Shown piece by piece: positions 1 through 64,000 of a DNA stretch of 64,000 bases. Source of the stretch: Amoebophrya sp. A120 (lineage: Eukaryota; Protista; Dinoflagellata). The position numbers and the translations under genes were made by a program. The notes beneath the pieces are model-generated. The model made no database searches, was not told where the DNA came from, and worked only from the letters and a program-made list of their open reading frames with translations. How positions within the stretch are numbered: the stretch's first letter is position 1; the number at the start of each line of letters is the position of its first letter. Where the stretch lies: the NCBI GenBank assembly GCA_905178155.1, contig CAJINV010000007.1:2337151-2401150 (forward strand), given 5' to 3'.

Positions 1-1092
1 GTACTTGACGACGAATTTAGAGCGTTTGGAATAAATGAAGAACCGCTGCTGGTACCCTTTCCTCCACCGCGTAAGCTTATCCAGCGTTGGTCGACGTTTT
101 CGTTTTCTCTGTAGTCCTGAAGCCTCCGCGTGTAAGTATTCCTTTTGCGGCTCGCGTGGTCAGGGGAAAACAATCCGGGCGGACGGAGCAACTGGAAGTG
201 TTTTTTACGACAAGGTTTAGGTCATTTTGTCATTATCTCCAAAATCATTTTCGCATCAAGAGAATCAAAGGACGATAGGAGTAGTTTCATTTATGAAACA
301 AATACGGGCTAGAAAAGCGAGTCGAAGATGTATTAGCATAAGACTAGTACGGTTACGGTACTACATTCAAATAAAGAACTTCTGCTGGTGTGCGCAGCTC
401 CATGCGCAACAAAGCCTTTCGCCCCCTTGCCCTACAGACAGTGAAGTTTGCTATCGGACGAGTAAAGAAGTAGAGAAGTAGATAGAGAGCGTCTATTATC
501 CCTGTAAGCGACGTAACACAACAACAACGACGCTCGCTCGCATATTATGTACGAGAGCCTACTGCACCACCATCACCAAGAATACACAACTTTAGTTGAC
601 GCACCATTATCCGCTCGGTCGTCGTGTCCAGGCGACTTACGACAAGACCAGAAAATCATGTCGCCATGGAGAAGGCCGACTCGCGGATTTGGATAGAAGT
701 TATTCCTACACGTGGTCGTCGTCGTGTGATAGTCATAGTTGCATGCGTCATGTTGCAGCGTTGTTGCTCTTCAGAAGGCCAACGAAGGCGAAAATGGCAA
801 TTGCAATAATTCGAATCGCCACAAAGAAGTAAGCCAACATCTTCCAATCTTAAAAATCACAAAATCCTTACAATTCTTGGCAAATCATGATAAATCCAAA
901 AAACAGCCACAGCATCTTAGAGCTACAGTCTTTCTCACTTCTTTCCTCTTGACCAAGAGCATCGCCGATATTCCTTCACATCTGCCAAGGCTCCGTCTTT
1001 TCATCACTGCTCTCCGCATTCTGTATTTCTCCGTGGCCCGAGCACACTGCTTCCGCTTCGTCGAGGTCTACCGCGACTTCTACGTAGTCGGT

Positions 1093-4000
1093 TCAGTGCT
1101 TCTGTTCCTGATCCTGCGAGGACCTCCTCCTGTCATCTCCCCTCGCCGAATCAACACCGCTTGTAGTTGTGCCTCCAATCGCCGTGGCTGCCGTGCGGAG
1201 GAAATCCGACAGACCCTCGTGGACGTTCGAGCTGTTGTCCTCCGTGACACACCGAGAGAACGAGAGTCGTGGGCTCGAGGCTGGTGAAAGACTTCTTCTA
1301 CACGCGAGAACATCGGAGTCAGTTACAGCAACTTCACAAGAAGAAGACGATGGAGCAGTAGTCGTGGCTGGTGCAATGAAGCCGAACTCTTCACATATTT
1401 CCTCAACACCCAGGCTGGCTGTACTATGGTGCAGCTGCGCTGAGTCCTCTGACTGCGGTGGTGATACAAGAATTGCTGGGTTGTAAGACTTCTGTACGAT
1501 GCCGATGCGGTGCTGCTGGTCGTCTCTCGTCGGGTGGGAAGAACACGACGAGGAGGACACTGCGCAGCCACCTCCGATGGCGCAAGGGCCCCCGGTTGCT
1601 CCACCCGGCGCAGAGGCAGGAGTTATTCCACTGGCCGCCGGGGCTCCTCCTCCTGCAGCAGCACCCACAGGCGAATTCATCACAAACACAGGCATCTGCA
1701 CGATGGTCCAACCCATAAACATGTTGCCCGCGGGAATGCAGAGTGCCCCGTTTGGAAGGACGCTTGGTGCTGTTTCACCAGTTGGACTTGTTTCATTTGA
1801 CCTGGTGGTGATCACGGGAGAGGACCCGGCGGCGTTAATACAGGAGCTCCTTCTGCTGTAATCTGGCGATTGCTGCTGGTCTGCCCACTGTTCGTGATCT
1901 TGTTCCGTGGAGTATGAGGCTATGATCTTCGACGCGGACGAGCCTCCAGCACCACCTACTACATCATCAGCAGCTCCTGCAGCAGAAAAGGTGGTCTGGT
2001 GACCTGAAGATGAAGCGGGGAGGAACTCGGGCGCAGCTAGGTTCCAACTACTAGTGGTAGAAATGCCTGTGGTCGTCACAGCTTTTTTCCAGATTTCCTG
2101 CGCCTTCGGAGCGGAGGCGTGTCTTTCTTCTGGTCGACATGCGGAAGTCTTTTCGCCATCTTCCGTAGCCTTATTTTCGAGACCATCGGCTGATTTTTTC
2201 CTGCATGCAATAGCATCTCGACTCGTCGTACACGCCAGTTTTTTTTTCGGTAGCGGACCACGCGAGGAAAGCGAAAGGTCTTTGCCGGACACGTTTTTCG
2301 CCGCAGGTCGTACAGTGGATGATCCTCCGGCGGTTCTTTGCGGTCGTACAGTGCCATCTTGTTGCTGAGTTTCGAATATTAGGTACGGCTACAGTGACTT
2401 TAGCGGAACTTGTTTGTGGCAAAGCGGCTCAGGCTGGAGGCAGACTCTGCCCCTCTTGAGGTTCCAAAATTGTACTTTCCATGCTAATATGTCCCCCACG
2501 ACAAGAGTTATGTAAAAAACGTGCGTGCTTCTACATCTAAACTATAGACTTTGAGCGAAATTAATAAATACCTGCGGCTCACGCTGCCCCGCCCCTGCGA
2601 TAGAAGTTCTTCTACTAGCAGATGACTCCCCTCCTGCTATCAAGGATTCTTCGTGTGGATCTACCGACGCCTCCGCCGACGAGGGATTTTTCCCCTGCCG
2701 CAAAAGTCTGTGGGAAGTCCCCATTCCTCCAGACCCGGTAAAAGTAGACTGTGAGGCGCCGCTCGCCCTACTACTACCCCCTGCAACTGCAGCGCCAGGT
2801 GTTCTCCTGGTGCCCGATGGTATGAACGAAGAGAGTGCAGCGCCGGCACCACTGGTTGTTCTCTGCGAATTATGATGTCTACTCGCGGCAGCTCCAGTCG
2901 CAATTTCATCCGTGTCCTCTTGCGGCCCGCTGAAGGAAAAATCGTAGTGATCCGATTCTTGTTCTGCAGCAACAGAAAACTCGTTCATCTCCAAGAGCGA
3001 GCTGCTGAGCTCTGCCGGAACCATTGGTCTGCGCAGCTGCGTCGTGCCCACAGAGGATGTCAATCGTTCTCCAGATGAGCGGCCTTCGTCTGGTACGCTC
3101 CTGCACCCTTGCGCCACCAATAGGCACAGTTCGTCCATCTCCCGCTGGCTCCGTTGTAAGTTGTCCTCCACGCGAGTAGTTTTTCCTCGTGTTCCCGTAT
3201 GAGTCGACGACGACTCTTGGAATAAACAACCAGCCTCTTCCTCGTTCTCCGGAATACCGGGGAACAGACGGCTGGCGATGGCGATCTTCGTCTTGGTCTT
3301 CGTCTTCGCATGGCTATGGCTGCCGCTCATCTCGCTGCTGCTCGGTCGAGACCACTGGCAGAGGTGACAACTAGGGCAGTTTTCGCCCTCTCGACAGCCG
3401 GTCTTTCGGCGAACGTACTTGCACGGGGCACCGCAGGTGTTGGGGTGTCCGCAACTCCCGATGGACATCTGCCACGGGTAGGTCTGCTCGACACCGCAAA
3501 TACTGGAAACATAGCTGGAAGTTGTTCCACTACTCATCCCCGAGGAAACGGACGCGGCGTCGTCAAACTGTGTGAGGTTTTTAGTGGAGGACTTTAGTAA
3601 GTAACTAATGTACAAAAAAGATGATGAACTGAGATTGCGCCATATTTCTTGTGAAGTGGCAAAGAGCAGCACACGACACGATGATAGCCTGCTTGCTTAG
3701 TCTGCTCCTCTTCCTGCACGGAGACCGCGGCGGCACAAGGAAAATTCATAGAGATAGATGAGAAAAACAAAGCACACTTCTATCGATCATGCAGATCACG
3801 CACCTGATCCTCTCCCGCAACGACTTTTTCCCGGCGCCAGAAGCACAAGTGGCAGTTCGGGCACTGGTTTCCGTAGCGGCAGCCCCCCTTGCGCTTGACG
3901 TAGCGACAAGCGGACTTGCAAGAGTGCGGATGTCCAATGGATCCGACGCTCATCGACCCGGAATCTACAGAAGAAAGCACCCGCTCTGCAGGAGCTCGTT

Positions 4001-5211
4001 CCCCAACTCCTACACGGGGGCAGAAAAGGAGACCAGGTTGCTGACATGATTGCTGCAAAAAGTCGCTGCAGCTCTGTGAATAATCAGAGGCTCCAGCGGG
4101 ACGAGGTTGGTCTGTTGTATTTGAGACGTTGTAAACGTCGAAATCATAGTATTGAACAAGACCTCTATTTTTTGAGGAAAAAAAACTTTCAATCAAATAC
4201 TACGCAGCAAATCCAATCTTCGTATATCTTTTTAGCAAGAGCGTTTATCATTTTGGTATGGTAACACTAACATTACTAGCAGCTGTGAATTATGTGCCAC
4301 TTTCTTCACCATTTGGACATACCTCCTCTTTCGCCCAGCACGAGCTTTGTTCGTGGCGCTGCTCCGCCAGGAAAAGCTCGACTAGTTGTACTATCTGCTA
4401 GTAAAAGACCTCCTGTACTAGGCTGTTGGACTTGGTTCGTATACTGCCACGAGGACGATGAAGAGCCCCCGCCGCGCTGGTGAAGAAGCCCTTGAGGCTG
4501 CTGAGATAAGTAGAAGAGCTTCGAGTGGTCCTGGTGGTCCTGGTCCGCTTCTTCATCCACCAGTCTCGGGCGTTGTGGTTCTTCTACTTGCTGGCTGGCG
4601 CTAGAAAAATTCCGGACCTTTTGGTCCTGTTCCTGATCCTGCCTCTGGTCTTGTTCACGCGCCGACTCTACTACTGCGGCCTTTTGGGCCAGCACTTGTT
4701 GGAACTTGACGGGGTGCAGGAGGTCAGTATTTTCGACCTCGGCCACAGCAGAGATCCGACCTTCGGCCTGGCTGTCTTTCTCAACGCCAATCCTGTAGTC
4801 CTCCGCCAAAACATCCTCGCTGGATAAGGATATGACCTTGCTTCGCCTTCCTCGTCTTTCTGTTTCTGTATTATTTTTGTCTTCTGCTACTGCTGCTCCT
4901 GGCACTTGTGGTGTTGATGCTGATGGTTCAACATCAAGTTTTTTTGTGTCCACCTCGTCTCTTTCTTCACCACTGTTTCTAGTGCCAGGTCGTGCACTAT
5001 TAGTACTGTCAAATCCAGGGCGAAACGCTGAGCAGGTGTGACGGACGGTGGCGCAAGTGATGAGGAGGAAGCAGTAGTACAGGCGGCTTGCCGGGGCCAG
5101 CTGGTTCTTGGAAAAGCGATGTGGCTTTCGTGGTCCAGCTCCAGGCTTTAATATTGTCGCTCTTGAATAAGTCGATGACGTGGCTGTCGTCCCAGAAATT
5201 AACACGACCAT
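1093..5211 (-). CDS. Twin CCCH-like (dinoflagellate C3H1-type) zinc-finger protein, ~1,170 aa, 4 exons (5211-4323, 4162-3804, 3567-2572, 2364-1093)
   Basis: Two copies of S-x-GS-x-GHP-xx-C-x3-C-x-Y-x3-K-x-GC-x2-G-x2-C-x2-CH-L-C-x-W (ORFs 3780..4196 and 2542..3672). GT-AG introns 3568-3803 and 2365-2571 join the ORFs in phase. The first intron (4163-4322) needs a weaker GAG acceptor, so exon 1 is less certain. The rest is S/G/A-rich low complexity. Confidence 0.6.
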
Positions 5212-6539
5212 CTTCTTTTTCAGAGCAAGGTTGCATACACGACCACGACCAATCAACGGATGCAGAAACCCGCAAATAAAAAGAAAAAAATGATATCGGA
5301 TTGTAAAATTTGAATAAAGAACTAGTAGCTTCGAAATATGTAAGTACGTAGTCTCGGTAGATGAAGAAATGCAGAATTGGAAAACCTATTTTTGCGCAGA
5401 CAGGAGGTCAACCTTTGTAGCAAAGCGGAAACATCATCATGCTGGAAATGAAAAAATGTATTCGCATGGAGATGGACACGATGCAACGTTGGTCAGGTCC
5501 TTCGTACTACTTCCGACCTGTCTATCGTTGCATCGCTAAAAATATTGTCATTCCACCAGGTGCAGGTTCTGAACTTGCTAGGTTAATCAGGTCGTACAGG
5601 GGGCCCTTTCTGGCCACATAAAATGTGCCGAAGTCTTTAGAAAAGACAAAGAAAAGTCAGAACCGGTGGAAAAAGAAAACACGCGCACTTCTTCACACTG
5701 TCCGATCAAATACTGTAACACAATGCTGGTAAAAAAAGTGGATCTTGCCTTCAACTTCATTGAGCTGCTGTGCTTTCATTTCCCAAAAATTGAAGCACAA
5801 CAACCAATACCAAAATGCGTGCCATCATCCCATAAAATGGTCAGAACTTCAACTTTTCGAGATGGGCACAACAGAAATAGCACGACGAGATCTTTACATG
5901 TTTCCTTCACGATCTGGTCACACTGTAAGTGCAACAGTAAGCAAAATACGTAGCACGCAGCGGTCCTACCTACTGATCTTCGTTGCAAAAAAGAACGCAG
6001 GAGCAAAACTAAGAGCGTCTATCACTGGTGGTCGCAGGTTCTTTCTACAACTCCTGCCTTTGTCTGTAATTGCTTTTCTGTTTTCCTGTTCATTCATCAT
6101 GCTTTTTGTGCCCGACTGTTCTTGAAAAATTTTGGTATGCCTGGTAAAAAAGGTCGTGGATGACTCAATAAAAAGCGAAAATCTACAAAGTGAAAGGCAA
6201 CCTCCACTCGATAGCGTAATGCAAATGCCATTCCGTATGTTCTTGTTTAAGTAATCAAGTCTTTCATGACGACACAGACACGGCATACAGCCATCAAACC
6301 AAACACAAGTGGAACTTATTCTTGCGATTGCGCTCTCAGTACAGTGGCTACTACAAATCCTCCTACCGCAGTGCGCTTGCCGCGCTTGCGTTTTCCTTTT
6401 CGCTTTGCTTTCATGATTGAAAATGCGACAATAAACCATTACGCAAACGTAGTTCATCTTGACATTATCCTGCTCATAATTGCTGCTCTTGCTCCTCAGT
6501 ACAAATACAAATTTTTGTGAAGCACGAACTTCTGCAGCT

Positions 6540-8127
6540 TCAAGACGTTGCTACAAAACACCGGATATCATGTTTAGCCGTACTCCCACCTTCAACATCT
6601 TCCGGCACAGAGTAAACAATATCCGCACCCGCTTTCACAAACCAAATTGTATTCTTCTTGGCGACAAAGGGGGCAGAGCCGTCGATTTGCAAACAGCAGA
6701 CGTCGGAGAGAATTAACACGATAGAGGCTTGCGGCAACGTCTGCCTGGCATTTCCGGTCACTTCAAACACCTGTTGCAGAAGTTACAGTGAGTTAGACTT
6801 GGTCGACATAAAGCTGCTGTGAAAATAAAGAACGAGAAAAAAATGCAAATGCATCCAGATCCAGATCCAGATCCACCAAAACGCAATCAAGAAAAAATAA
6901 AAAAACTTCCGTTTACGACAAAAATACTTTGAAGTCTCGGATTTCTTCTGGCGGGCTGTAGAGATACAGGTTTTCCGCCACTTTTTCCGCCGGTTTGATC
7001 AGTTCCGGTAGTATGTCATCCCTGAAGTCGCACATGGATAACAGCAACGGCACATCTTTGAACTTCGGCGTTAGCCCCGCCCGCACCACGTTGTCTGATA
7101 AGCTCATGCACTCGATGACATCCCCGGAAAGGTACGTGTGCGGTACGTTCGCGGCACAGAACACAAAGTTTTTCCCCACGGCATTGTTCGTGATTTTCAC
7201 GTAGTTGAGGAAAAAAACCGAGAAAATGCCCACGTCCCCCGGATAAAATTCCGCGAGATTTTTCACCACGGGTTGTAGCTCTTCTGGAATCTTTGTCTTT
7301 CCCTGGCTGCTATTGTGGTCTTCTTCTAGCACTAGTACACTGGCGACAAGTTTTTCGACCTCCTCATTCACGAGGTCGGGGTCCGCTGTCATCAGAATCT
7401 TGTAGAGGCTTTCGACAGTAGAAGTTTTTTCCTTTGCCCGATCGTCCGCACCAGAACAAGTGTCGACGTCGTGATTACAGTTTTTATACCCGTTCGACTT
7501 CATCACGGTCAGCAACTCCGGAATCGACTCGATGAAACCCAAGATCTCCTTCCTCGGACGGAATCCGCACAGACACTCGAACTCCTCGGAAATCGGGATC
7601 CCAATTTCCGGTTTGTGGTTCGCATCGTACACACTCGGCTGCTCGGCGTGCAATTTCTTCGCCAACGTGCGGTCTGGGTGCACTTGGATGCTGCTGGCTT
7701 GGTTGAACGAAAGCACCTTGAACAGGTACGGAAGGTCGTTTTCCGCCACGGCCGGGGTGGGGTTCGCGCCGAGCCAATAAACCGGGTCACGCCGGATAAA
7801 GTCGAGAAGGGAAACTGGTTCTGCTTGTGGACTTCTGGAGGCCGTGCCGTCTTTTGATACTTTTTTGGTTTCGTGATCCTTGTTCAATTTGTTCACCATG
7901 TCATAATTGTTCCCCCCCTCGCCCGCTCCTGCCACCAGCAAACATGGCGCTTTCTCGTGCGTACCCATCCACATCTCCGCGTACCGCTTGGACTCGTCAA
8001 CCTCATTCGGGTTTACTGCCATCTTCGCGACCATACTGGCACTCCCTTTCTTTCCCCACCCGTAGTTTTGCACGCGGGGGAGGATTTGCACGCACGATAG
8101 GCCATTGTTGCGCTTTTCGGCTGCCAT
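6540..8127 (-). CDS. MPI: Mannose-6-phosphate isomerase (type I PMI), ~476 aa, 2 exons (8127-6928, 6770-6540)
   Basis: Family motifs QNYGWGK, YAEMWMGTH, LPYLFKVLS, SIQVHPD, DANHKPE, LCGFRP, ANVPHTYLSGDVIECMSLSDNVVRAGLTPKF. GT-AG intron 6771-6927 in phase 0 (…DFK|VFEV…). Confidence 0.93.
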
Positions 8128-8879
8128 TTTGTCTTGTTTCTCTTTCTTCTGAAATAGATTGGACGTACAAGTAACTTCTTCAACGAAGAACAAGACAGTA
8201 ATTCTGAGTGCCAGATGCAATTCTAAGGCTTCATAGTTTTCAACAGCAAAAGTGGCTATTGAAGCGCCAAGCAAGTTGCCAGTTTCCTATCGATTGAGAG
8301 GGGAGGAAGAAGAACGCAGGGTGATATTTTATGTGCAAGAACTGTTGACGTCGATGCTCTTGCTTTAAAAGAAAGGAGCTAAACTACACGCCGGACTCTC
8401 ACTATTTCATGGGCATGCAGCCAGTAGCTTGAGACAATGGGTATATGTCCCGGAATAGATACATTGTGTTTGTGATTGAAGATGCGGTGTCAACATCAAT
8501 TCTGCTCTCTCGTCGCTCCAAAAACTTGAAAAGATACCCTCGAGTGATCGTCCAGAACAACAAAGCGCATATCGGCATACATCGCACGCCAAGACAATCA
8601 AACCATGTAGAATGATCACAACTGAAGATATCTGGTCCTTCGTAGAATGATGTAGAGCTGCCTGTAGTCATGCTTTTACTGAAATTGTATGCAGTACTTC
8701 ATGCGCGGTTTAAAAAATATCATGTTGCATTTTTTCTCGAAGCGAGTTCGAGTATCACTGACTCGTTCATGTACATGTTCCTCGACACAACATTACATAA
8801 GAAATCACGCTACACAGATTCAGAGTCAAAGTCGCAGATCGCTTTACTAGTACACAACTCCTACACGGTCCTCACGGCC

Positions 8880-11800
8880 TCAACTACTCACTTCAATCCA
8901 CTGCCTGAGTGCATCTGCCAGTAACCCTGGCAAACTGTCCCGGTCCCGAACCACGGCGTAGAAGGGGAACGGAAAGTCCTGCAGATACGGCGTGATCACG
9001 CACTGCCCGGTGGAGTAGTCGGCCCCTTTCAGGTCGAAGACGGACGTAGAGCGCTTAGCAGGAGGAGCTGCTGGTCTTGGTGTCGCTTTTGCTGCTGAGG
9101 AGCCTAAACCTTCGCCATCCCTTCTTGCAGCCGGCTGTTCGTCTTTCGGGTCCACAATGATCAACAGCGGCAGAATTTGCCTGGACAGTGCCTGGTGCAC
9201 CTGGGCCCGTACCATGTGCTTGTTGAACCGGCCGTCGGTAACGATCAACAGGATCTGCTTGCAACTGGAACTACAGGAAGACCCCCCAGTTTGCTCGAAG
9301 AGTTCCATGCTGTATTTCAGCAGGTCCGGCAACCCCTTATCGTGCGACCGGATCGCTTCTTCGTCGAAAGTGAGGTGCTGGAGCAGCGGTTTGGCCTGTT
9401 CGAAAGTGAACGAAGCGGCACCAATGTTGTGGGAGGAGGGGGTCGTCGTGGGAGATAATTGCTCAACTGCTAGAGGACTGTTGCTGTTGCTGTCATGCGG
9501 GTGGCCGGCGTAGTTCGAGTTGTCTTCATTTCTGATGTCGCTACTTGTCGAGCCGCCATGTGCTGCTGTCGAGGAACACTGATGCAGACATGGAGCTGAG
9601 CTTGAAGCAGCGCTACTTCCACCTCCATTTGATGCCCTCGCCGCCGCGACGCCGAGTCTTTCCTGCTCGAAGCCGCACAACAGCCTCGGCGCGTCGCCGC
9701 CAAAGGACAGGACCCCGACGTCACCCACTTCCGCCTTGCTCAGCGCCGAGCAAATCAGCACCAGGGCCTGCAACGCCAGGGGAGCGACCCCGCAGTCTTT
9801 CATGCTCTGACTGTTGTCCAGGGCAAGCAAAACCTGGTACTCCCGCTTGCTGGGCTTTGTCCGGCGAAGCCAGATTTTGTCGCGCCGGTAGTTGGACGCT
9901 AGGAAGGAAATGACTTTGCGCATCGACAACCGCTTCCCCGTCTTGTAATCGCCCTGCAATTTCCCTCGCTTCGTCGGCTCGAGCAGAATTCTTAGCTGCT
10001 CTGCCAGGTTGGCGGCCTGGTTGCTGGTCGCCTGCTCGAGTGTTTGGTACAGTTTCTGGAGAAAGATGTCGGAGGAGGTTCCCTTCTGCATGCGCTCCAG
10101 CCTCAACTGCCGGTCTTGGTCCAGCAGTTTCAAGGCCTGGTCCACGGACAGGTGCTGGTTCAGGAAGTCGTCGCTTTCTTGGTCCTGGTTTGTCGAAAGA
10201 CTTTGATCTTCAAAAGCGTCTGTTGTATTATTGCCAGACAGGTTCTTCAAATCCACTTGCAGCTGAGAGGAATTATCCTTGTCGGCGTTGTTTAGCATCA
10301 AATCTTTCTTTTCATCTGCCTCTTCCAACGCCTTGAGCAGATCGGTTTCGTTCTGGAGTCGCTCCTCTTGGAGGTCCGCCGCGTCGGGAAGAATGCGTGC
10401 GTTATTTTTCCTGTTTCGGTCAGGTGACTCGTCTTCGTCCAAATCATCGCTATTTTCCTTTCCGACCGCTTTAGCCTCTTTTTGCTTCTGCTTTTTCTGC
10501 TTATTTTCGTCACCCTCATCATCGGGATTGACTTCTTCCGGTTCGTCTTCCTCAAGAATGTTTGTATTTTCGCTATTCTTTTCCTCGTCTTTTTTCATGC
10601 GATTCGCGATGTCCTGGTGCTCGTCGATGTCTTTCGCCTCGCCGATCGCTTCGAGATCCGCGTTCGGGTCCGTTTCGTGTAAACCGTCTTGCAGTTGTTC
10701 CTCTTCCATATCATGCTGCTCTTTCTCGTCTTTCAAACCCAGTTTTTCATCCGCATCGGGCTCCTTTTCTTCGTTATTTTGCACGATGTCCATCTTCTGC
10801 AGCTTTCGCTCTTCCAAGCTCAAGTCGTTCTTTTTGTCCTCCGCTGTCTGGCTTTGGTCATTTTTCTCCGGCCTCTGTTGCTTCTTCTGTTGTTCGTTTT
10901 TTTGCTGGTTCGCTGTTTGCTGCTGGTTATTTCTCGACTTCCCCTGCTGCTGCTCCGACTGCGGGTTGGCTTGCTGCGCGTCGTTGGTGTCATCCCCATC
11001 GGGGGCTTCGTCCATCTGGTCTGCATCAATCGCAGCGGCCTCCCCCTGGTCACCCGACTCCCCGCAGTGCTCGGACTTCTGCAGGTTCGGATCCTTCTTT
11101 TCCGGCTCGTTGTCGCTTTCGGGGTTGTTTTCCTTTTCCTCCTCTTCCGGCGCCTGGTCCTCGCCCTTGTTCAGCGCGTCCTCGCCGGAGAAGTTCTCGG
11201 GGACAACTGCTGGGTCATCTTTCGTTTCATCTGGTTCAGGATCTTTGTCCTCTTCGGGGTCAACATTTTCCTCGTTCTTCTCTTCGTCTGCAGCTTGTTC
11301 GTCGTCCGGACTGTTGTTATCCAGCTCCTTCGTCTCATCTTCGCCCTCTTTGTCGTTAACATCAGCATCGTCCTCTTGCAACAGTCCGTCGTTCTCGTCA
11401 ATGTCCTTTTTGTCCGCGTTTTCCGCGCCTTCGTCGCTCATGTCTGCATTTTCCTGTTCTGGAAGGTTTTGTTCTTCGTTTTGATCTTCTCGCCCATCTT
11501 TGTCCTGCTCCTCATTTTCTCCAGCATCATCTTCCTCCTCGATCTCGTTTCCCTTCATATTCACGTCGTAGCGGTTCGGCTCGTCGGGGGTTTCATCCTC
11601 GTCAGCAGCGGCGTCAGGGTCGTTTTCGTCACCTTTGTCAGCAGGCTCGTCATTTTTGTTCTGCTCCTCCTCACAGTCTTCTACATTTTCCTCCTCTTCG
11701 CCCGGCTTTTCCTGGTTTTTGTCTTTTTCCTCCTTCCCCGCAGCTGAGTCTTTGTTTTCCTCATCCTCCTTGCCCTTCAGTTCCTTCTCACCCTCTTGCT

Positions 11801-14800
11801 CCTGTCCCCCGTCGGCCTGAATATCCTCTTTTTGCTCCTTTTTGTCCTCTTTCGAATCAGTGTTGGTTTCATCTTCCTCTTCTTCGTCCCCGTTCCAGAG
11901 TTTGTCGTCGAGCTTCCCGCCATCATCAAGATCCACGTCCCCCATTTCACGGTCGTGCTCCGGCTCTTCTTGGTCTTCTGGGTTCTCGTCCTCGTTCTCC
12001 TTCTCCTCTGCGTTATCAGGCGCCTTCTGGGCTTCCCCGTCCAGATCGAAGCCGACCTGTTTCGTTTTAGAGATGAATCGACGTACTTTACTTTCATTTT
12101 CCTAGGGTTAGACGAACGAGTTGCAATGTGCAAGAACGTGTTGTGGTCCTCTTTGTAGTTGTTATTTCAACCATCTCTATCAACTACAACATGAAGACGC
12201 TCGGCATCATCTAATGCGGACAAAGTACGTCCTCGACACGTGAGGGTGCCATTTGCAAAGCAAAAACCACAACCGCAAATCGTACCTCTTTCGCGGTATC
12301 CTTTTCATCCTCGGGCGGCGGGCAGTCGTCTGGGTTTTCGTCGCCTTTCAGGCCCTCCAGCTGCGCTTCGTCCTCAATTTGATCCGTGATGTCGCGGGCA
12401 CCCTCCCCTGCGCCCAAACCAGTACCGTCCTGCCACTCGTCGGCGTGGTTGCCCTCGCCCTGTTGAGTTAATGCAAAAAAAAATATAGTACGTGAAGATG
12501 GTGATCCTCACCCCAGCCAGAGTGTGTGTGTGGGAATTTCATTTGAACACGAGAAAATGGATGAGTTGCTCCAGGTCTAGACACGGACTGATCACAGACA
12601 TTAAGATTGCATTCGCATTTGCAGAATCAACTACAAAAAATGTCAACAGAGACACAGCAACAAATCTTAAATCTGAAAGGAACATCAACAAGAGGCCGAA
12701 TTTTCCTTACCTCATCTCCCTCTCCGTCTTCGTTGCTTCCCCTATTGTAACCGTTGTCGAAGAGAAAATTGATCAACTCGAGCGTTTTCGCACAACAGAT
12801 CGACAAACCGGCGAGCGTCTGCAGGCTGGTCGTCAGCATCGCCTCGTGCATCAATGCGACCTGCGTCAAAATACCTGCTGTCTCCTGGATTTCCCTATTT
12901 GCGGGGTTGTCCAACACGTAGCGGGACAGTTTTGCGAAATGCGGGGAGAAGAGGGAGTGCCGTTGGTGTGGAAGAGCTGGAGCGTTGGGCTCTACCGCGC
13001 GATCCGTACTGGTGTCAACAGCACCCGTACAAGATCTTGGGAGTGCGAAAGTCGGCTGCGGGGTGGTTGTGTTTTCCTCCTCCAGATCGGCCTTTTCCGC
13101 CGCGGTGGAACAAGAAACGAGCTTCCCGGTCCGATTCGCTTCTTCAGTTTCCAGCTGCAGTTTCGCTGCTTTGTGGGAAACAGAGGGATCTCTCGTCAAT
13201 GTGGTCTGGATGGTGTCCTGGAGAACCTGCATCGCGGTGCGGAGAAGGATGACACGGAAGGGCTCTTGAGTTGTTGAGCTTGAAGAGTCATCGCCGGGGG
13301 CGGGAGATGCTTGTTGTTCCTCTTTGAGAATATTAGATGAACCTGCTGCTCCTGCGATGATTTTTTGGCTCGTCGTTGATGCGCCGCTCGACGCTGCGCC
13401 ACCGTAGATTTTCTGGAACTCTCCGACGACCACGGCAAACGCGGCCACACAGTTCTCGTGAAGCGATGTTGGCACCGATTTTGGAGTTGTGTCACGCATC
13501 AGCTGCACCTGCTTCGATAGAGCTTCGCCGCAATAACTTCTCAAATTATCCAGGAACGAGGCGCGGACGAAAACTGCGTTCTTTTGTGATGATGTTGTCC
13601 CTCCTGCTGTCTCTGTCAAAGAGCCAAACTCCGCACTATTCAGCACGTAGCACTGGTACTCCGGGGTGGCCTGCAGGTACAGCTTCGCCGAGTGCAGCAA
13701 CTCCCGAACCAATGCGAGCTGCGCGATCAACTGCGAGCTCGCACCGACGATCTCGTATCCACAGTAAATTTCCCGTACACGTACAAATGCGGTCTCTGCA
13801 TGACAAAACTTGGCTTCGATTCTAGTTTAGCATGACAAGTTTTACGCTCCAAATTGGCGAAGTTTGTGATGCATCTTGTACATGTACGGGAAATTTGTAT
13901 TGCATATCTCGATACAGGACTCCACGAAGAACTCGTACTGCCGGACCGACTCGGCCGCAATGTCGATCTGTCGAAAGAGGTGCGTGAGAGATGTCAGGTC
14001 GCACAGCACAAGAAGCGGTTGATTTTTTCCCGTTTGTTGTTCGGCTGTTGATTTTTTGCTGCAAGAACTTCCGCTAATTTGTTCTTCTTGGACAACATCT
14101 ACATCACTCCCATCTTCAAAGCTAGAGGACCGCAAAATTGCCATCAAGCTGCCAAACGCCTGCATTTCCCTCGCAGCAGCCACGCATCGCTGGCGGTGCA
14201 AGCTGACCAGTCGGACCGCCTCAGTCGCGATCCCGACGTACTTCAAGTACTCGACGTTGGTCAGATCCTGGGGCGGCTCCTTGCGGCTGCGGATCCGCAG
14301 GAAGGAGTGCATCGCCGTGTACAGGTTGTGCTCAATCACCGGCCAGAGCTGGTTCCGCTGACGCGTCAGGTTGGACTCGAAGGATAAGTTTGTCATGCCG
14401 GAGCTCGTGGTCCTCTCTGTGGTCATCAAGGTCAGCTGAAGATGTTCAACATCAGTAAAAGAAGCAAACCCTCCTCCACCTCCGAGCAAGCAGGATGGCT
14501 GCATGTGGGTCGCAATTTCCGGGAAGGGTGTCGTGAAGAGTTCGATCCCGGCGTTCAGCATTTGCGCGGAGCTGCAGGACCGGTATTTGATCCCGTACGA
14601 TTGCAGCTCGTCCTTGATCCCCTGCAGTTGCCGCTTCTTCAGCTGAATGTTCACACTCTGGTCTTTCAAGCTCTCGAGCACGTTCGTGACCCCCTGCGCG
14701 AAGTCCTGGCCGAGAAACAGCCCGTTGATGTCGTAGTTGCCCTCATCGGCACTTCGGAACGCCCAGAGTTCGGGAAGCACTTTCGTTTTCACCAAACTTG

Positions 14801-17800
14801 TCATGCGCTCCCTGATGGAAAAGATCGCGTCCGGGTGGCGCCAGAACGCGTCCGTGTCGGAGAATCGAAGTTTATTTCCAGACGGTGACTTCGTACCTGT
14901 GTTCTTGCCATCAACCTCGACGACCAGCAGGTACGGTTGCAGTATAGAAGACGAGAAATTCGTCGAAAAAGATGTTAGCGCGCTCAGCTCTTCGGTGTCG
15001 GTCGTCATGCCTGCTGTACTACCATAGTCGTGTTCATCAACATCCTCCAGTCCGTCATCCACGATGACATCTTCCGGGCCCAAATCCGTTTTCTCGATGT
15101 GCGTTTGCAACTGCCGACTCAAGACCTGGTCGGTCTGCTCTTGCAAAGCCACGTCGAAGCGTTTCGCGATCTTGGCCAGCTGGCGGTGGGATCGCTTCAC
15201 GGAGTCTCGCATGGCGGTGAAGTTCGACAGGTCCCACCGGACGATCTTCCGCAAATCGTTGATTTCCCGGTCCGCCTGCTCCCGCGCCTCCCGGAGCGCC
15301 TTGTCGACAACCGGGACCCAACGGCGGGAAAACCGGTGGACGTGACGCAGAATGTTCGTGATTTTAGACAACGGAGATGAGGTTAAGGAAGATGATTTTA
15401 TTTCCGTTGTGGTACTTCCGTTTATTTCGACGCAAGACAAATTTCTATCTTGATGCTGTTGTTGCTTTTCCAAAAGCGAAGACAACGCGCCGAGCATGCG
15501 GGTCCGGAGATGGAACTGCGCGACGGGACACATGCGGAGAAACCGGAGCAGCTCGTCAATCAGTTCTTCGGATTTGAACGAAGGACTTCGGTCCTCGTCG
15601 GAGCCTTCACCAACAGCGTGCTGGCCATCTAGTTGTACTTCTTCACCAGCCGCTGTAGCATGATCTGGCATTTCAGCATCTTCCTCGCAAGACAACTCCG
15701 AACACGACCCCGGCTTCGACGAATTTCTGTCACTGGAGAAATACCCCGAGACCAGCTTCACCAATCGTAACAGCCATATCGTGCCCTTCTGTTGCCAGTA
15801 GCTCTCGCGGTTTTCGCGCAAGAGTCGCCAGTCTCTCACCTGCCGCATTCGCAATTCCACGATCAGCTTCTCGACCCCGACGAGCAACGGCTTCAGCGAC
15901 ACAAAGGACGCCGCGACCTCCTCCCAGAATTGGCACTTGTCGCGCAGAAGTTCCAAGTGCGTGAGTACATGGATCGCGGGGGTTTGCAGCAGACTCAAAC
16001 GGAACATCCGGCTCACCTGCTTTTGAATGTTCACCAGCGCAGGGTGCGCTTCGTACTCGAGGAGTAGCTCTCTGACTCGGTTTTGGATTTTTTCCAGATG
16101 CGGCGCCACGGCGGTCAAATCCTGCGGACTAGAGGCGGAGTAGAAACTGCAGCCGGATTCCTGGTCCAGCTCGGACTCGTATTCTTTAAGAGTGACGTTC
16201 TTCCGACAGGCAAACTCATCTTCGTATTTCGATTTCAACAGGTCCTCGATGGTTTTGTTGGACTCTTGCTCCTGGTGTGAGCCGGTGCTGGTCGAAACGG
16301 TTGCTGGCTGTGACTGCAGCTGAACAGCATCGGAAGTTTTGGCTGCCGGCTTGCCGTCAGAATCCTGCAGCTCCTTGCCACTCTCCATCTGTGCTGCACC
16401 TCCCGATGTGGCGGTAGACGGGGCTCCTGCAGTTTTGTTTGCGAACAATTTCCGATCAAGCTCGTCGTCGTCTTGGTCCAGAATTGCCAACGGCTGGTCG
16501 GCGAGCAACTTCACGGACTTCCCGAGCTTGAGTGCCACCAATGGCTGGATCAGATGCTTCATGTCAATCGGGATAAGCTTATTTCGAGAAGCAGCGCCTC
16601 CGTCTGAACCAGTACCAGAAATTTGTTCTTCGGTCGAAAAGTTCGCGGTCAGAAACATTTCGAGCGAAGTCGACAAAGCCTCCCCAAGTGCTTCCTTGGC
16701 GCTCTGCCGGCACTGCTCCTGGTTTGCCGCGCTGCTTTGCTGTTTCTGATACTGTTCCGAGGATGTGAAGGTGCTGGAACTGTCGTCCTCGAACGCGATA
16801 AGTGCGTACTTGCAAAGCAGGTCGAGTTGCTTCTGATCCACGAGGTTCTTCTCGCGCTGCTGTTGCTGATGTCCACTTTGTTGCACGACTGCGCCCATTT
16901 GCTGGTCAGCCGCAGTCTGTTCCAATCCTTTGGCGACATCAGCGTCGAAGAAGCCGTCCTGCAGCTCCTTCCGCTCCTCTTCCTCCGCGATTCTCCGGAT
17001 TTCGTCTTCGTTGGACGGGAACAGCCGTGCGATGTCTTCCTCCAAATCCGACTCCGGATCGGCTTCCTCATCTACTCCGTTCATCACCCCGGTCTTTTTG
17101 TACTGAAACTGCCTGTCCTGCTCCATTTTTTCCTCCTCAATCCGCGACATCTCCTCGCAGTGTTTGATCGCCACTTGCTGGAGAAGAGTCCAGACCCTCA
17201 CCACCGGCACAGGGACGATCGACTCGACCGGTTGGAGAGATGATGTTGATGTGGAGGTAGTAGAACCGCCCTTTCTAGGTCCACCACTCTGGTGCACTTT
17301 CTTCTGCTTCGAAGCTGCCCTCTTTGTAGCAGTGCTTTGCTTTTTCACCTGGATCTTCTTCACCTCCCTCGTCAGCTTGCCTTTCACTTTTTTCACCGGC
17401 GCTTCCTCCTTCAGCCTCCGTTTCTGCTCCAAAACCTTACGTTTCGCCAGAAAAACCGCCTCGCGCTTCTTCCGGGCAAACTCAGCGGTCAGATTCGGCT
17501 CCGATCGGGAGTGCAATTTCGTGACCGCGCGCCAACGCAAATGGTAAAGTGCTTGCTCAGCAAGGGAGGAAGTGGAGTAAGTCGTGGTCGATAAGGTTCT
17601 TGTGTTGTCCTCATCTATATCGACGCCAGAAGACTGCTTTTTGTCAAGACTTCCAGCACTTCCGTCTGTCAGCGCCGCAACCTGCGGCAGAGAAGCGAGG
17701 TGCTTGGCCCGGAAAGACCTAGAGCCCATCTTTCCAGAGGACTGTCCGATGGTGTGGTTGCCGATGTTCTTGCGGTTCAGCCGCACCAGGTGAAGTCCGT

Positions 17801-20800
17801 GGACGAGCGAGAGGCACGCTAGGCCGACAGGCTCGACGAGTTCACAATACAATGGGAAATCCGCTTCCAGCTTCTTCACGAACTGCTTGACCGAGTCGGT
17901 CAGCAGCCGCAACCTCCCATCGAGGACCAAGTGCTGCTCTATGAAATGCTCGGCTGTTTTATTGTCTTCTGCAGTTTCGCTTCTTCGTCCGGCACTGTCA
18001 GTTGTACCAGGTTCATTTTTCTCAGTCAGCTGCACAAACGCCTCCAGAAATTGCCGCACCTCCTGCACCAGTTGTTGGTAGCTAGGTGTTTCCAGCCCCG
18101 TCGACTCTTCGCTGTCGGCAGTGTAGAAGGAAGAAGCGGTTACGGAGGGGACACAGTCGCGGACGTAGGCTGCTAGAGCAGAAAATGTTGAATCCCTGCA
18201 CTTCATCTCATCGGTTTCTCCGTTTCCACCACAGTGAGACAGAATCGCGAGCGGCGGTCTGACGCAGCTCCACTGCTGCAAGTCCTTGATCTCGCGCTCG
18301 ATTTTCTGAATCTGTGACTCGTCGCATTTACTTTTCTTCGTCACGACCCTGCCGTCAATCAGCTGGTCGCAAATGGAAGTGACCCGCTGGCTGTTACGTG
18401 TCAAATCCCGCTGCGCTTTTAGCTCGGTAATCCCTTCGCCAACCGCCTCCCGAAAATCCACGGAGCCAGGGACTAAAATCGTTCCAGCACTCAAACGCAA
18501 CTTCGCGAGGGACAAATGGACCCAGCAGAGGCCACGCGTGTACTCCAGCTTCTCGGTGTAGCAGTTCGGATTCCTGAAGTAGTTATCCACCAAAAGTTCG
18601 TGCAGGAGATCCAACACCGGTAGGAGGTGGGCGTTAGCGATGTTCGTCCTCTTGCTCTTCTCAGCGTTGTTCTTCATCTCCAACTCGCAAACGAGTGACA
18701 GATCGTTCTGTACGTCGATCAGTCTTGCCAGAGCGGAGTTTGCCACTTCCGCTGTCACGACCGGTATTTGCATAACTTCCTCCAATGCCGCAAAGAGGCA
18801 AACGAGTTCGACTTTCTCCCCGTGCAGAGGCTGTTTTGCAAGTTCCTGTTCCAGAGTCTTGAACAAAAGCAGCCAGTCAGCCGTGTTGTGGATGTGGTTC
18901 ATTGGAGAAGTTGTAGAAGTTGCCGCTGCTGGTACTGCTACAGCGGAACCTCCGCAAGACGATCCTGAAGATGATGATCTCGTTGTTTCTACCTGCGCGC
19001 CAAACAAATGTGTCAAATGACCCACGATGGCATCGCGATCTTGGATAGCTGCGTTGGCGTCCAGGCGCTTGACATAGTTCAAAGCAAAAGCCGGCGCGTA
19101 TCCGTTGAGAAGAAGTGCGGAGCCAGGAATCGACAAAACGTCTGTGCATGCGGTTGCAGTAGTTCCTGCACCGGAAATAGAATCGTTGTTGTAGGCAAAA
19201 AGCTCCTTTGCCTCCTCTTCCGTTTCTTCGTTTATTGGCGCAAGCACATCCTCGATAGCCTTCAACAGGTTGTAGCGGAGCTCGTGCTGGAAATAGTCGC
19301 TGTCCGCTGTTTCGCTGTTATTCCCAATTGCTGATGTTGTCATTCCTGAAAACGATTTCAAATTTCCCAGCACCTTTTTCGACACCCCGCTCTTGAGAAG
19401 TAACTCAATCGTCTGTTTGCTCAGGGTAAAAGAGCCAGACGAGGACGAATATGTGGTCCCTGGTGTCGTCTTTAATATTTGGTCTCTGCCAGCAACCACC
19501 ACCGCCATCCGCATGTTGCTTGAAATAGCATCGGAATTCATCTCCCGCAAGACGGCTTCCACAGAGGTAGATGAGCCACAAGTACTGTCGGAGTCGGAGT
19601 TGGACGACCTTTGCCACATCTTGTCCACCAATTCGACGAGTTGGTACCGTCGCCAGGCCCTTTTCCGGGCTTCCCGCATCTTCTCGCTCTCGACGTTCCG
19701 CTCCTTCTCAACCCTGTCCTTCTTTTGCTGGAAGAAGCTCTCATCCACGTCGGTGTTACCCTGATGTTGCATCATTTCCACGTTGACAAGATCACTTTCC
19801 CCATTCGCCACCGCTTCGTGCTTCTTTCGCTGCGCGGTCGCCTCGTTTTGACAAATGGTCGCAATCGCGGAGTGCAGGAGCGTGACGTCTTCCTGCTTGA
19901 GGAGGGTCGACGTCGTGTTGGTCGTTTTATTGATGCTACTTCGGCGCCCCTCCTTCGTGCTGCCAGACCAAGTGTCAACACCCTCGTTCAACGGCCTGCA
20001 GAACCGCAGCAGCGCCAGCAGTTCCAAAACAACCGTCAGTGGCAAACTCGTGTTGTGCAGCAAGAATTTCTCGGCACAGAATTCCGCCGCCGAGTGGTAC
20101 ACGGGACGGAGCTCCAACTGGTTATTTTCCGCTTGTCCTTGACCAACTGACGAGGACGACGACGGAACAAGCTCCAGCGGTTTCTTCAACCCACAAGCGT
20201 CCGCAAGTTGCTTCATCACGTTCCCCAAGTTTTCATCCTCGTCATCGCATGGAACAAACGACGAGTACGCTGCAAACAGTGGGTGAGAGTAGAGTATCGA
20301 GACCCAGTACAATACCGCTCGCTGCACCTTCAGCGTCCATTTTTCGTTTTTCACCAACAGGTCGTAAATCCGGGCGGCGGCAGTCAGGAACAGAATGGAG
20401 ACTTTGTCCGGCAGGTGGTCGTTCTGGCTCGTCAAAACGAATTTCCGCAAACCTTGAATCAGTCGGTGGAGAAAAGCGATGACTGGGTGGGGTAAGAGGT
20501 GCAAGTTTTTCTGCAGAGACGTTTTCGACCAGGACCCCACAGTTTTCACCTGTTGCACCAACGAGGAACTCAGCTCCGCTCCGGTCGCCGCGTCCAGCTT
20601 CACCGTCAAGTCCAACATTGCAAGGGCTCTCTGAACTTCTTTTGATTGGATCTTCACCCTGTCGGCCAAATGGTCTTTCAAAGCCGGCTGCCAGGGCGCG
20701 GAGTCAAAGTGTCTCAAGTTTTCAATGTCGCTGGTGGAAGTGGAAGCTCGGTCAAGGAAAATAACCAAACACTGCACGACGTCCTGGCTCGCTAAAGCGG

Positions 20801-23800
20801 CGGTTCTCAGCGCCAGCGCCCTCCGGTTCAACACGTTGACCGGCGAAAAAGCGGCTGCAGCGGAGCTGTCTAACTGGGAACAAGAAGTCAGGGCGATTGC
20901 GGTTTCCAGGAATTTATTGCTTGTTCTTTCGTCCTCTTCAGCCGACTTCTGATCGTTGTTGTTCATCGCCGCACGCATTCCGGCTTGTAATCCCGCGATT
21001 AAAAATTTCTTGACGAACTCCGGCGCCCGGGGAATCTCGCACAAGTACGTTTGCAAGAACAACGCCTCCCACAAGGACTCGTTAACGTCGGCACCGGCAG
21101 AAGTTGTACTAGCGGTACTAGTAGCGTTATCCAGCGTCGCAACCAAGGAAACGAACTTCGTCAGTGTTCGGTAGCTGAAAGGAGCTTTCCCCAGGTTCAA
21201 GACGTGCGACCAGCACTTGTGCAGCTCCTCGTTTTCCGAAATCTTGCGCTGCGTGCTCTCCGGGTCTAGCGTCCCCGCGGAAAAGTCGTGCAAAGAGCTC
21301 CAGCAATGCGTCACCGTGGCGTGGGTCAGGGCAAGAGCGAGGGAAATTTTCCGATTCAGTTGCTCAGCTCCTCCAGAAGTCATCTTCTTGGCAGTCGTTC
21401 TGTCGACATTCATCTGCACGACGCGAAGGCAGTCCAGCACGATAGCAACTGGCGGACTGATGGTGAAGAGGTTTTGATTGCGCAAAGTCTGCATCCAGCG
21501 GAAGAAAACGTCGTGCTGCCGTCCAGAAGGTTTCTGTTCGAGGAGAACGGTTCCGGTTGCTGTTTCTTGCATGCCGCCTTGCAGGTGTTCTTCGCAGTCC
21601 CCTTTCGTAAGAACGTCTTCTAGCGCAAGGCTGAAATGCTCCGTAACAGTGGGAAGACACAGCGGCGAGACGATATTACTATTAGAGTCCTCTACACTTC
21701 TACCAGCAAGAACAGCGGATGTAGCTGAAGCAGACGCTATCCCTCCCGAAACAAACACTTCCAAACACCGATTCCTTAACGCCTTGGAGATCTGTCGGCT
21801 GGTGTCGTGGGTCACGTCGCAGGTCAGGAAAATCCTGAAGTCCGGATGCGGCTTGACGACCCGGTCTGCGCCCGATTCGGATACTAACAAAAACCCGTTT
21901 GGCTCCAGAAGACTGTTCAACCTGTCGAGCACCGCGGGCGCGCAAAACTGTGCATGGGACAGCAACACAAAGTCACCTTCCAAAATCCCAGACACCAGAG
22001 AGCCGTCGATCCATTCGAAGACGGAAGCGGAGTTTTGCCGATTGATCAGATTCTGTAGTTGGGCGTAAGTATTCTGGATCCGCTCGTCGTTTTTCCTCGC
22101 CGGGGCGTTCAGGATCATGCGGAAACCGGAATCCAGCTGTTGGAGCTTGTCGAGATGGCTTTTCATCTGTCCGGACTCATCGTCTTCAATCGTGTTCTCA
22201 ATTTTCCCGAGCAGCACTTCCAGGTCGTGGTTCTTCTTGCTCTTTATCTTTACCACCATCTCCTTGCGCAAAGCGAAGCACATTTCCCGGACTTTTCTGA
22301 AAAAACCCGCAATATGCCGCTTTTCATCGTAGTTCTCGAAGCAACCTAGTAATTCACTGGCGTCCATACTGGGCGTCAAACTGATTTCGCGCACTTTTCG
22401 GCCCGCCGCGGCACCCAGGGTCTTCACGAGGGCGGTTTTACCGCTGTTCGGGCCGCCAGAAATCAGTAAGGGCCACTTCAGGTTAACCGCGTGGATGGCG
22501 GTTTTTAAATAGACGGTTTGGTCGGACAGGAGAGCAAAGTGCGAAGACGCGGAGAAATTCTTTTGTCGTTGGGAAGATCCAGTGTTCTGGTGCAATAATT
22601 TTGCTTCGCCAACAACAATACCGCCGTACGCATCGCCGTCGATGGCGACGCTGCTGCTCTGGAGCCAAGAAGAATCTTCTTGGCATGTTTTGGAAACTGC
22701 TTCTGGCCCAGTTTTCTTTTCATCGCAGACCTGCTCAGCAGGCACTTTATTCTTAGAGAGCAAGTCCGGCTTGCCAATGACCGTGACGAGAGCCTCCCGA
22801 TGAAGGGCCAGCGCGTCAACATCTTGATCTGCAAGGGAGCTAGTACAACTTCCGAAATGCTTTCTGACCAGCTGCATCGCAATGATTCGATCACTGCTGC
22901 GCCTCAACCGGGACACAAAGAGCAACTCCGCGGAACTCCCAGGTTCCTCCGTCGGCACTTTGTTGACCAGAAGTTCGCAAAACCGGAGCGCGTCCCTTAA
23001 GTTCCAGTCCCAGTCACTCGCGCCGTCGAAGTGCTTTTCCCTGGCGACCCGGCCAATCTCCGAGACGAATGCCGTGGCTTTCTTGATCAGGGTTGCATCC
23101 AAAATACCAATCGAGGAACTAGTGCTGGTAGTTGCTGTTGTTCCACCTCCGAACTGGTGCATGCAAATGTGCTCCAAATCCGCGGCATCCAACTCCGCCA
23201 ACACAATCTTCGTGAACCGGTTCAGAAACGACCTCGGCAGACCCTTCCGCCCGCCCCCCTCCTGCACCGGGTTCTGGGCGGCGAAGAGGCGGAAATTGGG
23301 ATGCGTTTTCACCACCTGGTCGATTTCGGGAAGGTAGACTTCGGAGCGGTGATCCAATAGTGCGTTTAAGCCCTCCAGCGCGGACTGGTTCGCCAAGTTG
23401 ATTTCGTCCAACAACACCCAGTCGCCGGCTTTCATGGCTTTCAGCAACACTCCGTCGCACCACTGGAAACGAAGAGCCTGTTGGTCAACGTCCTGGTTAC
23501 CGTCAGCGGTTCTCGTTTTGTTCAACATCTCAGTGGCTTTCGGAGAGGTGGATTCCGATGTGGTGCTTCCACCTTCTGGTGGAGTAGAAGTAGTCTTCAC
23601 AACTGCATCACCAGTCGGTGCTCTTGTTTGTTCCTCTTGCTCCTGAGCTGGAGCTTCTGCGCTGTCCGCCGCTACTGGCAAGTCGGACCCGAGCAAATCT
23701 ACCATGTCAGTTTGCTCCGACAAATTGATCCTGACCAGTTGGTTCCCGGTCTTCGACGCCAAAGCCTGCACAACGGTGGTCTTCCCGACGCCCGGAGGGC

Positions 23801-26800
23801 CTTCCAATAGGATCGCGCGTTTCAACTGCAACCCGCGGAGAATCCGGCCGACGTTGCACGCCGTGGACGGGGCTTGAAAGGAAAAGTTGGCTGTGTCGGT
23901 CGTGATAGTGCTCGTCTTGCTGTTATGTTCTTGCATAGCAACAACTTCTTGGCTTTTGAGTGCTTTCTGCTCTGCTTCTGTTCCGTCGTGCTCATCGGAA
24001 GCCGACGTGGTTGACGATAATGGAGACTGCTCTAGCCCAGGAACAAGACCTTCTTCACCATCAACGGCCATCGGATCGTCTTTCTCAACATCACAGGCTC
24101 TCTCCTCTTCCATATTAACAGGCACTGCAGCTTTGTCGCTGCTGCCAATAGAGAAGATGCTACTTCCGTTGAACATGCTGCCGCCGAGAGCTGCACCAGG
24201 CGACGCACCGTTGGCTCCTCCCAGACACAAACTCTCCCGGACCCAGGCGAACCCGTCCGCTCCAAACTTCGCTTTCACCTTCTCGGCTTGTTCCGCGGAA
24301 AGACTGCCAAAACTGTCCATCTGCTGCATCAAATAGTCCATCACGATTTTTTTCTGCTCTACGGCATTCGTACTGCCGCCCGATCCGATCGCGTTTCCCA
24401 GTCCCAGCCCATCGAACAAAACCAGAAAGGCGCCGTGCAGGTAGATGATCGCGAGGGTCTCGTCGCTGATGGAACTTTTTTCCATCGTGCTGTCTCCAGC
24501 CTCCTCGGCGTTGTTCGCTTCTTCACGACCAGCATCATCATTTTTCAGCGCGTTCGTCTTGACAAAGTCCATCCACGCGAGCACTTCACGCATGGACAGC
24601 GGGAACTGCGCCTTCGCGTTGAACCAGCGGATACAGTTCAACAGCGGGAAGCACACCGAGCCGAGGCGGTCCGTCAGCCTCGCCCGGATGAGAAATTCCG
24701 TATCCGACGATGAAAAGTCTACCGCGGGGAGCCAGAGCTCCGTAAACCGGTTGCGCAACGTATCCTGAGTAAAAACATCCCCACACCAGAGTCAAGATGG
24801 GGATTTTGCAACACAAGCCTAGAGCTTTTGGGGGTCACGCATCACAAGTTGCAGTCCGTAGCGTAGTGCAGGTTCGCAAGGCCAGCTGCATCAGAAATCC
24901 ATCTGCTCGTCCTGTTTACAGCATTACAAATTCCAAAACACGACTAAAAATGCCTCTCCTGGCGATGCGCATTACAAAAACAAATGTTCCTGTCATTGCA
25001 AATCTGCATGACAACTCTGGTGTGGGGACGTTTTTACTCAGGATACAACGCCGGGGAGAGTTCCTTCTTTCCGAAATCGCCACCCGGGTTCATGGTAGCG
25101 AAGATGCGGAAGTCTTGTTTAGCGAAGACTGAGATCAGATCCTTCGCGTCATTCCCACCGGTGGGCTTCTCGGCGAGCACGAGCGAGCGGTCTTGCTCGA
25201 AAACGGAGTTCAACCGTTCAATCACCGCGTCGTCCGCCAGGGATATCTCGTCGATCAGGAAAAACCCGCCCTCCTTCATGGCCTGCGGTAAAGGCCCGTC
25301 TTGCCACTCGAACAGCGCCGTTGCGCGGGTCCCGTCCTCAATCGCTTGCTTCAAATGCGTGGTGAAAGACTCGAAAGGTTGTAGACTCGCTGCTTCGCTA
25401 GACGAAGCCCGCAAGAAACGGGGCTTAAGCACACTCTCGGGGGCTCCGAAATAAAGCTTTGAAGCGTCAAAGTCTCGCAGGACCTTGAGCGCGCCGGGAA
25501 TGGACTTCTTTTTGACAAGTTGATACTGCAACGGGTGACGGAACTCCTTTTCGATTTTTTCCACGAAGCTGTCAGTAGGCTTCTGCTCTATTGTACTAGA
25601 GGAGGTTTGATGTTCGTCCACCTCGAGCTTTATTTGCAGCAGCTTTTCGCAATTGCTGAAAAAACTCGCTTTCAGACCGTCTCTGCCGCGGATAGGCCGC
25701 AGACTTCCGACGAAATCCGCTGCTTCGGTCTGTTGGTGGCAGTTGACGATGCGGAGACTTTGCTCTAATTGAAAACGACCAGCGTTTGATGTTGGCTCCG
25801 CGATCTTTATGTGGTCTTCTTCTTCTTGTTGGTCGACAATTTCTTTTTCAGCTACCGGAGCTCCTGCAACAGCATCAGCATCGACATCCTCTCGCAACCA
25901 CGCCAGTGCCTGCACGATCGTCGTCTTCCCGCACCCAGTTTCGCCGACCAAAAGTGCAGGTTCGTTGTACTCCACACACCGCGCGACCAAAGCGCACATG
26001 CGGCACAGGGACTGGGTCCAGACCAAGCCCTGCGGCCCGGAGGGGCAGTTCGCTCGGTCTTTCTCCAGCTTCTTCGCAAACTTCTCCATAATTTCCTGCA
26101 CAAAGCGGTCCTCCCGATAGTCGATGCGCACCTTGGCGTTCATCTTCACATGCTTCTCGAGCATTTCCTCGACGATCACCTGATCGGAGGGCTTCCGAAG
26201 CCGTTCTCCGAGTAACAAAAAGCCCTCCTGCAACAACTCCTCCACCCCGTCCGGCTTCCGGTTCGCCCAGCGGAGGAGGTCGCGGACCGTCATGAAGGAG
26301 TTTTTCCCCGAAAACAAACTGCTGTTCGACCGGTGCTGCTGCAGGTCCTGGAACACCGCAAGCATGATCTTCGCGTAACTCGGGGGGAGCTCACAGCGCT
26401 TTTGGAGAATCAGTTCCAACTCTTTCACCGTCAGGTCGTCGACGAAAACCTCCAAAAACCGGTTGCGAAATGCCCGGGACAGCTGCTTCCGACCCCCGTA
26501 GAGCGCGTTCGCCGGATTTTGCGTCGCGAACAGCTGGAAATCCGGGTGGGGTTTCACAACGGTGTTCGTGTCCGGGATGTACAGTTCCCGGTTGTCGTCC
26601 AGAACGCGGTTCAGCGCTTCCAAAATTTCCGTCGGGGCGAGGTTCAGCTCGTCCAAAATCACCCAGTCCCCGTTTCGCGCCGCCTTCACCAGCGGGCCCT
26701 CCTGGAACACCAACGACCCCGTCGCGCTATCGCACACGTACTGCCCCAGATATTCCTGCAGGTCGGTGTGTTCGTGGTTGTTGATGCGGACGCATTTGTG

Positions 26801-29800
26801 GCCCGTGATCCTCCCCAAAAACTTCACGAGCGAGGTCTTCCCCGCCGACGTCGGACCCTCGAGCAACACCGGATAGCGCCCGCCGGACAAAATCCGAGCA
26901 ATGTTTTTCAGATTCCGCCGCACACTGGGCGTCACGAGGAAGTGCTTGTGTGCGTTCACGAAGTCCACATTCTGGTCCCCCTTCGTGATCCAGTAGTCCT
27001 CAATCTGGATGGCCTCTACCGCTCGGGAAGAAGTGGACGATATTACCTTCGCGCAGCTTGCATTCACTCTCTCCTCCACGTTTTCCATACTGGTCGAGCC
27101 GCAGTGCGCCAACGCTTTCGTCACCGTGTCGCCCTTGTCCTCGGCGATCGCAATTCGCGCGACCGGTTCTTGCTCCTTCTTCTTGGCCGCCTTGGACAGA
27201 GCCGGGTCCGCGCGGCCGAAGGTGGTGTAAAGATTCTTGGAAACGATCGCCGCGGAGGTGGTGGAGAGCGGAGTCGCGAATGCCATCAGCATACCCTCGA
27301 CCAGCGCCGTTACTGGCTCGACGCGGTGGATCAAATTCTCCTTCGTCATCAGAGAGACGGCGAACCGGAGCCCGCGCGTCAAATTTCGAAGAGAAAAATG
27401 CACGACCTTGTTTGCCCCGTCGACGAGCTGCCCAGAAATCGATTCCTGGCGGCAGAATTTGTAGAAGTCCACCAACTTCTGGATGGGCGGGTTTGGGAGC
27501 AGCCCTCTGGCCAAATATCCCCGCATCACAAGCTCCAAATCTTCCTCGCAGTCGACCTCGTCGACAAAAATCTCGGTAAAGCGGGACCGGATGCCGGCGG
27601 GTAGCTGCTTCTTCCCCGCGGAAGCGAGCGCCTGTTGCGACTGCTGCATCACAGGTTTATTTTTTGTTCTGGTGCTGGTGGTGTCCACCTCGCCATCAGC
27701 CTTCAACCGCTTTGCCGAAGGTTCTGCATCTTCACTACAGACACCTTCCTCCGCTCCGCTCTGCTCTAGTCCTTTCCTTCTGCCATTATATCCAATCGAC
27801 GGCAGAGTCGGTGGGTTCATGCAGGCGAAAATCCGGAAATTTTCGTGCGGGGTCACGCGCAAATCTCCACATTCGGACAAAGCTAATTCCTTCTTGTCCG
27901 TCGTATCGGAGCTACCGGAAACCAACCCCTGGATCCGCTGCAGCAGGTCGTTCGGCGCTAAATTCAGTTCGTCCAGAATGATCCACGCACCGGTGCGCAT
28001 TGCCTCGACTAAGAGTCCCTCTTTGAACTCGAATTTCAGTCCCCCGTTGCTGTACTGGTGCGACAGCTCTTCCGATTTCTTCCGCAAGTTGAACCAGAAC
28101 TGGGAGAGCTGGTGATCCTCTTCGGCGCTAGCGTCTTTTCTTTCCGCCATAGGTACTAGTTCAGAAGTCGCATCAGCAGTCGCAACTACACGACTACTTC
28201 TCCCTTTCAAATACTCGATCGCCTGTCCGGACACCTGCTTGAGGAATTTGAAAAAATTCCCCCACTTCTTCTGCCGAAACGCCTTCTGCACCTTTTCCAG
28301 GAGTTTCCGGTTCTGTTTCAAGGAAAAGGTCTCTTGGAAAAACTTCAGGAACTGGTTGAAAATCGCCGGCACTTCCTGGTTCAGCACGTCGACCGGGCGA
28401 AACCCGCCGACGAGCTCCTGCGCCTCGGATTGGTCGTTGAAGTTGTAGACGAAAACCTTCTGCCCGCAGAGTTCCGCGAACCGCTGAATAACGGTAGTTT
28501 TCCCGGTCCCCGTGTCCCCGACCAACAGACAGGGCTCGGAGTGCTTCGTCGCGGCCGCGAGTTGCCACAGCACGCGGGAGTGCACCGCAGTGCAGGCAAA
28601 GTTACTGTTTTGGATCTGCTTGCCGAGCTCGCGGGCGAGGGATTTAGAAGTAGTCGCGCTGTTGCTGATCGTGGCCAAAGAAACATCGTCGTTTTTCATT
28701 TTCGTTCCCGCTGCTTGCTTCAAAATCGCCTTCTGTTCTTGCTTCTCCTTTTTTCTCCGCTTCGCCTTGGAATTTCTCGTTTCGAACTCGTCTTCCGAGT
28801 GATCCTGGTCTTCGAACAAAACTTCCTTCACCAAATTGTCCTCGTTCAACGACAGGGTGCCGATGATCAGTTCCTTCTTTTTCCGATCGATCTCCGGCTT
28901 TTCAAGGCAGACCAACCGGTCCCCGACATCCACCAAATCCCAGAACTTCCGGACGCAGAGCTCGACACACTCGGAGCGGAGCTCTTTCGTGTTCAAGTTC
29001 GCGAAGAAGGTGGCGAGCAGGTGCCGGGCGAATTCCGTCCGCGAGTTCTCGGTGAAGTTCGGTTCGAAGGTCAAGTGTTGGATTCTCTTCGCCAGTTGAA
29101 AAAGTTCCCGCACGTTCAGCTTCCGGGCAGACAAATCTTTCGCGGTCAGGGTGGAAAGGTGCAGCTCCGTTTGCGCGAAGAACATGGTGTCGACCAGCTT
29201 TTCCGCGATAACCAGCGGCGTTTTTGGAAACTTCTGTCGCAGCATCTCGACCAGCTCGGGTTTCTCCGCAGAGGGGACGTGCAGCTTGTGCCAGCAGCCG
29301 ACGAGCGGCGGGATGGTGGTGGCCGTGCAGGTGAAGTCGAAGTCGAACAGATTTAGATTTTGCGACGTAGAACAAGTTCTTGCTGTAGTTGGTGCAGCGG
29401 CCGCAGTATGTTGAGAAATGTCTGCTGGTGAAGCAGCGTCAACCCGACAACCGTGGAGGTCCGGTTGTTTCCCCGCAGCTGCTGTCGATGTTGAAGAGAC
29501 CCGCATGGTTCCGAACAGCTGAAAGTTTTCGTGCGCTTTGATGACGACCTGCCTGTCCGCGAGCACCAGTTCCCGGGTCTGCGCGACGGAGTACAGTGCG
29601 GAGAGGATGTCCTCCGGGCAGGTGTCGATGTCTTCCAACACCAGCCACCGTCCCTCCTGCAAGGCTTGCGTCAGTACCCCGGCCTTCCACACGAACTCCC
29701 CCGCTTTCTCGCCGCTGGTGTAGCAGCCGAGCAGAGATTTGCTGTCCGTTTGCTCGTCGAAGAAAAGCGAAAGGGGTTGGAGTGGAGGATCGTGCATGCA

Positions 29801-31351
29801 GCTGTTATTTTCCTGCAACATGTTCTTGACACCTGCTTCACGACACTCTTCCCTCCACAGTTGCTCGATGAAGAAGCTTTTCCCGACCCCGCTGTCTCCC
29901 GTCAGCAGCAGCGGTTTCTTGGATTTCGCACAGAGGTGCATGCGCTGCAACAGGGCAGTCGATCGCTTCGTGGGAACGAAAGACGCGGGGGAAGAGGACG
30001 AGGAGGGTGTCGTTGTACCAGCAGCTGTTGACCCAGCAGTGCTCGGCACGACCGGCAGGATTGATGGCGCGGCACGGTTCGCGCTTTGTGCAACAGCTTG
30101 CTTGCTTCCCTTCGTTCCTTCCAGTGCCAGCTGTGCCCAGAGAGTATCTTGGTCCTCCACTGTGCCGGAAAGGTGTTGAAGAAGCGCGGCAGTACTCCGA
30201 TTCTTGTGTGCCGGAGACGGCGACTGGCTATACCTATGCACCATCGCGTCAGGCCCTGTATGATCCGCAAATGGAGACTGCGGACGCGACTTTGTCGTGC
30301 TGTGAGACTCTTCGTCTTTGTCACCGAAAAGCACATCCAGTAGTTCCTCGTGGTCCGCGCAATTCACCTTCTGAATCGCTTTTTGCAGCAGCAGTTCATC
30401 AAGTGCAGAGGCTGCTGTGACTTGCTGATGCGGATGATCAACGCCCCTGAAATTCTTTTCCAGAAACTGCTTCTCTTCATTCGCTGTGAGCCGCATCAGC
30501 TCCCGAAGAGCGCGCAGGCAGATGGCAAGGCGCGTCATCTCGTGGGCTGGTGTGTGGTTATCGCCGCGTGCGTTTTGTTTCCTGTTGTCCCGTGCTGGTC
30601 CTGTGATGGCTATGGCTTCGACCTGTGCCTCCCACATTCTCTGCGCAAAACGCACCGCAAACCGGTCACCCCGAAGCTCCGGCGCGAGGGCTATTACCGC
30701 AGATAGCAGGTGCCAGTCGGTTTCGACCGAAACAGTCTTTTCGGTCCTGAGCTCACGCTCGATGGCGGCTGAAAAGAGTGCCTTTTGCGCGTGCAAGAAA
30801 AGCGGCGAAACCGCGGCAACCGATTCAGGCTTTATTGAACGCGCACCATCGTCTGAAGCTCCAGGAAGTGCGACCACAGCAGCCCCTGCAACCGCGGAAA
30901 ACAGGTCTGGCGCTGTCTTTCGAAGATGATAGCACCACGGAGAGGGGGCGCGGCCAGAGCTGCCCGTGCTACTGCCGCTCTGTCTACTGCTTGGCGTTCT
31001 GCCGCTGGAACCAGCATCAGTTCCGCTGGGGGTCGTATTCCCTTTGAACAGCGGCGGGCTTTTGCTGCTAGCCGAGAGTCTAGTCGTCCCAGACGACGAG
31101 CCACACAAGGTCACAACGTCTTTCTGAATTTGGTCAAAAATCTGCCTCTCCAGCGCCTTGTCGGCAGCAGTGTAGGTGTCCGTATCTGGGACAATGACGT
31201 ACTTGTTGATCAGCTTCTGCAGAGTCCGACCCGTTTCCGGGTGCTTTGCAATTTCTTGCAAAGTCTGCCGCCGCCGGTGCCACAGGGCGGTCTCGGCCTC
31301 GGTTGCATCTGACGCCATTGTGCTCGACGAACAAGATGTTGGCATTTTCAT
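8880..31351 (-). CDS. MDN1: Midasin / Rea1 AAA+ ATPase (60S biogenesis), ~7,181 aa, 5 exons
   Basis: Six Walker A motifs (GDSGVGKS, GDTGTGKT, GPTSAGKT, GETGCGKT, GPPGVGKT, GGPNSGKT), Walker B/sensor motifs (WVILDELNLA, FATQNP, LSRAFRNRF), long linker, D/E-rich tail, C-terminal MIDAS (GDYKTGKRLSMRKVI, WLRRTKPSKREYQ, DNSQSM). Introns: two non-canonical (290 bp at ~24761-25050, 156 bp at ~13756-13911) and two GT-AG (12460-12710, 12057-12285). All keep the frame. Confidence 0.95.
13756..13906. mobile_element. Introner/MITE-like non-canonical intron in midasin (151 bp + 5-bp DR TCTCG)
   Basis: Left end tatccacagtaaatttcccgtacacgtacaa pairs with right end ttgtacatgtacgggaaatttgtattgcata. TCTCG at 13751-13755 and 13907-13911. 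Removing 156 bp gives …ESCIEIVGASSQLIAQL… and deletes an in-frame stop. Confidence 0.88.
24761..25045. mobile_element. Introner/MITE-like non-canonical intron in midasin (285 bp + 5-bp DR CAACG)
   Basis: 32-bp TIR tatcctgagtaaaaacatccccacaccagagt with one mismatch. CAACG at 24756-24760 and 25046-25050. Removing 290 bp rebuilds the conserved midasin motif GKKELSPALRNRF. Confidence 0.95.
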
Positions 31352-33067
31352 TTTTTCACAATCTTCTTGTTTGTATTGTATTCAACATCACAAGGCCGGG
31401 ATACAAAGACGATAGGTCAAGGTCAACTAAGACGTAAATGTAAATACGTGCATGTGTTTTTTTCTTGCCATCGAATCGTCTTGGTTGTGAAAGTATGCAC
31501 TAGAAGCAAGTTGTACTTCGTTCTTGTTCTTTTTTTCTAGCATGTCGTTTTTTTCACGTATCTTATCATGCGTTCTTCGCTACGAGTGCGTCGACCTATT
31601 CTTTCTACTGACCTGGAGTTTCAAAGCATAAAGAAGCAGCAAGTCATATTATTCAGCGAAGTTTCATTTCAGGATCACAAAATACCATGAGCGAAAAAAT
31701 TTTGCGTCATGATCTTCGTCGGATCTTCATCCCCACCACCTCATGATGGCTCACTTTGATTTGGATCACGTTAGAAAGAACAGAACCACGATGGTGCACA
31801 TCTGTGATGCACCGATTTGGTTGTGGTGCTGGTGTGCCAGATGTTGATCTTCTGATTCCATCCAATGCTATGATCAGGATCGGGATCGCTTGTTATTTGT
31901 ATTTCTCCGTAATGCATAATGCACGACAGCACACTCTTCAGAAGATCGCTTTGAACTTGCGAGAGCCCCGAGCCCGTGATCATAAATCGATAGAACACGC
32001 TCGGGTGCGTGCTGCGGTAAACTTCCTTCTTCGAACGGACACGATACTATCATGCGCCGTTGAGGAACAGGATCGGTTTTTTTCGAATACACAATCCATT
32101 TAGGCTGAGGAGCTCACGTATAACACTAAATTCAGATCTACTGACGTTCACACTTTCAACCGCAGGACCAGGAGGACGAGTCTGGATCTGCTACTTCTTG
32201 TGTGTCATGACTTTCGCGATCTGTTGCGCCCGTTGGAGTCGGACTGTATCTGCTTAGCGAATAATCGTTGGCGGATATCTGCTTGGCGGAGCTACATGTA
32301 CATGCGTAACATCAGGAACCGACCACGATTGCCACAGAAGCACTACAGCGGACGTCTTGGAGGTTAAGTCCTGCAAACACAATCACAAAAACAGCTGCTC
32401 CGATCGTCCGTGTACTTCTACTTACTCCAATAATCTAAATCAAATAAGAATGACACAGATCATCAGACACGATATTCACATGAAGCGGTGAGCGTGAGTA
32501 TACAAAATTGATGTTGGATAAAAGGCAAATTTAGTTGTTGTAGAAAGATTAAGATAACGAAGAAACTACATAGCGATAGCGAAAGTGAAATTCTAGGGAC
32601 GCAGCAATGTGAAATCTTTCCAACTGTTCGCCCGTGTTGTGGAAAGAAGATGGCGCGCGCTTCATACAAAATTGTGAAAAAAATACCCGCATTCCTGGAG
32701 AAGCAGGCTTCTGCATTTCGATTTCTGGGAAAGAAGGCAACTGCTTCTTTCGCTTTTCAAAATTCAATCTCAAAGTTATGTATAGAGAAAAAAGTGTAAG
32801 TACCACTAGCGTTCTTTTGAATCAATGATAGACCACATGATGATGCTGTGTAAGTGTAAGTCTACGTCGTGTATGACTATGATCATGCAGCATTTGCATA
32901 AACCCTATTGGAGATAAAGTTAAAGATAAAGAACACCTCCACTCATGGCTCCTGCGGAGCCCGTATGATTGGAGACGAAGAAAAGATGTTCATGTTGATC
33001 TCTATGTGGAAAGGCACAATAGCTGCTGCAATATCTTACTTTGTTTCTTTTCTTCAATGATCAAGGT

Positions 33068-33628
33068 TCACTTTCTCCCCAGACCTCGAGGCCCATTCAC
33101 GGGCCCACGACGAGCAGCAAAACCCTCCGCGTGACGTACAGCAAGTTCCGCTTCACGCGCCCACTGTGCATCCTCTCGAGACTGCAACTGCGCTACCTTT
33201 GCCTGTATCGCTCCGCGCAGTTCCTGCATGACCTGATCCTTTTTGTTTTTCCATTCGATCGTCTCCTCATCTTTACGAGATGCTCTAATTCGCCTATCAT
33301 CGTCGGGTTGTAGGCCACCTGGAGCTCCGTCCGCCGGAGATATGAAGAAACTTCGGTCCCTCCAATCCGCAAACAACAAGGGTGAGAGAATAGTCATGGC
33401 GGTATTCGTCAACGTTTGGCTTCCGCGTTCCCTGAGCTTGCCCACGAAAGCGGTTCCTCCCAGGAAGCCGGCCTTGGAATTGCCCATGAGCTCGTCCACC
33501 CGGAAACCTTCGGCGCAGGGAGCCGCCGTGTCTCGGTCCGTGCCTCTCCAAAATGGTTCTATTTTCGAGCAGACATTTCCTCGAAGAGTCTCCTCTAGTT
33601 CAACATCTGTCGCCTCGAGCGTAGACAT
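33068..33628 (-). CDS. Hypothetical coding segment (186 aa); possibly the last exon of the upstream kinase gene
   Basis: Open frame with codon style like neighbouring genes and a short coiled-coil-like C-terminus. No recognisable family motif. Confidence 0.4.
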   Translation of the reverse strand: MSTLEATDVELEETLRGNVCSKIEPFWRGTDRDTAAPCAEGFRVDELMGNSKAGFLGGTAFVGKLRERGSQTLTNTAMTILSPLLFADWRDRSFFISPADGAPGGLQPDDDRRIRASRKDEETIEWKNKKDQVMQELRGAIQAKVAQLQSREDAQWAREAELAVRHAEGFAARRGPVNGPRGLGRK

Positions 33629-34980
33629 TCCCTTTTCCGTTGCTGATCAACCAGAAAAATTAAAGTGTTGGCGTTAACGGTTTCAATACACAGCTAATTG
33701 CAATCGCACATGGACATGTTGACAGTACATTCCATCTATCTTCATGCGTTATTGCATCTTCTTCCCAAATTCAAACTGATATTGATGAAATTGCGATCTT
33801 CACGTTGGCGCCTTGACTTTGATTTCCTGCGATAGGTCCCAACCTTCGAGCTTCGTCAGGCACTGCCGGAAAGGAGAAATGTTGGCGTCCTCTTCACCCA
33901 GTATCACAAGGAAAAAGAAACACAATGACACATTGTTTGTTGTTGTTCCTTCCATCATCATCAGGTAGTGGGCATCCCCCGCCCCCAGCGCCACAGGCCG
34001 AAGATCTCTTGCCTGGGGGTGGGTGAGGAAGCACCTTCGGCGACCTCAACATGCAAAAACAAGCACTACCTCGATATGTCTCCACGCACAGAAAGCCGGC
34101 TTGTCGGGAACGTACCACACCCGAGGTTCGATATTAATTTTAGCCTTGCCAGCAAGCAAATAAGCGCGACGCCCCATATAAAAGGAGCCCGGAGCTGACC
34201 CATTTTAACCCGTATAACTTTTTACTTCTTGTAGCTTTGCAATGCAGTAGAGATGACAAGAAAGGAAACACGTATGCATCTAGTTAGACTTCCGAGCACG
34301 TCTGCTGGCATGACAGAGCTTGTCTGCCTTGCTTGACCGCCTCGTGCGACACAATGTGCAACTGCATCCCGACTTTTTTCTTTGCAAACCAAGCAGCTCG
34401 AACGCAGTGAAGGAGAAGCCAATCAGATTATCATGTGCAAAAACGTAACAGCGACCCCGCATTTCATCTCATGTGAAGCTGCATGGTGTTGGTGCGCAGA
34501 AGATCTCTCGTGCGCATCCACCCTCCTGCGGCAGCTCCTGCCTTTTTTTTGTTATAGTTGTGTTCGGAAATTTGTTCTGCTCTGCTACTCCTCAAAATAA
34601 CAGGTGTTGAGCAGGTTTGCCGAGCGGCTGCACCAGCTCGGCCTGACTACAGTGCAAATTCAAACTTGTAACGCGTGCGGGCCGGAAGCAAAACTTCTGG
34701 ATATCCTGCCAAGCAGATTCTTTCTCATCCTGACTGTGTATGGGGTCATACGGGGATCTGTTTTTACTACTCATACAGGTCCGTCCTCGGGTGAGCCAAG
34801 AATTGTTTGTTACACTGGTGAGGTTCTTTCCGAAAGTGTTCAAAATGTGCAAAGTCAACGCAAGATCCTGGAAAAGCACCCATCTCTATCCATTTTCTGC
34901 ATGACGACCACCACAAACATTGAACATTATGCATGTTTTGCATGACTAATTGGATGACGATGAGTGTTTTCGCCTGGATA

Positions 34981-36950
34981 CGTAGCCCGCCGTACCCGGC
35001 AAGTCTGTCGACAAATCAACATTGTTGAAAAACACGTTCATGAGCCGTTTGGGATCAGTGGACGCCTCCCATCGAACCAGTACCGAAATCCCGAAGTCGA
35101 GAATGAGTGGACGAGAAAGCCGCGCTTTTTCCACAGATGTTGTTACCCCTCTCCTGTAGTTGTGCAGAGCACGCGCAACAGGCTTGTCACTGTGGAGCAG
35201 GAAAGGCAAGGCGACATTATTCGGATTGAGGTCCTGATGGACAAGGCCGAGTTTCTCGAAGTCTTATGGCGTTGCCAAACAAAAACATTAAAAAATGAAC
35301 CCCTGTTGCATTCTACCTCATATATTTTGGTGAAGATTTATTTTCATACACATACTCAAGCGTAATATCACCTTCCGCATCATCTATTGGAACCGTTTGG
35401 CTCGTGTCGAAGCCTGCTGGATGGAACCGGTGGAATCTTCTGACCTGCTGAATAGCACTCGGGGAGTCCGACGTGCCACATTTGTTTGCATATGCAGGAA
35501 GCGGTCATAGACATAGTGCGCGACTACGTCCATGTCGTGCATCTGTATGTTTTCCTTTTTCAATTTCTTTTTTTTTTGCACTCAACCCGATAAATCACAA
35601 GATTTAAGTAGAACCTGCTGCGGAAAATTATGCTGCAGGGTGCACCGGTAGTCTAATATCTAACGCGTGACAACGCCATACGTCTGCAAGGCAACGTCGA
35701 AAATGGTCTGTGAAAGCATCAGGATCAAATGTCTCCTTTGTCAAGCGACCAGCGTGTGACTTCTTCGCCCTGTTCCCAAGAGGCTGCCCGCGCTCCATTA
35801 TCATGCACACTTCAAGCAAAGTGTTTTCCGCGCTGCCGTTCTCACCTGGGACTTGTTGCTTTTGAAAAACTGCGGCTGTTAGAGAGTGGAGGTGTGGAAC
35901 GCAATGCATCCCCGCCCCAGAAGCAGATGTACTGAGAGTGGTCCTCTTTTTCTCTCGCAAGGTCAGAAAGCGGTGAAGGAAAATCTCGACCATTCGCTCG
36001 CTCCACCACACTCTGTTAAAATTGATCCACCATGAAGCAGCGATGCTTTCATGTTGTTCTGGCAGGTTTACCAACATGCGTTGGCATTTTCGCGCGTACT
36101 TCCCATACGGATTGAGTGGCGGTTCCTGTGGCCCTCTGAGCGGCTGAACGCTCCCATAGCTCCCCCTTCCAAGGAGATTTGACCCGCTCCCGCCAGCTGG
36201 GTAGAAGTCCGCTGGAAGGCCGCTAACAGGTGGTATACTGGCTACGTAGTTTTGTTTTTCCCTCATCACTGCATCCTGGTCCCGTGGATTAGCATTAAAG
36301 TCCTTCTGCAGCCGGATTCTGCGTGTTGCTGGAGAGGTCGTGCTCAACCAGCTGCTACCCGAACCGAAATCCTCTCGCATCGCTTCCAGAATCGTGTTTG
36401 CATGACCAGCCGGGTCCTGCCACCACGGAAAAAATTCTGGTAAGAAATTCTTCCGCTGCTCCTCTAAGTTGTCAAGGTGGTCTAGCAAGGCTCTACCCAA
36501 CCACCCCGCAAAAGCCTGCGACAGTTCCCCGTCGTAAACGTACCACGCATAATTTTGTGCTTGCTCTGCTTCGTGCAGTGCCACTGCCAACGCGGTTTCT
36601 TGAACCCACGTCGATGCTTGAAATCGTTGCGCATTCTTGATGCCGCGATCCTGTTGTTCCGGCCCGTACACGAGTAGAAGTCCGCCGTCGATCGCTCGCG
36701 GGTCCGGTTGCGGTTGTTCTTCCCCCAGGTCGGTGTCCACGAACAAATTGGTCTCGTTCTTCGCTTGGAGACTTTGCACTTTTGGGTGCTCCAGAAGTCT
36801 CAGAGCCTTGCACAGGAAAATTGGGGAGGTCCAAGAGGGACCACAGTACTGCCAGGCGAATAAAATCGTCGTGCCTAGTATCGGAGACCTGCCGAACGAA
36901 ACCCTGCTTGTTGTTCTCAGCATTTCGTTTTTTGTGCGCTTCAAAAACAA
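34981..36950 (-). CDS. Divergent Ser/Thr protein kinase with hydrophobic N-terminus (3' exons unresolved)
   Basis: Gly loop LLGRGSYGSV, YARK (VAIK lysine), IMERG. After removing the 35265-35680 element the frame continues LVHQDLNPNNV … LILDFGIS … PGTAGY. Downstream exons probably lie in 33.0-34.8 kb (e.g. LIGFSFTAFELLG near 34380-34425) but could not be joined confidently. Confidence 0.75.
35265..35680. mobile_element. Introner/MITE-like non-canonical intron in the kinase gene (416 bp + imperfect 5-bp DR agtct/cgtct)
   Basis: TIR tatggcgttgcca … tgacaacgccata (12/13). Removing 421 bp joins …RCLAD to FEKLGLVHQDLNPNN in frame. Confidence 0.82.
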
Positions 36951-38455
36951 AAAGTAGACAAAGATATTACTCTTCTAGCAGGATAAATCATAGTTGGTAC
37001 ATTGGGTGGTTGCGCTTTCGCCTCGTACTATCAAGTTCAGGCACAAAAGCACCCGAGTTGTAAAAGAAAACTTACAGCAAAGTTACAGATAGTCCATGAA
37101 GCAGCAGCCACAGTAAACTACACGGCACTTCAAAATACTAAATTCGCGTGACTTGAAATGATGCGTCAAGAACAAGATTATTTTTCCAACAAACAAAAGT
37201 CAAAGTAGGGCCAATTGGTCTCAATGACTGTATGCTTTGTGCGTGGCCTGCTTCTGTATGCAGACAACTTGTTCCATGCACGGACATCTCTTCGAAAGAA
37301 CGGCAACTAAATGTTCGAGTGATTACTAATCACGGCACCGAAAGGGAAAGACACCATGTTGATTCTGTCTCAGACAGATGCAGCGTAGCAAGTAGCAAGA
37401 GCCCACAAGTATGTTACTCAATTGATGTCGTGACCTATAAATACTTTCAAGATCACGTGAGTTTGTGAGCACCAGGACCACGACATATCGACTATCAAGT
37501 ACTTAGTCTCCTGCTCCGCCTGCAAAATTATATAATGTGTCGTTCGACCGATCCACCTAATGCCAAGTAACCGAACGTATGGGCACTAATCATCGTGCCC
37601 ATCATGCATGATCTGACTGTGCGACCGATGTCGAATGCAATGAATGGTTAACAGAAGCAAGATAGATAAATCTCTTTTCTTTCGTGCCGGTCATGTTGAT
37701 ACGTTTTTCCGAGTCTAGATGTTTGTACCGATGCTACTCTCCGTCCCCTGCAGGCTGAGAGCTATTACAAATACAAAGTGATGGAATGGCTTTGCCAAAA
37801 GGCAACGCTACGAGTTTTCTTAGAGTCGATGCAGAGATATCTGAAAGTGAAGATTGGAGGACCACTTGTTCAATTCTGTCAGGAAACGAAGACTTGACCT
37901 GCTGGCTGCCAGCTCCTTGGCTGTGTGGCCTACTGTTTTTTTCTTCTGAAGATTTACACGGTAAAGAACAGAATTCTCAGATCCTCGCTTTGAACCTGTG
38001 GGACTGGGCCAACGGCGACCGAACTTTATCACGACACGCCCGGGGGCGTGCTGTGGTAAAATTCAAACTTCCTGGACAAGGACCTGCCGTGATTTTGTCT
38101 GGAAACAAAAGAAGCTGTGCTTCACGCACACGAAATCAAACAAAAGTAGCACCCCAAAGATCGCAAAACTTTCTCCGCGGATTAAGTTTAAGATTCCACT
38201 TCCCCGAGTGCGTGGCATTATCTTCGCAAATGGATTTGAATCTGTACTACAATCAGGTACCTGCCTGTACGTTCAAATCTATTGCGCTTTTTGCAAGCCA
38301 ACGTTTTATTTGTAGTGATGATCCTGGTGGTCAGAATCAACGGATCCAATTCCAAGTAGCGCCAAAACTGCTTACGCTTTCTTTACCTCTTTCATCTTTG
38401 AAGGGGTTTAGTTTTGAAACCTGCACTCTACGAAAAATCATCATGCCATCGTATC

Positions 38456-39613
38456 TTACAATCCCAACTCACTAGCTAGATTCGCAGTTTCCTGTTCCCG
38501 CTTCGCGTCTGCTTTTCCAGCAGTTTCCCTCATCGCTTTCACCTGCTTTTCCAGCGTTTGCGCTTTTTTCTTCATATCTTCCAACTGTTTGGTAACTTTG
38601 TTTTTTTCCGTCGCCACCTGGTCCCTCTCTCCCACTAGCAGCTCCTCCTTCTTCCACTGATTCTGCTTCATTTCGTCTATTTCTTCCGCGAAGTTGGCCC
38701 GCAATTTTTCCTCTAAAGCGTGCAAATCTTCCTTCCGCTTTGCCTCGCACGCTCTTTCCACCTCCGCCACCACCCGCTCCACGAACTTCGATTCCGCGTC
38801 CTCTCGTCCCATCGCCGCGCGCTCGCGAGCAACGGCCGTGTCGTCCTCCACTTGCACGGCCAGCACCACCTTCTCCCGCTCCATCTCTTTGATCTGCTGC
38901 ATCCGGAGCCACGCGTCCTGGTGCACGCGCTTCAAAAGCTCGAGCTGCATCAAACTCGAGTTTGAATCTGTGGGAAAGGTCCCGCACAGCTTGCACTGCT
39001 GGCCGTGCTGGGCGAAATTGGCGGAAAGGTGTTTCTTCACGAGCATGCGGTACCTCTCAAAGTCCGCGGCGGGGGTGAGGGAAGTTGTGTCGTTTGCGAG
39101 TGAAGGTGTCGCTCGTGCCGTGGCCGTGGACGAGGAATTATCCCTGACGTTCGACGTCCCCGGATGAAAGGGGCCGGCGATGTTTGATTGCGCGCGGTGG
39201 TCCACCTCCACCTCGTCGCGCGTAGCAGCTAACTCAAAAACCTTACGAGTAGCGCTTTCCCACAGAATTCCCGTGCGGGTTCCAGACGCGATGGCCATCT
39301 GCCGCTTGGTCAACAGCAAGTCTTCGCGCAGGGCTTGCTTGTCCTGCTGCAGCTCCTCGATCTTCGCCTTTGCGTGCTGCAGCTCGAGCACCGCAAAGGA
39401 ACTCGAGCTAGCCCGGTCGAACATCTTTTGTGTTGCCTTGTCCACGCTGGAAACTCCATGTAGTTGCCCGAGCTTTTGCGCAGGTACAACTCGGCATCCC
39501 AGGTGGGCTGGGGCTTCGCACTGCTGAGCCGTGAAGCCGGCCGGCGAGCGCTCGCAACCGCCCTCGTCCAGGTAGTGCGTCCCATAGGTCAGATTTGAGC
39601 TGCGGCGCGCCAT
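38456..39613 (-). CDS. Coiled-coil protein of unknown function (probably one exon of a longer gene)
   Basis: 385-aa ORF with E/K/Q-rich heptad stretches and one CxxC (CKLC). A GTGAGT donor-like site lies just before the stop. Confidence 0.6.
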   Translation of the reverse strand: MARRSSNLTYGTHYLDEGGCERSPAGFTAQQCEAPAHLGCRVVPAQKLGQLHGVSSVDKATQKMFDRASSSSFAVLELQHAKAKIEELQQDKQALREDLLLTKRQMAIASGTRTGILWESATRKVFELAATRDEVEVDHRAQSNIAGPFHPGTSNVRDNSSSTATARATPSLANDTTSLTPAADFERYRMLVKKHLSANFAQHGQQCKLCGTFPTDSNSSLMQLELLKRVHQDAWLRMQQIKEMEREKVVLAVQVEDDTAVARERAAMGREDAESKFVERVVAEVERACEAKRKEDLHALEEKLRANFAEEIDEMKQNQWKKEELLVGERDQVATEKNKVTKQLEDMKKKAQTLEKQVKAMRETAGKADAKREQETANLASELGL

Positions 39614-42600
39614 TTGGAGACAGCGGGGCTCTGTCCGTGTTCCTCGTCGTGGTCTCCCTGAAGGTGAAGATTCAGATGCTGCTTAGATGGGATGAATATG
39701 GGAGGGGGGGCTTGTCAGCGGGCGGGCTTCAATTTTCTACGCGGTTGGGGGTAGCCTGCAGTCTGTCATGCTGGGAAGGTGGAAATGAAATTTAGAACTG
39801 AGGACGCTACGGTTTGCGAACGGGCTTTCAAAGAATGACGAGACGGCAGGCCAATTGCAACGCTTTACGATGAATGAGTGTTTGCACGAGACATTCAAAA
39901 TGGAACGAGTACGAAGCCAAGAAACAGAAGACCAACACGATGGAGCAGTCAAGATGCGACACTCACTGCACACGACCGAGGCTGACGTATTAGGGTGGAA
40001 CGGCTGCGGATACGAGTAAGGAAGGACAGAAAACGGCTGCCCGTCCATGCAAACGAAAAACACGCAACGAGGGCGAAGCCGCGTCAGCCCAAAAAAAAAT
40101 CGTGGCGCAGAGAGTGAGTGCGGCATAACCAGGGAAACGGTCCAGAAAGTGTCGGGGCTGGCCGTCGCGCCCTTGGCGACGACCATGCGCCGGCCCGCCC
40201 CTTGCGCCAGGTGGCTACCTAACCTAGACGCTGGCCTTCGGCTCCTTCCAATTTCACCACAACTTCGGCGCAGAAATGGCGACACAATAAAGGGCGAGCC
40301 AAAAAGACCGCGGCTGGGCGCAGCACCCTCGGCAACCCAAGCAGCGACCGCCCCCCCGGCCTGCCTCCGGTCGCCGGGTGGCTGGGTGGATCCGGGCCCC
40401 CGGGCGGGGCTTGCTACCTTGCACAGCGCCGGCACCGCACAGAAAATACTTACGGCGCCACCGCAAAAACAAATGCTGGGCGCCGCGTTTGGGGGTAGGA
40501 CTCTAACCCCCCTGCCCCAAAGCAATGCATGCGCACCACTAACGCCAGGGAGAAGGCCATGCCTCTGGCATGGTTGCAAAATATAGCAGCGCCCGGGCCC
40601 CCCGACGCTAGTTTTTGCCGCGGGGCGCGCCCGCCGTGGGGCGTTACGAATCCTCCCACACACAGCCGCGGACCTTGTTTGCTGGAGTCTGTCTTATCTC
40701 GTCGCGGGCGCGGGCGGCGCGCCTGCCATGCGCTGCCGCCTGGCGCCCGGCGTTTCCATTTCGTTCTGCAAGCATCAGTCAGTGCGCGGGCGCGCGCGGC
40801 CGCGCGGCGCTGACAAATATAGCGACACCCGTGCGCCCCCCCCCACCGAGGCCACCAGCTGCGCCCGTTCAATGTATGCCCGGCCCCCCGCTAGCCCGAC
40901 GGGCGGGCGCGACCAGAGCGGGGGCTGCCCCTTTCTTTGCCACGCATTTCGTGGGCCCAGTGTTTGCCGATATGCCGCCACCGCTCTTCGCCTCCGCCCC
41001 AATGGACTGACTCACACCGGGGCCGGCTTCTGCGCATGGGTGTCCAGCGGCTCTGGTTTGTTCGTTGCTGCTTCTGACTGGTTGCGCCGCCACACGGACC
41101 ATGCTAATACGCGAACGCGCGCCACACCACATGGCCAAACGGGCCTACCCTGCCACCCCGCCTCGGCGCGTGCCCTGGCTTCGGTCGGTTGCTGCCGCCA
41201 GCGGACCAGGTTGGTTTCCCGGGTCGCGATCGAAACTAGCAAAAAGGGCTCCGGAGCACAAACAGGCAACGGGAAACAACAAGCCCCGGAGGGTCAAAGG
41301 ACCGGGGCGCGCGACCATGTTTTTGCACTAGAATGCTACCGCTTGCGCGCCTTGCTTCTCTCTTTGGCAGTTCATTGACAGATCCCCGGAGAAGCTCCGC
41401 GCGCCCGCCCGAAGGCGTCGGCCGCCACCGGCTTCGATCGCTTTCTCTCTTAGATTCATGGCCCTGGGCTTGCAACTGGCGGCACACACAGGCAACCGGG
41501 GGAGAACTAGAACAGAAAGAACAAACGAGCTCGGACCAAATTAATGCCCAAGGCCCAAAAAGGGCAACAGGACAAACTACCGAGCAGACAAACACGGCGG
41601 CCCGGTGGGTCCCAACCAAACGCGCGAACACAAAAGACCTGCAAAGGAGCCGCGCAGGGCGGCAGCCCTTTGGGCATTCCGGGAAAGCGAGCGACCTCGC
41701 GCACGCTTTTGCTTCACTTCGCGGCAGCCGCGGAACTTCCTCAAAGTCGCCAACTTCTTGCACATCCTTGCGAAACCAAAGCCCGGGGGCCAAATTCGAG
41801 AAGTCACGAGCATGCACAGAGCGGACGACCGGCCAAAGGGCCCCGCAGAATTTTCCACGAAACCAATGGCCCGCCGCGTCATCATCATCATCCTAGTACG
41901 CATACCCTCCTACCGCCCGCCGCACCATCACGCCCCACCGCGATTGCAGATAGCCACCGACTTCCATCAGGGTCGGGCATGAAACCGAAAGCAGTTGCTG
42001 AAGATCATCTTCCCGCGTCTTCATTGCTAGGAACAGGATGTGAAGAAATAAATCAACGCATGACAGATGCTGGAGAGACGAGCTGTCTTCTTCTATGCTG
42101 TGGCCTTAACAATAACATCTTGCATCAAACACAGGCTACTGCCCGCAAGCTGTTGCCAGCGATAAAGCCGAAATAGAAGTACGTTGCTAGAAAACTTGTA
42201 GTCACGATAACTGCTTTCGAATTCATATCAGCCATCTCGTGTTCACTTCCAACGTGAAGCTTTTGAAGTTTGAAATTACATTTTGAAAAAGGTTTGGAAA
42301 ATGGAAGCACTAATGTTAATGTAAGGCTGCCCGGCCGCGCCTCATTTCTGCTTGTTGTACGTGAAGACATTGGGTTTTAAGGAAAACCTCAAGCCGCACC
42401 CCGAGCAGAGTTCAACGCGACCAGGGGGGGCAGCGTACTCATAAATGAGGCGCTAGCAATTAGTCACAATCTTCAGGCAACAACCTCTCCGCGAACTAGA
42501 AAACTAAAACAACAACGAACAGGAATCCAAAAAACTATATCTATACCACGATCTCCCGAGCTTTTTCCCAACAAAAGTAATCCCTGCTTCCCCGAATTCT

Positions 42601-45600
42601 TCTTGGAGCATGTCCTTCAACTCCCAATACTCCAACTGTTTTATTGTTGCACAACGCGCACTGTCGTGCGTCTATGCATTGCAAATTAATACGTCTGGGT
42701 CAGCAAATGCAAATGCAAACTTGCGATGTTGATTCTAGGTCATGATCGGGCAATAAAAACTGGGTTGCGACGTAGTCAAATTCAGCAGAAGATGCACGTT
42801 TTTGTCTTGAAACGCCAGCGCTCGCACCTCTCACGCAGGCTAGGTATGGAAAAGTCTGTTCCGCAGAACTTGCCATGCTCGGCATCTTCCAGATCCAAAA
42901 ATTGCATGACAAATATCAATTTGCTTTCTTCCAGACCCAGACATATTTGTATTTGGTAGCGTGATGTCGCAATATAATTTCATCGCAACTGATGCAGAGA
43001 AAAAAGCTTGTCACAATCACAGTCTGTCACTTCCAGTCACTAAGTTTCAGGCTTTGCATGATAAACTGTCCACCACAACTTTTCATACCTTGGCATTGGA
43101 TTGCAGAAACACTGGGATGGAAGTCCCATCTTAAATGAATGATAACGACGAACTTTTTTCCTTTGATACAACTTGGTCAACACTTGCCATCCTTTTTCTT
43201 TTTGCGTTTATCAATTTCAGATGCTATCAAGGGACACACAGAGATGACACAAGAAATGCAAGCAGCTCGTCTTTGTTAGTTGATGATGTAAATCTATTCG
43301 AGGTAGTCCCCTTAGATTATCCTCTTCCGTCCTCTAAGTCTCACGATTGCATGGATTGGTAGTCTTTCGTTATTGTTGTTTGCCTGAAAGGAGAGAGTTG
43401 AAGATGTATTGCTGCTGCTCGTTGTTTTTGCTGATCCTGTTGCTGCACCTGTGGTGATGTCTCGCCATAGATTTCGATCAAGGCAGTCCTTTGTCTTTGT
43501 TAGTTATTTGGAACTATGACAATGGAATGTGAGAGAGATGATCAAGAAATCAATATCAAGCTGCCTCGGACGACATACAAGAATAACGCGTCGCAATGTT
43601 ATCCACTGAAGTTGATCGTCGCTGAATGAAGAATTAAAGTTATCGGTCAGCAGCCGCACGCGGCAACACTTATCAAAAATAAACACTTCACTGCTCTACC
43701 TGTTGAAAGAAGGCGACTACCACAAAGCAGAACTCGGATGTTCTTGAGCAGGCCCTATTTGGTTCGCGGCCACCATGCTCTCCCGGCCTGGGTTCATGCA
43801 ATGTTGAAATAGAAGAAAAGAAACAACAATAACGAGAAACATATGATGTGAAGCTGAACAGGGCTTAACTCCAGAAATGAGGCACACGGCCGAACACTTT
43901 CTAAATTGACAGAGGTGCAGCTACCATTTTTGATATGTCCACATTGGTGGCAGACTCATCATGTTTTTTTCTCCGCAATTCTTACTGTTCTTGTGCTTCA
44001 TCTTGCTAGGGCTAAAAAGAACCTTGAAGTTGTTCAAGATCGTCGCTCTTAAGTTTTGCTCGCGGTGGATGAAGATTTTAGATGCGAATGTTGAAACCCA
44101 AATAAGATTCGACTTCTGCACACAATCGATTCATCCGAATAAATATTAAGTTGCTCAACAGTTACAGTTTTTATTGCTTGACAGGAAATAGAGGATCCAT
44201 CTATCATCGTCCAAAACAACCAGTCACAAACATGCATTCTTGGCTTGCGAAAATGTTCCGGCTGATTGAGATGACAGACGGCTTGTCCTCCTTGTCCTGA
44301 GAAGCAAACTTGTGCGTGGTAAAAATCACAGGTAGATGAATCTTGGTAACTTCGGGAGTAGATGCCTTTTGCTCTTGGTAGAACAAGAAGTTCTTGCGTA
44401 GTTGTTACAAGAAGTACAAGCGTGTAGTAGTGAAAGCTAGGTAGAGGAGCTGAAGGTCGCCAGTTCTAGGTCGTAGGCGTAGGGTCGTTAGGTCGTTCTT
44501 GCGTTTCATGATAATTGCCGCCTGCTCCTGCAAAGAGAAAGATTAGTACAGTTGCATTCGTCGTCACGGCTTGAAATTCAACTTGAATTGTTCAATCTAT
44601 AGCAGCATCATGTGGAAACCGAATAAGCTAGTGCTTGCTATAGAGAAGTCTGCGATGAAAATTCTGATACTGTAGAAACCCAATTCCGCGTGAGGGAACG
44701 ATGAACATACTGCAGTCGCGTTGTGGTCATTGTACAAGGAAAAAACTACTAGTGACCTAGGATAAAAAGAATGAGTCGTAAGTAGCGATGTCGCACTGGA
44801 GGAAATAAACAATTTTCAGTTGCAGAGCCAGAAACGGTCGTACTTCGGTTTTTGTGCTGATTTAGCACTAGAAACGCGAAGATGAAAACGTCAGAACGTC
44901 AGAAAGTCAAAATGACTTCGGACGATCACAGATTGCTGGTCGCTGAAGCGTCGCACATTGGAGGTGCTGCTCAGCTCTACTTATCCGATTGTAATGTAGA
45001 GGTACATTTTTGGTAAGTTGTGTCAAACTCAGTTCTCGAGGTTATTTGTTTTCCCAATAGAATGCTCGTCATGTGTGTATCGGTGATATCATTCGAACTT
45101 CTAGTGTCGATTTCGTGCAGGTGTACTGCTGCTGTGCCACTCGAAGCTGTAAGCACCACTCTTCTTGTCCCGCATTGACATGCTGTAGTTTTTCCGAAAT
45201 TCTAATACTGGCGTTCCCCCGTCCCCTCGGTTTAAAGTGTGGCAACATCTTCGTGGTCGTCAAACCATTCAGGTCGTACGCAACAGGCTCGCTCTTGTAT
45301 GTCAACAAGTTTAATATTTCTGGTTCTACTTTTTATCGAGAAATTTTTCACTTATTTCCCTTTTGTACTGCGTCACGAGTTTTAGGACATCAGTTCCAGT
45401 CCACAACACCACAGTGACATTGTCATTGACTTCGACAGCACACCGGAAAATACGTTTGGTCGCGAGAAACCACTACACTTTGACTATGTTGCTCCAGCGC
45501 TTGCACCACATTGATTTCATCAACCTAAAAAAATTTAAAAAACCACATCACGTCGCGAACAAAGCCATATCGAAGAAGATGCTGACGTCGTCGCGCGCGT

Positions 45601-45688
45601 GCGGTGAAGTAGACCGATATCTTTAAATACAGAAGGTCTACTACTTGGTCTTCAAGAAAGAGAAGTAGCACAGCTGTTACTTTATCTA

Positions 45689-48600
45689 TCACTTGGACGT
45701 CGACCCGGGTGCCGCACTGGCCGCCGTGGCGCCCATCTGGCTCGCGGTCCACTTGGGGTAGGCCAACACACTGGTTTGTTCTGACCAGACCCCCAAAATG
45801 TGGTGCAGCTCGTTCCACTCCCGGCGGTTCTCCCGGATGTATTCCTCGACGGTGTGTGCCTTCAGGAAGTTGTGCCTCCTTTCCTCGATCTTCTGCTGCA
45901 TCAGCGCCTGGATGCCGGTGCACTCCGCGAAGCACACGTCGAGTCCCGCAAGTATGCATTGCAAATATAATCTTGTTCTACTCTGAGTCCTCTGGAAATA
46001 AAGAGTGATGAACTCGTCGTCGTGCGTGTGGTGGCTCCTCGTCACACGAAAATGATCCGCGTTGCATGACTTGCAAAACATGCCCACTTACTGCCCATCA
46101 AAAAAGGGGCTCCAGAACTACCTGTGATCAAGATCATGTTAAGCCCCAGGCTCCAGACCTTGATCATGTGGAGCTAGAGCTAGAGGTAGAGCTTGAGGAA
46201 ACTGCAAGACAAACAAATAATGATCTCGCATTCGTCCAGACCCAGGAGACATAAATATTTGCATTGGATAGCAATGTAGTCCGACCATTTTCGGTCCGTG
46301 ACCGCGACGGACTTGAGCTTGTGCGCTAACTTGCTGTACTCCTGGCGGTTGTCGAAGAAGTAGAGGTAGATGGTGGTGAAAATTTTCGCCATCTCCATCA
46401 CGGAGGAGCCGAAGACGGAATTGAAGACGTTGTCGTCGATGAGCGCGTCAGCCAAGTACATGAAGTTCTCGTCCAAGTAGTTGACACTGTTCACGGTCTT
46501 GTAGGGCGTCAACAGCGGGATCAACTGCGCGTTCCGTTCGAACCCGGTGCACCGGATCACAATGTCCGCCTCGAGGAAGGTGCCGCTATCTTTCGTCACA
46601 ATCCCGTCTTCCGTGAAGTGGCCGATCTCGTCGGCGAGGGAGTCGAGGATGCGCAGGTGGTGCCCGATGAACCAAATGTCAGATACTGAAATCGTGTGCC
46701 CGTAGTGCTTAATCGCTCCCATCCAGCACTCGGGCATCTTGGCACCTATGGAAAAAAAAATTCTTGGGACGTCGTAGTTGTTTGCATAGCAATTTTTCTT
46801 CAGAGGATACAGTTAAAACGTTCATCAGTCTGTAACTAAGTATCTGCATGGATATGGAACGCCATAATCTACATTTACATTTTCATCTCAGCGTATGACG
46901 TTGATGCCCGATATTAATATGCATGAAACTACCTCCGCGAAACCAAGACAATACCTGTCTTCTCGTACAAATTTCGCCAGACCATCATGTTCTTCGTGTT
47001 GGTCACCGAGTCGTGTTGGAGCCCATCCGCAGAAGTTTTGTTCACGAAATTCACGTAATCGATGTACTTCGGGCAAACCTGAGTGGTGAAAAAGTCGCTT
47101 ATTCTAACTTGCGCAGTAGAGAGGTCCGGCACAAGACAAATTTCATCCTGAAGTGAAAAATTTTAACCCGTGTTGGAAAATTCTTCATCTGTAAGAAAAT
47201 TTTGCCCTGAGTTGAAAATTTTCAGGCCGGATTCTTGGCCTGCCTTGGCTTGTCTGGGTTTTGGCTTGCCAGCCAAGGCAAGAAGTTTCAAACTTGGTTG
47301 AAAAGTTTCGACCTTGGTTGAAAAATTGATTTCTTTACAGAAGTTTCAACCGTTAACAAATTGACTTCTCTGCACCACAAATTTCACCCGGTGTCGAAAA
47401 TATCTGTGCACAAACTTCAACCTGGGTTGAAGATTCTCAACCAGCGTTCAAAAAGTTCTTTCAGTTATCGGAAAAAAAATTTCAACCCAGGTTGAGAATT
47501 CCAAACCCAGGTTGAAAAATCTCGACAAGTACTTAGCATCAAGATGAAGTCATCTCAAAAATTTTACCGTTCCGTGCCTCCTGGCTAAGATCGTAACGGA
47601 ACTGGCCCCGCACTCCAACGCGGTTCTGAGATTTTCCGTGGCAAACGCGCCCATGCCGACGATCACCACCTTTTTCCCGATCCAGTCCAAATCTGCCGCG
47701 TCGTTGCTAAACCCGGACCGGATTTCCCCGCGGAACTTTTCCTCGTCTTTCCACTTGACCTGTCTCGGGATCCCGACGCGGTCGTTGATCGCCATGATCA
47801 CACCACCGGCGCGGATGGTCTTCCCCGTGCCGTTGTGGACGTCCCCGATTTGGATCTCGTAGATCTTCTGGCCGTTTTTGTTCACGTAGGTCACCGGGGC
47901 CTTCAAAAACAACCGGTTTTCCAGCGACGTCGCCACGTGGATCGCATCGGTGAGAATTTCCCTTGTGGTGGAGTGATCTTTGTTCGTGTTCACCTTGTCC
48001 ACCAACCGGTACGCGGCTTCGCTTGTGTTCACCTGCGACCGTTCGTTGGCGAAGTACTTCCAAATCCCGCCGATGTGGTCGTTTTTCTCGAGGAGCGCAA
48101 AGTCCTTCCCCTTCTTCTTCATTTCGGACGCAACATGCAACCCGGTTAACCCAGCGCCGATGACGACCACCTCGTAGAAGTCCTTCAGGTCGGCTTCCGC
48201 CTTCTCCAGATACCGGTCCTCGATGTGCAAACTCATCGGGTCCAACACCGTGCCGTGGTACACCACCGACCGGATTTTGTCGAACACAACCGTATATGCA
48301 TAGCAAAAGTACCATACTAGGTAGTAGTAGTACAGTAAGAATAGCATTACAAATTCCCGAAACATGTGAACAAACATGGTCTGGTGCAATTTGTAATGCT
48401 AAATCAGACAGGAATTGACATCTGTAATGCTGTGCTGCATATTAGATTTACACCGCACGAGTACGATACTTTTGCAATGCATACCGTTTGGTTCGTGGGG
48501 AGCCGGAGGATCTGCTCGGGGTACGCGGGCGTGTGCTCCAGGTTTTTCAGCAAGACGCATCAAAAGGAAAAATCCCCCCTCCCTATATCAAAACGAAGTT

Positions 48601-51600
48601 TCTGATGCTGGATTTGGATACACAAATCACATTTGTGTTGCAGTAGAGGAATGCGCGCAGATCCTGAGCCTAGGCGGGGGCCTTTTGGTGTAGGCGCCTA
48701 GCATAGTAGACGGCTACGCTACCCTGTAGGCCATACAGCATGACAAATCGCCTGCATAAGGTGGCGGACAGCCTGAGTGTGCCTGCTTGCAAGACAGACC
48801 CGATTTGTGGTCACAAATCAGCAACGCAAATTTTCGGAAACATATCTTTTCGATATGGGCAGGGGAGATTTTTCCTTTTGATAAGACGCGCATCTGCATC
48901 TCGTAGAAATCGAGTTGTCCGTACATGTTCTGCCCGCCCGAGAAGTTGGTAGATTTTCCGACGACGATGAAAAACACCGGGAGCTCCGTGTAGGATTTCA
49001 TGTGTCGCGCGACCGCCTCGACGTCCTCCTGCATAATCCAGTCGGGGACGTGACTATGCAAGAAAAAAACTGCGTAAGTGTAAGTCTGTGACGAGGCATG
49101 AAATGCAAAAGTGTATACGCTTGTCATGCTGGATGTTGTGCGTCATAGGCAACTTTCATGCGTGTTTCCACGTGCTAGCTGCGCATGACAGGTTTTCCCT
49201 GTATTAGCTGTAATGCAAAACAAACTTGTGATGCTGTTTTCCCTACAAGGTTACACTTACACAGATTTTTTCCTGGATAGTGACGGATTTCCAGCTGGGG
49301 GAGGTTTCGCAGGGGTTTTATCCTGTGCAAAAGTATCGCACTCGTACTAATTGCAAACATGCGTGACAAATCTTGTTTCTTAGCCAAATCAGCATTACAA
49401 ACTCCATTTTTCCATCTGAAAAAAATTGCATTGCGATTTATACTAGTACGATGCTTTTGCAATGCATAGGTTTCTCCCCGAACCAGTACAAACGGGCCTT
49501 GGCACGGGGTTGGAAGAGGGAAACACCTGTATTTGGTGAAATTCCGTGTGCTTTTCGTGGGGTCTCGTGCATCGCGAAAGCGAAACAAAGAGAGTTCTGA
49601 AGAAAAATTCTTCAGGTTCAGAAGTAGTAGCCTTACCGAACAGCAGCTAGCTTCAGCAGAAAGAAAAACATATTCATATATGTGCGCTGCAAAATATTCA
49701 ATGCACGACTCAGCATTGCAATTGCATGCAGTAGTACAGCGGTGGGCCGCAGCGCGGTTCTTTGGGCAAGCGGGCAGGCGCGGCGGCGCGAGCAGAAAGC
49801 GCAACGAGCTGAACAACATGGACGAGAGGCTCGTGCTTCTGCGTCCTTGAGCAGCTTCTTAACAATCTTGCTGGGGGTTGAGGACCAAATGCTCATGCAG
49901 TTGTTGTGCGTTGACAAATTTATACCGTTCATCAGAATCGACGAGGCCATCCGGGCTCCCATCACCAGCGCTCGGAGCTTCATCACCACAATCTCGGTGT
50001 TGCTGTGGGACTCACTGGTCGTCGCGAACCCGCAGTCCGTCCCCGCTTTCACCCGGTCCGGTCCGACCACCTGGGCGAGCTTGCAAATCCTCTGTGCAAT
50101 GAGCTGCGCCTATGGTGAGCAAAAACGTCCCCACCCCAGAGTGAAGATGACAAATCTGCTACACAAATCAACCAGCTTCGCCTGTTACGCATGACAAATT
50201 TGGGGTCGCAGTGTAGTCGTGTTTTGCTAGTGAAGCAGCATCACAGATCTAGCATACCATTCGGATGTGAGCATCACAAACCGCAAAACACCAAGAGGGA
50301 CTGCTTCTCATGGGTCTCCGCATGAGAAACATTTTCAGCATGCAGATTTGCATGACAACTCTGGGGTGGGAACGTTTTTACTCAGGATAGCGCCGACTCG
50401 ACGTGCGGACTGCTGGTATCCACGCACCCAATCGTGATCACGGCGTTCCGAATCTTCGGCAAAATTTCGATTTCGTGCTGGTGTCTCGGGTTCGCGTTCT
50501 CGATCAGCAGGTCGTTGCAGTGGATGTCGTTCAGATTCTGCACGATTTTTTCCAGCGGGATGTCGCGGTGGTGCGAAAACCCGTAATTTCCCCAGCAAAT
50601 GTGCACCCGCACTTTATGCATTGCAAAAGTATCGTACTAGTATAAAATGCATGACAAATTAGGGCAAGAACGAAAGTGGAATTTGTAATGCGGTTTTGCC
50701 CTAGGAAAAATATTTGTCATGCATATTTGCAATTAGTACAAGTACGATACTTTTGCACAGGATACACTTTCTCCTTCGGCAATCCCGCCACTGCCTGGTT
50801 CAAAGCCTTGATCAACCCTTTTTGTACCTCGACAAACTCGCGGTCCGACATCTTCTGGAACTGCGTGTGCCTGCCCATAGCCAGATCCGGGCAGTCGACC
50901 TGGACCGTGAAACCGCGGGACACAACTTCTTTGTACTCCACGGCCAGGGCGTTCGCCAACGCGGAGAGGTACTCCTCGTCGGTTTTGTAGTGGGTGTTCT
51001 TGAAGAAAAGCGCCAGGGTTCCCGGACTGGGGCAGGAGTAGAAGGCGGAGGAGGGTTCGGTGCCGTTCCGGCGCAGCGCGTCTTCGTAGTTGTCCAGGTA
51101 CTTTTTCAGGTCGTTGGTGGATTTTTTGTAGGACACCTCCCCGACGCAGGAGGGGTTCAACGCGGGGAACCGGGTGTTCAACGTGATCAAGCTCGACTTC
51201 CCGATGAACCGCCGCGCGCAGTTGGGACACTCGGCGACGTCGTGCGGGGTGTAGGCAACCGACGCCGCGTCCCCCGCGCCGAGGAAGGCGAACCCGTTTA
51301 AGCGCGACAAGACCTCGTCGGCGTAGCTCGCCCGGTGCACCTCGCCGTCGTTGATGATGTCCAGGCCGATGTCGATCTGCTGGTAAATGTGGTCGAAGCT
51401 GGTTGCGCCGAACGACCGCGGTAGGGAGCCGACGTGGGTCGTGAGAATACCCCGCTTCTTGCCGGCGAAGGGGCGGGTGAGGTAGTAGTCGAAGGATTCT
51501 AAATCCTCGAACCCGAGCTGCTTCGGCTTCCCGGCGGCGGGCTTCGGCGCCGGCGCGGGCTTCGGCTTCTCGACCGGCTCGCACTCGAAAATCTGCTCCG

Positions 51601-54600
51601 GGTCAGCTTTGCAAGCAGCAGGAGCAGCGGTTTTATTTGCTGCGCTAGTGGTGGCCGTTGTTCCCGGCGCGGCGTTGCTCCACGCGTTCAGAGTTTGCTG
51701 GAAGGCGGCGTCGCCGGCCGCGGAGGGGGAAACGCGCGGTGTTTTACTGGGCATCACAGACCCCTGCTGCGTGACTCGCGCCGGCAGAGCGGGCGAGGAC
51801 GCCGCGGGTTCGTCTTCTTCGCCGTGCCCGGTGGTTTGGATGATAAACTTCGCCAATTTGTCCACGTTCGCGCCCTCGATCAGAAAGTTGCCGTCGTTCA
51901 TGTTGGTGCCAAACGTGCGGTCGAGTTGCAGGAACAAATCCGTGATGGACAACGAGTCCAGCCCCAACTCCTGAAGACTCCGGAACTCGTCATCGGTGTC
52001 TACCCCCATGATCCGGATCAACTCGAACAATTTCCGGTGGACCCGTCGGGAGGACAACTTCTCCGGCTCCGACGCCATGGACATGGTGCTCGCCACGGTT
52101 TTCATCCGCGGCGCTGGGTTGAAGCTGGGGATGTCGCGGTGCTCCATCGGGATGGCTATGCATCGCAAAAGTACTATCGTACATAGATACGTAAAACTTG
52201 CATCACATCAAATTTTGGCAGGAAAAAAGTCAGAGTGGGTATCCGATCTTACCTCGTTTTAATACCAGTTGAATTTGTAGTGCGGATGGGATTAGAATTT
52301 GTTCTTTAAGTCTGCTGGATGCAAGGCTGCACAAACATCTACGTCCACGAAAGTACTTTTGCAGGGGATAATGTCTTCGTTTGTACAAGAAGCGGAGGAA
52401 CTCGAGCGGGTTGTGATGCCCGTTCCAGTCTGGATCACTCTGTCCGGATCGGAATTTTCCCCATTGCTCAACACCACATACGATTCCGTGGTCACACCCG
52501 AGTCACTGGGTGCGCGGGACCGGTCTGGATCCGGAATCGCCAGAGCCGGGAGTTTCTTCGTAATCCACAAGATCGTCGAGTTCGGCGTTTGCTCGGACAT
52601 CAAAGGTAGCTCCTCGCCGAAGGAAACTTTTTTCTCCCCCGCGAACCCGAGCAGGACGTGCGCGTTGCTGCCGCCGAACCCGAAGGAGCTAACCCCCACA
52701 TTCTTGATCTTCGCTTTCTCCGCCTTGCTCGACGGGATTTTGATCCAGTCCGGGCACTTCAACCCCGGGTTTAAGACGTTCAGCAGCGGGTTCCCGTACA
52801 CCGTTTGGTTCTGTAACGTCAGCAACGCCCGCAAGACCCCGGTGACCCCGGCCGCGGACTCCAAGTGCCCGACGTTGGCCTTGGCGGAACCGAGATACAG
52901 CGGGGTTGTTCTCTCCTGTTCTGCGATGGAAAAAGCCCTTTTGATCCCGTCCAGTTCGATGGGGTCGCCGATTCTCGTCCCCGTGCCGTGACACTCCAAG
53001 TAGTCCAGATCTTCGAACTTCAAGCCCGCGTTGCCGAACGCCGCCAGCAACAACTCCGACTGCGCCTTCGCGGAGGGCACCGTGATCAAGGGTGAGTGCC
53101 CGTTGTGGTTCGAGGCCCCTCCTAAAATCTGCCCGTAGAACTGGGACTTGTCCAGCAAGTCTACGGTGGATCGTCCCCCTCGTGTCAAGACGAACACCAC
53201 ACACCCCTCCGAGCGCACATACCCGTCCGCCTGGTCGTCAAAGGTCCGGCACCGCTGGCTGTCGCCCAGGAAGCCGCCGCGCTTCATGCGCTGCGTGAAC
53301 TCCGGGTCGTAGATCACGTTCACGCCACCGACGATCGCGTAATCGATCTTCCCCAATCGGAAGTCGTCCACCGCCCGGCACATGCACTCCAACGAACTCG
53401 CACACGCGGTGTTGAGCACGACGGACGGCCCGCGGCAGTCGAAGTGGGAGGAGATCCGCGCGGAGATAATCGACGGATTGGAGCCGACCACGTCGTAGGC
53501 CGAGTCCCGGTTGCCCAAGAAGTCCTGGTTCCAAACCCCGAAGTACACGCCCGTTCGCGGTCCCTGCAGTAATTTCGGATCGATCTTGCTGTCCTTCACC
53601 GCCCGGTCCGCGGTGAACAGCGCGAGTTGTTGTTGGGGATCCAGGTTTTTCGCCTCGTTCACTCGCATTTGGAATTTCGAGTAGTCAAACGGGAACGGTT
53701 CCATGTACCCGCACTGCAGGTCGCTGAACCCCTTCGGGTTTGCGTGCGTCACGGCGTCGCCGTTCTTCTCGAAGAATTGGAGCGCTTCCTTCGCGGAAGA
53801 AATCTTCCCGGGGAGCCAACACCCGATACCGGAGACCAAGACCGAGCAGGAGGTGGCGTTGTAGCACCCGGAGTTCGCTTCTTCGACGCAGTCGGTCACG
53901 CCCTTCAAACGGTACTTGTGACACAGGTCGTCGAGCGTCAGGTAGCTGTAGAAGTCGTTCGGCTGCAGTTTCGGGAAGTACTTCTTCAGCCCGGTCGCGA
54001 GCTGCGTTAACGACAAGCTGGTTAACCCCTGGGAGAGCCAGTTCATTTCCGGGTTCAAGTCCGCGTGCCCGAACTCGGCCAACAACTTGTCAAAAAACAG
54101 ATCTTCGTCGGTGATTTTGTGCCTCTGCTGCAGGATGAAAAAGGTGGAGCACGTCTCTACCCGACTCATACACGGGACGATTTTCGACTTCTCTTTAGAG
54201 GAACTGCTCGCTTGGAAAAACGACGCCAGCGTCGGGTGCGCGCCGACTTCGAGGATTTTGTCACAGCTATCCGCCACCGTGTCCAGCAGGACAGACACGT
54301 CCACCGGGTGAATCAACCAGTGGCGCCAGTAGGTCTCGATCTGGAACTGCACGGTCCCGTCGTTGACCCCATCATAGCTGATTTTTTTCATCGCGGAAGA
54401 GGAGTAAAACGAGCCGGATCTGATGTTTTTCAGCGTCGGGAACTTCACCGGGGCGGACTTCGCGCAATCCGGATGGTGCCAGCAGTGGCGAACTTTTAGT
54501 TTTTTCGGGTTTTTCTCTGCGTACTCGCTCTGAAACTTCTCGTAGCTGTTATCATTGCCCTGGCCGCAGAACGTTTTGTGCACCAAATTGGGGTCGGTTG

Positions 54601-55267
54601 CGTGCGGGAAGTTCGTTGACGCGAGGTGGAAGTTTCGGTTGCTTTTGGTAACCAACGAAAAGTCGTTCTTGTCGAAAAAACCGCCCGCCATCCAGCCGTT
54701 GGTGTGCGCCTTCATGGAATCCGCAATCCACTGAGCGATCTGCCGGACATCTTCCAATTCCGGGAGGATTCCGCTCGCGTAGAACGCGGCCAGTTCACCG
54801 AGCGAGTGCGCCGCGACGCCGGCAGAGAGGGGATTATCCTTCTTCGGTAGCAAATCCCAACACTCCTCACTGGTCCACAAGTCATACAGGGAGGTTTGGA
54901 GCGCGACGAGAAACAAAACCTCCCGCTCCGTGTCGCTCACAGCGTGCTTCAAATACGGCTGCCACCATTTCCAGGTCGGCGTGTCCTCCAGGAAAGCAAC
55001 GTCCTCCGAGAAATCCTCGCTGCAGACACCCACGCCCGTGAAGAAGTAGGCCCAGGTGCCCGGGACCGGGCTCTTGCTTTTACTCGCCATGGTCTTTGGC
55101 TTATTTGATTCTGTAGTGATTTCTTTTTGGTAGTTGATAATTTTCAAAACTTCAGGTGAGGAGAGCGGTTGTTGGCTCCCGGTCGTGTGCTCACCGCCAC
55201 CACCTTGTTTCAAAGGTCTACTATACGTAGAGTAGTTTGATGAAAGGTCGTTTTGTGCTTGCATCAT
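45689..55267 (-). CDS. Hybrid multidomain enzyme: acyltransferase - ACP - ketosynthase - ACP - MetE/epoxyalkane:CoM-transferase-like Zn domain - unknown linker - flavin monooxygenase (FMO/BVMO-like); ~2,196 aa, 12 exons
   Basis: AT: AAHSLGE, RHCWHH. ACP1: SQGLTSL. KS: LDPQQQL, NTACASSL, ECHGTGTRIGDPIE, KANVGHLESAAG, SSFGFGGSNAH. ACP2: ELGLDSL. MetE-like: TTHVGSLPR, INDGE, QVDCPDLA, VHICWGNY, IENANPRH, AGTDCGF. FMO: VVIGAGLTG, EKNDHIGGIW, VVIVGMGAFA. Eight TIR/DR introns plus three GT-AG introns (49527-49925, 47079-47567, 46746-46954) total 2,988 bp; 9,579-2,988 = 6,591 nt = 2,197 codons. The 49527-49925 junction is the least certain. Confidence 0.8.
45953..46270. mobile_element. Introner-like intron (318 bp + DR gcaag/gcaat)
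   Basis: TIR tatgcattgcaaatat … atatttgcattggata. Removing 323 bp gives WSDYIAGLDVCF. Confidence 0.83.
47160..47520. repeat. Degenerate array of ~20-bp palindromes (TTTCAACC-NN-GGTTGAAAA-like) inside a GT-AG intron
   Basis: About ten variants, e.g. tttcaaacttggttgaaaa, tttcgaccttggttgaaaa, cttcaacctgggttgaag, tttcaacccaggttgagaa, ttccaaacccaggttgaaaa. Confidence 0.7.
48295..48483. mobile_element. Introner-like intron (189 bp + DR ccgta/ccgtt)
   Basis: TIR tatgcatagcaaaagta … tacttttgcaatgcata. Removing 194 bp gives LPTNQTVVFDKIR. Confidence 0.85.
48558..48883. mobile_element. Introner-like intron (326 bp + DR AGACG)
   Basis: ~36-bp TIR catcaaaaggaaaaatcccccctccctatatc … gatatgggcaggggagatttttccttttgata. 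Removing 331 bp gives EMQMRVLLKNLEH. Confidence 0.88.
49055..49279. mobile_element. Introner-like intron (225 bp + DR GTGAC)
   Basis: TIR tatgcaagaaaaaaactgcgtaagtgtaa … ttacacttacacagattttttcctggata. Removing 230 bp gives QLEIRHVPDW. Confidence 0.88.
49319..49468. mobile_element. Introner-like intron (150 bp + DR GGTTT); inverted copy of the 50615-50764 element
   Basis: TIR tatcctgtgcaaaagtatcg … cgatgcttttgcaatgcata. Removing 155 bp gives LYWFGEKPLRNLP. Its reverse complement aligns end to end with 50615-50764. Confidence 0.88.
50111..50389. mobile_element. Introner-like intron (279 bp + DR GCGCC); same TIR family as the midasin 24761-25045 element
   Basis: TIR tatggtgagcaaaaacgtccccaccccagagt … actctggggtgggaacgtttttactcaggata. 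Removing 284 bp rebuilds VESAQLIAQRICKLAQVVGPDRVKAGTDCGF. Confidence 0.92.
50615..50764. mobile_element. Introner-like intron (150 bp + DR CACTT)
   Basis: TIR tatgcattgcaaaagtatcgtact … agtacgatacttttgcacaggata. Removing 155 bp rebuilds the Zn-ligand motif EKVRVHICWGNY. Confidence 0.92.
52157..52370. mobile_element. Introner-like intron (214 bp + DR atggc/atgtc) joining the KS exon to the ACP-MetE exon
   Basis: TIR tatgcatcgcaaaagtactatcgt … acgaaagtacttttgcaggggata. Removing 219 bp (73 codons) removes the stop between two same-frame ORFs (…CTNEDIPMEHRD…). Confidence 0.85.
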
Positions 55268-55973
55268 GCAATTACAAAGGGTCGTATGTAGTCAAAAAAT
55301 GTTCGAGCGCCGCCGTGCTTTAAACAAGTACGCACTTCAGCGCGAACATGCAGAGAAACGTTCAGAAATATGCTTCTTGCCGGCGTAAAGGTGTAAAGTG
55401 ACCGTGTTTCTTCTTCGCATCCATATGCGCTCAATCAGAAAAGTTATACCGATTTTGTTTCATTGTTTTATAGTCACGCGTGGAATGATGTGTCATGCTG
55501 TGGCTTCGATGCAAAATAGAAATATTGCATGGTTTGGTACCAACATACTGCGAGAACAATTACAAGTCCTTATCTCCTCCACCTCTCTCAGATAAAGACC
55601 AAATTCTTATGAAATCAATGCTTGTACCGACTTCGATTGGTTGTCCTTTCTTCCGTTTTTCATCATCGTTTGTTTTTGCATTTGCATCTCGATTAGCAAC
55701 AAGTACATCTCTCCCCCGTCGCTCACTCGTAAGGACTCTCGCGTCACACGCGCACTTCTAGATCGCCATTTTCCGACTCTCAATTCAGCATCGACTATAG
55801 TAGCGATAGACAATCCCTTCGTTCCCCGATAGAATGAACACAGCAGGGGACTGCGCGGGAACCGACGCGTTCTTTGAGGAGCTACTATTCTAACTTAAGT
55901 CTTCTGCTTCTGATTTTTTTCATTTGGCCTAAAGTAATCATAGTGCCTGACGTGTCTTGCATGCAGAAGATTT

Positions 55974-58291
55974 CTACTCTTGTTGCGCAGAAGAAGAAGT
56001 TGACACTACACCATGAGCATTCCTCTCCAAATACCGATAGTACGCTTTCATGTCAATGCCTCTGATTTGCACAAAGTAAGGTAAATTTGGGTGGTAGAAG
56101 CGCTGCGTTTGCGATACGTCATCGCCAAACATCAGAGGCCAGAAGTTCATCAAATGTTGGCATGGGTAGCGACACACCCGATCGTACCAGGTCGCGACCG
56201 GGACGGCTACTTCTCCATCCTTGCGCAGCCGCAAACTGGCACTTGGGCGAGGAACTGCAGAGCTGGCTTTGCCGGAAGTTTCGTCGTTTTGGAAGATCAG
56301 CGCTTCTTTTATCGTCCCCTTGGCGGCTGGTGAAGATCTTGATGTTGTGCTTGGCATTTTATTTCTGCTTGATGTTGTCCAAAACCTCTTCTCCAAAGAC
56401 ACGGACAGCATGTCTGTGTAACTCTCGTAACTCGTCATGTACCGCCAGAAATCCGCGTAAAACGCCGCACTCCTCCGCAACAGCGCCGCGGTTGGCGCGA
56501 CGAAGTGCGCACAGCAGTAGAATTTCAGCCCATTCTCGTCGGGAGGCACCGAGCTGTGGAAGAGCTGCGTGAAAAACCGCTGCCAAATCCCGTCTTCCAG
56601 AAGCCGTTCGGAGTCGATGTAGGAGATGAAGTTCTGCGTCAAGTAGAGCACGGGAACGATGGCACCAATTGTTAGTTGTGGAGAAGTTTTTAGACCAGTA
56701 TCATCTTCATGTGCTCGAGTGCCACTGCTCCGCCCGCCCTCGACAACTGTGCTGATTGCATCCGCAGCGACAGCCTGGTTATCTTCCGCTGTGGAGCCGA
56801 AGTCTTGCGTCTCAGTGGTGACTGCGATCCAATGTTCAGGCTTCACGTCCACGAGTTTCGTTTGCCAGAAGGCACGATGCTGCTCGTCCCGGTTTCTATT
56901 GGCTTCATGGGAATTTTTCCTACCAGCCGGAAGAACGTCAGAAGGTAGGGCTTCGCCCGCTTCTTCCAAAATGATCTCCGACGACGCCGCTGTGAAATCC
57001 TTGTCCGCCACCACCCGCACAGCATTAAAGTCGTTCCAAGACTGTTCAACCGTGAACGCCTGAAGTAATTGTGACAACAACTGCACCGAAGGGAGCACGT
57101 GGTTTACCGCGTCCGCGTGGAGGAAGAAAGTGGCGGATTTTGCGAAGGATTTGTGGACCGAAAAAAGCATCAAATGGGTGAGATACGCGGAGCACTCATC
57201 CGACCTGATGTCTTCGACCACATCTGCTATCCGGAAGACCCCATTTTCAGCGAAGTCGAAATCGGAAGTCGGGACGGGCAGTTCTGAAGGCTGGCTGTTT
57301 TGTTCAACATGATCTTCGCAGCTGTTGCGCGTCGTGGAAGAAGAGGAATTATCTTCGCAGGAGCCGACAAACTCTTTGAAGGAGATCCGGTTCCACCGGA
57401 GTTGCCCTGGTGTCGTGTGGTCTTCTTCTACAAAGCCTCCTTGGTTTTGGTTTATCTGCTGATCGTCTGACACATCATGATTATCAGCGCCATTATTTTG
57501 TCCGTTGCTGCCATTCGCCATGATGTCCTGATTTTTGTTCCTTTCCAGTGCCACCGCTGCGTTCCACACGTTTCCACTCTTCGCCACAATGTTCGAATTC
57601 GCAGCGCTGTAGTCGGAAGTTGGGTCTTCTGGTACATCTTTTAAGATGCGATAATCTGACGCAGCCCCACCTGGTCCACGTGTGGTAGTTTTTCCCTGTC
57701 GTCGTGAAGGGGGCGAATCTACTTCCACACCGTCCAGTAGCAACGCATTGATCCGCCTGACCACCTGTTGATTTTCTTCTGACATCCCGCGAAACAAGCA
57801 TTTCCGGTACAGAAAGATCCGGATCACCTTTCCCTTTCCCCGAAACTTCGCTTCCTCTGCGTAAAGAAGGTCCTCCAACCAGGATAAGTCCTCTTTGCAG
57901 AAAGAGAGAGCGAAGTCCACGAGTGCGGCGGCGGAAGGTTCTTGTGTAGCTGCAGAGAACCCAGATACGGCTTCTACTTGCGAAGGTTCTTCTTGCTCTT
58001 GCGCAGGGAGCTCTTCTTCTTCTGCGGTCTTCGGATGTAGGTCGTCCGGCGACGGTGTTGGGCCGCTGTTTGCTTCCCCGCCAGCCGGAACAACACCACC
58101 GCCTTGCTCTGAGTTCTCCACAACTTCTTGTATTTGTGCATTCCGATGCATCAAGCGCCATTCGTTCTCCAGCTCTCGTGCGTCTTTCAGCTCCTTCGCA
58201 ACAAGATTCGGAAACACGAGCGGGCGAAGCTCGCGGAATCGTTTGTCCAGATACCAAACCTCCCTTGCCTCTTCCTCTGAGATCCGGGCTT
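55974..58291 (-). CDS. DUF3431-like protein, large 3' exon
   Basis: Motifs resembling DUF3431 from memory: VDFALSFCKEDLSWL, IFLYRKC, DECSAYLTHL, TFFLHAD, FYCCAHFVAPTAALLRRSAAFY, separated by long low-complexity inserts. The frame stays open upstream of the listed GTG to ~58310. Confidence 0.6.
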
Positions 58292-58459
58292 TATGGAAGT
58301 GGAAAACGGAAGTGAGTCAGGCGAAGATATTGATATAAACGAAACTCGTCAAAAGCCATAAGCATAAATTACGTTCCAAAGAGCGTGCGACAGAAGATGC
58401 CGATCGATCGATTGCGGCCTGTGTCATGTGCTTCTTCTCGATGCCGAAAATGCCTCCCG

Positions 58460-60821
58460 TCGAATCGCTTGCCCGACGCTGTGCTCGCCCAATAAGCTGC
58501 CCCGGGGAATCCTTGCAGGGCCCGGGCCAAGCCAACAGGCAATACCAAAAACGCGTCTTGTGCAAAACACATGCCCGATGGCATGCGGCCCAAAGAAGGC
58601 GCCCCGGGCGAGTCCCAAACGAGCCGCCCCAGAGCAAATTGCAAACAATCAACCAGAACCCCCCCGGCGAATCGCTTGCCCGGCGCTGTGCTCGCCCAAT
58701 AAACTGCGTGCCCCGCGGAATCCCGGCGGGGCCCGGGCCAAGCCGACCGGCATTACCAAAAACGCGTCTTGTGCAAAACACTTGCCCGATTGTATGCGGC
58801 CCAAAGAAAGAGGGCGCCCTGGGCGAGTCCCAAACGAGCCGCCCCACAGCAAATTGCAAACAACCGAAATCCGCACCGGCGAATCGCTTGCCTGACGCTG
58901 TGCTCGCCCAATAAGCTGCCCCTGGGAATCCCGGCGGGGCCGGGGCCAAGCCAACAGGCAATACCAAAAACGCGTCTTGTGCAAAACACTTGCCCGATGG
59001 TATGCGGCCCAAAGAAAGAAGGCACCCTGCGCGAGTCCCAAGCGAGCCGCTCCAGAGCAAATTGCAAACAACCAAAATTCTCCCCGGCGAATCGCTTGCC
59101 CGACGCTGTGCTCGCCCAATAAGCTGCCCCGGGGAATCCCGGCTGGGCCCGGGCCAAGCCGATCTGCATCACCAAAAACACGTCTTGTGCAAAACACTTG
59201 CCCGATGGTATGCGGCCCAAAGAAAGAAGGCACCCTGCGCGAGTCCCAAACGAGCCGCCCAGAGCAAATTGCAAACAACCGGAATCCCCCCCCGGCGAAT
59301 CGAATCGCTTGCCCGACGCTGTGCTCGCCCAATAAGCTGCCCCGGGGAATCCCGGCGGGGCCCGGGCCAAGCCGGCCGGCATTACCAAAAACGCGTCTTG
59401 TGCAAAACACTTGCCCGATGGTAGGCGGCCCAAAGAAGGCGCCCTGGGCGAGTCCCAAACGAGCCGCCCCACCGCAAATTGCGAACAAGCAAAATCGTCT
59501 CCGACGAATCGCTTGCCCGACGCTGTGCTCGCCAAAAGAGCTGCCCCGATGAATCCCGGCGGGGCCCGGGCGGGCCAGGCCGGCGGACAATACGACGAAA
59601 AACGCGTCTTGTGCAAAACACTTGCCCGATGGTATGCGGCCCAAAGAAGGCGCCCTGGGCGAGTCTTAAACGAGCCGCCCCAGAGCAAATTGCAAACAAC
59701 CAACATCCCCCCCGGCGAATCGCTTGCCCGACGCTGTGCTCGCCCAAAAAGCTGCCCCGGGATATCGTGGCGGGGCCCGGGCTAAGCGAACAGGCAATAC
59801 CAAAAACGCGTCCTGTGCAAAACACTTGCCCGATGGTATGCGGCCCAAAGAAGGCGCCCTGGGCGAGTCCCGAACGAGCCGCCCCACCGCAAATTGCAAA
59901 CAACCAAAATCCCCCTCGGCGAATCGCTTGCCCGACACTGTGCTCGCCCGATAAGCGGCCCCGGGGCATCCTGGCGAGGCCCGGGCCAAGCCAACAGGCA
60001 ATACCAAAAACGCGTCTTGTGCAAAACACTTGCCCGAGGGTATGCGGCCCAAAGAAGGCGCCCCGGGCGAGTCCCAAACGAGCCGCCCCGCAACGAATTG
60101 CAAACAACCAAAATCCCCCCGGCGAATCGCCCGACGCTGTGCTCGCCCAATAAGCGGCCTCGGGGAATCCTGGCGGGGCCCGGCCCCGGGCCAAGCCAAC
60201 AGGCAATACCAAAACTGCGTCTTGCGCAAAACACTTGCCCGATGGTATGCTGCCCAAAGAAGGCACCCTGAGCGAGTCCCAAACGGCCCGCCCCAGAGCA
60301 AATTGCAAACCACCAAAATCCCCCCCGGCGAATCGCTTGCCCGACGCTGTGCTCGCCCAATAAGCTGCCCCGGGGAAAAATACTGGCGGGGCCCGGGCAA
60401 AGCCGACCGGCATTACCAAAAACGCGTCTTGTGCAAAACACGTGCCCGATGGTATGCAATCCAAAGAAGGAGCCCGGGGCGAGTCCCAAACGAGCCACCC
60501 CACAACAAATTACAATGAACAGAATCGTCTCCGACGAATCGCTTGCCCGACGCTGTGGTCGCCCAAAAAGCTGCCCCGGTGAATCCCGGCGGCGCCCCGG
60601 TCCGGCCAACGGGCGGTACCAAAAACGCGTCCTGTGCAAAACGCTTGCCCGATGGTGTGCGGCCCAAAAAAGACGCCCTGGACGGGTCCCAATCCCAAAC
60701 GAGCCGCCTTGCCGCAGATTGGAATTCCGAACAACTCAAATCCCTCCCCGACGAGTCGCTTGCCCGACGCTGTGCTCGCCAAAAAAAGCTACCCCGTAGA
60801 ATCAATCCCGGCGGGGCCGGG
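58460..60821. repeat. GC-rich tandem satellite, unit ~203-217 bp, 11 full copies plus an interrupted twelfth (remainder at ~63101-63210)
   Basis: gaatcgcttgcccgacgctgtgctcgccc… recurs at about 58462, 58669, 58881, 59089, 59302, 59506, 59717, 59921, 60124, 60330, 60536 and 60753. Each full unit also carries aaaaacgcgtcttgtgcaaaacacttgcccgatgg or a close variant. Confidence 0.95.
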
Positions 60822-63100
60822 TATGGTGGGGGCGAGAGGCATGTATGAGATTTGCGATGTATGAGCGCTCATACATCGTAAAACTCATACATCATACATC
60901 GAAGATTTGAGGAGAGCGCGACGGTTTCCGTGTGCGATGTATAATGTACCGCACATGGTCCAGTGTATGATGTACGATGTATGGGTTGTATGATGTACGA
61001 TGTATGATACGTTGTCAATGTATCATACATCGCACATCATACAACCCATACATCGTACATCATACACTGATCGCACACCAATGATTGATGTAGCATACAT
61101 TGCAAATTGGATACGTCAATGTATGATGTATGATACATTGTACATTGATGCATCATACATTGCAAATTGGATACATCAATGTACGATGTATGATACACTG
61201 TAGATTGATGTATCATACATCATACATCATACATTGATGTATCATACATCATACATTGATGCTTCATACATACATCATACATTGATGCATCATACATCAT
61301 ACGTTGATGCTTCATACATTGCGCATTGATGTATCGCACATGGCTTACATCGTACGTCATACGTCGTTACGTCATACATGGCACATCATACATGGCACGT
61401 CATACATGGCACGTCATACATGATGCATTGGTTGGATGTGTGGTGCTGCTTGCTTGGTGTTTGGTGCTGCTGCTTGATGCTGCTGCTGCTGCTTGATTGC
61501 CGCGCCGTGTGGAAGGCGAGCGACGGGCCTCGCCTGCAACTGGGAGGAACGCGCTGAAATAGCTGGCTCCTCTGCTAGCTCGAACAAACCATAAATTACA
61601 CGGCCAGTGGTCAACTCCATTTCCTCCAACTGCATCACAGAGCAACACCGGAACACTCTCTGCCCCGCGCGCCAAGAATAATTTTGCTGCGGAGCAGAAA
61701 AAATTCGATGAATTTTCATGCAGTGCGTAACTGTAACACTTTTTTTCTTCGATAATTTTGGAAAAATAATTACTGAAGAGAACGAAGCCGATCAATTTCC
61801 CTTTTTTTTTTTCTGAAAAAAAAAAGGAGCTCACTCCTCCCGTCGTATCCTCTAGTCCGTCCGGCCACCGCGATGTCCGCAGCATCTGCACACCATCGAA
61901 CTTTATTTATTTTAACTATTCTGCGAAGGAACCATACTCGAAAGGTAAGCACGCCGTCCTTGATGGTGTGCGCCAACTTCCTATTACAGAGGAAGTCGCG
62001 CCCCTGCTGGTGTGCTGAGTTTCGGCATCTTTCTGCAGATCGAATCCACTGTCCTAGAGTAGACATGATCGCGGCACGTCGTTTCAATCGTCGGAACGAT
62101 TCACCTGCATGCATCGACCATGTCATGTGCTGAAGCCCTGCACAGGCGCACACGCTTCTGGCACCAGCCCCATCCTAGTCGTTCGCTGTGCACTCTGCGC
62201 CAGGAAAGGCCGCTAGTGTGACACACCCAGGGGCCGCCCGCGTGGAGGACACGCATGCAGGACATTTTTGGCCCCCACACTACCACCCGCGACGCGCCTC
62301 ACCCTCATCGTGACGCAGCCTTAGGCGTGGGTGGGGTCGGCGGGTCTTGTCGTAAAACGTTTCCAGCGAGCGGTTGTCGTTCCGGCGTTTTGACAACCAA
62401 ACCACCAACCAAACCAGCATCCGCGAAATTTCAAAATAAAGACTTGCAAAACCCGCGAAGTTTCAAAATTTTATTTTTATTGATTTGCAAAATCCGCGAA
62501 GTTTCAATATTTTATTTCTATTGCCTAGAGAAATACACAGCAAACCAGCAAGCAAGCAGCGCACCAAGCAGCACCACGCAACCAACCAAACCACCAGACC
62601 ACACTACACCATACCCCATGTATGACGTGCCATGTATGATGTGCCATGTATGGTCTACCATGTATGATGTACCATGTATGATGTGCCATGTATGATGTAC
62701 CATGTATGATGTGCCATGTATGGTGTATGATGTATGATGTATGATGTACCTCAAGCGCAGAAGTTGCGATGTATGGTGTATGATGTATGATGTATGATGT
62801 ACCTCAAGCGCAGAATTTGCGATGTATGATGTATGATGTATGATGTACCTCAAGCGCAGAATTTGCGATGTGTGATGTATGATGTACGAGGTACATCGCA
62901 GAATTTGCGACGTATGACGTATGATGTATGATGTACGAGGTACATACGTCGCAGAATTTGCGATGTATGATGTATGACGTATGATGTACAATGTTCGAAA
63001 GGTCGTTCTCCTCAAATCTTCGATGTATGATGTATGAGTTTTACGATGTATGAGCGCTCATACATCGCAAATCTCATACATGCCTCTCGCCCCCACCATA
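60822..63100. mobile_element. Foldback-like non-autonomous TIR element (2,279 bp) inserted into the satellite
   Basis: Perfect 94-bp TIRs (60822-60915 and 63007-63100) starting TATGG. Subterminal CATACAT/ATGTATG heptamer arrays, a second inner inverted pair (~61370-61490 vs ~62540-62660) and a ~1-kb core with no transposase-like ORF. The satellite unit resumes right after 63100. Confidence 0.85.
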
Positions 63101-63307
63101 TTGGGGGGGCCCGGGTCAGGCCGGCGGGCAATACGACCAAAAACGCGTCTTGTGCAAAACACTTGCCCGATGGTAGGCGGCCCAAAGAAGGCACCCTGGG
63201 CGGGTCCCACACGAGCTACGAAAGTCAATCGATTTGATGTTCCAAAAGCCATGCGCTTACACAGCTACAGACGCAAAAAGGTACTCGCTTTGCCTGACTG
63301 ATCATGA

Positions 63308-63640
63308 GAATCCGCGAAATTTGAAAATTTTATTTTTATTGCATTTCCTCAAGGTCAAGAACAAGAGCTCGGAAGAAACAGACTGAAGTAGACGCGAAGC
63401 ACTACGTACAGCACGACGCTAAAATCATTTTTGTAGTATGTCCGTATATTTTCAGATTATGTGAAATTTAAAATTTTATTTTTTTATCCAAATTCAATGG
63501 CTCGCAGGAATTTAGGCAGTTCTACAAATTGCTCTTGTGCGCTTCGCGATTTTATCTACTTTTATAGATCCGCCTAATTTCAAAAATTTATTTTTATTGC
63601 TTTAACAAAATCGCGAAATTTTAAAATTTCATTTTTATCA
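63308..63640. repeat. AT-rich dispersed repeat (ccgcgaaatttcaaaattttatttttattgc-like)
   Basis: About 4-5 variants here and 3 more inside the foldback core at ~62420-62525. Confidence 0.65.
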
Positions 63641-63706
63641 CAGATCAAATTCGCTTTCTACTTCGATTTCATCCGTCTGACTCAAACTATGTTTCCAATA
63701 GCCTTA

Positions 63707-64000
63707 CTTTTCCCGCAAAGCCCGGCCGAATTCGACGAGATACCGATCCAAAATCCGTCTCGCTCCCTTCCTGTCGTAGTATACCGTCTCTTCCACCTTC
63801 AGCAGCAGTGCTGATAGCACCGCCGCCGCACAGTGGTGTGAGGAGAGGTTCGGCTCGGTGAGCAAGTGACTCAAGTCCACGATCAGTCGGACGGGCGGTG
63901 TGCCCTGTTTATAGTAGCGGATGAAATCCGCGTAAACCGCCGGCTCAGAGTGCGCACAGGCGCAGTTGAACGAGAAGGAATGGGCACTGTAGTCGGTCGT
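63707..64000 (-). CDS. Partial exon running off the window; probably an upstream exon of the DUF3431-like gene
   Basis: Only one minus frame is open from 64000 (TTDYSAHSFSFNCACAHSEPAVYADFIRYYKQG…RRILDRYLVEFGRALREK). It is missing from the ORF track because it lacks an early start codon. Confidence 0.6.

Follow-up and report, generated by a model that had tools for sequence, protein, structure and literature searches.

A MetE-fusion gene joining polyketide-synthase-type domains, a MetE-type zinc barrel and a flavin monooxygenase in the syndinean parasite Amoebophrya sp. A120

Proteins of the composition AT-PKS-PP-MetE-CzcO, named MetE-fusion, have been described in marine protists (Rao et al. 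2024, PNAS, PMC10861871). Their hosts are dinophytes, heterokonts, chlorophytes and labyrinthulids, with Phaeocystis antarctica as the species described and homologues in Symbiodinium microadriaticum, Polarella glacialis, Hondaea and MMETSP dinophytes (PMC10861871). MetE-fusion has been proposed to act as a B12-independent methionine synthase, and it and MetH are reciprocally regulated at low B12 (PMC10861871); the proposed role is based on expression in Phaeocystis, where the protein has no AT or KS. Aerobic bacteria have an oxygen-dependent core methionine synthase, MesD/MesX, which requires a partner that uses oxygen and whose methyl donor is not known (Price et al. 2021, PMC7857596). According to the literature, another Amoebophrya strain lacks metE, and the genus has almost no modular synthases.

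In the window, the whole 64,000 nucleotide stretch of Amoebophrya sp. A120 DNA that was analysed, the minus strand of positions 45689-55267 holds one expressed, single-copy gene of 12 exons for a 2,196-residue protein with the order AT-ACP-KS-ACP-MetE-type-linker-FMO, which bears out the domain order read in the initial annotation. That annotation had not recognised the architecture from any characterised enzyme, but it is already published as MetE-fusion (PMC10861871), described there though not biochemically characterised. Judged by its domain set and order against the published description, the gene is a member of this family: AT, PKS/KS, PP-binding, MetE C-terminal-type barrel and Pyr_redox_2/CzcO (COG2072) domains follow in the same order, an HxC...C zinc motif is present, a folate-binding barrel is not, and the dinoflagellate lineage is included among the hosts. 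It differs in coming from a heterotrophic syndinean parasite, in being cut by eight introners and in having an extra ACP between AT and KS. What is new is a syndinean, parasite-borne member of a known family, in a lineage where metE and modular synthases were reported absent or nearly absent, and in a genome in which MetH, canonical MetE and MesX were not detected.

After splicing, the exons form a single open frame with no internal stops, their summed length of 6,591 nt giving 2,196 codons plus stop, exactly the 2,197-codon frame first proposed. The 11 introns also divide as previously described, into eight TIR/DR introners and three GT-AG introns, on repeat anatomy, frame and RNA joints; the introners have terminal inverted repeats (TIR) of the TATCC/TATGC..GCAAAAGTA type and direct repeats (DR) of 4-7 nt. 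Exon 1 (52371-55267; codons 1-965 plus 2 nt), with its start codon at M1 (55267) or M60 (55090), encodes the AT-like domain, ACP1 and KS, and is followed by intron 1 (52152-52370), a 219 nt introner (TATCCCCTGCAAAAGTAC...GTACTTTTGCGATGCATA, short direct repeat) whose joint 52151>52371 is found in 2 RNA contigs and 77 raw reads. Exon 2 (50765-52151) encodes ACP2, a spacer rich in Ala and Pro, and the first two thirds of the MetE-type barrel, which continues across intron 2 (50610-50764; introner, 155 nt, DR AAGTG; joint 50609>50765 in RNA) into exon 3 (50390-50609), and across intron 3 (50106-50389; introner, 284 nt, DR GGCGC; joint 50105>50390 in RNA) to its end in exon 4 (49924-50105). Intron 4 (49525-49923, equivalently 49527-49925) is of the GT-AG type and 399 nt long, its joint 49524>49924 lying at CT..AC on the plus strand and being crossed by 111 raw reads. 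The linker is encoded by exon 5 (49469-49524, 56 nt), micro-exon 6 (49280-49313, 34 nt), exon 7 (48883-49049, 167 nt) and exon 8 (48483-48551, 69 nt), all with their joints in RNA and exons 5, 6 and 8 in frame. Between these lie introners 5 (49314-49468, 155 nt, DR AAACC; joint 49313>49469) and 6 (49050-49279, 230 nt, DR GTCAC; joint 49049>49280) and the introner-like intron 7 (48552-48882, 331 nt, TIR ATCAAAAGGAAAAAT..., DR GCGTCTT; joint 48551>48883), each joint again present in RNA. Introner 8 (48289-48482, 194 nt, DR ACGGT; joint 48288>48483, 115 raw reads) precedes the monooxygenase, which comprises exon 9 (47566-48288) with the FAD and NADPH motifs, exon 10 (46953-47076, 124 nt, joints in RNA, in frame), exon 11 (46271-46743, 473 nt, RNA contigs over 46500-46743, in frame) and the C-terminal exon 12 (45689-45947, 259 nt), whose predicted phase is open to the stop at 45689-45691. 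These exons are separated by GT-AG introns 9 (47077-47565, 489 nt; joint 47076>47566 in RNA) and 10 (46744-46952, 209 nt; joint 46743>46953, 88 raw reads) and by intron 11 (45948-46270), a 323 nt introner (TATCCAATGCAAATATT...AATATTTGCAATGCATA, DR TTGC) placed by TIR/DR anatomy and frame: its removal restores the frame, and an RNA contig of run X1 ends at ~46271. With regard to the boundaries first given, 49925/49527 matches the RNA, while 52157 is ~5 nt off the RNA-supported 52151/52152. The eight introners were inserted recently into the gene; introns 2 and 5 are the same element in opposite orientations, and in two relatives, P0132 and P0134, the coding sequence continues uninterrupted across the intron 2 site. 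That standard gene callers would fragment such a gene is plausible, database relatives appearing only as fragments among length-filtered matches.

RNA was compared with positions 46500-52499, which hold 10 of the 11 junctions (intron 11 lies outside), using contigs of two 2020 runs and raw RNA-seq reads of one 2026 run. One contig per 2020 run (6,571 and 8,278 nt) crosses all ten junctions, single contigs span KS through FMO, and the 2026 reads support each of the ten junctions 62-115 times. Depth is even across exons and zero across long introns, 0.66-0.69 of sampled words were found in RNA-type runs versus an exonic fraction of 0.688, and expression is strong and even in RNA runs X8, X1 and X4. 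In contigs and raw reads alike, nothing points to transcript ends or to trans-splicing between the KS, MetE and FMO parts, and the gene is transcribed as one message, as the initial annotation had supposed. Contigs cannot prove a single molecule, dinoflagellate genes are arranged in one-directional arrays, for which internal spliced-leader trans-splicing is common, and Phaeocystis has an ACS/PKS part and a MetE-fusion part as separate genes; it is nonetheless highly improbable that the contigs merge neighbouring messages for separate AT-ACP-KS, ACP-MetE and FMO proteins, as every junction links coding exons in frame without a stop and is spanned by raw reads in the numbers given above, depth steps between the domains are absent, begin/end pile-ups among those listed are only two and minor, and ACP-MetE-FMO lies within one ORF in relatives.

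The AT-like domain (~residues 72-373) has FxGxG at F75, Ser155 in AHSLGE and His264, and matches PF00698 with 35.7 bits (cut-off 32.7). ACP1 (residues 402-450, PF00550) carries Ser417, the KS (residues 476-882, PF00109 and PF02801) the triad Cys622/His760/His801, and ACP2 Ser1032 in GLDSLS (PF00550, 29.3 bits). All motifs named in the initial annotation are present with their catalytic residues intact, as judged by profile matches, alignments and residue positions. Bacterial modular type I KS aligns with the KS at 34% identity, Cys-His-His triad included, and together with the Ser-His dyad of the AT this resembles the loading didomain and KS of a type I PKS; in contrast to type I PKS, the order is AT-ACP-KS-ACP and there is no extender AT, reductive domain or TE. 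Because the AT is without the Arg and Gln that hold the malonyl carboxylate (alignment A1), the earlier reading of AT-ACP as a loading didomain is reasonable.

The MetE-type domain is a complete single barrel with its zinc and homocysteine ligands kept. Exon 2 contains the motifs THVGSLPR (Ser1208), DGE (Glu1236), HYKTDEEY and VDCPDLAMGRH (Asp1385), exon 3 the zinc ligands His1431 and Cys1433 (RVHICWGN) and Glu1465 (LIENANPRH), and exon 4 the ligand Cys1526 (GTDCGF). The Ser, Glu and Asp of GSLPR, DGE and VDCP are equivalents of the homocysteine-binding Ser433, Glu484 and Asp599 of E. coli, and the 61 residues from Glu1465 to Cys1526 are identical to the Glu665-Cys726 spacing in E. coli MetE (ligands as quoted in PMC7857596). 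Compared with canonical MetE (E. coli, T. maritima, Arabidopsis), the C-terminal catalytic barrel and both ligand sets are shared, but the N-terminal methyl-folate-binding Meth_synt_1 barrel is missing and canonical MetE profiles score far under their curated cut-offs. Exon 2 matches the NCBIfam methionine synthase PRK04326 (6e-7) and the structure 3rpd_A, and exon 3 matches PF01717 (0.022) and PRK00957 (0.0027). Exons 2-4 match the same ~380-aa bacterial proteins end to end, abutting and collinear (e.g. exons 2 and 3 meet at 1564|1565 in L001), with 26-36% identity for exon 2 and ~50% for exon 4 against the C-terminal end of the same ORFs. These are putative enzymes of Pseudolabrys, Rhodoplanes and other Alphaproteobacteria, named 'cobalamin-independent methionine synthase II family protein' (PF01717), which share 26-43% identity over the whole barrel and the motifs HYKTDEEY and DCPDLAMGRH; of the 60 columns conserved to at least 95% among them, 53 are identical here. 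They differ in standing alone; across 96 loci examined no KS, ACP or FMO homologue was found nearby, the sole recurrent neighbour being a TctC-type binding protein.

The closest solved structure is that of MesD (3RPD; PMC7857596), likewise a folate-domain-free single-barrel MetE with conserved zinc and homocysteine ligands, which is both the best sequence match of exon 2 and the best fold match of an AF2 model of P0134 (42-50% identical; E 2e-17, TM 0.77), followed by MetE C-terminal barrels. Identity to MesD is only ~20%, and the partner domains here are fused and of PKS and flavin-monooxygenase type. Relatives P0132-P0134 show 42-74% identity to exon 2, exon 3 is 88% identical to P0132, and the 74% identical relative retains the same catalytic residues. 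The fusion is conserved among relatives: P0134 is ACP-MetE-linker-FMO in one ORF, P0133 contains two ACPs and MetE, and P0154 MetE and a FAD domain; in a tree, the fusion relatives and the domain in the window form one clade, from which the stand-alone forms of dinoflagellates and bacteria are separate.

The C-terminal flavoprotein is, by its motifs and matches, a class B flavin monooxygenase, with the FAD motif GxGxxG as GAGLTG at 1715 and the NADPH motif GxGxxA as GMGAFA at 1882. Exon 9 matches PF07992 (9e-15) and PF13738 and is 40% identical to residues 581-741 of P0134, and exon 11 has a weak ArsO-type FMO match. Of proteins with solved structures, type I BVMOs (PAMO, STMO, CHMO, 6y48) come nearest, with alignments to PAMO, STMO and CHMO covering both dinucleotide-binding motifs, but their FxGxxxHxxxW fingerprint is degenerate here (FRGEIR-SGFSN; FRGEIRSGFSND at 1856), so that the His and Trp of the type I BVMO fingerprint are absent, as is the FMO fingerprint; these absences weigh against the methionine-synthase reading given below. 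The ~145-residue linker between barrel and monooxygenase gave no significant BLAST match for any of its exons; exon 7 resembles, by eye only, a small beta-alpha-beta-alpha unit in the P0134 model (residues 512-559, pLDDT ~75).

We consider the gene most likely to encode a cobalamin- and folate-independent homocysteine S-methyltransferase (methionine synthase), a reading held with moderate confidence. The zinc site would activate the homocysteine thiol. Since there is no folate-binding barrel, the donor of the methyl (or alkyl) group may be built on the carrier-protein/ketosynthase module or presented by it, and the oxygen-using flavoprotein would process this donor. The initial annotation had instead proposed a minimal polyketide line, in which AT-ACP loads a starter, KS extends it once onto ACP2, an electrophile (epoxide, ester or sulfoxide) arises through the monooxygenase and the MetE-like zinc enzyme tailors or releases the product via a thiol, giving a small sulfur-containing polyketide. 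On this view the product could be, for example, an S-alkyl-homocysteine rather than methionine. The intact KS triad, the two carrier proteins with no KR, DH, ER or TE, the starter-loader-like AT and the direct fusion of an ACP to the zinc barrel, suggestive of a carrier-bound substrate, are consistent with this, as is a superfamily that includes thiol alkyltransferases and a bacterial relative (P0180) auto-named epoxyalkane-CoM transferase. However, P0180 is in NCBIfam only a sub-threshold methionine synthase, methionine synthase (MesD) is the best fold match, and the haptophyte MetE-fusion acts like a B12-sparing methionine synthase (PMC10861871). Epoxyalkane:coenzyme M transferase itself shares the zinc-thiolate superfamily and a similar barrel size, but the conserved amino-acid-binding Ser, Glu and Asp, which CoM-type chemistry would not need, would argue for homocysteine over CoM. 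That analogy and the sulfur polyketide are thus less favoured, the latter being possible but rather unlikely.

As regards the genomic setting of the putative methionine synthase, six-frame and exon-wise searches detected no MetH-specific domains in the genome, and neither canonical MetE nor Meth_synt_1 was detected; MesX (PF08908) was not found either, in a search whose control also gave no match. A stand-alone S-methyl_trans gene is present and could cover homocysteine methylation, which speaks against the methionine-synthase role. The run at 51122-51127 (minus strand, codons K1308-K1309) is A6 in the assembly, in the 2020 contigs and in the frame conserved among homologues, but 132 of 155 reads (85%) of the 2026 RNA run X8 carry a frameshifting A7 allele. 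The A7-shifted frame meets its first stop near residue 1533, removing the zinc site and FMO in 85% of reads, so that the culture concerned, at least, can do without the C-terminal half, a further point against the methionine-synthase role. This frameshift, the tolerance of eight introner insertions and the reported scarcity of metE and modular synthases in Amoebophrya would fit a gene on its way out, a transcribed relic of the MetE-fusion of a free-living ancestor, unneeded by a parasite taking host methionine. We regard such decay as improbable, since the 2,196-codon frame is uninterrupted in both the assembly and the 2020 RNA contigs, all catalytic residues in five domains are intact and shared with the 74% identical relative, 53 of the 60 family-invariant columns have been retained, splicing removes every introner precisely, and expression is strong and even in X8, X1 and X4.

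The megasynthase on the minus strand at 45689-55267 has the order AT-ACP1-KS-ACP2-MetE-type barrel-linker-FMO, an architecture that the initial annotation had not recognised from any characterised enzyme, but its domain set had already been published. Rao et al. 2024 (PMC10861871) described a 'MetE-fusion' comprising an N-terminal acyltransferase, a PKS (ketoacyl-synthase) domain, a PP-binding domain, a MetE C-terminal-type domain with an HxCxnC zinc site, and a C-terminal CzcO/Pyr_redox_2 oxidoreductase. Like members of this family, the megasynthase has a single PF01717/URO-D-CIMS barrel (~320 to 380 aa in the family) and no N-terminal folate barrel, keeps the HxC...C zinc motif with its Glu, and combines in one protein an ACP directly upstream of the barrel and a C-terminal CzcO (COG2072) flavoprotein. 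It also possesses the N-terminal AT and ketoacyl-synthase extension found in all lineages but haptophytes. Since the same fusion architecture was described by Rao et al. 2024, we assign the megasynthase, from its sequence and the published description of the family, to that known family, in which it is a new member rather than a new kind of enzyme. Reported hosts are dinophytes (Symbiodinium microadriaticum, Polarella glacialis and MMETSP representatives), heterokontophytes, chlorophytes and labyrinthulids, together with haptophytes, which encode a form lacking the AT/KS part (PMC10861871). In the haptophyte Phaeocystis antarctica, the MetE-fusion is upregulated at low B12 and replaced by MetH at high B12, and Rao et al. 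proposed a methionine synthase that works independently of B12 and takes its methyl group from an unknown donor other than folate, leaving the other domains without explanation (PMC10861871). The methyl donor and the purpose of the attached PKS module and flavin monooxygenase are a puzzle of the whole family, whose members are abundant in ocean metatranscriptomes and have implications for which plankton require vitamin B12. Among dinoflagellates, Lin et al. 2022 drew attention to a subclade whose short MetE come 'with other non-MetE conserved domains'; they also reported metE to be absent from Amoebophrya sp. Ameob2, and Williams et al. 2021 found modular synthases to be nearly absent from Amoebophrya. 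The present gene corrects the impression of an Amoebophrya without metE-like and modular-synthase genes.

The ORF listing and Pfam searches place parts of the gene in separate minus-strand frames, namely a 991-aa ORF with AT, ACP and KS (52292-55267), an ORF with the second ACP (50717-52168) and an ORF with a flavoprotein carrying two dinucleotide sites (47550-48389). RNA contigs from 2020 (sets X1 and X4) and raw reads from two 2026 runs (X8 and X9) were mapped to 46500-52499 of the window. Ten junctions were obtained from this range, all of which lie on one long contig in each set (6,571 and 8,278 nt) and are each crossed by 62 to 115 raw X8 reads. The eleventh intron, beyond the RNA-mapped range, was placed from its inverted and direct repeats. 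When concatenated, the 12 exons total 6,591 nt and form an open frame of 2,196 codons that is closed by a single, terminal stop, a count identical to the frame length proposed in the initial annotation. The single hidden gene proposed there is upheld by the ten RNA junctions, the open 12-exon frame and an RNA depth that is level over all domains in 46500-52499. RNA-type runs have a share of sampled words of 0.66 to 0.69, in agreement with an exonic fraction of 0.688. Chance ORFs are excluded by RNA and homology, and two or three separate genes by the in-frame RNA junctions. No spliced-leader-like end was found among the loose ends listed for RNA on 46500-52499, a listing that excludes 81 further loose ends. 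The locus provides a full-length family member from AT to FMO, RNA-verified at 10 of 11 junctions, in a genome that is both compact and assembled. Immediately upstream, also on the minus strand, is a 747-aa ORF (55974-58217) rich in low-complexity Ser/Glu/Asn stretches; since the X1 contig stops near 55506, this ORF seems to be a gene of its own.

Non-canonical introns with 8 to 20 nt inverted repeats and short direct repeats, named introners, have been described in Amoebophrya sp. A120 (Farhat et al. 2021; PMC7789003). Eight introns of the megasynthase gene agree with this anatomy, having terminal inverted repeats (TIRs), short direct repeats and, where RNA covers them, precise splicing; RNA confirms seven of the eight, and the remaining three introns of the gene are GT-AG. 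The seven RNA-proven introns that lack GT-AG (of ten) carry TATCC/TATGC..GCAAAAGTA-type TIRs and direct repeats of 4 to 7 nt. The same 155-nt introner is present twice in opposite orientations, at 49314-49468 and 50610-50764, and both copies are removed exactly. The splice model is validated twice, by RNA junctions and by homology, as exons 2 to 4 are collinear with bacterial ORFs and their ligands are kept. Collinearity with intron-less relatives makes this a clean case of eight introners inserted into one conserved coding sequence and exactly removed.

All sequence searches used individual exons, and those of the barrel give weak matches when taken singly (3rpd_A at 0.002, NCBIfam methionine synthase at 6e-7 and 0.003, PF01717 at 0.022), and PDB sequence searches with exon 3 alone and exon 4 alone returned no match. 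Scans with exon 2, by comparison, identified 72 bacterial loci in metagenomes and 24 in genomes, mostly of Alphaproteobacteria such as Pseudolabrys and Rhodoplanes, and the MetE part of exon 2 had 6,434 matches in a homologous-protein search. A representative-library search with the same part gave 0 matches against thousands by two other methods, a blank that does not signify novelty. Exons 2, 3 and 4 match one ~380-aa ORF per locus, abutting and collinear up to the ORF end (for example 857-1564, 1565-1786 and 1796-1969 of bacterial locus L001). These ORFs belong to PF01717 and are named 'cobalamin-independent methionine synthase II family protein' at source; TctC was the sole yield of their genomic neighbourhoods. 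Across 35 bacterial sequences, 60 columns show conservation of at least 95%, and the window is identical in 53 of them, including the motifs THxGSLPR, DGE, HYKTDEEY, DCPDLAMGRH, RxHxCWG, ANPRHxHE and DCGF. All four zinc ligands (His1431, Cys1433, Glu1465 and Cys1526, identified from the residues given by Price et al. 2021) are present, with a Glu-to-Cys spacing of 61 as in E. coli, as are all three homocysteine ligands, located in GSLPR, DGE and VDCP. The latter are counterparts of the Ser/Glu/Asp homocysteine ligands of MesD (3RPD Ser22, Glu73 and Asp188). Canonical MetE (EC 2.1.1.14) has two barrels, the N-terminal of which (Meth_synt_1) binds methyl-folate, whereas the megasynthase has an ACP and spacer upstream of its barrel, and canonical MetE was ruled out since the folate-binding barrel is missing. 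A MesD/MesX pair was likewise ruled out on the lack of a match to the partner MesX (DUF1852, PF08908) in the genome search, a weak negative as control genomes were also silent.

A search for relatives with an exon 2 query restricted to the barrel recovered database proteins in which the fusion is uninterrupted to varying extents. P0132 (299 aa, 74% identity) reads without interruption over the sites of the exon 2/3 and 3/4 junctions, P0133 contains two ACPs and the N-terminal part of the barrel, P0154 joins a barrel to an FAD domain, and P0134 (742 aa) encompasses ACP, full barrel, linker and FMO N-terminus in a single ORF with which window exons 2, 3, 4 and 9 are collinear. A quick maximum-likelihood tree, in which the window is represented by exon 2 alone and long branches are flagged, groups the window with P0132, P0133 and P0134 (SH-aLRT 95), with the P0154 group as sister. 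This fused clade is apart from the bacterial clade and from stand-alone dinoflagellate proteins (Alexandrium insuetum and a Prorocentrum cordatum cluster). An AF2 model of P0134, based on an alignment including the window exons, has pLDDT >90 over the barrel and matches MesD 3RPD first (E 2e-17, TM 0.77), followed by MetE C-terminal barrels. A protein atlas search gave spurious claudin-like matches for the partial MetE domain and none for P0134. The 464-aa P0133 ends exactly at the site of introner 2 (50609/50765; ..KKL / R[VM]HICWGN), whereas P0134, its close relative, and P0132 continue past that site. The P0133 end could stem from an intron that arose independently there or from a stop that is there by chance. 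Other fusions in the short-MetE subfamily include an ABM monooxygenase (PF03992) with PF01717 from a bacterium (P0012) and PF01717 with a cupin from a eukaryotic transcriptome (P0147). P0208 has a weak, sub-threshold TENA/THI-4 match that overlaps the barrel and is doubtful as a fusion, and P0180 is automatically named an epoxyalkane-CoM transferase, although its NCBIfam score is that of a sub-threshold methionine synthase.

The N-terminal AT/KS part (PF00698, PF00109 and PF02801) is located in exon 1 and is joined to the rest by RNA. A protein search with exon 1 (965 aa) matched bacterial PKS at 26 to 34% identity, and bacterial PKS alone because the length window of the search excluded relatives of ~2,200 aa. 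The KS is 34% identical to a bacterial modular KS, and Cys622, His760 and His801 align with the catalytic triad. The AT is strongly divergent (PF00698, 35.7 bits against a cut-off of 32.7) and is alignable over its whole length, with FxGxG, HSxGE (Ser155) and His264 present. The Arg and Gln that hold the malonyl carboxylate have no counterpart in alignment A1, a tentative absence since alignment identity is low. Both ACPs have their serines (Ser417 in GLTSLS and Ser1032 in GLDSLS), and ACP2 (PF00550, 29.3 bits) adjoins the barrel, sharing an exon with its N-terminal part. The megasynthase therefore has the KS Cys-His-His, AT Ser-His and ACP Ser of a modular type I PKS module, but is ordered AT-ACP-KS-ACP with no KR, DH, ER or TE. 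A standard module, which runs KS-AT-(processing)-ACP and includes both an extender AT and a release domain, was ruled out because these defining features are missing, the extender AT tentatively so. The flavoprotein matches PF07992 and PF13738 in exon 9, which RNA joins in frame to the MetE exons. Its best alignment, extending over both dinucleotide motifs (GAGLTG and GMGAFA), is to type I Baeyer-Villiger monooxygenases (BVMOs). The BVMO fingerprint FxGxxxHxxxW[P/D] is represented by FRGEIR-SGFSND, without the His or the Trp, which ruled out a type I BVMO, although these enzymes are still the nearest solved relatives. We call the flavoprotein a putative class B monooxygenase, at class level. 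No relative of FMO exon 9 turned up in a scan of genome contigs.

The barrel and the FMO are each single-copy in the genome. Six-frame, exon-wise family searches of the whole genome provisionally found no Meth_synt_1 (PF08267) and no Met_synt_B12, B12-binding_2 or TIGR02082-level MetH. A stand-alone S-methyl_trans gene of the homocysteine S-methyltransferase type (PF02574, 228 bits) is present at C1:7024173-7025099, and a Pterin_bind gene elsewhere. If these absences hold, the parasite is without a classical methionine synthase, and the fusion and the one S-methyltransferase are the sole candidates for remaking methionine. A second strong type I KS match belongs to a conventional KS-AT-DH synthase of normal order with a canonical AT (141 bits) at C7:~1409000-1413400 (L097:5584-9405), and there is one further, weak PF00109 match on contig C2.

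The most likely mechanism, inferred from the families of the domains, is that the zinc barrel binds and activates homocysteine. The methyl donor must come from elsewhere as there is no folate barrel, and the obvious suppliers would be the adjacent ACP, the condensing KS and the O2/NADPH-dependent flavoprotein. Such a dependence on oxygen and a partner would echo the MesD/MesX system, which is oxygen- and partner-dependent with an unknown methyl donor (Price et al. 2021; PMC7857596). Purely by inference, and as a long shot, the fusion might act as a self-contained methionine synthase that depends on oxygen and derives its own methyl donor from acetate. The Arg-less AT would load acetyl onto ACP1, and the KS would condense it with malonyl-ACP2 to acetoacetyl-ACP2, a methyl ketone. 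Oxygen insertion by the BVMO-like flavoprotein, at the methyl side of the ketone, would then form a malonate methyl ester bound to the ACP. The methyl group of this ester would pass to the zinc-activated homocysteine thiolate, regenerating malonyl-ACP2 for the next round. The net reaction would be acetyl-CoA + O2 + NADPH + homocysteine to methionine + CO2. If true, this cycle would account for every domain and would explain both why reductive and release domains are absent and why an ACP is positioned beside the MetE barrel, but the degenerate BVMO fingerprint speaks against it, as does the migratory preference that BVMOs usually show. The initial annotation had instead envisaged that a thiol captures an oxidised diketide and yields a sulfur polyketide, which we consider possible but less likely than methionine synthesis.

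The A6 run at 51122-51127 (minus strand; codons K1308-K1309) in the assembly and the 2020 RNA contigs has an extra A in 132 of 155 X8 reads. The resulting A7 frame stays open for 225 codons before it meets a stop near residue 1533, which deprives the product of its zinc site and of the entire monooxygenase; no compensating indel is listed for X8 reads in 46500-52499. The X8 culture is either largely without the C-terminal half or a mixed population, and a complete megasynthase is not essential under its conditions. The gene has 3,020 reads in X8 and 2 in X9 from the same 2026 study (46500-52499), a ~1,500-fold difference suggesting life-stage- or sample-specific expression, or a parasite-free sample. 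Further partial variants in X8 are T>C at 46587 and C>T at 51718 and 51863.
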